NCBI GenBank assembly: GCA_963768055.1
Contig: CAVYGN010000002.1
Location: 1,408,001-1,472,000, forward strand
Reading direction: 5' to 3'
Length of the DNA: 64,000 bases
Origin: an uncultured Spirochaetota bacterium
Lineage (GTDB): Bacteria; Spirochaetota; Brevinematia; Brevinematales; JAOACQ01
Shown here: positions 1 to 64,000 of the stretch, in pieces
How positions within the stretch are numbered: position 1 is the stretch's first letter
Layout: the number at the start of each line of letters is the position of its first letter
The notes under the pieces: generated by a model
Databases searched by the model: none
Told to the model about the DNA's origin: nothing
What the model saw: the letters and a program-made list of their open reading frames with translations, nothing else
Translations under genes and position numbers: made by a program

Positions 1-489
1 ATAGTCAAGACCGGCATGTTTCCGGACGGCAGCGTCACTAACTACGGCATCTACAATGCCTTTTCTCAGCAGGTAAAGGACGATCTTACCGGGAAATGGG
101 GCCTTCTGCAGGCATTACCCGGCAAGGGGCATTTTGAAGTTACGGGAGGCGTATGCAAGGTTATTATCGATTCTCCCGGCAGCGCTACCTATATGGTTCA
201 GCTCTGTTATTTTCCCTGCCCCATCAAATTCGGAAAACCTTTTAAAGTCTCTTTCGACGCCAAGGCCGACTCTCCCAGAAAGATAGAAATGAAGGTCGGC
301 AGGATTGCAGGCGACTGGCTCGCATATTCCGGAAATAAAACTTATGATTTGACCACGGACTGGCAGACTTTTTCTTTCGTGTTCAAATCCCTTGGGACAG
401 ACGATTCAGCCAGATTTGAATTCGAATGCGCAAATGATAAGCCTTCCATGTATTTCCGCAATGTCAGCATGAAACCTGTATTGGAATAA
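1..489 (+). CDS. C-terminal part of a carbohydrate-binding (CBM4/9-like) domain protein, 5' truncated by the window edge
   Basis: Frame is open from base 1. The pattern FKVSFDAKADSPRKI...LTTDWQTFSFVF...ARFEF...YFRNVS is typical of CBM_4_9 beta-sandwich domains. Confidence 0.7.
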   Translation: MVKTGMFPDGSVTNYGIYNAFSQQVKDDLTGKWGLLQALPGKGHFEVTGGVCKVIIDSPGSATYMVQLCYFPCPIKFGKPFKVSFDAKADSPRKIEMKVGRIAGDWLAYSGNKTYDLTTDWQTFSFVFKSLGTDDSARFEFECANDKPSMYFRNVSMKPVLE

Positions 490-536
490 CGGGAGTAGTC
501 TAGGGGGAATTAATTATCTACAGATAGATTTAAAAA

Positions 537-567
537 GCGGAAACCTTAACCGGTTTCCGTTTTTTTT
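537..567 (+). terminator. Rho-independent terminator
   Basis: GCGGAAACC-ttaacc-GGTTTCCGT followed by a T-run; a preceding A-run suggests it may be bidirectional. Confidence 0.85.
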
Positions 568-701
568 CAATTGATGGGAGCTTCCCTTCGGGAAATAGTA
601 ATTTGAATTATCAGGATTGCCCTTGATACTTTGATTTTTTTTTTGTGTTCAGGCATACTTTTTCAAAGTTAAAAAGTTTTTATTCAAAAAAGAGGCCTGA
701 A

Positions 702-1361
702 ATGATATCTAACAGCAATCCCGCCGGGTCCACGGCCGAGCTAAGGCTCGAAAATATTCCCGCCATCATTTTCGAAACCGATTTGAACCTCAATATTTTA
801 TATATCAATTCAACTGGCAGGGCGGTACTTAGACTTTCGGAATTGCCGAATAAAGGCGGCTGTTCCCTGCTTGAATTCGTGCACCGCGACGACAGGCCGG
901 TCTTAAGGGATTATTGCTCGAGGCTGGCCGGCGGCGGGCCGGGAAATATCATTGTTTTCAGAATATCAGGGGGGGACAAAACTCTCACGGCTATCCTTTG
1001 CAAAGCGGCCCTCACTTCCGGAAGCACTGTAATAAGAAGCATACTATGGAACGCAATGGACCTGAGAGAGATTGCCGATTTTATCACGATCCCGGCAGAA
1101 AGTTTTTTCATAGTTTACAAGCTGAGCCCCCGGGAAAGGGAGGTCTTAAAATTAATGCTGACGGGATATAAAACAAGAGAAATTGCACGAACTCTATTCA
1201 TAACCGAAAGCACGGTTAAAAATCATATAAGCGCAATTTATTCGGCTGTAGGCGTTAAAAACAAGGATGGTTTGTTCAACGTCCTGAAAGACTACCAGGC
1301 CTCAAAATTCGGCCGGGAATCTTTCGTGTTTTCCGCTTTATCGAGCCTTCTCAAAGATTAG
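702..1361 (+). CDS. PAS-domain / LuxR-family HTH transcriptional regulator
   Basis: N-terminal PAS-like segment (IFETD...ILYIN...FVHRDD) and C-terminal LSPREREVLKLM..G...EIA..LFITESTVKNH LuxR HTH. ATG at 702 after AGAGG is preferred over GTG at 645. Confidence 0.85.
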   Translation: MISNSNPAGSTAELRLENIPAIIFETDLNLNILYINSTGRAVLRLSELPNKGGCSLLEFVHRDDRPVLRDYCSRLAGGGPGNIIVFRISGGDKTLTAILCKAALTSGSTVIRSILWNAMDLREIADFITIPAESFFIVYKLSPREREVLKLMLTGYKTREIARTLFITESTVKNHISAIYSAVGVKNKDGLFNVLKDYQASKFGRESFVFSALSSLLKD

Positions 1362-1400
1362 AGGGCTGTCTGCTCAAGAATAGCACCTTTTGCCTTATGG

Positions 1401-1437
1401 TGCGTTTGCGCCCGTAGGGCCCGCAGGGAGAAGCGCA
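1401..1437. repeat. Hairpin containing CCC-N3-GGG mini-hairpins (dispersed repeat family)
   Basis: TGCGTTT...AAGCGCA arms enclose GCCCGTAGGGCCCGCAGGG; related motifs occur at 24476, 37513 and 62716. Confidence 0.55.
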
Positions 1438-1830
1438 CTAATACAATTTTACGATCCTTGAAGTGCTGTTATCCTTTTCGCCTACCTCTGCCCATCCGGG
1501 AAATAATGAGTTTTCCCTTATTTTGTCATGTGAAGTGAGCCTTAAAATTACAGCTATCGGGGTGAAGAAGAGGAAATACACGATTGTAAAAATTGAATTA
1601 GTAATTATTATTCCTATTATTCTGCCAGCGGTTTTCAGGACTATGAAAGATGGTACGGTGCCCCTGTAAAAAAAAATCCCGCAAAATAAATGATACAAAG
1701 ATAAAATGAGGGCCGAAAGTGTCAAAATAAGCGGGAAACCTTTCAAAATCGAAATTGCACAAAAAATTGCCATCCCGGCGGAAAACGAATAAGCGAAATT
1801 TCTTAATCCTTTAAAAGGGTTTTTTTCCAT
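1438..1830 (-). CDS. SxtJ-family membrane protein
   Basis: LRNF N-terminal motif, TM helices, and IFTIVYFLFFTPIAVILR..D motif; overlaps the 3' end of the carbamoyltransferase. Confidence 0.75.
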   Translation of the reverse strand: MEKNPFKGLRNFAYSFSAGMAIFCAISILKGFPLILTLSALILSLYHLFCGIFFYRGTVPSFIVLKTAGRIIGIIITNSIFTIVYFLFFTPIAVILRLTSHDKIRENSLFPGWAEVGEKDNSTSRIVKLY

Positions 1831-3623
1831 TTACGGTACTCCTTATTCAAAGGCTGGTCTTTCTTATATAATAAATAATGGCCGATCGCCAGGATATCGA
1901 TGTTTGTGCCCATGAAGCAGCGGTAGGCGTCTGAAGGGCAGGCTACGATAGGTTCACCCCGCACATTGAAACTGGTATTGATCATGAGGGGGCAGCCGCT
2001 GATTCTTTCGAATTCTTTCAAAAGACTGTAAAATAAATTGTTTGTATCTTTTGAGACAGTCTGCAGCCTTGCTGTGTTATCAAGGTGGGTCACAGCGGGA
2101 ATAACCGAACGTTTCACCTTCAAAAGTTCCAGGCCCTTTTTGCCGGACGTATCCGCGTTTAAAAGCCTGTCCTTCCTGACCCTTGCAGTGAAGAGCATAT
2201 AGGGAGAGGCCTTTTTACATTCGAAATAGTCCCGGGATTTTTCCTCGAGGACCGATGGAGCAAAAGGCCTGAAAGACTCGCGGAATTTAATTTTTAAATT
2301 CATTGTGCTCTGCATATCTTCAGAACGCGCGTCACCAAGAATAGAACGGTTCCCGAGGGCCCTCGGCCCGAATTCCATCCTTCCCTGGAACCAGCCTATA
2401 ACCCTGAGCGATTTTATTTCATCAGCTACTGTTCTTATCAATTCGCTGTCCGTCACCTTTTTATAAACGGCCCCGTAACCTTTAAGGACTTCCTCAATGG
2501 CGACATCGGAATATGATGGCCCCAGGCAGGACCCTTTCTGAAGATCGTTTTTTTCATCCGCGTTTCTTTTATTGCCCAGGTAACAGTAATGAACGTAAAG
2601 AGCGGCGCCTAAAGCGCCCCCCGCATCCCCGGCGGCGGGCTGTACCCATATGTCGTCAAAGAGCCCCTCTTCCATTATATATGAGTTCGCGACACAATTC
2701 AAACCGACCCCCCCGGCGATGCAGAGTTTGTTCATCCCGGTGATTTTCTTCGCATATGCGGCAATGCTGACAAGAGTTTCGTTGAAGTATTCCTGTATCG
2801 ACGCCGCAACGTCCATATAGAACTGGTCGGGCGCGACATCGGGGGAAAGGGCTTTTCTTCCAAAAAGCTTTTCGAATTTTGTACTGACCATACGGAGTCC
2901 CGAAATATAGTCGAAGTATTTTTCATTCAATAGAAAAGAACCCTCGCCGGAGGTCCTGACCAGTTCTTTTTTTATCAAATCAAGATACACAGGCTTGCCG
3001 TACGGGGCCAGTCCCATTAATTTATATTCCCCTGAATTGACCCTGAAGCCGCAGTAATATGTGAAAGCCGAATAGAGCAGCCCCAGTGAATTGGGGAATT
3101 CAATTTTTTTCAGGAGTTTAATTGAATTACCCTCACCGACTCCGATTGCCGTAGTCGTCCATTCCCCGGCTCCGTCCAGGGTGATTATGGCGGCTTTATG
3201 ATACGGCGATGGAAGGAAAGCGCTGGCGGCATGGGATTGATGGTGTTCTGTAAATAATATATCCCTCTTATACCCCAATTCTTTTTTTATTACATCTTCA
3301 ACCCAGAGCTTCGATTTGAGCCACATAGGAACGGCCTGAAGAAAAGACATCAGTCCTTTTGGAGCCCGGTGTATATACCCTGCCAGGATCCTGTCGAACT
3401 TCAAAACAGGCTTGTCGTAAAAAACCACATGGTCTAGTTCGGAGGCTTTTAGGCCCCCTTCCGAAAGGCAGTAATCGACCGCTCCGGAGGGGAATGACGA
3501 ATCGCCCTTCCTGCGGGAAAAGCGCTCTTCCTGTGCGGCGGCTATTATTTCTCCGTCTTGCACTAGACTAGCCGCTGAATCATGGTAAAAAGCCGAAATG
3601 CCCAGGACTTTAACGCTAGCCAT
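1803..3623 (-). CDS. O-carbamoyltransferase, NodU/CmcH/SxtI family
   Basis: LGISAFYHDSAA, EERFSR.K, EHHQSHAASAF, GEYKLMGLAPYG, GRMEFGPRALGNRSIL, KFRESFRPFAP and NTSFNVRGEPIV motifs. Confidence 0.95.
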   Translation of the reverse strand: MASVKVLGISAFYHDSAASLVQDGEIIAAAQEERFSRRKGDSSFPSGAVDYCLSEGGLKASELDHVVFYDKPVLKFDRILAGYIHRAPKGLMSFLQAVPMWLKSKLWVEDVIKKELGYKRDILFTEHHQSHAASAFLPSPYHKAAIITLDGAGEWTTTAIGVGEGNSIKLLKKIEFPNSLGLLYSAFTYYCGFRVNSGEYKLMGLAPYGKPVYLDLIKKELVRTSGEGSFLLNEKYFDYISGLRMVSTKFEKLFGRKALSPDVAPDQFYMDVAASIQEYFNETLVSIAAYAKKITGMNKLCIAGGVGLNCVANSYIMEEGLFDDIWVQPAAGDAGGALGAALYVHYCYLGNKRNADEKNDLQKGSCLGPSYSDVAIEEVLKGYGAVYKKVTDSELIRTVADEIKSLRVIGWFQGRMEFGPRALGNRSILGDARSEDMQSTMNLKIKFRESFRPFAPSVLEEKSRDYFECKKASPYMLFTARVRKDRLLNADTSGKKGLELLKVKRSVIPAVTHLDNTARLQTVSKDTNNLFYSLLKEFERISGCPLMINTSFNVRGEPIVACPSDAYRCFMGTNIDILAIGHYLLYKKDQPLNKEYRKWKKTLLKD

Positions 3624-3629
3624 TGCGTA

Positions 3630-3788
3630 TCAAAAAAGGGAATAAATAAAAGGCGCCAGGGCTTGCGACTGGGAAATAAGCACGGCTACGCCGACAAGAA
3701 AAAGTATTATCAGCAGGGGTATCAGCCAAAGTTTTTTATTTTCCCGGATATATTGAAAAAATTCTTTTACAAGGCGTGTTTTTGACAT
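3630..3788 (-). CDS. DUF5989 / SxtK-like small membrane protein (52 aa, missing from the ORF track)
   Basis: Manual translation MSKTRLVKEFFQYIRENKKLWLIPLLIILFLVGVAVLISQSQALAPFIYSLF; RBS GGAGG upstream; KKxWLxP...APFIY.LF signature. Confidence 0.85.
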   Translation of the reverse strand: MSKTRLVKEFFQYIRENKKLWLIPLLIILFLVGVAVLISQSQALAPFIYSLF

Positions 3789-3956
3789 CCCGATTACCTC
3801 CCGTATTCGTTTCCTGCTGGAAATTTAAAGATAGATTTTAGAGGGAGGGCGGATATATTTCAAATTATTGAAAACTCGATGTAAATTTCAAATAACTCAC
3901 TCATCTTGACTTTTTCCATAATTCAAGTAAACTTAATTTAATATTGGAGGGTAATA

Positions 3957-5405
3957 ATGTTTAAAAAACAATTATTTCTTATAATACCGTTATTCATAGG
4001 CGTTTTATTGCCGCTGACGTCATGCCAGTCATTAATACCCCCCAATATCCATCCGGGGTCTTCTTCTTCAAGCCAATCCAGTTCTTCAAGTTCATCGTCT
4101 TCATTCATTGTTACTTTTGACAGCCAGGGGGCAACTGTAGCGGCGAATCCGTCCAGCATAGTCGTAACAACCCCGGCAACGACGGTCGGCGCTCTTCCGA
4201 TTGCGCCGTTTAAAAAAGGCTATACCTTTGCCGGCTGGTATACGGTGCCCGGGGGCGGAGGAACGCAATTTACATCCAGTACAATTGTTAAAGCGGATAT
4301 TACCCTTTTCGCTTATTGGAGCCCTAATCCGGTTTATACGGTGACATATGACAGCCAGGGCGGGTCGGCCGTCGGATCGCAATTTGTGACCCAGCCCGCG
4401 ACAACTGTCGTTGCATTGCCGACAGCGCCGACTTTAACAGCATTTTTCTTCAATGGCTGGTTTACCCTGCCGAACGGAGGCGGGAAGGCATTTACGTCAA
4501 CTACAGTTGTTACGGCGAATATAACGGTTTATGCATACTGGAAAGCTTCGGGATCTGTCTGGAGGCCGGGATTCCTCCCGAATGCCACAGGCTGGACTTC
4601 GGTAACCTACGGGAACCCCTTAGGAGTCCCCACATTTGTCGCGGTCGGGTTGAACGAAGCTGCGACATCGCCCGACGGGATTACCTGGACGAGCCAACCC
4701 ATTCCCGCCGGCAGCTGGACTTCGGTAACTTACGGGAACAACCAATTTGTCGCTGTCGGAGCCAACCAGGCGGCGACATCTCCCGACGGTATAAACTGGA
4801 CGGCACAATTTGGCATTCCTGTTCAGGCTTGGTCGTCGGTAGCTTTCGGAAACAATATTTATTTCGCCGTTTCCAGCGCCAATGTTACAACCGGGGTTTC
4901 ATCTCCTGACGGGATAATCTGGACGTCAAGAAGTCTCGGCGGGCCTCTTGATAACTGGTTTGTAGTAGCGTACGGCGTCCCGGGTTTTATCGCAATCGGC
5001 GGGATTCCCGGGAATTCCAGTTCACTCGATGGAATAGGCTGGACCGGTATAAACACCCTGGCAGCCGCGGGGACGGGGTGGACTTCGGCAGCTTATGGGA
5101 ACGGAATTTTTATCGCTGTTGCCGGAAACACAAGTATATCGGCGATATCGCCCGACGGGGGGACCACTTGGTCGTATGCCAACTCCATTCCTTTAGGCAA
5201 CTGGACTTCTGTAACATTCGGCAACGGCGTTTTTGTCGCTGTCGCGACCGGCGGCACTCTTGCGGCGACATCACCAAACGGGACGGTATGGACGCCGCAA
5301 ACCCTTCCGTTTAATACTAGCTGGGTTTCTGTCACCTGGGGCAACGGTATATTCGCAGCGATTGCCAACAATTTACCAGCTCAAAATGCGGCAGCCTCGT
5401 ATTGA
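3957..5405 (+). CDS. Lipoprotein with Ser-rich linker, two InlB-B/Flg_new repeats and a repeated beta-propeller-like domain
   Basis: Lipobox LTSC; poly-Ser linker; two VT(F/Y)DSQG...P..P...F.GW(Y/F)T...G..F...T.V...IT.(F/Y)AYW repeats; about five W.S..(Y/F)GN..F.AV...SPDG..W repeats. Confidence 0.8.
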   Translation: MFKKQLFLIIPLFIGVLLPLTSCQSLIPPNIHPGSSSSSQSSSSSSSSSFIVTFDSQGATVAANPSSIVVTTPATTVGALPIAPFKKGYTFAGWYTVPGGGGTQFTSSTIVKADITLFAYWSPNPVYTVTYDSQGGSAVGSQFVTQPATTVVALPTAPTLTAFFFNGWFTLPNGGGKAFTSTTVVTANITVYAYWKASGSVWRPGFLPNATGWTSVTYGNPLGVPTFVAVGLNEAATSPDGITWTSQPIPAGSWTSVTYGNNQFVAVGANQAATSPDGINWTAQFGIPVQAWSSVAFGNNIYFAVSSANVTTGVSSPDGIIWTSRSLGGPLDNWFVVAYGVPGFIAIGGIPGNSSSLDGIGWTGINTLAAAGTGWTSAAYGNGIFIAVAGNTSISAISPDGGTTWSYANSIPLGNWTSVTFGNGVFVAVATGGTLAATSPNGTVWTPQTLPFNTSWVSVTWGNGIFAAIANNLPAQNAAASY

Positions 5406-5441
5406 TACGCCGCCTGATCATGTTAAAAAAATGAGGTTTAC

Positions 5442-5984
5442 ATGAATATTTCTTTGCAGGCTTCGGTTGTGCGAAAGCTGATTGAAAAAAAACTTAAAAT
5501 ATCCACAGCCGAGTCATGCACGGGCGGGCTGCTTTCAAAACTGCTTACCGATGTTCCAGGGTCGTCAGAAGTATTTATGGGCGGGGTCGTCGCTTATGAT
5601 AACAGCGTGAAAAAAAGACTGCTCGACGTTCCTGAAAAATTATTAAAAAGTTACGGGGCTGTTAGTTTCGAATGCGCCGCTGCGATGGCCGGCGGTCTTA
5701 AATCATCAATCCCATCCGATCTTCATGTATCGATAACAGGGATCGCGGGCCCGGGAGGAGGAACAAAGGAAAAACCTGTAGGTATGGTGTTCATCGGAAT
5801 TGCCGTGAAAAAAAGAACGACTGTATTCAGGTGTTTTTTCAGAGGGGCGAGAGAGACCATCAGGAAATCCTCAGCGAGAAAAGCGCTTGAACTTATTCTG
5901 GAGGAACTTATATCCGGTGATCCGGGCAGAAACGGCGGGGATGGGATTGTTGAAAAAAGATTATATAAACTGCGCTCGAAATGA
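5442..5984 (+). CDS. pncC: CinA C-terminal / nicotinamide-nucleotide amidohydrolase
   Basis: AESCTGGL, TDVPGSS, YGAVS and SITGIAGPGGG..KPVG motifs. Confidence 0.88.
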   Translation: MNISLQASVVRKLIEKKLKISTAESCTGGLLSKLLTDVPGSSEVFMGGVVAYDNSVKKRLLDVPEKLLKSYGAVSFECAAAMAGGLKSSIPSDLHVSITGIAGPGGGTKEKPVGMVFIGIAVKKRTTVFRCFFRGARETIRKSSARKALELILEELISGDPGRNGGDGIVEKRLYKLRSK

Positions 5985-6068
5985 CACCTTGTTGATTTAA
6001 ATCTTATATATAGTGGATGAAATAATTGATTCATGTCATAATCTAAACTCTTGCATCGGGAGAATTAA

Positions 6069-6386
6069 ATGAAACTATTGAAATATATCTTATTTATTGC
6101 CGGGATCGTTATAGTAGAATGTTCCATAGTATACGGCCTTTATTTTTTCGCCGGTATGTCAAAATCCCTTTATGTGCTCTTTTCTTCAGCCGTTATACTC
6201 TTTATTGTATTTTACCTTATTTATGGGAGATACAGGGAAGAAATCAAGATAAGGCATAAAAACGAGGTCAGGAAAAAATATTTTAAGAGGGCCTTTTCTA
6301 TCGTTATATTTATTTGCGTGCTGACAGCCGGAGCGATTTTAATTTCCGGATCGCTGTTCCTGGTATCAAGAGCATTCAGAGGATGA
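6069..6386 (+). CDS. Hypothetical membrane protein (about 3 TM helices)
   Basis: Three hydrophobic segments; abuts prmC. Confidence 0.6.
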   Translation: MKLLKYILFIAGIVIVECSIVYGLYFFAGMSKSLYVLFSSAVILFIVFYLIYGRYREEIKIRHKNEVRKKYFKRAFSIVIFICVLTAGAILISGSLFLVSRAFRG

Positions 6387-7229
6387 ATGACGGCAGGAGA
6401 AATATATAACAGCTTCAAGGCTTATCTTGAAAATCGGGGCATACCTGACCCGGGAACCGATGCTCTTTATATTATATCCCATCACCTCGGTTTGAAACCT
6501 TACGAGATCTTTTTAAAAAGAAATTTGAAAGTTCCGCTACTGACAATGGCTTTAATCAAACATTCAATGATAGAAAGGGGAAGGTCTAAACCGGTTGCTT
6601 ATATCCTGGGCTATAAATATTTTTACCTGGATAAATTTATCGTTAATTCAGGAACCATTATACCAAGGTCCGATTCAGAACATCTTATTTATGCCGCCGA
6701 AGAGCTTCAGTCTGATTTTAAAAATATTATCGATATCGGCACCGGCAGCGGGGCTCTGGCTGTATCACTTTCCAGGATAAACCCCTCTTCCCGTATAACG
6801 GCTATTGATATAGATATAGGGGTTGCCGCTCAAAATATCAAAAGGCTTGGGGCTAAAAATATCACTCTTATAAAATCGGATTTTCTGAAAAACCGGGACG
6901 GAATAAAGGGAAACAGGACCTTTTGTTACGACCTGATAGTTTCAAATCCGCCCTATCTTTCCATGGAGGATATGAAAAAATTCTCAGGGACCCTTTGTTA
7001 CGAACCGTTCAGGGCTTTTTACGGGGGTGAAAACGGCCTGGCTTTTTATTGTGCGATTTCAGAGTTCGCTAAGGCGGGATTATTGAAAGGCGGGTTTATT
7101 ATAATTGAGATCGGCTACAAGTGGCCTGAAGTCATGAAAATATTCGAAGACCATGGGTTTTCAATAATCGGTATCAGGAAAGATTACGGCGGCCTTGAAA
7201 GGGTAATGGTGATAAGAAAGGATTTTTGA
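6387..7229 (+). CDS. prmC: Release factor glutamine methyltransferase
   Basis: PVAYILG, IIPRSDSE, DIGTGSGAL, SNPPY and GGENGL.FY motifs. Confidence 0.92.
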   Translation: MTAGEIYNSFKAYLENRGIPDPGTDALYIISHHLGLKPYEIFLKRNLKVPLLTMALIKHSMIERGRSKPVAYILGYKYFYLDKFIVNSGTIIPRSDSEHLIYAAEELQSDFKNIIDIGTGSGALAVSLSRINPSSRITAIDIDIGVAAQNIKRLGAKNITLIKSDFLKNRDGIKGNRTFCYDLIVSNPPYLSMEDMKKFSGTLCYEPFRAFYGGENGLAFYCAISEFAKAGLLKGGFIIIEIGYKWPEVMKIFEDHGFSIIGIRKDYGGLERVMVIRKDF

Positions 7230-7308
7230 GTGGAAGAAATCAATGAAATAAGTGCAATCTTTGATTACAACCTGCAATATAATGTATAATGTTATTGGAG
7301 GTTCGGGC

Positions 7309-7896
7309 ATGCGTTTCACTATCGCTTCGGTGTTTTTATTATGGATTATGATATTTTCACAGGTATTCACTCAAAGTGAAACCAATACTAATTCTAATAT
7401 CAACGGTTTCGGGATAGGGATCAACGCCGAATTTAATTGGAACCAGCTTCCCAATGATAATAGAATTGGAATATCGGCGAACACTCCCTTCTTTCTGGAC
7501 CGCTGGGTGGCGCTGAGGTTTGAAGCCGACTATGGACTTATAAGGGGAATACCCGCAACCAATACTTTATCGAATTCTATCTGGGCTAATTATTATGCCT
7601 TTAAAGCAGGAATAGTCGTTGCGGCTAACAGGAGATCGGATATTATAAGGCCTTTTATCGAGACAGGATTTATCTACATCATTCCAAACAGTTCGTTTAC
7701 AAGCGATACTTCCGCATGGGGCATATACGGGGTCTTCGGACTCGATGTAATTTTTCCCGGCGACTTTTCAGGCTACTTTTTTGAAATAGGGGGGACGGGC
7801 CTGCTTTCGCCCGGCGGATATGCGGACCAATATAAGGGTCTTATGCCATATGCAACGGGTTTGAATATAGTGCTCGGCTGGCGTTTTTATTTATGA
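7309..7896 (+). CDS. Secreted hypothetical protein, possible small outer-membrane beta-barrel
   Basis: Signal peptide after RBS GGAGG; alternating aromatic/Gly strands; C-terminal LGWRFYL resembles a beta-signal. Confidence 0.6.
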   Translation: MRFTIASVFLLWIMIFSQVFTQSETNTNSNINGFGIGINAEFNWNQLPNDNRIGISANTPFFLDRWVALRFEADYGLIRGIPATNTLSNSIWANYYAFKAGIVVAANRRSDIIRPFIETGFIYIIPNSSFTSDTSAWGIYGVFGLDVIFPGDFSGYFFEIGGTGLLSPGGYADQYKGLMPYATGLNIVLGWRFYL

Positions 7897-8906
7897 AAGG
7901 TAAGAAAACAGCGGTTTTCAGGGACATTTTACACAATTATAACGAATTGAAAGAAGCTTCCGATTTGATCAAAAACGGAGGAACCGTAGTATTTCCGACT
8001 GAAACCGTTTACGGGCTCGGAGCGGATGCATACAACAGCGAGGCTGTTAGAAAAATTTTTCTTGCCAAGGGGAGGCCGCCGGATAATCCCCTTATAACCC
8101 ATATCGCAGATATCGATGATCTTCATCTCACAGCTTCAGATATACCAGCGGCGGCTTATTTTCTTTTCGAGAAATTTTCACCGGGTCCTTTGACCCTGAT
8201 CCTGAAAAAAAACGACCGCATTTCAGACCTGGCCACGGCCGGGCTTTCAACTGTTGCGGTAAGAATACCCTCTCATGCCGCTGCACGTGCTCTGATTAAA
8301 TCAAGCGGCGTGCCTATCGCGGCTCCCTCGGCGAACAGGTCCGGCCGGCCAAGCCCCACTACATTCGATATGACTATGACCGATATGGATGGAAGAGTTG
8401 ACGCCGTTATCGACGGGGGCGACTGTGAAATAGGGCTCGAATCTACAGTAATTCTGATAAAAGAAAAGTCGATCGGGATCGTCCGGCCCGGGGCCGTAAC
8501 GGAAGAAATGATTGAAAGATCTATCGAATCACTTCCCGGTTATAAAATTATGCATTCCTATTTAAAGAAAAAGGAACCGGTATCCCCGGGAATGAAATAT
8601 ATTCATTATAAACCGAAAGCGGAGGTCTACCTGTCATTAAATGCCGATATTGATAAGATTACCGGAAATTTTCCGGGAAAAAAGGTCGGCGTCATCTCAA
8701 TCGGGGACGTATCTATATATAGATCGAAACCGGAGGTTCTCAGTTTCGGGACCCTTGGCGAATACGCAAGGGGGCTTTACAAAAGTTTCACTATGCTCGA
8801 CGGCCTCGGGTGCGATATCATAGTGGCCCAAACGGTTGAGCAGAAAGGTCTCGGCAGGGCTATTATGAACCGCCTGAACAAGGCAAGCGGCGGGAAAACG
8901 ATATGA
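7893..8906 (+). CDS. sua5: L-threonylcarbamoyladenylate synthase, Sua5-type (YrdC plus Sua5 domain)
   Basis: FPTETVYGLGA, KGRPPDNPLI, APSANRSGRPSPT, SPGMKY.HY and C-terminal GLG.AIMNRL.KA. Confidence 0.95.
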   Translation: MKGKKTAVFRDILHNYNELKEASDLIKNGGTVVFPTETVYGLGADAYNSEAVRKIFLAKGRPPDNPLITHIADIDDLHLTASDIPAAAYFLFEKFSPGPLTLILKKNDRISDLATAGLSTVAVRIPSHAAARALIKSSGVPIAAPSANRSGRPSPTTFDMTMTDMDGRVDAVIDGGDCEIGLESTVILIKEKSIGIVRPGAVTEEMIERSIESLPGYKIMHSYLKKKEPVSPGMKYIHYKPKAEVYLSLNADIDKITGNFPGKKVGVISIGDVSIYRSKPEVLSFGTLGEYARGLYKSFTMLDGLGCDIIVAQTVEQKGLGRAIMNRLNKASGGKTI

Positions 8907-8919
8907 GGAGGAATCCCTT

Positions 8920-9131
8920 ATGGGCGCCGGGCAGGAAAAAACGATACCATTTTCACCCCCTGATATTACAGCTATTCGATCGATCTTCCGGGATATAAAT
9001 ACAATATGACCGATATACAGGCCGCGCTGGGAATAGTCCAGTTATCAAGATATGAAAATCTGCGCGAAGAGGACGCCCGTCTGGTTTGCAGCGAACTGTG
9101 CGGGGCGCTTGAAAAGGTGCTTGGCGAATGA
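8920..9131 (+). pseudogene. Collapsed relic of a DegT/DnrJ/EryC1/StrS aminotransferase
   Basis: RBS GAGGAGG plus ATG gives ...KTIPFSPPDIT. After a frame change it reads YSIDLPGYKYNMTDIQAALGIVQLSRY, then L.EEDA..VC..L...LE-stop overlapping the tsaD ATG (ATGA). Confidence 0.8.
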
Positions 9132-10162
9132 AAATACTCGGCATAGAAACGTCATGTGACGAAACTTCTGCGGCCGTCGTTCTCGACGGACTGACCATAC
9201 TATCGAATGTTGTTTATTCCCAGGTTGAAATCCATAAAGCCTATGACGGCGTAGTGCCGGAGATAGCATCAAGGAACCATATTATCAAAATACTCGAGGT
9301 ACTCGACGGGGCGTTAAAGGATATACCGCTCAAGGATATTGACGCGATTGCGGTCACTAACGGGCCCGGGCTTATAGGAAGCCTTCTTGTGGGCTTATCG
9401 GCCGCTAAGGGAATTGCCTTTTCACTTTCTAAACCTGTTATACCGGTTAATCATATCGAAGCCCATATGTATGCGCCCCATCTTTTTAATAATATCGACT
9501 TTCCCTATATCGGGCTTGTGGCTTCCGGCGGCCATACACTCCTGTACCTTGTGAATGGTTTTAACGCTCTCGAGCTTATCGGTACGACTATCGATGACGC
9601 CGTAGGGGAAGCGTACGATAAAGTGGCAAAACTGCTGGGCCTGGGTTATCCCGGAGGACCGGTTATCGATTCCCTCGCGAGGGCGGGAAATCCGGAGTTC
9701 GATGAATTCTCCGACATGCCCAGGATCCTGCCGGATACTGAAAAGGACAGGTATAATTTCAGCTACAGCGGGCTTAAAACCGCCATTGCTTACAGGCTTA
9801 AAAGGATTGAAAACTTAAAAGGGTTTAACCTGGAAGATGTGAAAAAAGATATAGCGGCGGTTTTTCAGAAAACTGCTATAGAATTACTCTGCCGGAAGGC
9901 TAAAAACGCCCTCAGGGATTTTAATATTCAGAGGCTGTCTGTTTCGGGCGGTGTCGCGGCCAATTCGCTTTTAAGGGAGGAGCTTATTAAACTGAAAAAC
10001 GAGGGGATCGAGGTTTATACCGCCCCTGTCGAATACTGCTCCGATAACGCGGCCATGGTTGCGGGGAGGGGCTACCGGGATTATATGGCCGGCAGGACCG
10101 GTGATTTGAGGACCGAGGCCTTCTCGAGGCTGCCGGCGGTTAAAAAGGGCAAACGCCTGTAA
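9128..10162 (+). CDS. tsaD: tRNA N6-adenosine threonylcarbamoyltransferase
   Basis: LGIETSCDETS, GVVPEIASR.H, GPGL.GSL, NHIEAH, SGGHT, DDAVGEAYDKVAK and DNAAMV motifs. Confidence 0.97.
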   Translation: MKILGIETSCDETSAAVVLDGLTILSNVVYSQVEIHKAYDGVVPEIASRNHIIKILEVLDGALKDIPLKDIDAIAVTNGPGLIGSLLVGLSAAKGIAFSLSKPVIPVNHIEAHMYAPHLFNNIDFPYIGLVASGGHTLLYLVNGFNALELIGTTIDDAVGEAYDKVAKLLGLGYPGGPVIDSLARAGNPEFDEFSDMPRILPDTEKDRYNFSYSGLKTAIAYRLKRIENLKGFNLEDVKKDIAAVFQKTAIELLCRKAKNALRDFNIQRLSVSGGVAANSLLREELIKLKNEGIEVYTAPVEYCSDNAAMVAGRGYRDYMAGRTGDLRTEAFSRLPAVKKGKRL

Positions 10163-10168
10163 AAAAAT

Positions 10169-10198
10169 TTGACTTTTTTGATCCGGAATGTTTAAAAT
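10169..10198 (+). promoter_or_regulatory. Sigma70-type promoter for the kdp operon
   Basis: TTGACT-N18-TAAAAT. Confidence 0.55.
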
Positions 10199-10210
10199 TA
10201 AAGTAAATAG

Positions 10211-10293
10211 TTTTACGGGCCCGGAAGCCGGATTATGATGTCAAACGTGCCATAGAAAAACTTCTCTTAGTGCCGGTTGGTATTCCTGTAAAA
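10211..10293 (+). promoter_or_regulatory. Candidate structured 5' leader RNA of the kdp operon
   Basis: Nested complementarity: TTTTACGGG(10211-19)/CCTGTAAAA(10285-93) and AGCCGGATTA(10226-35)/TAGTGCCGGTT(10268-78). Confidence 0.45.
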
Positions 10294-10359
10294 AGATAAA
10301 ATAAATTTACAAGAATATCATGAAATAAATCATCCATGAGGATAAGAGGAGGTCTCGGT

Positions 10360-12063
10360 ATGGCGGGCGACATTATTTTTGCTATTATATTTTTTGCAGT
10401 CATGGTAATTCTGGCGATTTTTGTCGGTAAATTCATGGCCAGGGTTTTCGAAGGCGGGAGGACTTTCCTATCGCCTGTCTTTTCACCTCTTGAAAAATCG
10501 ATTTACAGGATTTGCGGTATCGATCCCTCCGAGGAAATGGGCTGGAAAAGGTACGCGCTCGCTCTTGTATGGTTTAATTTAGCCGGTTTTTTACTTCTTT
10601 TCATAATCCAGCTCGCACAGGGATTACTTCCCTTCAACCCCCAGAAATTCGGGCCTGTCCGCTGGGACACGGCTCTGAATACGGCGATCTCCTTCATGAC
10701 GAACACAAACTGGCAGGCTTACGCGGGAGAAAGCACTCTGAGCTACTTTACCCAGATGGCGGGCCTTACAGTTCAAAATTTTGTTTCCGCTGCTACGGGT
10801 TTCGGAGCTATGCTTGCGCTTTTCCGGGGTTTTACGCGCAAGAACGCGGATAATATAGGGAATTTCTGGGTCGATATGACCAGGACAGTCCTATATGTCC
10901 TTATTCCCCTGTCGATAATCTGGGCTTTAATACTGGCCTCCCAGGGAGTCATACAAACATTAGGCGGCTATGTTAATGCATTGCCCCTTCAGGGGCACCA
11001 GCAGATGATCGCGATGGGGCCGGTCGCGTCCCAGGAAGCCATCAAGATGCTGGGATCGAACGGGGGCGGTTTTTTCAATGTCAACTCGGCCCACCCATTT
11101 GAGAATCCGAACTGGTTTACTAATTTTCTCGAGGACCTGGCAATTGTCCTTCTCCCCGCGGCTTTTCCCTTTACAATGGGTTACATGTTCAAAAGCCGGA
11201 GAAAAGGGGCCGCCATGTTCATGGCGATGTTCGTCCTTCTGATCGCCGGGCTTATATTTTCGGTTTATACAGAGTATAAGGGCAGTCCTATTTTAAAAAC
11301 AGCCGGGATAGTCCATGGGGTCAATATGGAGGGCAAGGAAACCCGCTTCGGCGTATTCGCCTCCGTGTTATGGGGGGTAACGACCACGGCCGTAGCTAAC
11401 GGGTCGGTCAATGCGATGCATGACAGTTTCCTGCCTCTTACAGCCCTGGTCCCGATGTTCAACATGCTTATCGGAGAGGTGATTTTCGGCGGAGTAGGTG
11501 TGGGGATAATCGGAATGCTGTTCTACGCATTTATGACCATGTTCCTGGCCGGGCTGATGATAGGGCGGACGCCCGAGATATATAATAAGAAGCTTGAAGT
11601 ACGCGAGATGGTATGGACGCTGGTCGGGATAATTACCGGCCCTCTCTGCGCACTTATTTTTACGGCAATAGCCTGCGTCCTTCCCGGCGGCCTTTCAAGT
11701 CTTAACAACGGCGGGCCTCATGGGTTTTCCGAAATACTTTACGCCTTCGCTTCCGCTCATGGGAATAACGGTTCGGCCTTCGCCGGGCTTAACGCCAATA
11801 CCGTATTTTACAACCTTATGACCGGCGCAGCCATGCTGATCGGTCGCACGGCGACGATAATTCCGGCGCTTGCAATTGCCGGGTCGCTGGCGAAAAAGAA
11901 ATACATACCGGACACTTCAGCCACATTTCAGACATCGACGCCTCTTTATGTCATAATGCTGGTATCGGTCGTGGTGATTTTCGGCGGACTGACATTTTTC
12001 ATACCGTTCGTGATCGGCCCCGTACTTGACCATATTTTCATGAACGCATGGCAATTGTATTAA
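10360..12063 (+). CDS. kdpA: K+-transporting ATPase subunit A
   Basis: SFMTNTNWQAY.GE, GSNGGGFF..NSAHPFENP, GKETRFG and NNGSAFAGL motifs; start placed after RBS GAGGAGG. Confidence 0.97.
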   Translation: MAGDIIFAIIFFAVMVILAIFVGKFMARVFEGGRTFLSPVFSPLEKSIYRICGIDPSEEMGWKRYALALVWFNLAGFLLLFIIQLAQGLLPFNPQKFGPVRWDTALNTAISFMTNTNWQAYAGESTLSYFTQMAGLTVQNFVSAATGFGAMLALFRGFTRKNADNIGNFWVDMTRTVLYVLIPLSIIWALILASQGVIQTLGGYVNALPLQGHQQMIAMGPVASQEAIKMLGSNGGGFFNVNSAHPFENPNWFTNFLEDLAIVLLPAAFPFTMGYMFKSRRKGAAMFMAMFVLLIAGLIFSVYTEYKGSPILKTAGIVHGVNMEGKETRFGVFASVLWGVTTTAVANGSVNAMHDSFLPLTALVPMFNMLIGEVIFGGVGVGIIGMLFYAFMTMFLAGLMIGRTPEIYNKKLEVREMVWTLVGIITGPLCALIFTAIACVLPGGLSSLNNGGPHGFSEILYAFASAHGNNGSAFAGLNANTVFYNLMTGAAMLIGRTATIIPALAIAGSLAKKKYIPDTSATFQTSTPLYVIMLVSVVVIFGGLTFFIPFVIGPVLDHIFMNAWQLY

Positions 12064-12075
12064 CGGAGGAAGAAT

Positions 12076-14136
12076 ATGACAAGCGATAAAATGAAGAAAA
12101 TAGACTGGAAGCCTGTACTGCTTGACGCGTTAAAGGAATCGTTCGTAAGGCTCAACCCTTACCTCATGCTGAGGAATATAGTCATGTTCGTCGTGGAATT
12201 AGGTGCTATAGTTACAACCATCATTACTATAGTCAATATTATAAATAGCCAGCCTTATTCATTTAACCTCAATATCAGCCTGTGGCTGTGGTTTACAGTG
12301 GTCTTTTCAAACTTCGCCGAGGCTGTCGCGGAAAGCCGGGGAAAGGCGCAGACAGAGGCCCTTAAAAGCACCCGGAGCACGCTTACAGCCGGCAAGGTTG
12401 CCGAAAAATCCACAATCGACAATCCCGGGGAAATAACGGAAGTTCCGGCGCTAAATCTGAAGAAGGGCGATTATATCCTTATCAGGAAGGGCGAACTTAT
12501 AGCCGGTGACGGCGAGATAGTACAGGGCACGGCCCTTGTGGATGAATCGGCTATTACCGGCGAATCGGCCCCCGTTATAAGGGAATCGGGCGGGGACAGG
12601 AGCGGCGTCACGGGCGGCACGCGTATTATCGAAGGGACCCTGAAAGTGGAAATTACCACCAACCCCGGGGAAAGTTTCCTGGACACGATGATCTCGATGG
12701 TGGAAAGCGCTAAAAGGCAAAAAACGCCTAACGAGATAGCCCTTGAAATCCTTCTTATAGCTCTTACGATACTTTTCATAGTTGTAGTCGGAACTTTGAT
12801 CCCTTATGATAAATATACCGGGGTCACCGGGGTTTACGTGGGCATTCCGGTTTTAATCTCTCTGCTCGTTTGTCTTATGCCTACAACAATCGGGGCGCTG
12901 CTCCCGGCTATAGGTATCGCCGGCATGGACAGGCTTATTGAAAAAAATGTTATTGCGTTTTCAGGCCGGGCGGTGGAAGCGTCGGGGGATGTAAGCATAG
13001 TTCTCCTTGATAAAACAGGAACAATAACCCTTGGGAACCGTATGGCCAAAAAATTCATACCCGCCGACGGCGTTTCAATGGAAGAACTTGCCAGGAAAGC
13101 CCTTTACGCCTCCCTGGCTGATGAAACGCCGGAAGGGAGAAGCATATTAGGCCTTGCAAAAGAAACCCTCAATATAAGAGGCAGGGATATTACCGACTAT
13201 GACCACTATAAATTCATCCCCTTTACTCCCGAGAGCAGGATGAGCGGTGTGGATATGAACGGCGTCCAGGTCTGGAAGGGTTCGTTTGAAGCAATTGAAG
13301 AGCATATAACATCCAGGGGCGGAAAAGTACCCGGCGAGGTCAAAGCAAGCGTGAGGTCCATATCGGAAAAGGGAGGCACCCCGCTGGTCGTTGCCGAGGA
13401 AAAGAGGGTCCTCGGAGTCATCCGGCTTACAGACATACTGAAGGTCGGGATCAGCGAGAGGCTCACGCACCTTCGTAAAATGGGCATCAAATCCGTTATG
13501 ATCACAGGCGACAACCAGCTGACCGCTGCATCGATAGCTGCCGAAGCGGGTATCGACGATTTTGTGGCCCAGGCCAGGCCCGAGGCGAAGCTTGAATTGA
13601 TACGCAAATACCAGGCCGAGGGTTACCTCGTGGCTATGATCGGCGACGGAACGAACGACGCCCCGGCGCTTGCCCAGGCTGATGTTGCCGTTGCGATGAA
13701 CGCGGGCACCCAGGTGGCCAGGGAGGCGTCCAACATGATCGACCTCGATTCGAACCCCACCAAACTCCTCGATATCGTCGAAATAGGCAAGGAAATCCTG
13801 ATAACTAGGGGAGCCATGACCACTTTCAGTATTGCCAACGACGTATCCAAATACTTCGCAATCGTACCGGCAATGTTCATGGTCGCTTTCCCGGCGCTCG
13901 GGTTTTTGAATATAATGCAATTATCAACTCCTTTATCTGCCGTGCTTTCTGCCGTCATTTTCAACGCTATAATTATTCCTATGCTGATCCCGCTTTCGCT
14001 TCGGGGAGTTAAATATAAAACCCAGTCTCCCGCGTCGCTTCTGGCAAGAAATCTTTTGATTTATGGTCTTGGCGGCGTGATACTGCCTTTCCCCGGGATC
14101 AAGCTCATCGACATGATCCTGAATTTGTTTAAATAG
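12076..14136 (+). CDS. kdpB: K+-transporting ATPase subunit B (P-type)
   Basis: [14 protein letters not shown] phosphorylation site, ADETPEGRS and [10 protein letters not shown] motifs. Confidence 0.98.
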
Positions 14137-14145
14137 GAGAATAAT

Positions 14146-14709
14146 ATGAAATTATTGATACAGTCCGTTCTCATGCTGGTAGTATTTACCGCCCTTACAG
14201 GTTTTTTCTATCCCCTGTTCATAACCCTTGTCGCTCAGACGGCGTTCAATCGCCAGGCAAACGGGAGCCTTGTGATGGTAAACGGTAAAATTATCGGGTC
14301 CGAACTTATCGGCCAGCCGGTTACCAATGATGCATATTTTACAGGGAGGCCGTCTGAGTGCGATTATGACGCGACTAATTCGGGCGCGTATAATTACGGC
14401 CCGGCCAGTTCAAACCTTATTGTTATGGTTAACGCCCGGATATCGGACGCTATGAATAAATACGGCCTCGCCCCGGGCACTGCCATCCCTTCCGATATGG
14501 TGACGGCTTCAGCCAGCGGCCTGGACCCTGACATAAGCATAGAAAATGCTGCGATCCAGGCAAAAAAGATATCCGCGTTAAGGCATATCCCCATCGAAAA
14601 GATTATGATGATCATCTCCAATACAATGGATTCAAGGGTGATGGATTTCTGGGGGATAGATAAAGTGAATGTACTTAAATTAAACCTCGCCCTGGGTGGA
14701 TTGAAATAA
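14146..14709 (+). CDS. kdpC: K+-transporting ATPase subunit C
   Basis: QANGSL, GSELIGQ, YF.GRPS, VTASASGLDP.IS and VNVL.LN.AL motifs. Confidence 0.95.
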   Translation: MKLLIQSVLMLVVFTALTGFFYPLFITLVAQTAFNRQANGSLVMVNGKIIGSELIGQPVTNDAYFTGRPSECDYDATNSGAYNYGPASSNLIVMVNARISDAMNKYGLAPGTAIPSDMVTASASGLDPDISIENAAIQAKKISALRHIPIEKIMMIISNTMDSRVMDFWGIDKVNVLKLNLALGGLK

Positions 14710-14736
14710 CTTAGTTACGATTTTGGAGGCGGCATT

Positions 14737-16755
14737 ATGCCCGAACAGAGAAGGCTCGATCCTGAAACAATTCTGAAAAGAATGAAAATGGAAGAAGCCG
14801 ACGAGAGCGATAATAGCGGAATATTAAAAATTTATCTGGGGTATTCGGCGGGAGTCGGCAAGACTTACAGGATGCTGTTAAACGCCCAGAATTTGAAAAA
14901 AAACGGCGTCGATGCAGTCGTGGGAATAGCGGAAACCCATGGCAGGGTCGATACGGACGCGCTTTTAAACGGACTCGAAATAGTGCCGAGGAAAAAAGTT
15001 GTGTACCAGGGCATAACCGTTGACGAATTCGATATAGACGCAGTTTTAAAAAGAAGGCCCGGGCTTGTCCTGGTCGATGAACTCGCCCACACCAACATTC
15101 CAGGCTCCAGGCATAACAAAAGGTACGAAGATATCGAAGAGCTCATAAATAACGGGATCAATGTGGCGACAACGCTTAATGTCCAGCACCTGGAGAGCAT
15201 AAACGATATAATCGAACAAATGACCGGTGTGAATGTTAAAGAAACGGTCCCCGACAACTTTTTCGACAAGGCTGATGAAATAGAACTCGTGGATATCCCG
15301 ATAGAAGAGCTTGAAACAAGGCTAAAGGAGGGGAAGGTTTATATACCGGAAAAGGCCAGGATCGCTATGCTGGAATTCTTCAAGAGAAGCAACCTCATGG
15401 GCCTCAGGGAATTGTCGCTGCGTTATACGGCACGGCAGGTCAGCGATGAATTGCTCGATTATATGAGGCAGAACGCCATTAAAAGCCCGATTCCCGTAGG
15501 GTCCAGGATACTTGTCGCGATAAGCCCGAGCCTGTCGTCTCAGAAGCTTATAAGGATCGGCCACAGGATGTCGGAGGACCTGGATGCGGAATGGTTCACT
15601 GTGCATGTAGAATCGGTTCAATTCGGGAATCTGGAAGAGCTGCAGCGGACTCAAGTTTCTAAAAATTTAAAACTGGCGGAAGACCTCGGCGCGAAAACCG
15701 TAACTCTGATCGCGGACAGGGTAGCAGATGAACTGGCCTCCTTTGCCAAGGAAAACCATATAACCCTGATACTTATCGGGTTTTCTTCAAGGTCCCGGTT
15801 TGATAATTTTATCCGGGGTTCTGTAGTCGACGAACTTATCAGGAAAGCGAGGCCTGTTCAGGTAATGCTTGTGGATACGTCGCCCGAACCGCGCCGGAAG
15901 GTTAAAAAAACCGAGGGTGTTAAAGTACTTGAATGGACTAAATATCTGGCTTCGGCGTCAGTCATTATAGCATTTACCCTGCTCTCATATCTATTTTTCA
16001 AAATACTTGGTTTTACAAATATCATAATGATAATGCTCATTCCCGTTCTCCTGGTCAGCTATTTCGGCGGCAGGAGCCAGGGAATCTGGGCTTCCCTTCT
16101 TGCGGTAATAGCCTTGGATTTTTTCTTCGTAAAACCCTATTACAGCTTTGCAATCAGCGATATTTTGTATTTGCCTATTTTTATCATATTCTTTGTAGTC
16201 GGCGTTACGACAAGCGTCCTTTCCGACCTTGTAAGATGGCGGATCGACCGCTACAGGAGGCAGGAAAAATTCCTTAACACGATTTACAACTTCAGCAAGG
16301 AACTGCTGACCCATAATTTCCTTAACGAAATACTGGGTTCGATAACAAACAATTTCGGAGATTTTTTTAAATGCGATGTTATGGCGCTCCTTCCGGGAAA
16401 GGAGGATACTGTTAAAATAATGGCGAGCACGGAAAGGAGCATGAAATTCGGGGAGAACGAGATAGGAATCTCTCAATGGGTTTATAAAAACGGCAAGACG
16501 GCCGGGAAGGGGACCGATACGCTTTCTTCATCCCCGTGGTATTACATCCCCATGTCGGCAAATAATTCGGTAATCGGTGTCATTGCGGTTTACAAGCGGG
16601 GCGGGGGGGGCGATTCATTCACAAAGGAAGAAATCGCTTACCTGGATTCCTTTGCCAATATAGCGGCCATGTCGGTTTCGAGGGCGCTGTCTATGAGTTC
16701 CTACATGGATTACGTGATCAAGAGCCTGGAAACGACGAAAACCGAAGGGGAATAA
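14737..16755 (+). CDS. kdpD: KdpD-like sensor lacking the histidine-kinase transmitter (KdpD-N, Usp, 4TM, GAF)
   Basis: GYSAGVGKTY, LVDELAHTN, TTLNVQHLES, Usp region, DUF4118-like TMs (ALDFFFV.PY), and a GAF segment. It stops about 20 aa after the GAF with no SHxLRTPL H-box or HATPase. Confidence 0.9.
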   Translation: MPEQRRLDPETILKRMKMEEADESDNSGILKIYLGYSAGVGKTYRMLLNAQNLKKNGVDAVVGIAETHGRVDTDALLNGLEIVPRKKVVYQGITVDEFDIDAVLKRRPGLVLVDELAHTNIPGSRHNKRYEDIEELINNGINVATTLNVQHLESINDIIEQMTGVNVKETVPDNFFDKADEIELVDIPIEELETRLKEGKVYIPEKARIAMLEFFKRSNLMGLRELSLRYTARQVSDELLDYMRQNAIKSPIPVGSRILVAISPSLSSQKLIRIGHRMSEDLDAEWFTVHVESVQFGNLEELQRTQVSKNLKLAEDLGAKTVTLIADRVADELASFAKENHITLILIGFSSRSRFDNFIRGSVVDELIRKARPVQVMLVDTSPEPRRKVKKTEGVKVLEWTKYLASASVIIAFTLLSYLFFKILGFTNIIMIMLIPVLLVSYFGGRSQGIWASLLAVIALDFFFVKPYYSFAISDILYLPIFIIFFVVGVTTSVLSDLVRWRIDRYRRQEKFLNTIYNFSKELLTHNFLNEILGSITNNFGDFFKCDVMALLPGKEDTVKIMASTERSMKFGENEIGISQWVYKNGKTAGKGTDTLSSSPWYYIPMSANNSVIGVIAVYKRGGGGDSFTKEEIAYLDSFANIAAMSVSRALSMSSYMDYVIKSLETTKTEGE

Positions 16756-16793
16756 GAGACTCGCCTACTTAGGAAGATTTCTCTCCGCTCCTT

Positions 16794-17621
16794 TTAGGGG
16801 CGGGATAAACATTTCATTCGAAATGACACGTATAGTTTATAAAGCTTCACCCATCCGGGCGGATCTATGTCCTGGGGCCTTAAAGAAGGATCAAGGCCCA
16901 GGGCTTCTATTCCGGCAATCGAGAATCCCATCAGTTTTAAATTGTTGTACAGGGTTTTCCTTCGGGCCAGGAATCCCTTTCTCAAAAACTTGTTGAAATC
17001 GTCCTGGGGTATTTTGAATCCCTTTTTTTCCATCCGGATTACTATGGAATCCACTGAAGGTTCGGGATAAAAGCTTTTTCTGACGACAGTGAAAAGTTTT
17101 TTAATATCGAGATAAAGGCAGCATAAGATTGCAAAAGGGCCGTACGAGGCTGAGGAAACGTCCGCGGCCATCCTCCGGACCATTTCATCCTGCAGCATGC
17201 AGAGGCCCTGAGAGAATTTTACGCTGCCGACGAATTTCCTGACAATCTCCCCTGCTATTGAATACGGGGTGTTGGAAACGAAAAAAAGCCTGTTCTCTTT
17301 TATCGCTCCAAGGTCGTATTTCAGAAAATCGCCGTTGATTAGAACGAGGTTATCGTTGGAAAGATATGCTTTTAAAAGATCGTATATACCGCCGTCCAAT
17401 TCTATCGAATAGGTTTTGAATTGCCTGACCATCAAATGGGTAAGGGCTCCGAGCCCGCTCCCCGCCTCAAGGACAACCGAATTATCCGGAATATGAGAAA
17501 TTAATTTCTCGGCTATATTTTTATCTGTGAGGTAATTCTGCCCTCTCCTGCTTGAAAGCCATAAGTTATTATGCCGTAAGGCAGACCTTAAAAACTGGAC
17601 TGAAAACGGATTGTATGTCAT
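16794..17621 (-). CDS. rsmA: 16S rRNA m6,2A dimethyltransferase
   Basis: GQNYL, LEAGSGLGALT, IELD, SNTPY, FYPEPSVDS and RRKTL.NNL motifs. Confidence 0.92.
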   Translation of the reverse strand: MTYNPFSVQFLRSALRHNNLWLSSRRGQNYLTDKNIAEKLISHIPDNSVVLEAGSGLGALTHLMVRQFKTYSIELDGGIYDLLKAYLSNDNLVLINGDFLKYDLGAIKENRLFFVSNTPYSIAGEIVRKFVGSVKFSQGLCMLQDEMVRRMAADVSSASYGPFAILCCLYLDIKKLFTVVRKSFYPEPSVDSIVIRMEKKGFKIPQDDFNKFLRKGFLARRKTLYNNLKLMGFSIAGIEALGLDPSLRPQDIDPPGWVKLYKLYVSFRMKCLSRP

Positions 17622-17685
17622 AGTAAAGTATAAGTCAAATTGCTTAAAGTTTAAAGCAATATGATAAAAACACCCGGAGAATCAA

Positions 17686-18063
17686 TTGAATATAGAGATT
17701 GATAGTGTAAAAATAGGTAAAAGGGTCAGAAAAGATATCGGGGATTTGACAAATCTTAAAGCCAGCATACAAAAATACGGTCTGATAAACCCTATAGTGG
17801 TTTCCCCTCTTTATGAACTGATCAGCGGTTTCAGGAGGATCACAGCGGCTAAGGAACTGGGATGGAAGTATATTGAAGCGAGGGTGATGGAACCTGGCGG
17901 CGGGCTTGATTTTCTTGAGATGGAAATGCATGAAAATATAGTCAGGAAGGATTTCACGGTTGATGAACTTCGAGAAGGACTTGCTAAAAAAAAGAAACTA
18001 TTGAACCCGAATATATTCAAGAGGATCTGGGATTTTATTAAAAGGCTGATTGGTTTAAGGTAA
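17686..18063 (+). CDS. Short ParB N-terminal (ParBc) domain protein
   Basis: L.ASI.KYGLINPIVV...LISGFRR..A, EN..R.D; TTG start; no HTH domain. Confidence 0.8.
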   Translation: MNIEIDSVKIGKRVRKDIGDLTNLKASIQKYGLINPIVVSPLYELISGFRRITAAKELGWKYIEARVMEPGGGLDFLEMEMHENIVRKDFTVDELREGLAKKKKLLNPNIFKRIWDFIKRLIGLR

Positions 18064-18095
18064 CTTGATTAATCGCCGTATGGAGTCAGTTCAGG

Positions 18096-20054
18096 ATGTC
18101 ATTTAGCAAAGCCTTTGTCATTCCAGGGTTGTTTTTTATCCTGTTCTTCGTGTCATGCGATGAATTCCTGCTTAAAAAAACTGTTTCGGTAAGTTTTCTG
18201 GAAGGGGATATAAAGTTTGATCCCTCAAATGTAGCCATGACAGGAGACCTTGTTTATACAATTGAAAACAAGCAAAATAAAACTCTCCAGGAAATATACT
18301 TTATTTCACATTCTAACGTTCTTGTCGATTCAATCAAATATAACGGAGAACTTACAAGCTTCGAGATAGGTATTGGATACGGGAGCGGTATATACAGGAT
18401 AAAGGTTCCATCCCTTCCGAAAGGCTCAACGGCTAAAATCGGAATTAAATTTCATGTAAACGGCCCGATAGAGGAAGACCGTTTCCTGCTTAATGAAGAA
18501 ACTGTCTTTATGGATGCTAAAAAGATATGGCTTCCCGTTCCTTTTGCCGATTCCCCTAATTTTCTTTATTCGATAAAAATTACCGTCCCTGAAAATTACT
18601 TTTCTGTGCTCGGGGGAAAACTAACTGAAGAAACGGTAAAAAATGAAGAAAAAACATCGGTCTGGGTAAGCGAAAGTACCGATGTACTTCATACGGGAAA
18701 TCTTTTCATAGGATTGTTCGACAGGGATCAAAAAGGGAATACGATCATTTATTCGTCCGATACGAACAATGATTCCCTGCTTTTTGATTATACTGAAAAA
18801 ACGATAGATATTCTCACAAACAAGCTTGGAAATTACCCATATACCCAGATTCATCTAGTCAACCAGCTTTATCAATATAGGGATATCGAAGGAATAGACG
18901 GCGAAAATATGGCAAATACCATACAGATTTCTCCGGAATTGTCCCTTACAAATCTAATGGATGTTCAGACCCTATTGTCGTCTTCTATTCCTTATGTACC
19001 GAGGAAGAGTTACCCAAGACTCTTAGAGGTGCTTGCCCATGAACTATGCCATGCCTATATTCCCCATATACTTAAATTCAATGAGAAAGACTATATTGAA
19101 TCCGAATCGGTAACCGAATACATGGCCCTTGCAGTCATAGCGTCATATTATCCTGATATTTATGCGAAGATGATAAAGAGAAACAGGATCGACCTTGTCA
19201 ATCTTGAACTTGCAGGTCAATCCGGGCAAACTCTTTATAAATATATTTACGGTGTTAATCTTCTCCATGCAGTTTTCGGGGACAATAGGGAAGAGTTTTT
19301 TAATTTTGTAAACACGCTGATCCAGAAATATGCATATACCGAGATCGGAATGGATGAACTACTCCAGACGGCAAAGGAAATTCAGGATGGTGAAAATTCA
19401 AACTTTATCGACAGTGATGCCCTCCAATTATGGCCTTCCTACAAACTTTATAATTACGGGCTGACAAGCACAAATATCATGATAACAAATATTACGAAGA
19501 AGGGTTTTTATCTCGAAATGAAGAGACAGATTACAATTACTCATGATTTTCCTGTACCTTTCGAGGTATCTGTTATATCGATTTTTCCTAAAAAGGTCAT
19601 AACGAACATTCTCAAGTTGGATAAAAATTCATCTACAAACCTTATAATGGGCGGTAATGTGATCTCGGTAGAGGCGGTTTCGAAGAGAGATTCGTTTGAA
19701 AACGATCGTTCCGATAACCGAATCGACTTTGATACGAATAGCAGCGGGATAATGATTCTTGAAGCCGTTAACAATTATTACAATGGTCAGAAATTGACAA
19801 ATAAGTATGTTAAAATAAATAACGACATCGATCCTGAGAACAATTTTATCTCCCTTATTCAGGATAAAGACAAGAGTCATGCAAAGAACACGGATGTAAG
19901 GTTCCAGTTCGACTCCCTAAACGAGAATAATGATCAATTGTATATACAGGCATATAAATTGTTAGGCGGTAAACCTTATTCATATGCGCTGATCCAGGTG
20001 AAAAAGGACGGGAAGAACTACATCGTTACGGGTATTATGGACCCATTATTATAA
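18096..20054 (+). CDS. Lipoprotein with M1/gluzincin-like metallopeptidase motif
   Basis: Lipobox FVSC; AHELCHAY followed 18 residues later by E (ESVTEY), i.e. HEXXH-X18-E. Confidence 0.7.
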   Translation: MSFSKAFVIPGLFFILFFVSCDEFLLKKTVSVSFLEGDIKFDPSNVAMTGDLVYTIENKQNKTLQEIYFISHSNVLVDSIKYNGELTSFEIGIGYGSGIYRIKVPSLPKGSTAKIGIKFHVNGPIEEDRFLLNEETVFMDAKKIWLPVPFADSPNFLYSIKITVPENYFSVLGGKLTEETVKNEEKTSVWVSESTDVLHTGNLFIGLFDRDQKGNTIIYSSDTNNDSLLFDYTEKTIDILTNKLGNYPYTQIHLVNQLYQYRDIEGIDGENMANTIQISPELSLTNLMDVQTLLSSSIPYVPRKSYPRLLEVLAHELCHAYIPHILKFNEKDYIESESVTEYMALAVIASYYPDIYAKMIKRNRIDLVNLELAGQSGQTLYKYIYGVNLLHAVFGDNREEFFNFVNTLIQKYAYTEIGMDELLQTAKEIQDGENSNFIDSDALQLWPSYKLYNYGLTSTNIMITNITKKGFYLEMKRQITITHDFPVPFEVSVISIFPKKVITNILKLDKNSSTNLIMGGNVISVEAVSKRDSFENDRSDNRIDFDTNSSGIMILEAVNNYYNGQKLTNKYVKINNDIDPENNFISLIQDKDKSHAKNTDVRFQFDSLNENNDQLYIQAYKLLGGKPYSYALIQVKKDGKNYIVTGIMDPLL

Positions 20055-20065
20055 TCGGAGGAATA

Positions 20066-21631
20066 ATGTCAGTTAGTTTTAATGATATGGGGCTTTCCCC
20101 AAAAATTTTAAAGGCGATCGGGGAAATGGAGTTCATAGAACCTTCCCCTATCCAGGCACTTGCAATTCCGGCAATGATGTCCGGAGATGATATTGTCGGA
20201 CAGGCGCAAACAGGAACCGGAAAAACAGCGGCTTTCGGCATTCCGATAATTGAGAAAATGAATTATCACTCCAAGCATATACAGGCACTGGTGCTTACCC
20301 CAACACGGGAACTTGCAATTCAGGTTTCCGAGGAGATCAATAAAATTGCAAGGTTCCACAAAGGTTTCACCATCGTTCCCATATACGGGGGCCAGTCTAT
20401 CGACAGGCAGATAAGGACTCTCCGGCAGGGGGTTCAAGTTGTTGTCGGTACTCCCGGGAGAATTCTAGACCACTTAAGGCGGGGCACTATCCACTTCGGC
20501 AAGGTCTCTATCGTTGTACTCGACGAGGCGGATGAAATGCTGGATATGGGTTTTCTTGACGACGTCAGGGAAATACTCTCGAATCTTGAGAATCCTGAAA
20601 AACAGACTGTGATGTTTTCGGCGACTATGCCTGGCGAAATTTTAAATATAGCTAAAACATTCCAGAATAAACCGAACTTTATTAAGATTGTACATAAGGA
20701 ACTTACCGTCCCGCTTGTCAAACAGTTCTATTTCGAAGTGAGGGAAAGCGATAAACCGGCCCTTCTTATACGGCTCATCGATTTTTACAACCCGAAATTA
20801 TCAATTGTTTTTGTTAAAACAAAAGTCGGCGTCGAGGAACTAAAAGAAAAGATCCATGCTGCGGGATATTCCGTAGAGGGTCTTCATGGCGATATGAAAC
20901 AGACCCAGCGTGACTATGTGATGAAGAGGTTCAGGAATAACGACTTCGATATTCTGATAGCGACGGATGTTGCGGCAAGGGGTATCGACGTTTATGATAT
21001 TACTATAGTCTTTAATTACGATCTGCCCCAGGACGAGGAATATTACGTTCACAGGATAGGAAGAACGGCCCGTGCCGGGAAAGACGGCATGGCGATATCG
21101 TTTGTTACAGGCAGGGAAATCAGAAAACTGAAAGAGATTGAAAATTTTATTAAATTAAGGATAGAAAGGAGAAACATACCGACTTTAAAAGACGTCGAAA
21201 GCAGCAGGAAAGACGCATTCCTTACAACAGTGAAGGAAACAATTGAAACCGGCGAACTGGATAAATATATCAATATAATATCCGAGGATCTTTACGAGTT
21301 CTCATCGGTCGAGGTAGCGGCCGCTTTAATGAGCATGATGCTTGAAAAGAAAGGCGGCGATGGGGATAGCCTTGCCGGTACTTCAAGCGATGATACTGTC
21401 CGTTTTTTTATTACTCTTGGCAGAAAGGATGATATAGGAATTAAAGACCTGATCGATTGGATCAGGGAGCGTTCTGGATTACGAGGGCAGGATTTGATGG
21501 ATATAGCACTGATGGAAAAATTTTCCTTTGTCAGCGTTCCTTCGTCCAATTCATCCCATTTCCTTGAGTCGGTTAACGGGGCTTCTTTTAAAGGAAGAAA
21601 GATCCATGTTGAATTGGCGACAAAAAGATGA
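20066..21631 (+). CDS. deaD: DEAD-box RNA helicase with C-terminal DbpA-type RNA-binding domain
   Basis: AQTGTGKT, PTRELA, TPGR, DEAD, SAT and HRIGRTAR motifs; C-terminal RRM-like domain. Confidence 0.93.
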   Translation: MSVSFNDMGLSPKILKAIGEMEFIEPSPIQALAIPAMMSGDDIVGQAQTGTGKTAAFGIPIIEKMNYHSKHIQALVLTPTRELAIQVSEEINKIARFHKGFTIVPIYGGQSIDRQIRTLRQGVQVVVGTPGRILDHLRRGTIHFGKVSIVVLDEADEMLDMGFLDDVREILSNLENPEKQTVMFSATMPGEILNIAKTFQNKPNFIKIVHKELTVPLVKQFYFEVRESDKPALLIRLIDFYNPKLSIVFVKTKVGVEELKEKIHAAGYSVEGLHGDMKQTQRDYVMKRFRNNDFDILIATDVAARGIDVYDITIVFNYDLPQDEEYYVHRIGRTARAGKDGMAISFVTGREIRKLKEIENFIKLRIERRNIPTLKDVESSRKDAFLTTVKETIETGELDKYINIISEDLYEFSSVEVAAALMSMMLEKKGGDGDSLAGTSSDDTVRFFITLGRKDDIGIKDLIDWIRERSGLRGQDLMDIALMEKFSFVSVPSSNSSHFLESVNGASFKGRKIHVELATKR

Positions 21632-21643
21632 TAGTATTATTAT

Positions 21644-22093
21644 ATGGCAAAAATAGAAGTCAGGGTTGAAGCTGTCATTTATTCCCAGGCACAAGAAATA
21701 CTTTTGGTCAAGCATAGAAAACATGGCCAGTCCTACTGGGTTCTCCCGGGAGGTCATCTTGAACAGGAGGAAACTCTTTCGGAATGCATCGAGAGGGAAC
21801 TGCTGGAGGAGCTTTATATTGAGAACCCCAGGGCGAAAGAGCTCGTTTTTGTTGATGAATTTATTGACCGGGAAAACCCCAGGCATGTGGTAAAAATAGG
21901 GTTTCTTGTTGAAATTATTCCAGGGAAAGAGAATAAGATAAACGTGAGAGCTTCTGAGGAAGCGGTTGTGGATGCCCGTTTTTATAGCATTGATAATATA
22001 AAAAACTCGAAGGAAGAATTCTATCCTTCCAGCGAATTTTTCCTGGAGCTACTGGAATTTAAATACCGGGAACAATCAATGGACGATAATTAA
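21644..22093 (+). CDS. NUDIX hydrolase
   Basis: LPGGHLEQEETLSECIERELLEEL Nudix box. Confidence 0.9.
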   Translation: MAKIEVRVEAVIYSQAQEILLVKHRKHGQSYWVLPGGHLEQEETLSECIERELLEELYIENPRAKELVFVDEFIDRENPRHVVKIGFLVEIIPGKENKINVRASEEAVVDARFYSIDNIKNSKEEFYPSSEFFLELLEFKYREQSMDDN

Positions 22094-23211
22094 TGAAATC
22101 TATTCCTTTCCTGGAAACTCTCAATGAATGGGCTTCTTTTGATTTTAAAGGATATCTTGGAAGTATAAGTGAAAATGACATCGAAAAAAGCCTGTTTAAA
22201 CAAAATCTTTCAAATTTGGATTTTTTAAACCTCCTGTCAGAAGCAGCCTCCCCTTATCTTGAAAAAATGGCGCAAAAATCATCAAGTCTGACGATTAAAA
22301 ATTTCGGTAAGGCCATTGCGCTTTATATTCCTCTTTATATCTCGAATTATTGTGTGAATGAATGCTCCTATTGCGGATTTAATAAATCGAACAGGATCTC
22401 CCGTTCTAAACTTTCAATGGAAGAAATTGAAAAAAATGCCAGGGAAATATTCAGGACCGGCCTTAAGCATATACTTGTACTGACGGGAGAGTCAAGGGAT
22501 GAGACGCCGGTAAACTATCTGGAAGAAGCTGTGCGTTTGTTAAAAAAAATCTTCTCATCGGTTTCAATTGAAGTATTTCCGATGGACGTTCCGGATTATA
22601 AAAAACTGGTGCAGGCGGGAGCCGACGGATTGACCATATATCAGGAGACATATAACAGGGCATTATACGGCAAAGTCCACCTGAGCGGTCCTAAGAAGAA
22701 TTTCGATTACAGGCTGGGGGCGCCTGAAAGGGGGGCAGCCGCCTTCTTCAGATCGGTAAGCATAGGACCCCTTTTCGGGCTCGGCGACCCTCTGGAGGAA
22801 GCGTTTTTTTGCGGCCTGCATGCCAGGCATCTTTTCACGAGCTTTCCCGGGGTCGAAGTGGGGATATCACTTCCCCGGTTAAACGAGGCGGAAGGGAAAT
22901 TTAAAGCGATCTATCCCCTTTCCGATAAAAATTTCGTACAGTATCTCGCCGCTTTGAGGCTTTTCCTGCCCAGGGCCGGTATAGCTCTTTCAACAAGGGA
23001 AAGGGCCGCATTCAGGGACAACCTTATAGGTCTGGGAATAACAAAGATGTCGGGTGGCTCAAGCACGAGCGTCGGGGGTTATTGCGGCAAGCCCGATACT
23101 CCCCAGTTCGAAGTGTCCGATCACAGGAGCGTGGCCGAAATCGCTCATGTCATTATGGAAAAGGGTTATGACCCGGTTTATAAGGATTGGGACAATTTTA
23201 ATTTAAATTAG
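22093..23211 (+). CDS. thiH: 2-iminoacetate synthase (radical SAM)
   Basis: PLYISNYCVNECSYCGF (CxxxCxxC), LTGE, YQETY, STRE and QFEVSD.RS motifs; ThiH-like length, with no HydG C-terminal extension. Confidence 0.88.
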   Translation: MKSIPFLETLNEWASFDFKGYLGSISENDIEKSLFKQNLSNLDFLNLLSEAASPYLEKMAQKSSSLTIKNFGKAIALYIPLYISNYCVNECSYCGFNKSNRISRSKLSMEEIEKNAREIFRTGLKHILVLTGESRDETPVNYLEEAVRLLKKIFSSVSIEVFPMDVPDYKKLVQAGADGLTIYQETYNRALYGKVHLSGPKKNFDYRLGAPERGAAAFFRSVSIGPLFGLGDPLEEAFFCGLHARHLFTSFPGVEVGISLPRLNEAEGKFKAIYPLSDKNFVQYLAALRLFLPRAGIALSTRERAAFRDNLIGLGITKMSGGSSTSVGGYCGKPDTPQFEVSDHRSVAEIAHVIMEKGYDPVYKDWDNFNLN

Positions 23212-23221
23212 GCGCTTTTTC

Positions 23222-24409
23222 ATGAAAACAAAAAAAAATAAATTTTTCGACACAGATAAATTTGTATCAGTGTTATTCTCGTTGAGGCATATTGTTCTTC
23301 CGGTTATATCATTTCTCATACTCGGCATTATCCTGCTTTTAAGCTATTTATTTATTTCAAATGAAAGGGACGCAATTATCAAAAAAACGGAAGAGATGTG
23401 CATTTCTACAGCCAAGGGTCTGTCAAGCGCTGCAATCGAGGCAATCACCCAGGAAAGAACAGTCCTGATCAACGATTATATAAGCGACCTTAAAGGATTT
23501 GCAATTGACGGCCTCGACAAAACGTACGTGATTGAATATGAAAGAGTTAAAGGAAAAGACAGCCGGATCAATTATAAGGGAGTGATCATCGGAAGTCTTG
23601 ATTACAGGGATGTGGGCAAGCCTGTAACGGATAATGAAATAAAAAATTTTTTATCCGTCAAGGAATTAAAATTAAATGTTTTGAAAAGGAACGGCAGGAA
23701 CTATTACGTGTACTATTATCCGATCGTGTGGAAAGTTAAATCGTCATCCTACGTTCTTGGAATGATAATGATAGAGTTTCTGGAATCGAAGATCCTTAAA
23801 ACTTTTTACTCCGCTATGACTGTGACCCTATCGATCAGTATAACCGGTTTTCTTGTAACTCTCTTTCTAGTCGGTATGAATATGGTCCTGACGAGGAGAC
23901 TGGAAAACACCCTGGAAAAAGTAAGGCTTTTGTCTGTCACGGATGAATTAACTAAAATTTACAATCGGAAAAAATTTAACGAAGTCTTTAATGATGAAAT
24001 CGGAAAGTTCAAAAGGTATGGCAGGCCTTTATCCCTTATTATGTTCGATATAGATCATTTCAAAAAAATTAACGATACCTACGGTCATAATACCGGTGAT
24101 GTTATTCTTGCGAATGTCGTTTCCACGATTAAACCCATGATAAGAGAAACCGATCTTTTTGCGCGCTGGGGTGGTGAAGAGTTTATGATACTTACTCCGG
24201 ACACCGGAAAAAGCGGGGCATCGGAATTTGCAGAAAGGATCAGGATTAAAATATGCGGTAAAATTTTCGATAAAATCGGATCTCTGACCTGTAGTTTCGG
24301 GGTTTCTACTCTAACCGGAACGGAAACCGGCGATGATTTGTTGAGACGCGTTGATGGTGCTCTTTATGAAGCCAAAGATAACGGAAGGAACAGGGTGGTG
24401 ACAATTTAA
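23222..24409 (+). CDS. Membrane-anchored diguanylate cyclase
   Basis: Two TMs flank a periplasmic domain; TDELT, FDIDHFKKINDTYGH and RxxD...RWGGEEF motifs. Confidence 0.92.
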   Translation: MKTKKNKFFDTDKFVSVLFSLRHIVLPVISFLILGIILLLSYLFISNERDAIIKKTEEMCISTAKGLSSAAIEAITQERTVLINDYISDLKGFAIDGLDKTYVIEYERVKGKDSRINYKGVIIGSLDYRDVGKPVTDNEIKNFLSVKELKLNVLKRNGRNYYVYYYPIVWKVKSSSYVLGMIMIEFLESKILKTFYSAMTVTLSISITGFLVTLFLVGMNMVLTRRLENTLEKVRLLSVTDELTKIYNRKKFNEVFNDEIGKFKRYGRPLSLIMFDIDHFKKINDTYGHNTGDVILANVVSTIKPMIRETDLFARWGGEEFMILTPDTGKSGASEFAERIRIKICGKIFDKIGSLTCSFGVSTLTGTETGDDLLRRVDGALYEAKDNGRNRVVTI

Positions 24410-24452
24410 GATATAAGGGATCCGAAGGGGACGTATCAATGATTATAATGAC

Positions 24453-24555
24453 TTGTCATTTCGAGGAGCGAAGCGTTTATCCCCGTAGGGGGACGAGAAA
24501 TCTTCCTCTTGGGAAGATTTTTCCCACAAGGTAAACCCTTCGGTCGAAATGACAA
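24453..24555. repeat. About 100-bp palindromic REP/MITE-like element
   Basis: Perfect 12-bp terminal inverted repeat TTGTCATTTCGA/TCGAAATGACAA and inner stem GAGAAATCTTCC/GGAAGATTTTTC; lies between convergent genes. Confidence 0.8.
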
Positions 24556-24598
24556 ATCTATATTCGCGAATCGTCATTCGAACTTCGAAATTCGTAAT

Positions 24599-25312
24599 TC
24601 ATTGCTTTATCATGGATAAAGAGTTTATCTTCCTGTCATAGTTGGAAGATATTAACAGTGAGATCAAATCCAGTAGATTTATTATGACCGACCGTGAAAT
24701 CTTTTTATCGTCCATAAATGCAAGATCCGGGCTGGCGGCTATGTCTTTAATAAGCCTTATGGAGCCGTTTCCCAGTTTGAAACCGGATTTCTCAATATCT
24801 GTCTTGAAGATAGAATAATCATCTGGAATCTTAAAACCGGGGAGAAGGCCTTCAGCCTCCAGGAGTTTAATAATAAAGTAAATAGAGTATTTTTCCGCGC
24901 TCCCGTTGTCGTTTAAGCGAACCATGGTTTTAAGGAGCAGGTCGAACTGTGCAAATGGTTCTTCCCTCGCAAGCATAATGGTCAGAATTTCGAATATGAA
25001 AAAAACATATGAAAGTGAATGAAAATTTGAAGTGATCCCGTCAAAAGACCTTTCGCAGGACGCTTCTTTTAATGCGGGCAGGGACTCGGGGTTTTTTCTA
25101 CTGCAGACGCCGGAAATAAGTTCGGTTACCAGAAGTGCTTCCCTTCTGGAACTTTTTTCCGCCCCTGAACCGTATGAGACAATATCCAGCAAACCCTTTT
25201 CCCTGTCGATTACTGTAAGTATGGAGCTGCCTTCCCCGAAATCGCGTTTTGTTATAGCAAATCCGTAAAAAGAGAGGTATCTGCTTTCGGTCGGGGGCAT
25301 CGGCTTATTCAA
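24599..25312 (-). CDS. recO: DNA repair protein RecO
   Basis: N-terminal OB fold (RDFGEGS.IL.V...KG...SYG..SSRR) and a helical domain with F.IKLL..EG.LP. Confidence 0.75.
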   Translation of the reverse strand: MNKPMPPTESRYLSFYGFAITKRDFGEGSSILTVIDREKGLLDIVSYGSGAEKSSRREALLVTELISGVCSRKNPESLPALKEASCERSFDGITSNFHSLSYVFFIFEILTIMLAREEPFAQFDLLLKTMVRLNDNGSAEKYSIYFIIKLLEAEGLLPGFKIPDDYSIFKTDIEKSGFKLGNGSIRLIKDIAASPDLAFMDDKKISRSVIINLLDLISLLISSNYDRKINSLSMIKQ

Positions 25313-25803
25313 GCCTTGTTTTCGTAATTTATTTTTTCAAGGATCTCGTAACCCTTCAGATGTCCCCTCTTATCGAAAAATTCTTTAACTATAGCAAAAT
25401 CGCCGGACCCGACATAATAAATCCTCTTGTACTTACCAAGCTTGGGAGAGTTCTCCCTTGAAAGTTCCCTTAGTACGCAATCGAAATGAGTGAGTTCATC
25501 GGTTACCCTCCTGCGGATGGCTGTGTAATGGTTTCGAATAGGCATTCCGCAAATCCGGCAGATGACATCGCCTGCGGTCGTCTGCAGGGGCTCCTGGTCT
25601 GGCGCCGGCTGCTCGGGAGCCGCCTGCTCGAGAACCTCGGGAAACTCGGATGACGCCGGGGTTTCCCGGGGAGTAGACTCAGGCTCCGGGGATGGGGCGT
25701 CTGCTTCTGTATTAACAATAGATTTCTCATCGGGCTGGTTAATAGAACCTTTTTTATAATTAGGTTTTTGATTGAACCAGTGTTTTTTCTTTTTATTGAA
25801 CAT
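25309..25803 (-). CDS. Hypothetical protein with disordered N-terminus and CxxC...HxxC putative Zn site
   Basis: RBS GGAGG before ATG 25803; CRIC...THFDC...YYVGSG.F; overlaps the recO start. Confidence 0.65.
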   Translation of the reverse strand: MFNKKKKHWFNQKPNYKKGSINQPDEKSIVNTEADAPSPEPESTPRETPASSEFPEVLEQAAPEQPAPDQEPLQTTAGDVICRICGMPIRNHYTAIRRRVTDELTHFDCVLRELSRENSPKLGKYKRIYYVGSGDFAIVKEFFDKRGHLKGYEILEKINYENKA

Positions 25804-25872
25804 GGGTTTCCTCCGGGTCAATATTTTAAACAATACCGGTGTTTTTGGCAATAATTGGAGGCGAGCATAACC

Positions 25873-26727
25873 TTATTGAATGGTTAAATTCCAATTCTGT
25901 ATTGTCGTAGTGCCCGTTCCTCCCATCACCTCGTTCCCGAATTCTATCGAAGCGATATAAAGGGAACTTGAAACACCCCATTTATTAATCATATCTTTAA
26001 AAATTCCGGAGATGTCGATGCTTCCATTATATAATGGTGACTCGGCGACATAGGCTATGTAAGTCCATGATTCTGAAGTTCCACTCGCCATGTTATCGTT
26101 TGTCCATGCATCGAAAACCGTACCGCTTATATTAATACCCGTGGCCACCAGCTTACCCGCAGGATTGAAACCCGAATGGTCCAGCCAGATCATGATCTCG
26201 TACCGTATGTCAGCGCTTGAAGGCGAGGATGTCGCAGTGACCCAGATGTCGAATGCAAGGTCGTATTTACCCGTATGCGAGGATAATATATTGAAATTTG
26301 CAGTAATGGTTTTACCAGCGCTGATTTGAACGGGGATGCCTGACGGCGTGCCCCACGATCCGCCCCCCCATGGGGAATATCCGTACCCGACTTCGGGGTA
26401 GGCGACAACGGAAGAATCAGAAAGGGGCCAATTCCATGTCCACCCGAAAGTTTTGCCTGTTGCATCGGAAAAAATGCCCTGGCTGTATGATCCGGTGGCT
26501 GCACCGCTATTCCATTCGTTATTTTCAACCCTGAAACTCCCGAGCTGAATTGTCGCGTAAGCAGCTCCAGAATTCTGAGTTGAACTGATCTGCGGGCTGT
26601 AGGATGGACCATTATTAACGCCGCCTCCCCCGCTGTTTCCCCCGTTTCCGGGGTTTAAGTTGCAAGCGGAAAGAGCCATGATGCAGATCAAAGCCGCCGA
26701 CATGCTGATTTTATGCATTAATGTCAC
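25873..26727 (-). CDS. GH12 endoglucanase lipoprotein
   Basis: Lipobox LSAC; NNEWN, AYPE, YDLAFDIW, EIMIWL and SIEFGNE GH12 motifs. True start may be ATG 26718. Confidence 0.88.
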   Translation of the reverse strand: MTLMHKISMSAALICIMALSACNLNPGNGGNSGGGGVNNGPSYSPQISSTQNSGAAYATIQLGSFRVENNEWNSGAATGSYSQGIFSDATGKTFGWTWNWPLSDSSVVAYPEVGYGYSPWGGGSWGTPSGIPVQISAGKTITANFNILSSHTGKYDLAFDIWVTATSSPSSADIRYEIMIWLDHSGFNPAGKLVATGINISGTVFDAWTNDNMASGTSESWTYIAYVAESPLYNGSIDISGIFKDMINKWGVSSSLYIASIEFGNEVMGGTGTTTIQNWNLTIQ

Positions 26728-26913
26728 CCCTGTTGGTTAATTCAACCTATATATATACAATATACTAAAAAAAAACACAAACATTTTATCCTAGCCTGGA
26801 ATTAACCACAGATTAAACAGATGGCAAATGAAAAACATCTTAGTCCCCTTTACAGTGAGTTATAATCTCTGTTATAATTTTATATGGATTTCACAATTCG
26901 GGAGGAATTATTC

Positions 26914-28821
26914 ATGCCTAATAGAACAATACCACGGCTTTTTGAGGATAGTACCGAGAGGTTCGGGAAAAATATCCTTATCTGGGAAAAATTAAATAAT
27001 CAATACGAAGGAATGACATATAATGAAATGAGGGAGCGGGTCCGTCATTTCTCTTCAGGGCTCCAGCTTATCGGCCTGGAAAGAAATAACAGGGCTGCAC
27101 TTCTGGCCGAAGGCCGGAATGACTGGGTAATGAGCGAGCTGGCGGTGCTTTATGCCGGGGCTGTCAATGTGCCCCTCTCCGTTAAAATCGACGAACTCTC
27201 CGAACTGAAATTCCGTTTATCACACTCGGAATCCAGGCTTGCAATAGTATCCAAAAGCCAGATATCTAAAATCCGCAAAATTAAAGCAGATCTTCCGGAC
27301 CTGGAATATATTGTTTCACTTGACCCGCTGGAATTTTATGAAACCGATGAATTTTTTGCCGGAAACTTGCTCGAAAGAGGCAGGGAATATTTCAGGGAAC
27401 ATCAGGTACAATTTGAGAAGGTCTGGAAATCCGTGGAAGAAAATGATTATGCCAATATCTGCTATACCTCCGGCACTGTAGCGGACCCGAAGGGCGTTAT
27501 CTTAACTCACCGGAACTACACCGCCAATATCGAGCAGGCTTCGGAACTATTTTACGTCCCGGAATGGTACATATCGCTCTTAATTTTGCCATGGGACCAT
27601 TGTTTTGCCCATACTTGCGGCATTTATGCCCTTATGAAAAATGGCGGAAGCATGGCTTCCGTCAAGCCGGGCTCGACGCCCCTTGAAACTTTAAAAAATA
27701 TTCCGGTCAATATCAGGGAAACCCGTCCGACGTTTTTACTCTCCGTTCCTGCCCTGGCTAAGAGTTTTAAAAAAAACATTGAAAAAGCTATTCATGAAAA
27801 AGGGCCTTTACTTGAGAATCTTTTTTACAGCGCTCTAAATCTGGCTTACAGCTACAACGCCGAGGGGTATAATAAGGGCCGTGGTTTAAAAATACTTGAA
27901 AAGCCGCTTTATTTAATGGCGGATAAACTGATTTTCAGCAGGATCAGGGAAAATTTTGGAGGGAGGCTGAAGTTTTTTTCCGGCGGCGGCGCGCTTCTGG
28001 ATATCGAGCTTCAGCGTTTTTTCTACGCGATAGGCATTCCCATGTACCAGGGCTATGGACTGACGGAATCCTCCCCTGTAATTTCTTCAAATACTCCGGA
28101 TAAGCACAAATTGGGTTCTTCAGGCATAATAGCAAAAAATATCGAGGTTAAAATATGCGATCCGGCGGGAAAAGAGCTTCCGGCCGGAGAAAGCGGTGAA
28201 ATAACCGTCAGGGGCGAAAATATTATGGCAGGCTACTGGAAGAATGAGAAAGCGACGCTGGAAACATTACGCGGCGGCTGGCTTTGGACCGGGGATATGG
28301 GGTATCTTGACGGGGATGGTTTCCTATATGTACTTGGCAGGTATAAAAGCCTTTTGATCGGTAATGACGGTGAAAAATTCAGCCCCGAGGGTATAGAGGA
28401 GACTATTACCGAACATTCTGAATATATTGAGCAGATCATGCTTTATAATAACCAGAATCCCTATACGGTAGCGCTGCTGGTGCCGAATAAAGAAGCGATT
28501 ACAAGATATTTAAAGGATTGCAACCTGACCTGCCTTACCGAGGAAGGCCAGGACAGGGCGCTTCTTCTATTAAAAAGTGAAATCGATAAATACAGGGACG
28601 GAGGGAAGAATGAGGGCCTCTTTCCTGTTAAATGGCTTCCATCGGCTATTGCCGTTCTGGGGGAAGGATTTACAGAACAGAATCATTTTTTAAACAGTAC
28701 TTTGAAAATAGTCAGGGGAAGGATTATCGAGTTTTATAAAAACAGGATTGAATTTCTCTACACTCCCCAGGCAAAGGAAATATGCAATCATTCAAACAGG
28801 ATAATCATAGGGCGAATATAG
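26914..28821 (+). CDS. Long-chain fatty acid-CoA ligase (AMP-binding)
   Basis: YTSGT..PKGV, YQGYGLTES, GYWKN and TGDMG...GRYK motifs; start after RBS GGGAGG. Confidence 0.9.
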   Translation: MPNRTIPRLFEDSTERFGKNILIWEKLNNQYEGMTYNEMRERVRHFSSGLQLIGLERNNRAALLAEGRNDWVMSELAVLYAGAVNVPLSVKIDELSELKFRLSHSESRLAIVSKSQISKIRKIKADLPDLEYIVSLDPLEFYETDEFFAGNLLERGREYFREHQVQFEKVWKSVEENDYANICYTSGTVADPKGVILTHRNYTANIEQASELFYVPEWYISLLILPWDHCFAHTCGIYALMKNGGSMASVKPGSTPLETLKNIPVNIRETRPTFLLSVPALAKSFKKNIEKAIHEKGPLLENLFYSALNLAYSYNAEGYNKGRGLKILEKPLYLMADKLIFSRIRENFGGRLKFFSGGGALLDIELQRFFYAIGIPMYQGYGLTESSPVISSNTPDKHKLGSSGIIAKNIEVKICDPAGKELPAGESGEITVRGENIMAGYWKNEKATLETLRGGWLWTGDMGYLDGDGFLYVLGRYKSLLIGNDGEKFSPEGIEETITEHSEYIEQIMLYNNQNPYTVALLVPNKEAITRYLKDCNLTCLTEEGQDRALLLLKSEIDKYRDGGKNEGLFPVKWLPSAIAVLGEGFTEQNHFLNSTLKIVRGRIIEFYKNRIEFLYTPQAKEICNHSNRIIIGRI

Positions 28822-28879
28822 GAAAAATTTTATATTAGGGCATTGAGGCAAAAAAATAATTTAATTAATATCTTTTCTA

Positions 28880-28926
28880 TTGACATAATTCCGTTCATGC
28901 CTTATTATAAATGATAATGATTATCA
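28880..28926 (+). promoter_or_regulatory. Sigma70 promoter with Fur box for fur-feoAB
   Basis: TTGACA-N17-TATTAT followed by a perfect 7-1-7 TGATAAT-G-ATTATCA at 28912-28926. Confidence 0.88.
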
Positions 28927-28954
28927 CTTATGATTTTAAGGAAAAAGATAAATT

Positions 28955-29383
28955 ATGGATACACAGAATATTTTCGATAAGTACCTGAAAAATAAAGGGA
29001 TCCGCCAGAGCGAACAAAGGCAGAAGATACTGGATGTATTTTTAGATGTTGAAAAACATGTGACTATGGCAGATCTTTACGATCTTGTAAGAAAGCGTGA
29101 TAAGAATATCGGGTATGCAACGGTATACCGCGCCATGAAAGTCATTTGCGACAGCGGTTTAGGTAGGGAGGTCGATTTTGGCGACGGAATCATGCGCTTT
29201 GAACACAGCTACGGGCATAAGCACCATGACCATTTGATATGTATTGAATGCGGCAAGGTCATAGAGGCGATGGACCCGGATATTGAAAAATTACAGGAAA
29301 AACTTGCTTATGAACATGGCTTGACGCCTATCAGCCATAACCTTCAGATATTCGGTATCTGCGGCGATTGCTCCGAACGATGA
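28955..29383 (+). CDS. fur: Ferric uptake regulator
   Basis: QR..IL, ATVYR, HHDHLIC..CG and GIC..C motifs. Confidence 0.95.
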   Translation: MDTQNIFDKYLKNKGIRQSEQRQKILDVFLDVEKHVTMADLYDLVRKRDKNIGYATVYRAMKVICDSGLGREVDFGDGIMRFEHSYGHKHHDHLICIECGKVIEAMDPDIEKLQEKLAYEHGLTPISHNLQIFGICGDCSER

Positions 29384-29408
29384 AATGCCGGGAATTTTAT
29401 TATACATG

Positions 29409-29428
29409 TGATAATGATTATCTTTATC
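29409..29428 (+). promoter_or_regulatory. Second Fur box upstream of feoA
   Basis: GATAATGATTATCTTTATC matches 17/19 of the classical GATAATGATAATCATTATC. Confidence 0.85.
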
Positions 29429-29450
29429 ATTAAATAGGAAGTAAGAAAAT

Positions 29451-29693
29451 ATGGAAAAGAGATTGAATGAGCTCATGCCTGGAGAGGAAGCGGTAATTAT
29501 TAAAATTGAAGAAAAATCTACATTCAGGAAAAGGCTGACGGAAATGGGATTAAGAAAAGGCGGCAAGGTATTGATGCGGCGGGATGCGCCTATGGGGGAC
29601 CCTATGGAGATAAATGTGATGGGATATAATATCAGCCTTCGTAAATCCGAAGCAAGGTTTATAATTATCGATAATGTAAGTAACATAGCATAG
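29451..29693 (+). CDS. feoA: Ferrous iron transport protein A
   Basis: RL.EMGL..G, APMGDP and SLRKSEA motifs. Confidence 0.95.
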   Translation: MEKRLNELMPGEEAVIIKIEEKSTFRKRLTEMGLRKGGKVLMRRDAPMGDPMEINVMGYNISLRKSEARFIIIDNVSNIA

Positions 29694-29706
29694 GGCGGAG
29701 CATGCA

Positions 29707-31830
29707 GTGAAAAAGGCGAGAGTCGCGCTTGTGGGTAATCCGAATTGCGGTAAAACAACCTTGTTTAATTTAATGACCGGTTCGCGTCAGCATGTCGGAA
29801 ACTGGCCGGGAGTAACAGTTGAAAAGAAGGAAGGTTCATTAACATATAACGATTATGAAATTGAATTTATAGATTTACCGGGAACATATAGTTTATCCCC
29901 GAATTCGATCGAAGAAAAAATTACCCGGAGTTTTATTGTAGATGAAAAACCCGATATTGTCCTTAATATCATTGACGGAACTACAATTGAACGAAGTATG
30001 TACCTTACAACTCAAATAATCGATGCCGGGGTTCCGTTCATACTTGCGGTCAATATGTTCGACGAGGTCCTGAACAAGGGGCTTGACATCGATCTCAACA
30101 AAATGGAGATTCTGTTAAAAGCGCCGGTTGTCAGGATAATCGCGTCGAAAGAGGAAGGGGCCGTCCCGCTGCTGAAGCTTATAGTCAATATGCTCAATGA
30201 AAATGAATCGAAAAAAACTTCTATCAATTACGGGGAAGAAATCGAACAGGCGATTACCGATATCGAATGCCGCCTGAAATGCGAGGCCAGGCTCTCCGAA
30301 TTATACGATGCCAGGTGGCTTGCCATCCAGATTTTGCAGCAGGACAGGGATATTATTGAAATCGCGCGAGGGGCCGGCAGGTATGAAGAGTGGCGGGGGA
30401 TTGCCGAAAAATATATAAAAGGATTGAGGGACGTTTATAATGAAAATCCCGACGACATTCTTTCAGAGAAGAGATACGGTTTTATTCTCGGGATTATAAG
30501 AGAATGCGTCCGGGTGAGAAAATCCCCGCTCCGCAAAATAGATATGACAGAGACTATCGACTCGATTCTGCTTAACAAATTTTTAAGTTTCCCGGTCTTT
30601 GCCCTTATTCTCTGGCTGACCTTCCAGTTGACATTCCTTGCCGGAGGATTTTTCAGCGTTCTGATCACCAGAGGCACACTTTTGTTTAACGCCTTTGTTC
30701 ATGAGTTCATGCCGGCAGGAATGCTTAAAGACCTTATTACCGACGGAATCATAAGCGGGGTTGGCTCGGTTCTGGCCTTCCTTCCCCAGATAATTATACT
30801 TTTTTTGATCGTTGCCATCCTTGAAGACTCCGGTTATATGGCTCGTGTCGCTTTTATCATGGACAGGATGATGCACCTTCTTGGAGTTCATGGAAAATCT
30901 TTCATTTCATTGTTTATGGGCGTCGGCTGTAATGTGCCGGGAATAATGGCGGCCAGGACCCTTGAGAATGATGACGACAGGAAAGTGACCGTTCTGATAA
31001 ACCCTTTCATGAGTTGTTCGGCCAGGCTGCCCATATATATCCTTATCGCCGGTATGTTTTTCGGCAAAGCGGCAGGTTCGGTGATTTTTTCACTTTATTT
31101 TCTCGGCATACTTATAGCTATAGTAACTGCGAAATTTTTAAAAATATTTTTCTTCCGGAATAAATCGGTGCCTTTTGTAATGGAATTACCGCCCTATCGT
31201 ATGCCGACTTTGAAATCACTCTTTATCCATATGTGGGAGAGAGCATCACAATTTTTAAGGAAAATGGGAGGCGTTATTCTGGTCGGTTCCATTTTGATCT
31301 GGGTTATGGGGTATTTTCCAAGGACCGTAATATTTTCAAATAAAGTAATGGAAAAGGAAATGATAAGACAAACAATTCCCGAAGGAAGAGAAAATGAAAA
31401 ATTATCGAAAGAAATAAATTTAATAAAATCGTCAGAGCAGATCGAAAACAGCTTTATAGGCACTCTCGGTAAAGCAATCGAGCCTTTTTTTAAACCGCTG
31501 GGCTTCAGCTGGAAGGAAGGTGTTGCCCTGATGACGGGAATCATCGGCAAGGAAATAGTTGTCAGCACTGTTTCGGTACTTTACGAAACCGGGGGAAAAG
31601 ATAACACGACATTAAAGCAGAATATGACCTCGCAAGGTATGACGGGGGTTACCGCTTTGGGTTTCCTGGTTTTCGTTCTGCTTTATATACCCTGCCTCGC
31701 GACTATTGCTGCAGTTTTAAGGGAAACAGGTTCCGTCAAATGGACTTTATTCTCTGTTTTATACGGGATCGGGGTAGGTTACCTTCTCAGTTATTCGGTC
31801 AATACTTTCGGGAAAATGATCATTCATTGA
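29707..31830 (+). CDS. feoB: Ferrous iron transporter B
   Basis: GNPNCGKT, VGNWPGVTVEKK, DLPG, LEDSGYMAR, GCNVP and LYIPC motifs. Confidence 0.98.
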   Translation: MKKARVALVGNPNCGKTTLFNLMTGSRQHVGNWPGVTVEKKEGSLTYNDYEIEFIDLPGTYSLSPNSIEEKITRSFIVDEKPDIVLNIIDGTTIERSMYLTTQIIDAGVPFILAVNMFDEVLNKGLDIDLNKMEILLKAPVVRIIASKEEGAVPLLKLIVNMLNENESKKTSINYGEEIEQAITDIECRLKCEARLSELYDARWLAIQILQQDRDIIEIARGAGRYEEWRGIAEKYIKGLRDVYNENPDDILSEKRYGFILGIIRECVRVRKSPLRKIDMTETIDSILLNKFLSFPVFALILWLTFQLTFLAGGFFSVLITRGTLLFNAFVHEFMPAGMLKDLITDGIISGVGSVLAFLPQIIILFLIVAILEDSGYMARVAFIMDRMMHLLGVHGKSFISLFMGVGCNVPGIMAARTLENDDDRKVTVLINPFMSCSARLPIYILIAGMFFGKAAGSVIFSLYFLGILIAIVTAKFLKIFFFRNKSVPFVMELPPYRMPTLKSLFIHMWERASQFLRKMGGVILVGSILIWVMGYFPRTVIFSNKVMEKEMIRQTIPEGRENEKLSKEINLIKSSEQIENSFIGTLGKAIEPFFKPLGFSWKEGVALMTGIIGKEIVVSTVSVLYETGGKDNTTLKQNMTSQGMTGVTALGFLVFVLLYIPCLATIAAVLRETGSVKWTLFSVLYGIGVGYLLSYSVNTFGKMIIH

Positions 31831-31841
31831 CAGGGGGGAAA

Positions 31842-32003
31842 ATGCTGCAGACTATAATTGCGGGTATTATAATTACGGCTGCCGTTATTCTATCGGTAAT
31901 TTATATTATCAGAAGTATAATAAGGATTAAAAATAAGGATAAGGAATGCGGCTGCTGCGACCAGAAGAAAACAACCGTTTGCAGGGATAACCGTATAAAA
32001 TAA
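31842..32003 (+). CDS. FeoB-associated Cys-rich membrane protein
   Basis: Single TM helix followed by CGCC..C; directly after feoB with an RBS. Confidence 0.8.
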   Translation: MLQTIIAGIIITAAVILSVIYIIRSIIRIKNKDKECGCCDQKKTTVCRDNRIK

Positions 32004-32060
32004 TCCGACTTTGTTGCGAATTAAATCCGCTTCTTGTAAAATATTACCCTGGAGGTAATT

Positions 32061-33044
32061 ATGGCCAGGGTTAATATTACCGTTTCGATAGTGGTCCCGA
32101 TGTATAATGAAACTGAAAATATTGATAGATTTTATAAAACCGTCACAAGGGTTCTCGAGTCGTCAAAAGAGAGTTTTGAAATAATATGCGTTAACGACGG
32201 CAGCACTGATGATACACTGGAGCGTCTTCTAGACCTGCGCAGGCAGGACAAAAGGGTTAAAATAGTCGATTTTTCCAGGAATTTCGGAAAGGAGATCGCT
32301 CTTTCCGCAGGTTTGGATTTTACAGCAGGCAGGGCCGTCATACCGATTGACGCCGATCTGCAAGACCCCCCTGAATTGATCCCGGATCTTATATTAAAGT
32401 GGAAGGAGGGATTTGATGTAGTAACTGCCAGGAGGATCAAACGCAAGGGGGAAACCTGGCTTAAGAGGGGTACAGCGGCTCTTTTTTATAAAATTTTCAA
32501 ATCTTTTACATCATTCGATATTGAGGAGAACACAGGCGATTTCAGGCTTCTTGACAGGAAAGTGGTAGACGCCTTGAAAGAGTTGAAGGAACACCATCGC
32601 TATATGAAGGGGCTTTTCTTCTGGGTGGGTTTCAGGCAATGCTCCATTGGTTTTGAGAGGGATGCCCGGTTTGCGGGCAAAAGTAAATTGAGTTACTCTA
32701 AATTGATCAGTCTCGCAGTGGAAGGATTAACCTCCTTCAGTCATATTCCGCTAAGGGCAGCCAGTTATCTTGGAATAATAATATCGTTTTTTTCTTTTTG
32801 TTATGCGGCTTTTGTCATAATAAAAAAAATCGTTTCGGGCGATCCTGTCCAGGGCTATGCTTCTATGACCGCGATAATTTTATTTCTCGGGGGAATCCAG
32901 CTTTTGACTATCGGCATAATTGGGGAATACATCGGAAGGATTTATAACGAGACCAAAAGAAGGCCTCTCTACATCGTAAGGGAAAAATACGGTTTCGGTT
33001 CCGGCGTACGGAGGATGCATGAGCTTAAAAAAGATCCTGAATAG
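32061..33044 (+). CDS. GT2 glycosyltransferase (GtrB/bactoprenol glucosyltransferase-like)
   Basis: VVPMYNE, VNDGSTD, SRNFGKE and IDADLQDPP motifs; two C-terminal TMs; GEYIGRIY.E.K.RP. Confidence 0.92.
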   Translation: MARVNITVSIVVPMYNETENIDRFYKTVTRVLESSKESFEIICVNDGSTDDTLERLLDLRRQDKRVKIVDFSRNFGKEIALSAGLDFTAGRAVIPIDADLQDPPELIPDLILKWKEGFDVVTARRIKRKGETWLKRGTAALFYKIFKSFTSFDIEENTGDFRLLDRKVVDALKELKEHHRYMKGLFFWVGFRQCSIGFERDARFAGKSKLSYSKLISLAVEGLTSFSHIPLRAASYLGIIISFFSFCYAAFVIIKKIVSGDPVQGYASMTAIILFLGGIQLLTIGIIGEYIGRIYNETKRRPLYIVREKYGFGSGVRRMHELKKDPE

Positions 33045-33477
33045 GACAAATATCGCTCAGTTTATTAAATTCGGGCTTGTCGGGGTCCTCAACACACTTG
33101 TCGGATTCGGGTCATTTTTGATATTTAACCTCCTGTTTAATATTCAATACGTTATCGCTAACGTTCTCAGTTATATTCCCGGCCTCGCGAACAGTTTTAT
33201 CTGGAATAAATTCTGGACATTTAAAAGCAGCGGAAACAGGAATCTTGAGGCTGTACTCTTCCTTGCGGTATTCGTTCCCTGCTTCCTGGCCCAGAACGCC
33301 GTGCTTATTTTTTTAAAGGAGATCGCTAAACTAAACGTTGTCGTTTCACAGGTAATTTCAATGTTAATTTATACCGTGCTGGGTTTTATACTTAACAAGA
33401 CCATTACTTTTAATAAAAAAATCGTCGGGAAGGGTAATGGAAATTCACAAAGAGGCACGGAGACAAGAAGAAACTAA
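33019..33477 (+). CDS. GtrA-family flippase-like protein
   Basis: QFIKFGLVGVLNT, NSFIWNKFWTF and F.LNK..TF motifs; 4 TMs. Confidence 0.9.
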   Translation: MSLKKILNRTNIAQFIKFGLVGVLNTLVGFGSFLIFNLLFNIQYVIANVLSYIPGLANSFIWNKFWTFKSSGNRNLEAVLFLAVFVPCFLAQNAVLIFLKEIAKLNVVVSQVISMLIYTVLGFILNKTITFNKKIVGKGNGNSQRGTETRRN

Positions 33478-33723
33478 AAGTACGGATTCTTTTCGTCCAA
33501 CCCCGTTTCTGCGCCCTTTGCGCCTTCTTTGAGGTGAATTACACCGTTAGCAGCGCTATCATCTAAAAAATGAATTAACAATTTTGCTTCCCGAATTTTT
33601 TACCGATCTCCGTTGCTCTGTTTCTCGTGTGAAAATTCGTTCCGGATCCATCGCGTTCTTTATTCCTTTACTTTGAATAAATCTCCATGTTATAATCATT
33701 TAATTCGGGCAAGGAGGGGCGGA

Positions 33724-34185
33724 ATGGAAGAAAAAATCGGGAAGCCTGTAAAATTCCCTGAATTGATTAAACTTGAGACGATAGAGGGGGAATGGGTTTC
33801 AGCCGGGGCTGAGGGTAAAACAAGGGAGCATTTCAGGAAGGCTTGCGACGGCTTTTGCTATCTGACGGATATCGAATCGGAAACACCCGCAGGCCTTATG
33901 AAAGGCCATGGAATAGTTTTCTACGACCAGGCGATCAAAAAATTCAGGATGGAATGGTATGATAATTTCACCAATTACATTACAGGCGAAGGAAAGTTTA
34001 CAGAAGAAGGAACTTTTATAATGATAGAAAAATACAGCAGGGATGGCCGCGCTTATCTGGAAAGGCATACTGACAAAGTTATCGACGGCGCCAGAAAACT
34101 TCATACCGTGGAAAATTTTATCAACGGGGAGTTCAAAAAGCTGAGCGAAATGTCATTTGACAGGGTTGGCCCTGCTAAGGGTTGA
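33724..34185 (+). CDS. Hypothetical beta-barrel protein, DUF1579-like
   Basis: GEW...G.G...YD...KKF...W.DN pattern; RBS AAGGAGG before ATG 33724. Confidence 0.5.
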   Translation: MEEKIGKPVKFPELIKLETIEGEWVSAGAEGKTREHFRKACDGFCYLTDIESETPAGLMKGHGIVFYDQAIKKFRMEWYDNFTNYITGEGKFTEEGTFIMIEKYSRDGRAYLERHTDKVIDGARKLHTVENFINGEFKKLSEMSFDRVGPAKG

Positions 34186-35635
34186 CGCCAAGAACAACCT
34201 TTAATTTAATTCCCTCTCCCTGCGGGAGCGTTACGTAACCTCCGGAAGCATTGAAATTGGTCCAGGGCTTGCCGTCGATCTTGGCGCTTTTAATAACAAC
34301 GCCGGGATCTTCCAGGATTTTGACATAATGTTTTTCACCTGCATCGGAGTCGAGTTTAAAGTAAAGCTCCGCTGTGGATTTATTTACATAAAGGCTGGTG
34401 TAAAGATAATTGAAAAGCGCCTGTTCCATTGTATGATATGCGGATTTATAAAGGTTCCCCTTGTATTCATCAATAATTCCCCCGGTTTGACTTACAGTCG
34501 GATAAACTTCCCCGTAACGATGGTCTACCTGGTATGTATCCCAAAAATAAGAACATTCCCTGAAATATTCCAGATATTCAGGTTTGCCTGTAAACCGGAA
34601 GAGGTTAAGCATAAGCACATTTCCCTCTTCCTGGGTCCACCAGTCCTTAACGGTTTTCCTGAACCCCGGATTTTTTCCCTGGAACTGGAAGAACCAGCCG
34701 TAATTTTCCTTGTCCCAGTTATTTTTTATCTGGTAGGAGGCGATAAGGAGGGCCGCATCGGAATATTTTTTTTCTCCGGTGAGCCAGTATGTACGCATCA
34801 GTACCCAGGATGTTTTGAGGTTATGGCCCACCCAGAGCCATGGATCGGTTGAATTCCAGTTCCCGTCATAGTATTCGCCCACATACCCGGCTTCCGGATC
34901 TACCATGCGCGCTATGACTATATCTGCGATTTGCTTGAGGTCTTTTAGAATAGCCGGGTCTTTTTTTACAAGATAGTAATAAATGAGGTATGCCGAACAG
35001 GTGTCAATTTCCGCGTTAAATGATTTTTCAGTTGTTATAACGCTCCAGTCGCTTCCGACCTTAGCGTAGTATCCGCCTTTTTCACTGTCCCAGGCTTTCG
35101 TCTGCATCAAAGCGTGGGTTTTTTCTACGAACTGCAGGGCGTTTTTATCATGAGTTGTAAAATAGTAGATCACGGGGCCAAGATTACCATAAGTTTCGTC
35201 AAAAAGATTTTTTGAAGAAATTTTAGGCGTTTTATCGGAATTTATATACTCGTACCATCCCCCGTTAACCCTGTCCCATCCATAGTTGGTCAGATATTCC
35301 AGGCCATGCCGGGCTAATTTCAGGTATTTATCGTCGCCGGATAACAGATACGCGGCTGAAAACCCGAAGACAGCCCTTGAAAGCATCCGCGGATATTTGC
35401 CTTTTTCCGACCCGATAGAGCCGTCCCTGCCCACATCCGTAAAAAACCCGCCGTTATCCCAGTCGGCCGTTTTTTCCCAGAATGGAATTATTTCGGTAAG
35501 AGCCTGTTTTTTCCAGAAGCCGGGATCCTGATAAACGTTCAGATCCGATTTCTGTTTTAGATCCTCGCTGTATGAAAAGAGGAAAGAGAAAAGCACGATT
35601 ATTATAAAAAGCGCTTTAATATAGTTTTTAATCAT
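34175..35635 (-). CDS. AGE/cellobiose 2-epimerase superfamily protein with signal peptide
   Basis: IIPFW...D..NGGF, SRAVFGFS.AY, WD..GG, GHNLK, KDWW.Q.E and YH motifs; N-terminal hydrophobic signal. Confidence 0.82.
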   Translation of the reverse strand: MIKNYIKALFIIIVLFSFLFSYSEDLKQKSDLNVYQDPGFWKKQALTEIIPFWEKTADWDNGGFFTDVGRDGSIGSEKGKYPRMLSRAVFGFSAAYLLSGDDKYLKLARHGLEYLTNYGWDRVNGGWYEYINSDKTPKISSKNLFDETYGNLGPVIYYFTTHDKNALQFVEKTHALMQTKAWDSEKGGYYAKVGSDWSVITTEKSFNAEIDTCSAYLIYYYLVKKDPAILKDLKQIADIVIARMVDPEAGYVGEYYDGNWNSTDPWLWVGHNLKTSWVLMRTYWLTGEKKYSDAALLIASYQIKNNWDKENYGWFFQFQGKNPGFRKTVKDWWTQEEGNVLMLNLFRFTGKPEYLEYFRECSYFWDTYQVDHRYGEVYPTVSQTGGIIDEYKGNLYKSAYHTMEQALFNYLYTSLYVNKSTAELYFKLDSDAGEKHYVKILEDPGVVIKSAKIDGKPWTNFNASGGYVTLPQGEGIKLKVVLGVNP

Positions 35636-35701
35636 TTATAATCTCCCAAATAAATATAATTCAATCAAATTTGATATATCTAAAATGAATTTTCATGGGT
35701 T

Positions 35702-36268
35702 TTATTCAAGGTGAAATTTTAAAGTCAGAAGCATGCACACCGCTCTGGCTGCTCCCCCAATTTTTGCCGGTCTGAACCTTGCCGACGATACAGCTTCTAA
35801 AGCAGATTTCGACAGTAAATCGCTGGGCGATTTCTGGATTTCGACTTTTTTTACATTTCCAAGCTCATCGATGTACAGCATTACAAGTACTTTGCCTTCG
35901 ATGCCGGTCCTTCGAGCCTCTTCGGGATATTTCGGACTGATCGGAGATAGCGGTATAGGGAGTTCTTCGACCTGATAACTTGGGACATAACCGCTTAAAT
36001 CCAACGGGCTGCCGCCGCCGGTATCTTCATTATCCTCTTTTTGAAGCTCCTGAAAGTTTGTGTTGATAACCGGCTTCATCTTTTTATTAGCCGCCTCGCC
36101 CATGACAAAAGGTTTGGGAGTCTTCATATCTATCGAGTGTTTTTCATCGTTAAGCTGAACATAGGTATCGTTAGTCATTATGAAACCTGCCTGGAATCTT
36201 AACATTAACAAAAACAGAACAAGCAAGTGAAGAACGGCGGATATACCTACGAAACGCAGCATTTTCAT
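35702..36268 (-). CDS. tonB: Energy transducer TonB
   Basis: S..LH TM motif; C-terminal PKYPEEARR.GIEG.V...A..AV...RF.PA. Confidence 0.9.
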   Translation of the reverse strand: MKMLRFVGISAVLHLLVLFLLMLRFQAGFIMTNDTYVQLNDEKHSIDMKTPKPFVMGEAANKKMKPVINTNFQELQKEDNEDTGGGSPLDLSGYVPSYQVEELPIPLSPISPKYPEEARRTGIEGKVLVMLYIDELGNVKKVEIQKSPSDLLSKSALEAVSSARFRPAKIGGAARAVCMLLTLKFHLE

Positions 36269-36281
36269 AATTCTCCCCCGG

Positions 36282-36704
36282 CTATCTTTTTATTTCAGTC
36301 CCGAGCAGGATCTTCTTTATACCTATTTCCTTTATGGCATCTATTATGCCGATGATTGTACTGTACCGGCAGTTTTTATCGCCGTTTATGACAACCGCGG
36401 AATTTTCGCTGTTTCCCACTGTATTCAGGATCTTCGTTTTAATCTTTTCAGCATCGGCCGGCATGCTGTATTCCACGTCGTCAATAAATATTGCCCCCTG
36501 TTCTGTCACCTGGACAGTCATCCTCATAGGCTTGTCCTCGGTCTTCGTGCTCTTTGTTTCCGGCAGGTTGATTTTTATCTTCCCCTGGTATATCAGGGGC
36601 GTGGCGATAATAAATATGATCAAAAGAACCAATACTACGTCGGTAAAAGGCGTAATATTGATATCGGTCATCAATTTCCTTTTTTCTGATCTCTTTTTTA
36701 TCAT
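36282..36704 (-). CDS. exbD: ExbD/TolR biopolymer transport protein
   Basis: INITPFTDVVLVLLIIF, INLP and GD...Y motifs. Confidence 0.9.
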   Translation of the reverse strand: MIKKRSEKRKLMTDINITPFTDVVLVLLIIFIIATPLIYQGKIKINLPETKSTKTEDKPMRMTVQVTEQGAIFIDDVEYSMPADAEKIKTKILNTVGNSENSAVVINGDKNCRYSTIIGIIDAIKEIGIKKILLGTEIKR

Positions 36705-36707
36705 AGT

Positions 36708-37334
36708 TTATTTCCTTAATAAATCGAGGGTCTCGGAAGCGCAGATCTCCATATCCGTAGCGATATTGCCTATATTGTTCATCAAAGTGTTATAAGCGAT
36801 GACTGTCGGAACCGCTACAAGAATACCTGTGGCTGTTGTAATGAGGGCTTCTGCAATACCCGCTACTACCCCGGCTATGCCCGTCCCGCTGCCTGCTGAA
36901 AGAGCAATGTCCTGGAATGCCCTTATAATGCCGATAACCGTACCGAACAGGCCGATATATACTACAGTGCTCCCTATGGAACCAAGTATGCCCGTGAATC
37001 TTTCAAGTTCTTTAACTTCAATGCTGATCTGCCTGTCCATCGCGTTAGTTATTTTTTCTTCGTTCTTTCCGTTAAGAAGAAGCCCTGATTGAACCACCTT
37101 GGCTAAGGGAGAAATTACTGTCCCTGAATAGGCTATCGCACCCTGCAGGCTGTTATTTTCGATATAACTTCGTATCTTTTCCATGAAGACCGGCCTTTTC
37201 ACTCTGGTTTTGCTCCTGAGATGAAATACCCTTTCAAGTATGAATGAAAGAGATATTATCGAGCAGATCAGAAGAACGGTCATTGTAAATCCGCCCATCT
37301 GTAGAATATCCCAGATCGATTTTCCGACAAACAT
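36708..37334 (-). CDS. exbB: ExbB/TolQ proton channel
   Basis: IGLFGTVIGII.AF and GIAEALITTATG..VAVP motifs. Confidence 0.9.
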   Translation of the reverse strand: MFVGKSIWDILQMGGFTMTVLLICSIISLSFILERVFHLRSKTRVKRPVFMEKIRSYIENNSLQGAIAYSGTVISPLAKVVQSGLLLNGKNEEKITNAMDRQISIEVKELERFTGILGSIGSTVVYIGLFGTVIGIIRAFQDIALSAGSGTGIAGVVAGIAEALITTATGILVAVPTVIAYNTLMNNIGNIATDMEICASETLDLLRK

Positions 37335-37367
37335 TTGTTCCTCCTGATAAATTAACTGAAAATATAT

Positions 37368-37383
37368 TGCAATTAATATGCCA
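37368..37383 (-). promoter_or_regulatory. Sigma54 (-24/-12) promoter for exbB-exbD-tonB
   Basis: Minus strand TGGCAT-ATTAA-TTGCA (GG-N10-GC), ending 34 nt before the exbB ATG. Confidence 0.75.
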
Positions 37384-37505
37384 TTTTAGATAATATAACA
37401 CCGCATACTTTTAAATCTGTCACTTTAATATGAAATTATAACGAAAATTCAAGATAAAAACAAAAAATTAGACTCAATCATGGCAATTGTTTTTCACCGG
37501 CGGTT

Positions 37506-37548
37506 CACAAGCGCCCTTCGGGCCCTGAGGGCCCTAACGGGCACAAGC
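37506..37548. repeat. Three tandem GCCC-N3/4-GGGC mini-hairpins between CACAAGC direct repeats
   Basis: CACAAGC-GCCCTTCGGGCCCTGAGGGCCCTAACGGG-CACAAGC. Confidence 0.7.
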
Positions 37549-37693
37549 AAACGCTCGCTTCATAATGATCTCTAATTGATAGCCTTTTTTTAATAATTGA
37601 TAATAAAAATTGCTTAATTCCGATAAGAATATTATTTTTAATATAAAAACGGATGATTTTTCGTTCATAATTAAAAGAAAATCCTGTTGAACT

Positions 37694-37719
37694 TTAAGAT
37701 TTTCCTTCATTACCGATAA
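37694..37719 (+). promoter_or_regulatory. Sigma28-like promoter for motAB
   Basis: TTAA-N14-ACCGATAA (spacer one base short of consensus) upstream of motA; a second TCCGATAA lies at 37619. Confidence 0.55.
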
Positions 37720-37755
37720 TATTATTATTACTTAAAACTTTATTGGAGGGAATAA

Positions 37756-38583
37756 GTGGGTATCGGTAGAAAGGGCCGCGATCTGGCCACGATCATAGGT
37801 ATACCGTTCGGTTTCGGAATGCTTCTGATAGCATATGTAATAGAAGGGGGTAACTTAGGCGCTCTGGTATCCAGCGTTTCGCCCTTCCTGATAGTTGTCG
37901 GCGGCACGATAGGAGCGACTATGGTGTCTTTCAAGATGGAAGACATATTCAATATCCCGAAGCTGATTGCCCAGGCCATGAGCGAAAAAGTTGTTCCTAC
38001 CAAAGATCTTCTGGAAATGTTTATTACCTTCTCGGAAAAATCGAGAAGAGAGGGCATATTGAGCCTTGAAAACGATATCGAGGATTTGACCAGCATCGAC
38101 CCGCTTATGTTCAAGGGTATGAAGCTTATAATAGACGGAACGGACCCCGAGGTTGTCAAGCATACTATCTCTAACGATATTTTCCTGTACGAACTGAAAA
38201 GAAGGCACGAAGCGAGCATATTCGAACAGGCGGGGGGGTTTTCACCGACTATGGGGATCGTCGGCACAGTTCTGGGCCTTGTAAACGTTCTGGGCAGGCT
38301 TTCTTCGCCGGAAGCCCTTGGCCCTGCCATAGCCCTCGCTTTCCTTGCGACCCTTTACGGTATCAGTTTTGCGAACCTGTTCTGGCTTCCCATAGCTAAC
38401 AAGATAAAGCTTAATTGCGCAAGTACCAAGCTCCAGAAGGAGCTTGTGCTGGAAGCCATGATAAGCATACAGCAGGGCGAGAACCCCAGCATCATGAAAG
38501 ACAAGCTCGAAGATTACCTCAACGAAAAAGAGAAGCAGAAACTTAAACAGCAGGAAAGCCCGACGGGCGAAAGGGAAAGGTAA
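37756..38583 (+). CDS. motA: Flagellar stator MotA
   Basis: DLATIIG, IVVGGT.GA, SRREGILSLE, PTMGIVGTVLGL and ATLYG..ANL..LP motifs. Confidence 0.95.
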   Translation: MGIGRKGRDLATIIGIPFGFGMLLIAYVIEGGNLGALVSSVSPFLIVVGGTIGATMVSFKMEDIFNIPKLIAQAMSEKVVPTKDLLEMFITFSEKSRREGILSLENDIEDLTSIDPLMFKGMKLIIDGTDPEVVKHTISNDIFLYELKRRHEASIFEQAGGFSPTMGIVGTVLGLVNVLGRLSSPEALGPAIALAFLATLYGISFANLFWLPIANKIKLNCASTKLQKELVLEAMISIQQGENPSIMKDKLEDYLNEKEKQKLKQQESPTGERER

Positions 38584-38589
38584 GGTCGT

Positions 38590-39348
38590 ATGCCTGACAG
38601 AAGAAGGATCGACGATAATCCGGGCGACCTTATGAGGTGGCTTCTGACCTATTCCGACATGATAACGCTGCTTTTGCTGTTTTTTATCGTTTTGTACTCT
38701 CTCTCCGTTGTGTCACAAAAAAAATTCGAACAGATTATCGAATCCCTGGGCACTGTTTTCGGAGGGGGGAAGCCCGGCATTATGATCCAAGAGAATACCT
38801 CAATCGAAAGCATCACCCCTGAAAATCAGCCTTATTCCGGAAAATACCCCCTCTCAAGCAAAAGAGCGCATGAGCAGGCGTTAAGCTTTGAAAAAACGAT
38901 TTCCGCCCTTCGCCCTCTCGTAAGTTCGAGAAAGGTCAGGGTCCAGCTTGATGAAAGAGGGCTCGTCATTACTCTTTCATCAGATATATATTTCGATTCC
39001 GGTTCGGCCGAATTGAAAGACGAGGGCAAGGATGTCCTCGAGAAAATTTATCCGGCGCTCAGACAGCTCTCTAACAATATAAGGGTCGAGGGCAATGCCG
39101 ACGATGTCCAGATGAACCCGGAGCTGGCAGTTACGCCGAATCCTTCAAAGTTTTCATCGAACTGGGAATTGGCCTCTCAGCGGTCGATCAATGTGCTTAA
39201 GTTCCTGGTTTCCGGTGGAGTCGACCCGAAAAGGACATATTCGGTCTCGTACGGCGATGAAAAACCTATCGAACCTAACAAAGACCCCGAAAGCCGGGCG
39301 TTTAACAGAAGGGTGGATATTGTCGTCGTCACTGAAGGCGGGGAATAG
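38590..39348 (+). CDS. motB: Flagellar stator MotB
   Basis: WLLTYSDMITLLL.FF TM motif; OmpA-like domain with SNWEL...R and NRRVDI. Confidence 0.95.
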   Translation: MPDRRRIDDNPGDLMRWLLTYSDMITLLLLFFIVLYSLSVVSQKKFEQIIESLGTVFGGGKPGIMIQENTSIESITPENQPYSGKYPLSSKRAHEQALSFEKTISALRPLVSSRKVRVQLDERGLVITLSSDIYFDSGSAELKDEGKDVLEKIYPALRQLSNNIRVEGNADDVQMNPELAVTPNPSKFSSNWELASQRSINVLKFLVSGGVDPKRTYSVSYGDEKPIEPNKDPESRAFNRRVDIVVVTEGGE

Positions 39349-39408
39349 GGAACTTCCGCTAAGCCATGCAAAGAAATGCAAAGTATTGATTTTGACTTTG
39401 ACTGTCGA

Positions 39409-39822
39409 CTATCGACTGAATTGATGAGACATCGGCATAAAAGGGGATTCGGGATTGACAGTCAGCGTCTCGTTTGACATATCGATTACGACATCCATGT
39501 CTTCCATAGGAATCTGGCCCAACAAAATGGGGGCGCCGGGGCTTTCTATCATAACGTTGCAATTTGTATTTCTTTTAAGCGCAGAAACGAAAACATGAAC
39601 CACTGAATCAATATTTTTGATTACCGTTTTACCATCTGCGTATTTAACGGTTTTTTTATCAACGATCTCAAGCCCTAAAGTTTGAGCAAGATATTCCGAG
39701 ATTGACAGCATTCTTGCCCCGCTGTCAACCACGGCCTCGGTTTCTATCTGACGTGGGTTATCTGTTTTATTTGCGATATCGGCATAATTCGTAATGATGA
39801 TTTTTGTTTTGATCTGTCCCAC
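39409..39822 (-). CDS. Clan AA (retropepsin-like) aspartic protease
   Basis: VVDSGA catalytic motif and ILLG..PME.MD; GTG start after GGAGG. Confidence 0.8.
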   Translation of the reverse strand: MGQIKTKIIITNYADIANKTDNPRQIETEAVVDSGARMLSISEYLAQTLGLEIVDKKTVKYADGKTVIKNIDSVVHVFVSALKRNTNCNVMIESPGAPILLGQIPMEDMDVVIDMSNETLTVNPESPFMPMSHQFSR

Positions 39823-40206
39823 AAAACCTCCATAGTGCAGACAAACATTTTTATAATTCTAAATAAATTTAAATAATTTGTCAAATGCACTGGTTAGGGA
39901 TGCGGGAAATTCCATCGCAAAGCTGCCAAGAACGCTAAGGGGTTTGAGAGTTTGAAGTTGAGGGGCTATCCGCGAAGCCAAGAAATGAAAAGGGCGGGGA
40001 AAACGGAAACACGGATTGCACAGATAACATCCATCCGTGAAGATGCTTTGATAGAAATAAATAATATAATTAGTTACGGATTTCACAGATTATTCTTTTG
40101 TATCCGAAAGTGGATATAAGAGTCGCTATGGAATGAGGAAAATACGAGTAAACTTCGCCGTGAAGCCGTGAAATTTGATTTATAAAAACAATAATATAAA
40201 TATATA

Positions 40207-40247
40207 TTGACACTATTTACAAAGTGCAGTAGACTACTAAATGTAGT
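40207..40247 (+). promoter_or_regulatory. Sigma70 promoter overlapped by two imperfect palindromes (operator-like)
   Basis: TTGACA-N17-TAGACT; CACT-N8-AGTG (40211-26) and ACTAC-N5-GTAGT (40233-47). Confidence 0.6.
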
Positions 40248-40270
40248 AAATTATAAAAAGAGGTATTTAA

Positions 40271-40756
40271 ATGAATATTCCTACTAACTTAAAACATAAA
40301 CCTGTGATTATATCAGAAAATTATGATTCTGTCGATGGGAAATATGCATCTGATTCAGATGCCAAAGGTCTATCATTAGGACTTGCTCAATGGAATAGAG
40401 GAAGGAAAATAGACATTTCCGCAAAGATTTGGCGTCATACTGGAGATAAATGGTCAAGACAATCCGAAGAGATGCCTTTACATAGGGTTCTTGATCTAGC
40501 AATAATAATATGCAAAACTAAACTGTATTTTAAAAAATCATATGATGCTATTGAGGATGATGATAAGTACCCAAATTACCCAAAATTAAATGAAATAATA
40601 CCTTTGCAAGAAAAATCTTTAAATATTACGACTTGCTCAAATAATGAACATATTGAAGAAGATATTATGACATTTAAAAAATGCTTAAAAGAAGATGATG
40701 AATTTTTAAATGAACGTTTTAAATTATTATCAATCTTACTAAAAGAACTTGATTAA
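40271..40756 (+). CDS. DUF6530-like protein
   Basis: MxIPTxLKHKPV..ENY..VDG...SDAKGLSLGLAQW...DISAK.WR.TG.KWSRQSEE.PLHRVLDLAI, recognised from memory of the family and not searched. Confidence 0.7.
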   Translation: MNIPTNLKHKPVIISENYDSVDGKYASDSDAKGLSLGLAQWNRGRKIDISAKIWRHTGDKWSRQSEEMPLHRVLDLAIIICKTKLYFKKSYDAIEDDDKYPNYPKLNEIIPLQEKSLNITTCSNNEHIEEDIMTFKKCLKEDDEFLNERFKLLSILLKELD

Positions 40757-40896
40757 ATAAACTCCTCGGAACTCTGTCCCGAGATATTGTTCAAAACATT
40801 GGGGAACCTTTTTTAAAAAAGAAGCGAGGTAGAGCTTCGGAAAATTAACCGTAGAGATTAATGAGCTTGAAATGAATGATTTAAGGTGGTGCTAAA

Positions 40897-43542
40897 ATGG
40901 AAGAAAAAGAAAATATCTTTAAAAATGGATCAATTTGGCTTAATGCCGATTTTCACTTACATACAAGGGCTGATAAGCAATTCAAATATATAGGTGAAGA
41001 AAATAATTTTGTCATGGAGTATGTCGAACAGTTAAAGAAAACTGACACCAGAATCGGTGTAATTACTAATCATAATAAATTTGAATTAACAGAATTTAAA
41101 GACCTTCGTAAGAATAGTTTAAAAGAAAATATCTATCTATTACCGGGTGTAGAACTTTCAGTAGACGATGGCTCAAATGGAATTCATGCATTAATCATTT
41201 TCGAGTATGATACTTGGTTAAAAAATAATGATAATTTTATTGACCAGTTTTTAAAATCTGCTTTTGAAGGGATTGCTAATTATGAAAACAGTAGTACAAG
41301 ATGCAAATATAATCTATCAGAATTATTTAAAAAATTAGAAGAACATAGGAAAGAAGGGCGTGATACATTTGTTATAATGGCCCATATTGAACAAGATTGT
41401 GGTTTTTGCAAGGAACTTGATGGCGGTAGGATAACACCAATGGTACATGACGAACATTTTAAAAGGAATGTATTAGCATTTCAGAAAATTAGGACAAATG
41501 ATTTAAAATCCAATTTAATAACCTGGTTTGGAAATGAAAAAGACATACCTGCTTTTGTTGAAGGTTCAGATTGTAAAAAGATTGATGAAATAGGGTCACG
41601 TATACAAAAGGGTGTAGATGGTAATATAAATGAAAAAAAATGTTTTATAAAAATAGGAGATTATAATTTTGAAGCGATTAAATATGCATTAACTGATAAA
41701 GACAATCGTATTTCATATGACAAGCCTCCTTTAATAAATAATGCCTATATAAAATCAATATCGTTTGAAGGAGGTTTGCTTGATGGGAAACAGATTAATT
41801 TTTCGCCTGAACTTAATAATTTTATCGGAATTAGGGGAAGTGGAAAGTCGTCAATTATAGAGATATTACGATATACTCTTGGAATTTCTCTGGGCAACCA
41901 GGCTACAGATAAAGATTATAAAAACGATCTTATTGGATATGTACTTAAAAGTGGAGCTAAGGTTACTGTAGTGGTTGTAAATGAATACAAAAAAGAATAT
42001 CGCATTGAAAAAATATATGGTCAAAAAGAAGATGTCTTTGAAAGCAACGTAAGAATTGATGTTTCAATTAACGCAATATTTAAAGTACCTGTCTATTTCG
42101 GACAAAAAGATCTTTCAAACAAAGATATCAATTTTGAGGCCGATCTGGTAAAAAAACTTATTGGTAATCGTTTAGAAGAAATACGTTCCAAAATCAATGC
42201 AAAGGCTGATGATATAGAAGATATAGTCAACAAATTTAAAAAACTGGAAAACCTTGAGGACTTAAAAAAAGAGACAAATGAAGTAATAAAAAATTCTGAA
42301 GAAAAACTAAAAATATTTAAAGAAAAAGGGGTTAATGATAAACTACATCAGCAAAGCAACTTTGATTCCGATATTTCAATAATAAGCGATATTTACAAAG
42401 CATTAACAACATTTAAAGCTGATTTTAAAGTATTAATTGAAAATTATACTGTCTTTTTCAGAGATACCATTTTTAATTCTGAAGAAAATTTAGAAATCTT
42501 TCAAAATTTAAAAACAATATTCGATAGCATTAAATCAGAGTTTAATAAATTAAACGATATAAACAGAAATATTGACTTATCCGTATCAAAATTTGATGTG
42601 CTTAAAAAAAATCTTATGGAAAAAAAAGAAAGTTTGAAGGAAGAATTTGCAAAAATAAAAAGAGAAATTAATATACCCAATCTTAATCCAGATGATTTTC
42701 TCAAGTTAAACAGAATTATTGAAACTTCAAAATTAAAACTGATTGAAATTGAAAAATCAGAAACTAAAAGAAGGGATTATCTGAAGTCTTTAAATGACAA
42801 AATATCTGAATTAAACAATCTATGGCTTGAAGAATTTAAAATTGTGCAAAATGAAGTTCAAAGAATTAATGATTATGAAAGTGCCCTCTCTATTACAGCC
42901 GAATTTAAAAACAGACGAGACAATTTTTTTAATAAAATAAGACAAACTTTTAAAGGGAGTGGTATTACAGAGTCAAATTATAATAAAATATGCGATACTT
43001 ATAAAGACTTTGTAGAAATATACAGGGATAAGGAAAAATTAAATAATATTCTAAACGAAAACCACCTTGCTGAATTTAATAAAAAATTTATGGAAAATCT
43101 TTCCGAGTTGATAACTTATCAGGTGGAAACAAAATATACTATTAAATATAATAATAAACCATTAAAAGACCATTCGTTAGGTCAGCGTGCTACCGCTTTG
43201 ATTCTTTTTCTTCTTGCTCAAAAAGAAACGGATGTCTTAATAATTGATCAACCTGAAGATGATTTAGATAATCAGACAATTTATGAAGATGTAATCAAAC
43301 AGATTAAATTATTAAAAGGTGAAATGCAATTTATATTTGCTACACATAATGCAAATATTCCTGTGCTTGGCGACAGTGAGAAAATTATTTCATGTAATTA
43401 TTCTGAATTAAATATTGAAACAAATGAGGGTACTATCGATACCCCTGGAACACAAAAACAAATAGTAACAATCATGGAAGGTGGGGAAGAAGCTTTTAAT
43501 AGAAGAAAGAATATTTATGAAATATGGAGTTTAAAAAAATGA
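40897..43542 (+). CDS. PHP-domain / coiled-coil ABC-ATPase (Ppl / TrlF-like anti-phage protein)
   Basis: PHP motifs DFHLHT, ITNHN, PGVEL, GIHAL, MAH and GSD; Walker A GIRGSGKS; long coiled coil; signature SLGQR; Walker B LIIDQPEDDLDN; H-loop ATHN. Confidence 0.9.
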   Translation: MEEKENIFKNGSIWLNADFHLHTRADKQFKYIGEENNFVMEYVEQLKKTDTRIGVITNHNKFELTEFKDLRKNSLKENIYLLPGVELSVDDGSNGIHALIIFEYDTWLKNNDNFIDQFLKSAFEGIANYENSSTRCKYNLSELFKKLEEHRKEGRDTFVIMAHIEQDCGFCKELDGGRITPMVHDEHFKRNVLAFQKIRTNDLKSNLITWFGNEKDIPAFVEGSDCKKIDEIGSRIQKGVDGNINEKKCFIKIGDYNFEAIKYALTDKDNRISYDKPPLINNAYIKSISFEGGLLDGKQINFSPELNNFIGIRGSGKSSIIEILRYTLGISLGNQATDKDYKNDLIGYVLKSGAKVTVVVVNEYKKEYRIEKIYGQKEDVFESNVRIDVSINAIFKVPVYFGQKDLSNKDINFEADLVKKLIGNRLEEIRSKINAKADDIEDIVNKFKKLENLEDLKKETNEVIKNSEEKLKIFKEKGVNDKLHQQSNFDSDISIISDIYKALTTFKADFKVLIENYTVFFRDTIFNSEENLEIFQNLKTIFDSIKSEFNKLNDINRNIDLSVSKFDVLKKNLMEKKESLKEEFAKIKREINIPNLNPDDFLKLNRIIETSKLKLIEIEKSETKRRDYLKSLNDKISELNNLWLEEFKIVQNEVQRINDYESALSITAEFKNRRDNFFNKIRQTFKGSGITESNYNKICDTYKDFVEIYRDKEKLNNILNENHLAEFNKKFMENLSELITYQVETKYTIKYNNKPLKDHSLGQRATALILFLLAQKETDVLIIDQPEDDLDNQTIYEDVIKQIKLLKGEMQFIFATHNANIPVLGDSEKIISCNYSELNIETNEGTIDTPGTQKQIVTIMEGGEEAFNRRKNIYEIWSLKK

Positions 43543-44708
43543 ATGCTATTGAGTTATTGGACATTATAAGTGCTGGCGAAACAAGCAGGGTACAGTTTAA
43601 AGTACAAATTACCTCACCTGATGATCTTGCATCTGAAATGATAGCATTTTCAAATTCTCTTGGGGGTATTATCCTGGTTGGGGTTAGTAATACAGGTCAA
43701 ATTGTTGGCTTATCATATAACGATATACAGGATACGGCAATACTGGCGGGTAATGTTGCTACTGATAAAATTATACCAACGGTTTATATTCAAACCGAGG
43801 TTATTACTTTTGAAGTATCTGGAGAAAGGAAAAATGTTCTTATTATCTATATTGAAGAAGGAATAAATAAACCTTATAAAACTAGAAATCTTGTCGTATG
43901 GAAAAAGCAAGGTTCAGATAAGCGTAGAGTGACTGACAGTAATGAATTATTAAGGCTTTATCAAAGTAGTGGCAACCTTCTTGCTGACGAAATGGAGGTG
44001 GCCAATACTTCTATTGCGGATATTGATATTGACAAATTAAACCAATTTACTATAAAAGCAATGGAAAAATCATTAGAAGAAATCGGACTAGATGTAGACC
44101 AAATTGTAAAAAATATTAATATTATGAGAAATAACCGCCTTACACTAGGCGGACTTTTATTTTTTGGTAAAAATCCACAGAAATATAAACCCGTATTTTG
44201 TATAAAAGCCATTTCTTTTTTTGGAAATGATATAGAGGGCTTAGAATACAGGAATAGTATAGATATTAACGGTACAATGCCAGAATTATTTGAAAAAGGC
44301 ATGGAATTTTTCAATAGCAATCTAAGACACACTCAACAGGGCCAAAAATTTAATTCTCTTGGTTCGCTTGAAATATCTAAAATTGCTATTGAAGAAGTAC
44401 TTCAGAATGCATTAATACATAGAGATTACTTGAAAAATGCTCCAATTAGAGTCATGATTTTTGACAATCGAATTGAGTTGATAAGTCCAGGGGCATTACC
44501 AAATAGTCTTTCTGTAGAGAATATCAAAGCCGGTAATGCAGTTGTTAGAAATAACTTGTTAGCATCTTATTGTGTAATAACAATGCCGTATAGAGGTTTT
44601 GGTTCTGGTATTAGACGAGCTATCAAAGAACAACCAAACATCGAGTTTTTTAATGACATTGAAGGTGAGCAATTTATAGTTAAGATAGCAAGGTCGATGA
44701 CAAGCTAG
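43539..44708 (+). CDS. Schlafen/AlbA_2 domain plus HATPase_c_4 (RecG-C-like) protein
   Basis: GETSRVQFK, AFSNSLGG.ILVGV, EVLQNALIHRDY, IFDNRIELISPG.LP, RN.LL and GSGI motifs; ATGA overlap with the upstream ATPase stop; RBS GGAG. Confidence 0.9.
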   Translation: MNAIELLDIISAGETSRVQFKVQITSPDDLASEMIAFSNSLGGIILVGVSNTGQIVGLSYNDIQDTAILAGNVATDKIIPTVYIQTEVITFEVSGERKNVLIIYIEEGINKPYKTRNLVVWKKQGSDKRRVTDSNELLRLYQSSGNLLADEMEVANTSIADIDIDKLNQFTIKAMEKSLEEIGLDVDQIVKNINIMRNNRLTLGGLLFFGKNPQKYKPVFCIKAISFFGNDIEGLEYRNSIDINGTMPELFEKGMEFFNSNLRHTQQGQKFNSLGSLEISKIAIEEVLQNALIHRDYLKNAPIRVMIFDNRIELISPGALPNSLSVENIKAGNAVVRNNLLASYCVITMPYRGFGSGIRRAIKEQPNIEFFNDIEGEQFIVKIARSMTS

Positions 44709-44831
44709 ATATTTGTCCTGAACGACTATAGCTATAACCTATACATTGGTCAACATACAACAACCTGTTATGAAACCAAAGTCATTATTTAAATTTAAGT
44801 ATTTTTATATTTATAGGATAGTTAAGGAAAA

Positions 44832-46586
44832 TTAATCAATACTTGGTAAAAAATCCTTCAATGGATTTTTTCCCTTAGCCTTATCTTTATCAATTTCTTT
44901 TAATATTTCATCTTTAACTTTATCAATGTTAGGTTTTGATTTTAAAAATCTCTGCGGATTAGATTTTTGCAATTCATTGTTGTAAATTAAAATAGTAGTA
45001 ATATAATCTATCATCTTTTGAGTCCTGTCATTTAATTGATTATTCAATAATTTGCGAGCAATATTTGAATCATAATAACCATATTTTTTCTTTATTATAG
45101 TCCAAATAAAATACATATAAATTAAGTTTGAGTAAAGTAAAAATTCTTTCGATAAAATTTCTTTTCTTTTTTCATCAGTAATTTCTTCTGTTTTAACTAA
45201 ATAATATTCTTGTTCTTTGTATTTTTGAATATTATTGTTGACTTTATCAAAAATATGATTTGGTAATAATATTTCATAAAAAGTAATATCTTTTTTAAAA
45301 ATTTGATCATAATGTTCAGCAAAAAGATTTTCACGATAACGTCTAGCATATATTGGATCGAACAAAGAAGAATATATAACTTGAGCTGTTCTTACCATTT
45401 CAATTACTTTATTATTATAATCTTTTTTGATAACTTTTCTATAGAGATTTTTTTCACCTTCTTTTCTTTCATAAAAATATGGAGGATCTAGTTTTTTTAA
45501 ATCATCTTTTATTTTTTTTTGTATACCATCATTTGAACGTAATTGATATGCTGAAACTGGATTCTGTGAATTGGTATATAAAGTGATATCATCTGTATCT
45601 TTTAAATTTGCTTGAATGATCCTAATCAACAAATAAACATCTTTTGGAATTTCTTTATTCTCATAAAATTTTTCATAAGCTTCAAAAATACTTACGGTAG
45701 TTTGACAACCATTTATTATTTGAGGGCCAGTAACTGATAAACTATTTTTATCATTTACAAAATTTTCTCTTATTAGTGAACATACTATTGTAATTCCATT
45801 ATTGTAATACCAAAAGTTTTTCCTATCTTTTTGTTCACCTATTGTATCTATTATTTGAGCATTTATTGTTCCTGATTTAGCGCCTTTATAGTATCTAATA
45901 TTTCTATCAAAGAGTTTATTTTTATAAATTTCATATATTTTTGCTAAAATATCGGCTTTAATCGAAAATATATAAGAAGGATAAATACCTAAATTATTTT
46001 TAAAATATTGATTTTCAATTATTGGAAATTCAACTGTTTCATCGGCTAAGGGATTTCCTTCGGAGATAGAAGCCTCATAAGTACTAATAATATCATCTAT
46101 ATCATGATAATATAATTGGATTCTATTGTTATAATCTTGAATATTATTAAATGTTATACGTTCTTTTTTTGACGAATCATTAAAAGTACCGGCAATAAAA
46201 TAATGTAATTCAACAACTCCTTCAGATTCCCAAACATCTTTAAATGATTCTGCCACATCAATTATTTGGGATTTTGAACTCAATTGAGAGGGATTTTTTA
46301 AAGTGTTTAAACAAGAATAGAATAATACAATATCTTTTTCACTTATTTCCTTGCGGCAATCATTTGAATATTTAGCTTGAATTAATATAAGTCTATTTTT
46401 CTCATATGTAATATATGCATCAATTCTTTTGTCTTCGCCATTATCAGTAATATAATCATTTACATCTGAATCCATAATATCATAATATGAATTTAATATC
46501 CACTGGATAAATGCTCTTCCTTCAGAAATTTTTTCTTTTTTACATATTGAATTAATATGATCTTTAAAACTCATTAAATTATTCAT
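44832..46586 (-). CDS. AIPR (abortive infection phage resistance) family protein
   Basis: N-terminal D..IDA....IQAKY; LF.RNIRYY, FWYYNNGITIVC, PQIINGCQT and TNSQNPV motifs. Confidence 0.9.
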   Translation of the reverse strand: MNNLMSFKDHINSICKKEKISEGRAFIQWILNSYYDIMDSDVNDYITDNGEDKRIDAYITYEKNRLILIQAKYSNDCRKEISEKDIVLFYSCLNTLKNPSQLSSKSQIIDVAESFKDVWESEGVVELHYFIAGTFNDSSKKERITFNNIQDYNNRIQLYYHDIDDIISTYEASISEGNPLADETVEFPIIENQYFKNNLGIYPSYIFSIKADILAKIYEIYKNKLFDRNIRYYKGAKSGTINAQIIDTIGEQKDRKNFWYYNNGITIVCSLIRENFVNDKNSLSVTGPQIINGCQTTVSIFEAYEKFYENKEIPKDVYLLIRIIQANLKDTDDITLYTNSQNPVSAYQLRSNDGIQKKIKDDLKKLDPPYFYERKEGEKNLYRKVIKKDYNNKVIEMVRTAQVIYSSLFDPIYARRYRENLFAEHYDQIFKKDITFYEILLPNHIFDKVNNNIQKYKEQEYYLVKTEEITDEKRKEILSKEFLLYSNLIYMYFIWTIIKKKYGYYDSNIARKLLNNQLNDRTQKMIDYITTILIYNNELQKSNPQRFLKSKPNIDKVKDEILKEIDKDKAKGKNPLKDFLPSID

Positions 46587-46798
46587 GTAATACCCCTAAA
46601 ACTGCTAGTAATCCTTTTCCAATAACTACCTGCATTACATTTTAGGCTTATTTATCATTTATGGCAAAAATATACGAAATAACAAAACTCCATTTTCCGT
46701 CCTTCGCGTCCTCCGCTCCACTTTGCGTCCTTTGCGTCTTAGCGGTGATCCCCGTCTCCATTAGCGTGGCTTAGCGGACAGTCTTTCCCCTTAATTAT

Positions 46799-46826
46799 TT
46801 GACAAACCTCTGTTTTCTTTTATAAT
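46799..46826 (+). promoter_or_regulatory. Sigma70 promoter for rplM-rpsI
   Basis: TTGACA-N16-TATAAT. Confidence 0.8.
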
Positions 46827-46853
46827 ATATGGAAATTTTTCGGGTGGTAACGG

Positions 46854-47282
46854 ATGAAGACCTTTGTATTAAAAGCTTCCCAGATCAAAAGGCAGTATTT
46901 TGTCATAGACGCGCTCGGGAAACCCTTAGGCAGGATAGCCTCCCGCACCGCGCAGGTTCTGATGGGCAAGCATAAACCGACTTACACTAAAAACCTTGAC
47001 GACGGTGATTTTGTAATTATAGTCAACGCCGATAAATTCATACTTACGGGCAGGAAACCTAAAAACAAGATCTATTATCGATATTCGGGCTATGTAGGCG
47101 GCATGCACGAAACCACTTTCAAGGTTATGATGCAGAAAAAGCCATTATTTCCCCTTGAAAAAGCTGTAAAGGGAATGCTTCCAAGAAATAACCTGGCTAA
47201 AAAGATGATTAAAAAACTCTATCTTTATGCCGGCCCGGTTCATGATTTAAAAAATATCAAAACAAGCCCGCTCGAAATATAA
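46854..47282 (+). CDS. rplM: 50S ribosomal protein L13
   Basis: IDA.G..LGR.AS, GKHKP.Y, GD.V..VNA and AVKGMLP motifs. Confidence 0.98.
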   Translation: MKTFVLKASQIKRQYFVIDALGKPLGRIASRTAQVLMGKHKPTYTKNLDDGDFVIIVNADKFILTGRKPKNKIYYRYSGYVGGMHETTFKVMMQKKPLFPLEKAVKGMLPRNNLAKKMIKKLYLYAGPVHDLKNIKTSPLEI

Positions 47283-47297
47283 GGGAGGAAAATTAGA

Positions 47298-47690
47298 ATG
47301 ACAGATCCGATTTATGCTACCGGAAGACGCAAAACCAGCGTTGCGAGGGTTTTTCTTCTGCCTAAGGGCAGCGGTAAATTTACTATAAACAAAAAAGATA
47401 TAGAATCTTATTTTCCTTCAGTATATTGGGACATTGTGCGTATTCCCCTCAAGGCCTCCGAATTATTGGGTAAATACGATGTTTATGTGACTGTAAAAGG
47501 CGGCGGCACTACAGGGCAGGCGGAAGCGGTACGGCATGGCCTGTCGAGAGCTATCGATAAGCTTGACAGGGAAAAGTACCACAAGACTCTTAAAGACCTG
47601 GGCTTTTTGACAAGGGATTCGAGAATGGTCCAGAGAAAGCATTACGGACTCAAGAAAGCGAGGAAGGGCCCTCAGTATTCCAAGAGATAA
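47298..47690 (+). CDS. rpsI: 30S ribosomal protein S9
   Basis: [24 protein letters not shown] and C-terminal QYSKR. Confidence 0.98.
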
Positions 47691-47786
47691 TTTTGCTTTG
47701 TCCGGGAATTTTAACTCTCAATAATCTGTAAATAGGAACGATTCTAAACTTTCTTTTCGTGAAAAAACATAGGGGTATGAAAAGAT

Positions 47787-48677
47787 TTATTTTTTTCTTG
47801 CCGTAGCAATACTGTGGGCCCCATTAATTTTATATGTTTTATTTTCATTCGGGTCTTTAAAAAATCTTTCCACTAATTTTACACAATCCGATTCATCAAT
47901 TAATTCAAACTCATAATTATTTAAAAAATATTCAATTTGACCCTTCTCAATACCAAAAACCCATTTCTCCCCATGTTTTCCCACCAATTCATTGATTCCT
48001 TTTGCGCCATAATTATATTCTTCTCCTTTCAGAACTGATGTGTAAATATAATCAAAAATGATCAGACTGCCTTTTGCTGAATACTCTTTGATTAATGAAA
48101 AAATATTGTCTAAAGATTGAGGGTCGATATACATTGTTAAACCTTCCAGAAGAAAAAGGCAAATTTTATTTTTCCGGAAGCCGTTTCTTTCTAATTTTTG
48201 ATTTAAAGTTTCTTTTTCAAAATCAATTGAAATAAATTTCAAATTGGGAGGGAATTCAATGTTTAATTTCCTGAATTGATTGATCTTGGCTTTTTGAGTC
48301 TTTGGCGAATCCAGTTCATAAACAGTTGCATTCTTCAAATTATCATAAAAACGGATTGCTCGTGAATCAAAACCGGCTCCTAAAATCAAAATCTGGTCAA
48401 AACCGCTTTTAAGGTCTTTAAAAATATAATCTATATAATTTGTCCTGGCAATGACATATTCATAAATTCCATAGTGAAAAAATAATTTTTTAAAAATATT
48501 TCTAAGAATATTTGATTTTAATAAAGTCTTAAAAAAGGGTGGTAAAATCATCGGAGCAATATAATCACTACTTTTTAAGAAAATATTTTGTTCATAAAAT
48601 GACATAGCTCTTGATAAACATGTTAATTTAGCTGTTCTTGATACTTTTGTATCGATTCGCTTTTGCCAAGAAGACAT
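47787..48677 (-). CDS. SAM-dependent methyltransferase, LCM/TIGR00027-like
   Basis: SRTA, ART.YID, QILILGAGFDSRA, ELD and LLEGL.MY motifs; start at 48677 after GGAGG; AT-rich. Confidence 0.85.
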   Translation of the reverse strand: MSSWQKRIDTKVSRTAKLTCLSRAMSFYEQNIFLKSSDYIAPMILPPFFKTLLKSNILRNIFKKLFFHYGIYEYVIARTNYIDYIFKDLKSGFDQILILGAGFDSRAIRFYDNLKNATVYELDSPKTQKAKINQFRKLNIEFPPNLKFISIDFEKETLNQKLERNGFRKNKICLFLLEGLTMYIDPQSLDNIFSLIKEYSAKGSLIIFDYIYTSVLKGEEYNYGAKGINELVGKHGEKWVFGIEKGQIEYFLNNYEFELIDESDCVKLVERFFKDPNENKTYKINGAHSIATARKK

Positions 48678-48717
48678 ATTGTCCTCCAAAGTTATGTCAA
48701 AGCAGAAGAGGGGGGCA

Positions 48718-50319
48718 TTAAAGCCTGATCCTGTCTTCGACCACGTAAGCCTTGCCGTTCTTTGCATTGATTATCACTTCTTTAATGCCTTCAACGAGCT
48801 TGCCTTTGACGGGCGCATAGAACCTGACAAGAGCCACGTAGATGGAACTGCCCGGTGTAATTTTAAAAGGCGTCGATGGGGTGTATTCGAATTTATCCAG
48901 GTACATGACATCACGGGCCGTCTCGCCGCTGAAATGTTTGTGTTTTACAGCTGCGTCCCTGGCGGCTTCCCTTTCGGCAGCGTCATGCGGATCTAAAACC
49001 GATATGTCGTTTTCAAAATTCAGCTGGGGGACAATGCGGTCCGGATCCAGTATAATGACGCCTTTAGCGGCTGAAATTTCATATGTCCGTTTGCCGTTCC
49101 AGCTTAATTTTAATTTTAATCCGTTTACAAGCGCGCTGATATCAGGGATTTCATCCATATTTCTGACTGCCCCATTGCGCTTGATTGATATGTCGGGAGT
49201 ATGCGAACAGACAGGCAGAAAATATTTAGCTATCTCGCAAACCGAACTATCGGCCCCGGCGTAGATACAAATTTCCGAAAGGGAAGGGCCGGCATTGGAA
49301 TCCTTTTTACCCGTAACATAAGTTTTTATATAATTAGTATATTTTTCAATTCCCGCTGTAAAAAAAGCGAAGTGGAGCATAGAGAAATTTTTCAGCATGC
49401 TGCTCACATCGCAATCGATCTCTCCTGTCGTGGTAAAACCATTGCTGATGACATTCTCATAATAAGAACGGCCGGGTACAGGGACCAGGTAAGCCGCGTC
49501 AGTCCTTATTTGCCCTTTATTGTCTACCAGCCTCTTGCAGAGATCGGTGTAAGCGAAAAGCTCGCCCCCTTCGAATTTAAGCAATTCCTTGAGCCATAAT
49601 CTGAGGAAAGCATACTTTATTTCTTCAGGTGTCGAACCCCCGGTAATCAGGAAGAGACTGTCCTTTTCAAAACGGACCATACCGGGAAGGGCCTGAAGAT
49701 TAATAATAATAATATTCTTTTGATCGAGGGGAAAAATGAGATTTTTATATGCTTCAAAGATATTATCAATATCCTTGATGGTCGAAATGTTTTTTCCATG
49801 GCAATAGACATCATAAGAAAGAGCTCCAACTGTATCGGATGTTTCACTATACCTGCCGCAAATCAACAGGGGTTTTTCATCGCTATCGAATATAAAACCG
49901 TCTCCGTTCCTGTCGGTGTAAGGGAAGATCAATCCTCTAAATCCTTCGGGGAGGCTTAATCCCGCGGTTACGGATCCTTTTTCATCGGGCAGGACCAGCC
50001 AGTCATCGGAATAAAATTCCTGGTTAATGATTGGGAGAGTATAAATTAGAATTATCCTGCCTCCGTAATTGGATATGACATTGTCGATAAGCAATGTATG
50101 GCCGTTCTGATAGAAATTCACCGATCCGTTCGACAGGGAACTGATGCTTAAAAGCCTTGCCCTTCCCGGCAGGGTCAGTTTGATGGAATTACTTTCGAAA
50201 GTATAATCGGCCTGAACTTTTAGAATACTTTGTGTCAACATAAGGCTCATCCTGGAGTGATATGGAAAAGTGAGGTTTTTTAAGGAGATGAGTATTAAAA
50301 CACAAATTACATATTTCAT
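48718..50319 (-). CDS. Secreted hypothetical protein (possibly a degenerate aminopeptidase-like scaffold)
   Basis: Signal peptide; ILDPD...PQLN.END C-terminal motif; no HEXXH. Confidence 0.55.
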   Translation of the reverse strand: MKYVICVLILISLKNLTFPYHSRMSLMLTQSILKVQADYTFESNSIKLTLPGRARLLSISSLSNGSVNFYQNGHTLLIDNVISNYGGRIILIYTLPIINQEFYSDDWLVLPDEKGSVTAGLSLPEGFRGLIFPYTDRNGDGFIFDSDEKPLLICGRYSETSDTVGALSYDVYCHGKNISTIKDIDNIFEAYKNLIFPLDQKNIIIINLQALPGMVRFEKDSLFLITGGSTPEEIKYAFLRLWLKELLKFEGGELFAYTDLCKRLVDNKGQIRTDAAYLVPVPGRSYYENVISNGFTTTGEIDCDVSSMLKNFSMLHFAFFTAGIEKYTNYIKTYVTGKKDSNAGPSLSEICIYAGADSSVCEIAKYFLPVCSHTPDISIKRNGAVRNMDEIPDISALVNGLKLKLSWNGKRTYEISAAKGVIILDPDRIVPQLNFENDISVLDPHDAAEREAARDAAVKHKHFSGETARDVMYLDKFEYTPSTPFKITPGSSIYVALVRFYAPVKGKLVEGIKEVIINAKNGKAYVVEDRIRL

Positions 50320-50327
50320 ATCGGCCC

Positions 50328-51935
50328 CTATAATAATATCCTGATTCCGGCATTAACGGTGAACCCGCCGTCAGGGACATCCGGCCTGTCGAAATTAAGC
50401 TCATTGAGAATGTTTTTGAAGATAAGTTCGGCAAAGATATCCTTGCTCAGGCCGACCGAAAACGACACATCCCATATCCATGCGGCGTCAAGGTAGGCGC
50501 CAACCTGGTATTCCTGCCTGTCTTTATATGTCATTTTGGTCAGGGCGGATAAGCCTAAATTTGTATAGTTGTATTCTATGCTCAAAGAAATGGAATTCCG
50601 GTTAAAAAAGAGGAGGTCATCCTGGCTGGGGAGCTTGAAAATATAAGAGGCGTCGACAACGAAATTATCGACGGCGATCAGTTCGAGAATTGCTTCCGCT
50701 TTCAGGACATTGACGTTGGAAATAGCATTGAGAAAGTAGAGGTCGTTACCGGAATCATAATTATAATCCAGGTATAAAGAATATTGTTCCAAACTCACGT
50801 TTCCCCTCAGATTGATAAAATCAAAGGGTGATAATTGGATTGAATAAAGATATACCCATTTTTCCTCGGGATATGTAAAGTGATAATCTATCTGGTTATC
50901 ATCAACGATCCTGTCTATTGAAAAGTTATTCTGCTCTCCATAAAGCCCCCCCTTCATAGATATGAAGCTTGAATATTTATAAAAAATCAGCAGATTCGGG
51001 GCCCAGAAAAATCCTTTGTAATCATACACGTCGAATTCCAAACCTCCCTGTACGGCAAAATTTCCTGACAGAGGAATTTTATTGAGCACGCCGATCCTTC
51101 CGAATTGCAGCAAATCGTTATTGTAGTCCGAGTACCTGTACTTCCCTGAAATTTTAAGAAAGTTATCCCTTCCCCAATCGGTTTCGAGATCGATATTTCC
51201 GCCAACATCCTGGAGTATTTTGTCGTTATATCCTGAAAGCAATTGATGATCCAGGTCAAGGTAATTGTAATAACCTTCTGTTTTCAATATTGTATTCATG
51301 CTGATCTCATAGAGTGCACCTAGGCTTACAGGTATGTTTTTTTTGGATTCGATCACGTTTGAGATATTGGTATAAAGCCCTAAGTCTCTGATATAATAAC
51401 CGAAAGAGCTGGTAATGTCGAGGTTGGAATTAACGGAATAAATAATATCTCCGTTAAAGTCGTCAATATTCATTGAAGTATTGAAATAATTTGTACCCTG
51501 GAAGCCTGTGTTATCTCTCATATTCCTGACATAAGTGAACAGGTAATTGAAATTATCCGATTTTTTACCCGTATTCATTTCAGCAATGATATTGTTATAA
51601 GACCCGTAATATAATTTGAAGCTTGAAAGTGAAAAATCTTCGTTTTGCCTCTGTTTAGTCATCTCAGCCTTGAACTTATCGCTTTCTTTGGATTTGGTAA
51701 GTTCATCGATATCGATGCCGACATCGTTCGAGGGACGTCCCTGGAGGATAGATTCGTTCTGGTTTGCAAGCGGGACTTTGCTTTCATCTTCAATGCTGAG
51801 CTTGATATCGGGAATTATGATTTTTGAATTGCCGCTTTCCTGTAGAAGCTCGTTTGTCGATGAATTAGTTTCTGAGGAAGCGATCGAAGCGGCAAAGAAC
51901 AGAAAGGCCGAGGCAATTAATAAAATGTTTCTCAT
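50328..51935 (-). CDS. Putative outer-membrane beta-barrel protein
   Basis: Signal peptide; many Tyr/Phe amphipathic strands; C-terminal NIL.....GFTVNAGIRILL resembles a TonB-receptor C-terminus. Confidence 0.6.
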   Translation of the reverse strand: MRNILLIASAFLFFAASIASSETNSSTNELLQESGNSKIIIPDIKLSIEDESKVPLANQNESILQGRPSNDVGIDIDELTKSKESDKFKAEMTKQRQNEDFSLSSFKLYYGSYNNIIAEMNTGKKSDNFNYLFTYVRNMRDNTGFQGTNYFNTSMNIDDFNGDIIYSVNSNLDITSSFGYYIRDLGLYTNISNVIESKKNIPVSLGALYEISMNTILKTEGYYNYLDLDHQLLSGYNDKILQDVGGNIDLETDWGRDNFLKISGKYRYSDYNNDLLQFGRIGVLNKIPLSGNFAVQGGLEFDVYDYKGFFWAPNLLIFYKYSSFISMKGGLYGEQNNFSIDRIVDDNQIDYHFTYPEEKWVYLYSIQLSPFDFINLRGNVSLEQYSLYLDYNYDSGNDLYFLNAISNVNVLKAEAILELIAVDNFVVDASYIFKLPSQDDLLFFNRNSISLSIEYNYTNLGLSALTKMTYKDRQEYQVGAYLDAAWIWDVSFSVGLSKDIFAELIFKNILNELNFDRPDVPDGGFTVNAGIRILL

Positions 51936-51958
51936 ACATTACCTCTTTTCATTTTTAA

Positions 51959-52663
51959 TTAAATCGTAAGGCGCTTGAAATCCTGTGCATAAAATCTTTC
52001 TCCGTTCGGTCCGAAATCCTCGAGCAGGGCGGGGACAATGGCCCCCGGTATCACGCTTTCAACCGGGTAAGGCGCCCTCTGCGAACCTAGATCAGTACGA
52101 AGCCAGCCGGGATCAAGATATGATATAAGCACGTTTGTGCCTTTTAATTCTGAGGAGATGTCCAGGGTGTATTTATCAACGGCTGCTTTAGCAACGCTGT
52201 AAGGAGAGAGGTCCGGCTGATCCTTAATTCCGGAGGTCATATTAATCACCCGTCCGAATCCCTTTTCAAGCATCCTGGGAATAAAAAAATCGCATATTTC
52301 CACAAGGGCGAAAAAATCCACTTCGAAAATCTTTTTCCATTCCTCTATAGGAATTGTCCAGACTTTCTGGCTCCGGCTCATAATGGCGGCGTTATTGTAT
52401 AGTATATCTATGTGTCCCGCTTTTTTATATGCATCCGTACACATTGATTTTATATCTTCGGGATTATCCAGTTCCCCCTCGACTGCTTCAACTTTAATTT
52501 TATAACCCTTGAGCAGTTCACATGTTTTTTCGGTATTTTTCATTTTTCTTCCATGGATTATTACATTGCAGGAGCACTGAGCCAGCCCCAAAGCTATCTG
52601 CTGGCCGATACCGCGCGCGGAACCGGTTACCAAAGCCCACCTGTTTTTCAGCATCTCATTCAT
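51959..52663 (-). CDS. SDR-family oxidoreductase
   Basis: [17 protein letters not shown] and PGW.RTD motifs; start after GGAGG. Confidence 0.9.
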   Translation of the reverse strand: MNEMLKNRWALVTGSARGIGQQIALGLAQCSCNVIIHGRKMKNTEKTCELLKGYKIKVEAVEGELDNPEDIKSMCTDAYKKAGHIDILYNNAAIMSRSQKVWTIPIEEWKKIFEVDFFALVEICDFFIPRMLEKGFGRVINMTSGIKDQPDLSPYSVAKAAVDKYTLDISSELKGTNVLISYLDPGWLRTDLGSQRAPYPVESVIPGAIVPALLEDFGPNGERFYAQDFKRLTI

Positions 52664-52877
52664 AAACTCCTCCGATAATGAACTAATCCTCAAAAATCAC
52701 CGCTGTTCCATCCCTCCCTTTATACTTATCAAGAACAGAGATACGAAGAATGAAGATTATTTTATTTCAAGAGGGTGGATTTTGCAAATTAACCACAATA
52801 ACACCGGTTAAGGCATCGGGCCGGCTTGATATTTTTAATTGAAACTGATAAGATATTAAAATTTTAAAGGTGTTTGA

Positions 52878-53429
52878 ATGGAACTTAATTTATTATGCTC
52901 CGATGAAAACAGGCAATATTATTCCAAAAAATTGAATGAAAATGATATCTGGATTAACGACGCCGCTGAATTGACAATAGCGGAGAATACGGTCAGCCTG
53001 GATAAAGAGGGCGTTTTTATTGTTTTCGATTTCAAGAATTTTTCAAGGGTATTGAAGATACTGGACAGTTTGAAAGACAGCCTTGAATTGCAGCAGAATA
53101 CGGATATTATAGCTGTAAAACAGAAAGACGGCTATGAAGTTCTGAAAATTGAAGAGGTCAAATATTTTATAGCCGATGGAAATATTGTTTATTGCTATAC
53201 CGGGAATTTGAGGTATGAAATTAACAAGCGGCTTTATAGGGTTGAAAATGATCTGGCGAATAGGGGCTTTATCCGGATCAACAAAGCGACAGTAGTCAAT
53301 ATTATGATGGTGAATGAGGTAATCCCCTGGTTCGGGGGCAGGCTGCTCCTGAAAATAAAAAACAGCGGTGCAGAGCTGGAAGTATCAAAAAATTATTTAA
53401 AGCCTTTTAAAAAGATATTGGGGCTGTAA
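52878..53429 (+). CDS. LytTR-family DNA-binding regulator (no receiver domain)
   Basis: FIRINKA.VVN and LEVSKNY...FKK.LG motifs. Confidence 0.88.
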   Translation: MELNLLCSDENRQYYSKKLNENDIWINDAAELTIAENTVSLDKEGVFIVFDFKNFSRVLKILDSLKDSLELQQNTDIIAVKQKDGYEVLKIEEVKYFIADGNIVYCYTGNLRYEINKRLYRVENDLANRGFIRINKATVVNIMMVNEVIPWFGGRLLLKIKNSGAELEVSKNYLKPFKKILGL

Positions 53430-53430
53430 T

Positions 53431-53889
53431 ATGCAAAAGTTATTGAAAGATGAATTAGAATCCCGCCAGATTATGATCAAGGTAACGGAAGATATCAGGT
53501 CGATCATTTTCATCCTTTTATCATCCGCAGTTTTGGGGGCATTAGTAGGTTTACCCTTTATTTTAATCTACAAAGGAGACCTTGTTATTAATCTTCTTAA
53601 AAGCTCTTTATTCGGGATCGGCATCAGCGTAATCGCCGCTCCGGCGTTTATTTTTTTTTATAAATATCACACAATCTGGTCTATGATGGCGGTATTTATA
53701 GTAATAGGAGCCGGCACTTTTACCGGTGCGTTCACATCGGGAATTACCGATATTACGATAATATTACTTATAATTTTTTCAGCGGAATTAGCCGGGATGT
53801 GCTTTACAGTTTATTCCTATCTATACTATCGCAAGATCAATAAAAAGCTGGCACAATACCAGGAGACGCTTAAAACAAAAGAAAGATAA
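53431..53889 (+). CDS. 4-TM membrane protein coupled to the LytTR gene
   Basis: Four hydrophobic helices; C-terminal KINKKL..Y; 1-nt gap after the LytTR gene. Confidence 0.7.
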   Translation: MQKLLKDELESRQIMIKVTEDIRSIIFILLSSAVLGALVGLPFILIYKGDLVINLLKSSLFGIGISVIAAPAFIFFYKYHTIWSMMAVFIVIGAGTFTGAFTSGITDITIILLIIFSAELAGMCFTVYSYLYYRKINKKLAQYQETLKTKER

Positions 53890-53918
53890 TAATACAATCT
53901 GCCGCAATCCTGCCATAT

Positions 53919-53953
53919 AAAAAAAATAGGGGCTGTCCCAAAAGACAGCCCCT
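53919..53953 (-). terminator. Rho-independent terminator for ppdK
   Basis: AGGGGCTGTC-ccaaaa-GACAGCCCCT with a U-tract on the minus strand. Confidence 0.85.
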
Positions 53954-53972
53954 TATATGCTATTTTCTTGTT

Positions 53973-56666
53973 TTATTTCGCCTTTTTTTCTTCAATGACC
54001 GCCTGGGCTGCGGCAAGTCGGGCTATGGGTACGCGGAAAGGCGAGCATGAAACATAGTTCATACCGGCCCTGTGGCAGAACTTTACAGACTTTAGTTCGC
54101 CGCCATGTTCACCGCATATGCCTATCTTCAGGTTAGACCGTGTGCTCCTTCCCTTTTCGATCGCCATTTTCACAAGAAGCCCGACCCCTTCCTGGTCCAG
54201 GGACTGGAACGGGTCGTCTTTGAAAACCCCGGCTTTTTTTTCGTCAACATAATCCGGAAGGAAACGGCCTGCGTCGTCCCTCGACATGCCAAGGGTCATC
54301 TGGGTGAGGTCGTTCGTCCCGAAGGAGAAAAATTCCGCGACTTCGGCGATCTTGTCGGCCAGCAGGGCCGCACGCGGAACTTCGATCATCGTCCCGACAA
54401 GGTACTTTATTGTCTGGCCGCTTTTTTTAATTATAGCATCGGCCACTTCCCTCGTCCTTGTTTCGAGTATCTTCAATTCTTTTTTATCTATTACGAGCGG
54501 ATGCATAATCTCGGGCTCCACTTTTATTCCGGCTTTCGCACATTCGCATGCCGCCTCGATAATGGCTGTGACCTGCATATCGAGGATCTCGGGATATGTT
54601 ATGCAGAGGCGGCATCCCCTGTGTCCCAACATCGGATTTGCTTCATGGAGCTGTTCGACGCGGTGTTTGACCTTTTCAAAAGGAACGCCGATTTTTGCGG
54701 CGAGTTCCCTCTGTTTTGGCTCGTCATGCGGGACAAACTCATGCAGGGGCGGGTCGATAAGGCGGATTGTGACGGGTTTTCCGTCCATGGCCTTGAATAT
54801 GCCTTTGAAATCCGCTTTCTGGAAAGGCAGCAATTTTGCCAGTGCCGATTTCCTGTCCTCGAGCGTATCGGCGACGATCATTTCCTGGATAGCCTCTCTT
54901 CTTTCTTCAGTATCGAAGAACATATGCTCCGTCCTGCAGAGGCCGATCCCTTCGGCCCCTAATTGAACCGCATGTTCGGCGTCGTAAGGTGTATCCGCGT
55001 TAGTCCTTACCTTCAGTTTACGGACCTCATCTGCCCATTTCATTATAGTATTGTATGATTCGGGAAGATCGGGCTTAATAAGTTTAAGGGCGGTTTTGTA
55101 TACCTCGCCCGTTGTCCCGTTTAAAGTTATCTCTTCCCCCTCTTTTACCGTTATATCGCCGACTTTGAATAATTTCTTATTATAGTCGATATCCAGTTTT
55201 TCACATCCCACGATGCAGCATTTGCCCCAGCCCCTGGCGACAACAGCCGCATGAGAGGTCTTGCCGCCTGTCGCCGTCAGTATCCCTATAGCGGCATGCA
55301 TTCCTCCGACGTCTTCAGGGCTTGTTTCCTTTCTGACCAGTATTACCCTTTCGCCCCTTTCGGCCCATTCCTCGGCGTCTTTCGCGTTAAATACGACCTT
55401 GCCTGCGGCGGCGCCGGGTACTGCGTCAATCCCCTGCACTATATAATTGGCCTTAAGCGCCTCTTTCTGCTTGGGGTCTATTATAGGGTAAAATATGCCC
55501 TCTATGTCTTTATCCTTAATACGCATGATAGCGTCTTTTTTTGAAATGAGTTCTTCGGCTTGCATATCTACTGCGATTTTAAAGGCCGCGAATGGAGAGC
55601 GTTTGCCCGTGCGGCACTGCAACATGTAAAGTTTTCCCTCTTCGACCGTAAATTCCAGGTCCTGCATGTCCTTGTAATGATTTTCAAGCGTTTTCCGCAC
55701 GCCTACAAGCTGTTTGTAAGCCTTGGGATCTGTCTTTTCAAAGTCGGACAACTTAATAGGGGTCCTGATGCCGGCTACTACGTCCTCTCCCTGGGCGTTT
55801 ATGAGATAGTCGCCGTAAAATGTGTTGTCCCCGGTATTGGGGTCCCTTGTAAAGCAGACGCCGGTCCCGGAAGTGTCCCCCTTGTTCCCGAAAACCATCT
55901 GGACTATATTGACGGCGGTGCCTATCACGCCCTGGATCTTTTCAACCCTTCTATAGGTCACGGCCTTGTCGGCCATCCAGCTTCCGAATACGGCACCGAT
56001 CGAGCCCCAGAGCTGTTCCCTGGGATCCTGAGGGAAATCCTTCCCGATTTCCTTCTTATATAAAAGCTTGAATTGCGAAAGAAGCTCTTCGAGTTCGCCG
56101 GCATCGACATCCGTATCGTTTACCTTTTTATTCTCGGCAACATTGATCCTTTTTCTTGTTTTTTCATTTTTTATCTTGTCGAAAATATGGTCGAATTTCT
56201 CCCTCTGTATGCCCATTGCCGTAGAACCGTACATCATTATGAACCGCCTGTAAGCGTCCAGCGCAAACCTCCTGTTGCCGGTTTTTTTGGCGAGGCCCTC
56301 GACCGATTTGTCGTTAAGGCCGAGATTTAATATTGTTTCCATCATTCCCGGCATCGAGATAGGCGCTCCCGATCTTACAGAAACCAGCAGGGGATAACCG
56401 GCGTCCCCGAGTTTTTTCCCGGCCAGCTTTTCCAGGGCCGACAGGTGTTTTTCGACCTCAGTGTCCAGGCCTTCCGGGTATTTCCTGCCGTTTTTATAGA
56501 ATAAGTCGCAGACCTCCGTGGAAATAGTAAACCCGCTTGGAACGGGAAGGCCGATATTAGTCATCTCGGCGAGACCCGCGCCTTTACCGCCGAGGAGCTC
56601 TTTCATCGAACCGTCGCCTTCGGCTTTCCCGCCGCCGAAGAAATAAACATACTTAGACTTTGCCAT
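53973..56666 (-). CDS. ppdK: Pyruvate, phosphate dikinase
   Basis: LLGGKGA, LLVSVRSGA..SMPGMM, NAQGEDVVAG, TSHAAVVAR, GLCRTEHMF and GICGEHGG motifs. Confidence 0.98.
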   Translation of the reverse strand: MAKSKYVYFFGGGKAEGDGSMKELLGGKGAGLAEMTNIGLPVPSGFTISTEVCDLFYKNGRKYPEGLDTEVEKHLSALEKLAGKKLGDAGYPLLVSVRSGAPISMPGMMETILNLGLNDKSVEGLAKKTGNRRFALDAYRRFIMMYGSTAMGIQREKFDHIFDKIKNEKTRKRINVAENKKVNDTDVDAGELEELLSQFKLLYKKEIGKDFPQDPREQLWGSIGAVFGSWMADKAVTYRRVEKIQGVIGTAVNIVQMVFGNKGDTSGTGVCFTRDPNTGDNTFYGDYLINAQGEDVVAGIRTPIKLSDFEKTDPKAYKQLVGVRKTLENHYKDMQDLEFTVEEGKLYMLQCRTGKRSPFAAFKIAVDMQAEELISKKDAIMRIKDKDIEGIFYPIIDPKQKEALKANYIVQGIDAVPGAAAGKVVFNAKDAEEWAERGERVILVRKETSPEDVGGMHAAIGILTATGGKTSHAAVVARGWGKCCIVGCEKLDIDYNKKLFKVGDITVKEGEEITLNGTTGEVYKTALKLIKPDLPESYNTIMKWADEVRKLKVRTNADTPYDAEHAVQLGAEGIGLCRTEHMFFDTEERREAIQEMIVADTLEDRKSALAKLLPFQKADFKGIFKAMDGKPVTIRLIDPPLHEFVPHDEPKQRELAAKIGVPFEKVKHRVEQLHEANPMLGHRGCRLCITYPEILDMQVTAIIEAACECAKAGIKVEPEIMHPLVIDKKELKILETRTREVADAIIKKSGQTIKYLVGTMIEVPRAALLADKIAEVAEFFSFGTNDLTQMTLGMSRDDAGRFLPDYVDEKKAGVFKDDPFQSLDQEGVGLLVKMAIEKGRSTRSNLKIGICGEHGGELKSVKFCHRAGMNYVSCSPFRVPIARLAAAQAVIEEKKAK

Positions 56667-56915
56667 ATTTATATCCTCCAATTTTATTAGTGATTTCATC
56701 TGTTATGAATTGTGAGCACCTGTTACTGATTTAAAAAACGGCCCATCATATTTTAAGAACAGGCTGTAAATTTTGCAATTAATGGGGGGACGAAATCACA
56801 GGGAGACGCGGAGAAAGGGGGGCTTGTCTAAATCATTTTTCCAGTCTTACCGATAAAAAATGCTGCCTTCATCTTGATTATATTCGCCTGGTGAAGCCGT
56901 TACTTCTTGTGAATA

Positions 56916-57476
56916 TCATGAAATTAAGCTTTTTACAAGGGTTCTCAATTCCAGGTATGCCTTGTCGATATCGTCGTTAATAATGCTGTATTGATAGTTT
57001 TTTTCGTATCCCATTTCTTTTATCGCAGTTTTAAGCCTTAATTGTATGGTTTTCCTGTCGTCGGTTTTTCTTTCCATTATTCTTCTTTTGAGTTCTTTCA
57101 TCGAGGGAGGTATTATAAAGATAAGTACACTTTCAGGGATGGATTTCTTAATATTCATCCCCCCCTGAACGTCTACATCCATCAGGCAGTTTTTGCCGGT
57201 ATCTGTTATCCTCTTAATTTCAGTTTTCAAAGTCCCGTAGTAATTACCGTAGACTTCAGCCCATTCGACGAATTCATTGTTTTTTATTTTTTTTAAGAAT
57301 TCCTCACGGCTGATGAAATAATAATCGACCCCGTCCGTTTCGTTCGGCCGGGGAGAACGGGTTGTAGCTGATATTGAAAATTGCAGGCTTTCGAAATCGG
57401 AGAGCAGGCGCTTATAAAGACATGTTTTGCCTACACCTGACGGTCCGGAAATGACTATTATACTGAAAGATTTCAT
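56916..57476 (-). CDS. gmk: Guanylate kinase
   Basis: SGPSGVGK, SATTR.PR..E.DG.DY.F and YYGT motifs. Confidence 0.97.
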   Translation of the reverse strand: MKSFSIIVISGPSGVGKTCLYKRLLSDFESLQFSISATTRSPRPNETDGVDYYFISREEFLKKIKNNEFVEWAEVYGNYYGTLKTEIKRITDTGKNCLMDVDVQGGMNIKKSIPESVLIFIIPPSMKELKRRIMERKTDDRKTIQLRLKTAIKEMGYEKNYQYSIINDDIDKAYLELRTLVKSLIS

Positions 57477-57479
57477 CCT

Positions 57480-58367
57480 TTACTCCAGGTTTCTAAGCTG
57501 CTCTCTTATTTTTTCGATTTCACCCTTGATAAAAATTGTATTTTCGATTATTTTGTAATCGGTTGATTTAGATGAGATCGTGTTTATCTCCCTGTTCATT
57601 TCCTGGCTGATAAAATCCATTTTTTTGCTGTCGCCCTTAATTTTTTCATTCAGGATGTTCTTGAACTGGTTCAGGTGGCTTTTCAAACGTACGATTTCCT
57701 CGTTAATTGCGGTCCTTCCCGCCATTATTTCGGCTTCCATAAGGATCCGGTTATTAGTCAGAGCGTCTTCAAACGATTCAGGGAGAAGTTCCATTAGCCG
57801 GTCCTTCAATCCCTGTTTGAATTTCTCCAGGTTCGGGGGATATAGATTATCAATATCTGCAAGGCTTTTTTCTATCAAAGATATAGAGGTTTCGAGATCG
57901 TTTTTTGTTTTCTCCCCTTCCCTGTACATCATGTCCAGTATCTTTAAGGAAACGTTCTTTATCATTTTGATCAGGATTTCATGAAGGTCTTCGAAACCGC
58001 CCATTCTCTCGATTTGAAGAATACCTCCGATCGAAAGAAAATCCCCAAGAGAAATTTCGTTATTGATATTGATCTCATTTTTCAATTCAGTGATAGCGGC
58101 CTTATATTTTTTAGCCAGTTCGTGGTTTACAACAATATTATAACTCCTGGCCTCTTTTTCAATGATCTTTATATAAAGATCGATTTTTCCGCGTTTTAAT
58201 TTGTCATATATGATATTTCTCAGTTCATTTTCCCATTCATCTATAAAAGCGCTGGATTTAAGTTTAAAATCAAAATACCTTGAATTGAGGCTTTTAAGTT
58301 CAACGGTGAGATCGTATTGATCCGTATTCATGAACTCATTGGCAAATCCGGTCATGCTTCTTATCAT
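57480..58367 (-). CDS. yicC: YicC/YloC family endoribonuclease
   Basis: MIRSMTGF, S.NSRY, RGK, EEIVRL.SH, QEMNRE.NT.SSK and REQ..N.E motifs. Confidence 0.93.
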   Translation of the reverse strand: MIRSMTGFANEFMNTDQYDLTVELKSLNSRYFDFKLKSSAFIDEWENELRNIIYDKLKRGKIDLYIKIIEKEARSYNIVVNHELAKKYKAAITELKNEININNEISLGDFLSIGGILQIERMGGFEDLHEILIKMIKNVSLKILDMMYREGEKTKNDLETSISLIEKSLADIDNLYPPNLEKFKQGLKDRLMELLPESFEDALTNNRILMEAEIMAGRTAINEEIVRLKSHLNQFKNILNEKIKGDSKKMDFISQEMNREINTISSKSTDYKIIENTIFIKGEIEKIREQLRNLE

Positions 58368-58382
58368 AAAAATACCCGCTTA

Positions 58383-59141
58383 TTATTGTTTATTTTGAGC
58401 CTTTATCGATTCCATTACATACTCAGCGGCTTTCTGCTCCGCTTCCTTTTTAGTCCTGCCTTTTGCCGCAGCCCTCCAATCGTTATGGACTGAAACAGAG
58501 ACTTCAAAAATTTTATTATGATCGGGGCCTGTTTCTCTGATGATTTTATATATCGGATATTCTTTAAATTTTGATACTGACCATTTCTGGAGCTGTGTCT
58601 TGTAATCCCTTGTGCCTGTTTTAAGCCTTTTTTTTATTTCCGGGTCAAGAATATGTCTGACAAAAGCCAGAGCTTTTTCAAAGCCCCTTTCCAGAAATAC
58701 CACTCCGATAATCGCTTCAGTTATATCTGCAGCCACTTTTTGCCTAGCCCTTGGATCGGAAAGGGTCTCTCCCTTGCCGAGGTTGATATATTCAAGCAGT
58801 TTCAGATCGAAGGCTATCTCCGAAAGCGTTTTTTCGTCAACAAGGCTGGAACGAAGAGCCGATAGTCCGCCTTCGGCAAGATGCGGGTTATTTATATAAA
58901 GCTGGTATGCGATGCATGCATTAAGGATCGAATCTCCCAGAAATTCGAGCCTTTCATAGGGCTCATTATATAAACCCGATTTATCTACGCATGAGGAATG
59001 GGTTAATGCCTTGTTAAATAATGAATAATCCTTAATTTTGAGGCCAAGCCTGGCGCAGAGCTCTTTTAATCTGACAATCCTGGCTTCGCTTAAGTGGGGT
59101 GTTTTCGGATTATTTGTATTTTTTGAAAACAAGCGTAACAT
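58383..59141 (-). CDS. rnc: Ribonuclease III
   Basis: ALTHSS, ERLEFLGD, AD..EA.IG, DYKT.LQ, GPDH and AEQ.AA motifs; start overlaps the fabF 3' end. Confidence 0.95.
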   Translation of the reverse strand: MLRLFSKNTNNPKTPHLSEARIVRLKELCARLGLKIKDYSLFNKALTHSSCVDKSGLYNEPYERLEFLGDSILNACIAYQLYINNPHLAEGGLSALRSSLVDEKTLSEIAFDLKLLEYINLGKGETLSDPRARQKVAADITEAIIGVVFLERGFEKALAFVRHILDPEIKKRLKTGTRDYKTQLQKWSVSKFKEYPIYKIIRETGPDHNKIFEVSVSVHNDWRAAAKGRTKKEAEQKAAEYVMESIKAQNKQ

Positions 59142-60357
59142 TGTGACCACCGAATCCAAATGAATTGCTTAGGCCGTATGTTATATCGCATGAAACGGCT
59201 TTATTTGGAACATAGTTCAGGTCGCAATCAGGATCGGGAGTATCAAGGTTTATTGTAGGATGAACTATTTTATCATTGATCATTTTAATGACTGCTATTG
59301 CCTCGATCCCTCCGGCCGCGCCCAGAGTATGTCCTATCATCGATTTTGATGAATTTATCAGTAATTTGTATGCATGCTCGCCGAATGCCGATTTAATAGC
59401 CATCGTTTCAGCCAGGTCGCCTGGAGGTGTTGACGTTCCATGGGCATTAATAAGCTGCACTTCTTTCGGATCTATCCCCCCCTTTTTCAAGGCGCTTTTC
59501 ATGGCAAGACCCGCTCCGAAACCATCGGGGTGGGGGGCTGTTATATGATGAGCGTCGCCGCTTACTCCATATGAAACGAGTTCGGCCAGTATTTTCGCTC
59601 CCCTTTTTTCGGCATGTGAAAGTTCTTCCAGGACAATTATGCCCGCGCCTTCGCCCATAACAAAACCGTCCCTGTTTTTATCAAAGGGCCTCGAGCCCTT
59701 TTCGGGAGTATCGTTATAATGTGTTGAAAGGGCCTGCATCTGGGTGAACCCGGCGAAACCCAGCGGGGACATTGCTGCTTCGCAGCCGCCTGATATTATG
59801 ATATCGGCATCGCCGACGAAAATGTGATTGAAGGAACAAGCGATCCCGTTCCCTGCGGAGGCGCAGGCGGAAGAAACCGCATAATTGGGCCCATGATAGC
59901 CGTACTCGATTGAAATATATCCCGAAGCGATATCCGAAATCAGCATAGGTATAAAGAAAGGCGAGACCTTTTTACGGCCGCCGGTATACATTTTTATGGA
60001 ATTATCGTAATATGTATTGATTCCTCCGATCCCGGAAGCAATTATAACCCCGACTCTTTCTTTATCTATATCAGAGTTTTCAATTTTGCTGTCTTTGATT
60101 GCTTCCCTGGCTGCTACCACGGCAAAATAGCAGAAACGATCCATTTTCCGGGCCTCTTTTTTTTCAATGAAATCCTCAATATTGAATTTCTCGTTTTTAA
60201 CCTCCCCACCGATCAGGCATGGTGAATCCTTCATATCTGCGTTAGATATCCTGCTGATGCCCGATTTGCCGGCTTTAAGCGCATCCCAGAATTCACCGAC
60301 ATTCTGGCCGAGGCAGTTTACGGTTCCCATTCCTGTAACAACAACCCTTCTGTTCAC
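59110..60357 (-). CDS. fabF: 3-oxoacyl-ACP synthase II
   Basis: RRVVVTG.G, SACAS, SRPFD..RDGF, NAHGTST, KSMIGH.LGAAG and NSFGFGG motifs. Confidence 0.97.
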   Translation of the reverse strand: MNRRVVVTGMGTVNCLGQNVGEFWDALKAGKSGISRISNADMKDSPCLIGGEVKNEKFNIEDFIEKKEARKMDRFCYFAVVAAREAIKDSKIENSDIDKERVGVIIASGIGGINTYYDNSIKMYTGGRKKVSPFFIPMLISDIASGYISIEYGYHGPNYAVSSACASAGNGIACSFNHIFVGDADIIISGGCEAAMSPLGFAGFTQMQALSTHYNDTPEKGSRPFDKNRDGFVMGEGAGIIVLEELSHAEKRGAKILAELVSYGVSGDAHHITAPHPDGFGAGLAMKSALKKGGIDPKEVQLINAHGTSTPPGDLAETMAIKSAFGEHAYKLLINSSKSMIGHTLGAAGGIEAIAVIKMINDKIVHPTINLDTPDPDCDLNYVPNKAVSCDITYGLSNSFGFGGHNVTLVFKKYK

Positions 60358-60367
60358 ATCATCCCCC

Positions 60368-61114
60368 TTAGTACATCACTATTCCGCCGTCGACTACAAT
60401 AACCTGCCCGGTTATATAATCAGAATCCGGTGAAGATAAAAATAACACTGCTTTAGCCACATCTTCGGGCTGCCCTATCCTGCCCATTGGGACCTGGGCC
60501 ATTAATTTTTGTTTTTCCGCTTCAGGGAGTTTATCGGTCATAGCCGATTGGATAAATCCGGGAGCGACTGCGTTAACATTGACATTCCTGGCGGCCAGTT
60601 CCCTGGCTGCGGTTTTTGTCAACGCTATTACTCCGGCTTTACTGGCCGAATAATTTGCCTGGCCGATGTTTCCCATCAAACCTATAATTGACGCGATGTT
60701 GACAATCTTACCGCTTTTCTGCTTCATCATAACCGGGAAAGCGGCTTTAATCCCGTTGAAAACCCCTTTAAGGTTGATATTCAGTACCGCTTCGAAATCT
60801 TCAGGAGTCATGCGAAGAATAAGATTGTCCCTGGTTATTCCGGCGTTGTTGACGAGAATATCGACGCCGCCCCATTCGTTTTTTGTTTTCTGGATTAATT
60901 CTTCAACTTCTTTAAAGCTAGTTACATCAGCCTTTATCGCGAAACTTTTTACGCCGAGAGCAGATATTTCTTCCGATGTTTGCACTGCCGCGTCCTGAAT
61001 AACATCGACTATCACGACGTTTGCCCCTTCCCCCGCAAGTATCATGGCGATAGATTTGCCGATACCCCTTGCGGATCCAGTAACGATCGCGTTCTTGCCT
61101 GAAAGTTTACCCAT
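60368..61114 (-). CDS. fabG: 3-oxoacyl-ACP reductase
   Basis: [27 protein letters not shown] and VAPGFI motifs. Confidence 0.95.
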
Positions 61115-61136
61115 TTTGAACCCTCCGGTTGTAAAA

Positions 61137-62171
61137 CTAAGCGCTTTGAGAATCTATTCCGTTCATATTCAGTTCGCCAAGACGTTTATGGAGCTTTCCA
61201 AGTATATCATGCCGGACGGCATTTGCGGCAGCTTTAATTGCGTATTTAACCGCCCTTCTCCCCGATTTGCCATGACCTATATAAACATTCCCGTTTACCC
61301 CGAGCAGGGGAGCTCCGCCGTATTGTTCAGGATCGGATTTTTTCTTAAGCTCTACCAATGCACCTGCAAAAAACGGCAGGGTGAGAATCGCACCTATATG
61401 ATGAGAAAGGGATTTTTTTAAAATGTTGGTAAATAACGTCGCGGTCCCTTCTATGGTTTTAAGAGTAATGTTGCCTATATATCCATCGCATACGATTACA
61501 TCCACTTCGTTCGAGAGAAGCTGGTATCCTTCGACATTTCCCTTGAAGTTTATATCCATTTCTGAAAGCCTTTTAAATACCGCCCTGCTGGATGACGTTC
61601 CCTTATGGGACTCTTCGCCGATATTGAGAAATCCTATACGGGGATTTGAGTTGGAAAGCATTTCTTCCGCGTAAATTTTTCCCATTATCGCGAATTTTGC
61701 CAGGTCATCGACTTCGCAATCCATGCTTGCTCCAACATCCAGAAATATATTGGCCTTACCGTCGATATTGGGCAAAAGTGAAGCAAGCGCCGGTTTTTTT
61801 ACGCCCTTGACCCTTCCAAGCGTCAAGGCTGAAGCTACTACGATGGCCCCTGTGTTTCCGGGTGAAAAAAAGGCCTGGATATCTCCGTTTTTCAGGGCCT
61901 GCAAGCCTTTCGCTATGCTGGAATCCTTTTTCTGCTTCATAACAGCCAGGGGATCGTCATTCATTGTTATGACTTCAGAGGCTTCAATTATACTTATCCG
62001 GTTGATGTTTTTGTTAAGAAGGTGTTCCCTGTTCAATACGGGCTGATAAATGTCTCCCCTTCCAATCATAACAACTTCTATACCGGGATCCTCATTAACA
62101 GCGTCAATACAACCATGGATAAGTTTCCTTATGTCTGTTTCGCCGCTAATGATATCAACACCGATTTTCAT
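61137..62171 (-). CDS. plsX: Phosphate acyltransferase
   Basis: [34 protein letters not shown] and HG motifs. Confidence 0.93.
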
Positions 62172-62185
62172 GAGGTTCTCCAAAA

Positions 62186-62383
62186 CTATTTTTCCTCTTT
62201 AACAACTTTAGTAATTATCTGTTTACCCTTGTAAAAGCCGCAGGATTCGCAAACCCTGTGAGGTAATTTTTTGGCGCCGCAATTAGGGCATATAGACATG
62301 GCCGTGGCTGAAGCCTTCAAATATCCGTTGGCTTTTCTCATCCGGCTTTTGCATTTAGCCGTTTTATGTTTTGGAACTGGCAT
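62186..62383 (-). CDS. rpmF: 50S ribosomal protein L32 (Zn-binding type)
   Basis: MPVPK.K, CPNCG...LPHRVC..CG.YKG; RBS AAGGAG. Confidence 0.96.
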
Positions 62384-62419
62384 GATATTTTCTCCTTTCA
62401 AAAATATTCCAGAACGTAT

Positions 62420-62448
62420 ATTTTATCCTTACCTGAAGCGATTGTCAA
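62420..62448 (-). promoter_or_regulatory. Sigma70 promoter for the rpmF-plsX-fab operon
   Basis: TTGACA-N17-TAAAAT on the minus strand. Confidence 0.8.
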
Positions 62449-62463
62449 AAAAAGCGGCTGAAT

Positions 62464-62553
62464 AAAAAACCCCGCCTTTTTTTCAAATGGCGGGGTTCAC
62501 TCACTAAAGTGAGTTTGCAGAATTGGGAGGGGAATCTAATTCTGCGTAAATCA
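62464..62553 (-). ncRNA. Candidate ~90-nt sRNA (two hairpins plus intrinsic terminator, C-rich loop)
   Basis: Minus strand GCAGAAUU-AGAUUCCCCUCCC-AAUUCUGC, then ACUCAC-UUUA-GUGAGU, then AACCCCGCC-N12-GGCGGGGUU-UUUU; no ORF; 5' end inferred from the promoter. Confidence 0.6.
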
Positions 62554-62559
62554 ATTGAA

Positions 62560-62586
62560 TTATCGGACAAAGCGTAACATTTTTTA
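62560..62586 (-). promoter_or_regulatory. Sigma28 (FliA/SigD)-type promoter for the candidate sRNA
   Basis: TAAA-N15-TCCGATAA versus consensus TAAA-N15-GCCGATAA. Confidence 0.65.
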
Positions 62587-62675
62587 ATTATTTTTACTAA
62601 ATTTTAATTTAAAAAATTTGTAACTACCTTTCGCTAAGCAGCATTAAGGCTCTTTAATACTTTTAAGGGCGCTTC

Positions 62676-62738
62676 AAAAAACCGCCTTTCAGGCGGCAAG
62701 GTAGCGCCCATAGGGTTTATGCCCGTAGGGTGCGGTTT
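62676..62738 (-). terminator. Terminator hairpin downstream of the GH94 gene, apparently interrupted by a mini-insertion
   Basis: AAAAAACCGCC-tttca-GGCGG[35 nt]GCGGTTT; U-tract on the minus strand. Confidence 0.6.
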
Positions 62739-62789
62739 CATTACAATTAGAACATTATTTATTACAAGGTTAGTTTTTGGAAACTGCCC

Positions 62790-64000
62790 TTAACCCATTA
62801 TAACTTTAACATCATGGTCCTTGCCGTCGTTAAATACCGGCAGGACCCGGCCTGTTATAGCATTGCCGTCGACAGTGATAGATTTTATCCCGCTGGATAC
62901 TTTTGAAGGGTTTGAAATATAAATTTTATAATTAGAACCCCTGAAACGGCGCACTACAGAATAACTATCCCATCCCTTCGGGATGCATGGATTTATCTTC
63001 AATCCCTCAAAATCAGGTTGAATACCCAGTATCCATTGCGAGATAACGACAAAGTGCCACCCGGCGGTCCCGGTAAGCCAGGAATTCTTAGCCTCCCCAT
63101 GACGTTTGGCGTCTTTCCCGGCTATCATCTGGGAATAAACGTAGGGCTCCATCTTGTGGATATCGCTTTCATCCTCGGTGTATGCCGGTGAAACCTTGGC
63201 CCAGTAATCGAAAGCATTATCGCCCCTCCCGATTACTGTTTCTCCGGCTATGATCCAAGCGTTAGAATGGCAGAATATTCCCGCATTTTCTTTATAGCCT
63301 GCCGGGTACGTCGAAATCTCTCCCATATTGATATAATACCTGGTAAAAGCCGGGTTCTGGAGAACAAGGCCGTATTTTGTATCCAGATATTTTTTGCAGG
63401 AATCCAGGGCTTTCTCGATATATCCCTTTTCAAGTCCGATCCCGGCCATAGAACAAATTCCCTGGGTTTCAATAAATATCCTTCCCTCTTCGTTTTCATG
63501 ACTGCCTATTTTATTGCTGAAATCGTCATAAGCCCTCAGAAACCATTCCCCATCCCAGCCATGTTCCATAACCGTATCTTTCATTTTTTTAAGCATATTT
63601 TCCGCGTCTTCAGCTTCCTTTTCATTTTCCATATATCTGCACATTTTCATGTAATCGGGCCCGCAATAGATAAAAAGACCAGCGATGAATACCGATTCTG
63701 CGACTTTTCCGTCCTTGCTGGTAGTAGTCTGGAACGATTCGTCGGGTGTCCCGGAAAAACAGTTTAAATTTAAACAATCGTTCCAATCCGCCCTGCCTAT
63801 GAGGGGAAGGCTATGGGGCCCTACATTATTGACTGCATGGTAAAACGAGCGTTTCAAATGTTCGAAAAGCGAAGCTTTATTATTCTCATTATTATCGAAA
63901 GGAACAATCTCCTTAAGAATTGACCAGTCTCCTGTTTCTTTTATATAGGCTCCGGTTGAAAGGATTATCCAAAGCGGATCGTCGTTGAAATTCCCTCCGA
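62790..64000 (-). CDS. GH94 glycoside phosphorylase (cellobiose/chitobiose phosphorylase-like), 5' part outside the window
   Basis: [42 protein letters not shown] and SWLTGTA.W motifs; frame is open to the window end. Confidence 0.93.

Follow-up and report, generated by a model that had tools for sequence, protein, structure and literature searches.

Judged by their sequences, the two overlapping genes described here are trlF and trlG, a pair already named after the "temperature restriction locus" (TRL) of Photorhabdus. The system itself is not novel: the window, by which we mean the whole stretch of 64,000 nucleotides that was analysed, carries a further copy of the named trlF-trlG cassette. 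In this copy the ATPase and PHP motifs are intact and the Schlafen motif is altered, and the two genes are kept together across related loci. We lean towards the view that trlF-trlG is a horizontally acquired TRL cassette forming a two-protein growth-arrest module that would respond to infection or DNA damage, with TrlG as effector and TrlF as sensor. The features on which this account is built are collected in Table 1.

Table 1. Features of the trlF-trlG pair and its surroundings (positions of the window)
Feature	Position	Strand	Basis or remark
Insertion of 7.5 kb between motB and rplM	39349..46853	.	Contains a retropepsin-like gene, DUF6530, trlF, trlG and an AIPR/AbiU gene
DUF6530 gene, 140 bases 5' of trlF	40271..40756	+	Pfam PF20140 3.3e-63; in the island, outside the conserved pair
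trlF, PHP phosphoesterase fused to a Rad50/SMC-like ABC ATPase with coiled-coil insert, 881 aa	40897..43542	+	NF045780, AF2, Foldseek
PHP domain, about aa 10-275	40924..41721	+	Alignment A3; Foldseek 2anu_C, TM-score 0.64 normalised to target
Last PHP motif E-G-S-D-C-K, aa 222-227, without the usual His	41560..41577	+	Alignments A1 and A3
Walker A GIRGSGKSS, aa 311-319	41827..41853	+	G311, R313, G314, S315, G316, K317 and S318 invariant in A3
Coiled-coil insert between the ATPase head halves, aa 411-659	42127..42873	+	AF2 model
ABC signature HSLGQRA (aa 759-765) and Walker B VLIIDQPEDDLD (aa 780-791)	43171..43269	+	Invariant columns, A1 and A3
GGAG (43526-43529), then ATGA (43539-43542), trlG start over trlF stop	43526..43542	+	GGAG 9 bases before ATG
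trlG, Schlafen (AlbA_2) and GHKL ATPase ("Schlatpase", pSlfn1 class), 389 aa	43539..44708	+	Pfam, AF2, Foldseek
Schlafen active-site motif E14-T-S-R-V-Q19-F-K21, Gln for Asp/Glu	43578..43601	+	TrlG alignment, 72 sequences
GHKL ATPase core: N-box E286...N290, H294-R-D296, S-P317-G318, G353-x-G355-x-G357	44379..44693	+	Invariant in 30 sequences
AIPR/AbiU-type abortive-infection gene, convergent with trlG	44832..46586	-	Pfam AIPR 1.7e-38; PADLOC AbiU 1.4e-44

The product of the first gene scores 509.3 bits against the NCBIfam model NF045780 (TrlF), for a curated equivalog cut-off of 350, the match covering residues 10-874 and model positions 1-943. Over their full lengths, it is 39% identical to the annotated TrlF of the Yersinia ruckeri plasmid pYR3, and the second product is 44% identical to TrlG of the same plasmid. 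The family was named by NCBI and trlF-trlG pairs on plasmids are annotated by PGAP, whereas the original prediction knew of no such characterised two-gene system. The pair is therefore partly catalogued already: it bears a name as the Photorhabdus TRL locus but is absent as a defence system from PADLOC v2.0, which has no model for it.

In Photorhabdus laumondii DJC the TRL operon comprises trlR-trlF-trlG, and a homologous locus is carried by Y. ruckeri pYR3 (Hapeshi et al. 2020, PMC7554251). That study reports that a heat-induced growth arrest is relieved when TrlG is lost: strains grow at 36 C if trlG has a missense, stop or IS mutation or if the whole operon is deleted, and mutants in trlF did not turn up. 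Transcription of the operon increases upon temperature up-shift; the role first proposed for the Photorhabdus locus was that of a growth-halting switch responding to temperature or stress. Temperature-dependent growth arrest is the sole phenotype in print, and we found no anti-phage test of trlFG in the published literature. The window shares with the TRL operon of Photorhabdus and pYR3 both proteins, the gene order, the overlap and the domain layout. Indeed, trlG (about 385 aa) lies directly 3' of trlF and has AlbA_2 at 14-128 followed by HATPase_c_4 at about 298-365, and the motif Ex4QxK is found in TrlG from the window, from pYR3 and from one further locus (L087). The window differs from it by its host phylum, by its genomic site in a low-GC island, and by the lack of trlR, the 79-aa regulator gene found upstream in TRL, the place of which is taken by the DUF6530 gene. 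With a 79-aa pYR3 protein, presumed on account of its size and location to correspond to TrlR, as tblastn query, the best match in the window had an E-value of 3.1 and none of the 79 related loci gave a match at 1e-3.

The description of the first product as a PHP domain joined to a coiled-coil ABC ATPase is supported by NCBIfam TrlF and by the fold search. Its AF2 model (pLDDT 86.3) matches the heads of MukB, Smc, Rad50, RecF, JetC and LmuB as well as the PHP protein TM0559 in Foldseek, while Pfam alone gave just a sub-threshold AAA_23. Long helices are modelled at residues 411-448, 453-476, 480-523, 532-590 and 598-659. We aligned TrlF in two sets, of 15 (A1) and 30 (A3) sequences. In A3, the PHP residues H20, H22, D26, H59, E86, H97, H163, E222, D225 are invariant; beyond Walker A, the ATPase has invariant H759-R764, D784-D791 and H-loop H817 in both sets. 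The reading of the last PHP motif as SDCK in place of the usual SDxH was borne out (E222-G-S-D225-C-K227). Since none of the 15 sequences of A1 has a His at the position after D-x, and since E222, G223 and D225 do not vary among the 30 sequences of A3, SDCK is a trait of the family and not a decay of this copy.

The second product has both of the domains predicted for it, SLFN_AlbA_2 (PF04326, 6.8e-18) followed by HATPase_c_4 (PF13749, 1.1e-11), in one chain and over the Pfam cut-offs. Its AF2 model (pLDDT 89.3) is matched in Foldseek by 3lmm, SLFN14/13/5/11/12, the SAMD9 tRNase domain, histidine kinases and PDK, and no HTH tail is seen by Pfam or in the model. The canonical Schlafen motif is E-x4-(D/E)-x-K (PMC13056530; 10.64898/2026.05.29.728809). 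E14 and K21 are found in all 72 TrlG sequences, position 19 being Gln in 70 and Glu in two; at the third acidic position, which is Asp in 62 of the 72, the window copy has N51. E-x4-E-x-K is present in five more distant TrlF-linked partners. Because the second carboxylate is absent, and with N51 in the window copy, TrlG may not be a canonical Mn/Mg-dependent RNase, and the earlier suggestion of a Schlafen tRNA nuclease is thereby weakened. The N-box Glu and Asn of the GHKL domain correspond to E314 and N318 of the Mg-ATP site of RzAgo (10.64898/2026.05.29.728809). The positions mutated in Photorhabdus trlG fall in conserved columns of both domains (S16, A36, R129, P321, N338 and G357 in window numbering), and TrlG of locus L087 has the wild-type residue at 13 out of 13 of the mutated positions.

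The predicted translational overlap is present, with the putative ribosome-binding site lying inside the 3' end of trlF. The second ORF, which ends at 44708 on the forward strand, could start at 43524 or 43539, both in-frame ATG codons; the residue aligned with the 43539 start is Met in 69 of 72 proteins. The overlap between the stop of trlF and the start of trlG is kept in 60 of 71 orthologous loci and measures exactly 4 bases in 30. We collected 79 related loci, 73 of which have at least 1150 bases of room downstream. The partner lies directly downstream on the same strand in 72 of these 73, intact in 71 and split in one (L059), and a trlG orthologue is absent from a single one (L048). Identities range from 38 to 72% for TrlG orthologues and from 38 to 77% for TrlF. 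Pairwise TrlF distances rise with those of TrlG (r = 0.756 over 59 gene pairs), a correlation that none of 2000 permutations reached. The original prediction had named co-occurrence and co-phylogeny as checks, and both came out in favour of the pairing. It could be argued that the genes are chance neighbours with an incidental ATGA overlap, as defence islands pack unrelated genes tightly and the DUF6530 and AIPR genes are not conserved with the pair. We rejected this reading as virtually untenable, since the partner is kept over such a range of TrlF identities, the two proteins co-diverge and the overlap itself is retained. trlF and trlG form a conserved, co-transferred unit with a start-stop overlap, paired beyond chance.

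Both genes lie, as predicted from their shared composition, inside a low-GC insertion (GC 0.23-0.33 across about 40.0-47.0 kb versus about 0.38-0.53 in the flanks). In same-genus genomes, motB and rplM are separated by 236 and 297 bases in two out of four, and by 4.8 and 7.6 kb of unrelated cargo in the other two; at E<=1e-5, no homologue of any of the five genes in the insertion is present in these four. TrlF exceeds its cut-off in none of these four genomes and in 16 of the 401 genomes of a phylum sample. The DUF6530 gene has neither a PADLOC match nor, at 1e-5, a homologue in the 79 related loci, and the AIPR/AbiU gene, which likewise has no homologue in these loci, is a neighbour outside the pair. 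The best explanation is that the trlF-trlG of the window is a horizontally acquired cassette that sits, along with further genes of defence type, in an insertion separating motB from rplM.

Relatives of the pair (the 79 loci) are spread across many phyla, and TrlG orthologues occur on 61 plasmid records. A Type III mod (methylase) gene is found at most 700 bases upstream of the pair in 14 of the 79 loci, with a res homologue downstream in 13, and further related loci adjoin Type I, Type IIG or helicase genes. In being often nested inside a restriction-modification operon, trlF-trlG resembles PrrC and RloC; PrrC is nested in Type I restriction loci. The TrlG partner is not universal in the wider TrlF family: among 13 phylum-sample loci with room, five have an adjacent Schlatpase, one has a broken Schlatpase 1.9 kb away and seven have none, and a second TrlF-family gene in the genome of the window also stands without TrlG. 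Neighbours in the wider family include DUF3800 and TCAD9 downstream and a HATPase_c_3 protein upstream. Reciprocally, some Type I RM and BREX loci contain, in the absence of TrlF, TrlG-like proteins that combine Ex4QxK with an HTH tail, and the closest non-TrlF relatives of TrlG, annotated as regulators, have a winged-HTH or Fic-like_C tail.

The ATPase, which the original prediction had set beside Ppl, is a relative of Ppl but not Ppl itself. Against NCBIfam NF042955 (Ppl), TrlF scores 145.6 bits (1.5e-42), under the cut-off of 1000, with a best stretch of just 743-870; against the PADLOC Ppl model it scores 118.6 bits (6.1e-35) over 463-870. Membership was also rejected on the near-constant presence of a partner gene, an argument of gene content and not of activity. 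Ppl of E. coli (Gao_Ppl) is described as an anti-phage defence made of one gene, whose product couples a PHP exonuclease to a Rad50-like ATPase and senses both DNA 3'-OH ends and the depletion of NTP (Xu et al., Mol Cell 2026; via PMC12904381, PMC13648713). The two proteins have the same build, an N-terminal PHP domain followed by a coiled-coil ABC/Rad50-like ATPase, with detectable homology, but belong to separate curated families, and TrlF is almost always found with a partner whereas Ppl is described there as acting alone. PARIS AriA-AriB, Septu PtuA-PtuB, Lamassu LmuB-LmuA, Gabija and OLD also have a Rad50/SMC-like ATPase encoded beside a nuclease-type partner; they differ in the fold of the effector, and the TrlF ATPase has its own predicted nuclease domain. 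We rejected membership of PARIS, Septu, Gabija or Lamassu, since TrlF has no match at E<=0.01 to the PADLOC AriA, PtuA and GajA models and matches LmuB (2.2e-09), like mad3 (2.5e-16), well below Ppl.

TrlG has the PF04326-PF13749 order of the Schlatpases (pSlfn1) and conserved GHKL Mg-ATP residues. The PADLOC pAgo model matches its residues 40-325, and pYR3 TrlG is listed as pSlfn1 in the supplement of Perez Taboada et al. 2026 (PMC13056530). TrlG differs in having no Argonaute, Ig-like or DUF262 sensor within its own chain; its candidate sensor is a separate protein. TrlG also has Gln for Asp/Glu, whereas RorSlfn5 E15A/D20A and RzAgo D32A lose activity (PMC13056530; 10.64898/2026.05.29.728809). 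In SLFN-GHKL proteins such as the SLFN-pAgo RzAgo, ATP binding leads to tetramer formation and tRNA cleavage (10.64898/2026.05.29.728809). Only two of seven pSlfn genes tested, a DUF262 fusion and an Ig-like fusion, gave protection (Perez Taboada et al., PMC13056530), so that the histidine-kinase-type pSlfn genes in that test gave none.

The AlphaFold-type check of a complex, also suggested in the original prediction, was weakly favourable. TrlF 283-881, only a part of the protein and taken as a monomer, gave with TrlG a score of 0.53 against 0.00 for the best of three controls, which we take as weak support. Of 157 solved complexes 116 passed the mark, as did 2 of 215 mismatched pairs, but just 18 of the 157 passed it with a score of 0.60 or under, and so did both of these mismatches; these calibration counts hold only roughly, own alignments having been used. 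At least 79% of contacts recur between runs, with partner pLDDT of at least 79.

From this evidence we infer an anti-phage role for trlFG, a physical complex, a direction of control and a substrate. The module that we favour would halt growth on infection or DNA damage. By analogy with Ppl, which reads 3'-OH ends and falling NTP, TrlF would join a Rad50-like ATPase to a metal-dependent 3'-5' exonuclease of the PHP type and would act as a sensor restraining or tuning TrlG, possibly also as a second, DNA-directed effector. TrlG would be the growth-arresting effector, by analogy with a Schlatpase relative that oligomerises on ATP binding and then acts on RNA, and the overlapping stop and start codons would allow both proteins to be made in fixed proportion. 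The earlier sensor-effector or toxin-regulator reading fits the relief of arrest upon TrlG loss and the lack of trlF mutants in the Photorhabdus study (PMC7554251). TrlF as an obligate activator of TrlG does not find support there, because trlF mutants would be expected among the suppressors and none appeared. As its catalytic carboxylate is swapped for glutamine, TrlG may arrest growth other than by canonical tRNA cleavage, for example through ATP-driven oligomers that would bind and sequester RNA. A more specific account, which we consider conceivable but tentative, is that trlFG is a two-protein abortive-infection system in which TrlF, as a Ppl-like DNA-end/NTP sensor, checks the Schlafen-GHKL effector; the temperature restriction of Photorhabdus would then be autoimmunity, and the pair, because it often lies between Type III mod and res genes, a back-up to restriction.

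Alternatively, TrlF might be the whole defence, a stand-alone DNA-end exonuclease like Ppl, and TrlG a catalytically dead nucleic-acid-binding ATPase regulating TrlF or its expression. The single-gene action reported for Ppl (PMC12904381, PMC13648713) would fit, as would the Gln at the catalytic position and the Asn of the window copy at the third acidic site, the regulator annotation of the closest TrlF-free relatives of TrlG, and the seven of 13 wider-family loci without a Schlatpase. We nonetheless think it unlikely. The trlG mutations that abolish arrest in Photorhabdus (PMC7554251) fall in both domains, one of them, S16N, within the motif, and no such mutation was found in trlF, although trlF is more than twice as long; moreover, TrlG has no HTH and its GHKL ATP site is invariant.

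It has to be considered, too, that trlFG could serve physiology and not phage defence, halting growth in response to stress or temperature. This is the sole phenotype shown by experiment, with the transcriptional response to up-shift and the growth of operon deletants at 36 C, in PMC7554251, as its basis. The patchy, horizontal distribution of the pair, from its absence in the four congeners and scarcity in the phylum sample to its presence in many phyla and on plasmids, speaks against such a role, as do its nesting between Type III mod and res genes or beside other restriction, BREX and Abi genes, the AbiU gene next to it in the low-GC island of the window, and the absence of trlR, the proposed regulator, from the window and all 79 loci. 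Furthermore, abortive-infection systems commonly cause self-arrest under stress as a side effect. Altogether, we regard a purely physiological switch as quite improbable, and retain the growth-arrest module with TrlG as effector and TrlF as sensor.

For the window alone, this is an ordinary result, one more copy of a named cassette. trlF-trlG, which is widespread over many phyla and on conjugative plasmids, nevertheless links two defence families, each recently elucidated on its own, namely bacterial Schlafens and Ppl, the sensor-nuclease for DNA ends and NTP, and ties both of them to an unexplained phenotype, the temperature restriction of an insect pathogen (Photorhabdus). A defence role of trlFG, if it holds, would account for the proximity of many of the commonest bacterial Schlafens (class pSlfn1) to Ppl-like genes, and it would provide a natural case of a Schlafen active site that is altered yet retained under selection.

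The two overlapping genes of the window, trlF and trlG, belong to a locus that already bears a name. Indeed, trlR-trlF-trlG was described in Photorhabdus laumondii as the "temperature restriction locus", TRL (Hapeshi et al. 2020, PMC7554251), where trlF appears as a "histidinol phosphatase" gene and the trlG product carries an Alba_2 (14-128) and an HATPase_c_4 (298-365) domain. In Photorhabdus clones that grew at 36 C, trlG carried missense, stop or IS mutations; deleting the TRL operon likewise allowed such growth, and restriction returned once the complete operon was supplied on a plasmid. TRL transcription goes up on temperature up-shift, and among the mutants described there no trlF mutation was seen (PMC7554251). 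Homologous loci were also named on the Yersinia ruckeri plasmid pYR3 and in Pseudospirillum japonicum (PMC7554251). The pYR3 record is annotated as a "TrlF family AAA-like ATPase" adjoining an "RNA-binding domain-containing protein", and the window TrlF and TrlG share 39% and 44% identity with these counterparts over their full length. Moreover, the positions mutated in Photorhabdus TrlG sit in conserved columns of both domains in our alignment, and TrlG from Allopseudospirillum japonicum (locus L087) has the wild-type residue at 13/13 of them. A trlR homologue is absent from the window and from the 79 related loci. The large protein matches the NCBIfam profile "TrlF family AAA-like ATPase" over its full length (509.3 bits vs a cut-off of 350); with the pair already named, the system is not new.

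TrlG is a "Schlatpase" supradomain protein as presented by Kuzmenko et al. (10.64898/2026.05.29.728809) and belongs to the pSlfn1 "His_Kinase_A" class as presented by Perez Taboada et al. (PMC13056530). In the supplement of the latter, pYR3 TrlG is classed as pSlfn1 and "Gao_Ppl__PplA" occurs 40 times as a defence neighbour, the 30 of these 40 that are listed all being pSlfn1 rows. The words PHP, ABC and operon are absent from its main text, and the identity of the experimentally tested histidine-kinase-type Schlafens was not found in its supplement tables. In the literature searched, "TrlG" and "temperature restriction locus" are used in this sense in the Hapeshi study alone, and nothing was found that combines Schlafen and PHP in phage defence; we therefore found no printed claim of TRL as a defence system.

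The ATGA at 43539-43542 joins the trlF stop to the trlG ATG, with a GGAG 9 bases upstream of that ATG. Re-reading of the sequence showed that this overlap, the gene coordinates, the island composition and the "SDCK" motif had all been correctly predicted. The proposal that the two genes form a functional pair also stands. Taking one genome per species, we gathered 79 loci with TrlF relatives (38-77% identity); six end less than 1150 bases past trlF, and the partner count rests on the other 73. An intact TrlG orthologue (38-72% identity, 381-447 aa) lies directly downstream on the same strand in 71 of them; in 60 of these 71, the start codon that corresponds to 43539 in the alignment overlaps the trlF stop, by exactly four bases in 30. 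On the Algoriphagus halophilus chromosome (L059), the trlG downstream of trlF is broken into a 200-aa and a 244-aa ORF and is probably a frameshifted pseudogene. Locus L048 has no TrlG orthologue, and a Schlatpase of another kind, carrying a Fic-like_C tail, lies 1.75 kb away. Co-divergence was found as well, TrlF and TrlG pairwise distances being correlated across 58 loci and the window (r = 0.756, reached by 0 of 2000 permutations); this correlation is explicable by shared descent of the cassette, meaning that the genes travel together, and does not imply contact. In a sample of the phylum, 16 of 401 genomes have a TrlF-family match above the cut-off, as does none of the four congeners. Among the 13 phylum-sample loci with downstream room (the genome's own second copy counted), five have an adjacent Schlatpase, one a broken Schlatpase 1.9 kb away and seven none. 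Thus, the partner is near-universal in the window's TrlF subfamily, but not across the whole family.

The large protein is not Ppl, a single-gene anti-phage PHP-ATPase, as it scores far too low on the NCBIfam Ppl model (145.6 bits vs a cut-off of 1000). Its top PADLOC match is a partial Ppl, and AAA_23, below threshold, is its sole Pfam match. Across 30 aligned family members, the PHP ligands (H20, H22, D26, H59, E86, H97, H163, E222 and D225) and the ATPase motifs (Walker A G311-S318, ABC signature H759-R764, Walker B D784-D791) are invariant. In the first TrlF alignment (15 sequences), the His of the final PHP motif is missing throughout, so that "SDCK" is a trait of the TrlF family. In the AF2 model (pLDDT 86.3), the PHP domain forms a barrel and the ATPase head is split, with a coiled-coil insert of ~250 residues; Foldseek matches the model to the MukB, Smc, Rad50, RecF, JetC and LmuB heads and to the PHP protein TM0559. 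Sequence searches of the PDB returned no solved structure of TrlF, Ppl or a close relative.

The same genome holds a second TrlF-family gene (G000:C2:1862327-1866677; locus L090 5313-5855 and 7396-9690), in which an IS3-type element (HTH_Tnp_1 and rve ORFs, L090 5890-7406) parts the PHP portion (122.6 bits) from the rest (365.1 bits, above the cut-off). No TrlG-like gene adjoins it, and the ORF immediately upstream (482 aa) is unannotated.

In TrlG, Pfam recognises SLFN_AlbA_2 and HATPase_c_4. The AF2 model (pLDDT 89.3) matches 3lmm across its whole length, 3lmm being also the only entry retrieved by PDB sequence search. The N-terminal half of the model matches mammalian SLFN14, 13, 5, 11 and 12 and the SAMD9 tRNase domain, and the C-terminal half matches histidine kinases and PDK. 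Bacterial and human Schlafen nucleases are reported to require an E-x4-(D/E)-x-K motif, RorSlfn5 E15A/D20A and RzAgo D32A being inactive (10.64898/2026.05.29.728809, PMC13056530). In the window, this motif reads E14-T-S-R-V-Q19-F-K21. Among 72 aligned TrlF-linked orthologues, E14 and K21 never vary, Gln stands at position 19 in 70 and Glu in two (L017 and L054), and the third acidic site is occupied by Asp in 62 and by Asn in eight, including the window. The GHKL ATP site is invariant in 30 aligned sequences. Gln is also found at position 19 in the pYR3 and L087 proteins, and five more distant TrlF-linked partners have a canonical E-x4-E-x-K. Judged by its sequence, TrlG lacks a Schlafen catalytic residue and may or may not cleave RNA; the original prediction had assumed a tRNA nuclease. 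The Photorhabdus suppressor mutation S16N falls inside the altered motif, which suggests that this site still matters.

Ex4QxK proteins 40-46% identical to TrlG, with a wHTH or Fic-like_C tail, also occur without TrlF on IMG/VR contigs, one inside a Type I RM operon, between hsdR and hsdM-hsdS, and one inside a BREX operon, between a PglX-like methylase and PglZ-BrxL (L113 and L115). Another Schlafen-GHKL gene of the window's genome (G000:C1:1311982-1313016, locus L089), far from either TrlF gene, is 25% identical to TrlG and has a canonical E-x4-D-x-K and a C-terminal extension.

Coordinates of the insertion with its flanking genes, and of the tailed Schlafen-GHKL proteins
Feature	Position	Strand	Remarks
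motB	38590-39348		left flank of insertion
retropepsin-like aspartyl protease gene	39409-39822	-	gag-asp_proteas 2.2e-07; left edge of insertion
DUF6530 gene	40271-40756	+	Pfam 3.3e-63; 140 bases upstream of trlF
trlF	40897-43542	+	881-aa ORF
trlG	43539 or 43524 to 44708	+	389/394-aa ORF
AIPR/AbiU-type abortive-infection gene	44832-46586	-	PADLOC AbiU 1.4e-44; convergent with trlG
rplM	46854-47282		right flank of insertion
tailed Schlafen-GHKL proteins, Ex4QxK	L113 4956-6512; L115 5001-6404		IMG/VR contigs; Fic-like_C or winged-HTH tail

In the window, the pair lies in a five-gene insertion (retropepsin-like, DUF6530, trlF, trlG, AIPR/AbiU) between motB and rplM, with a GC content of 0.23-0.33 vs about 0.38-0.53 around it; the AIPR/AbiU gene region, at 0.23, is the lowest of the window. 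The site (39349-46853 in the window) is empty in two of four same-genus genomes (motB-rplM spacing of 236 and 297 bases). The gap spans 4.8 kb in the third congener (GNAT, TM2, cupin, HAD and DnaJ-like genes) and 7.6 kb in the fourth (LuxR-type, PMT_2, two ABC permeases and GH3), both among loci L108-L111. This cargo is unrelated to the window island and is non-defence. Its GNAT, cupin, HAD, ABC-permease and GH3 genes led us to reject the site as a dedicated defence hotspot. Homologues of the five island genes were found in none of the four congeners, the retropepsin-like gene is absent at the site in all four, and no tRNA gene was found at the insertion borders. We also rejected DUF6530, which has no PADLOC match, and AIPR as third and fourth components of the pair, because the 79 related loci contain no homologue of either. 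Scanning the island for promoters and terminators gave 68 promoter-like sites vs 45 expected, AT-rich DNA making such a scan uninformative. Beyond rplM, Pfam gave no match at E<=0.001 for two adjacent minus-strand ORFs (533 aa, 48718-50319; 535 aa, 50328-51935).

Elsewhere, a Type III methylase gene (N6_N4_Mtase, ~630 aa) is found in 18/79 loci, ending at most 700 bases upstream of the pair in 14, and a Type III res homologue (ResIII and RE_endonuc, ~874 aa if intact) follows the pair in 13/79; thus, mod and res often enclose the pair. In the phylum sample, TrlF neighbours include Type I, Type IIG and helicase genes, and DUF3800, TCAD9 and HATPase_c_3 proteins.

Ppl is described as combining a PHP 3'-5' ssDNA exonuclease and a Rad50-like ATPase; NTPs inhibit it, 3'-OH ends activate it, and it is toxic when RecBCD is lacking (PMC12904381, PMC13648713). 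By analogy, TrlF is probably a sensor of DNA ends and/or nucleotide levels that could also degrade DNA, and TrlG, by analogy with RzAgo, would probably oligomerise upon ATP binding and then act on RNA. The genetics of Photorhabdus make TrlG the growth-arresting component, and the trlG suppressors render the predicted toxin-regulator pair plausible. TrlF as an obligate activator is disfavoured, because the suppressors yielded no trlF mutants though trlF is the larger target. TrlF may instead restrain TrlG and release it on a trigger, which fits these genetics; that TrlF would be dispensable for the growth-arrest phenotype is also compatible with them. A complex was predicted between TrlG and TrlF 283-881, a fragment leaving out the PHP domain, with a score of 0.53 (best of three controls, 0.00), at least 79% of contacts agreeing between runs and a partner pLDDT of at least 79. 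The mark for this score is reached by 116/157 solved complexes and 2/215 mismatched pairs, counts that are rough here since we used our own alignments. The passers scoring at most 0.60, as the window pair does, comprise 18 of the 157 solved complexes and both mismatches, and the prediction was rated as "weak support". TRL may be an anti-phage module, and this possibility is of interest, as is the role of its Gln-variant Schlafen.
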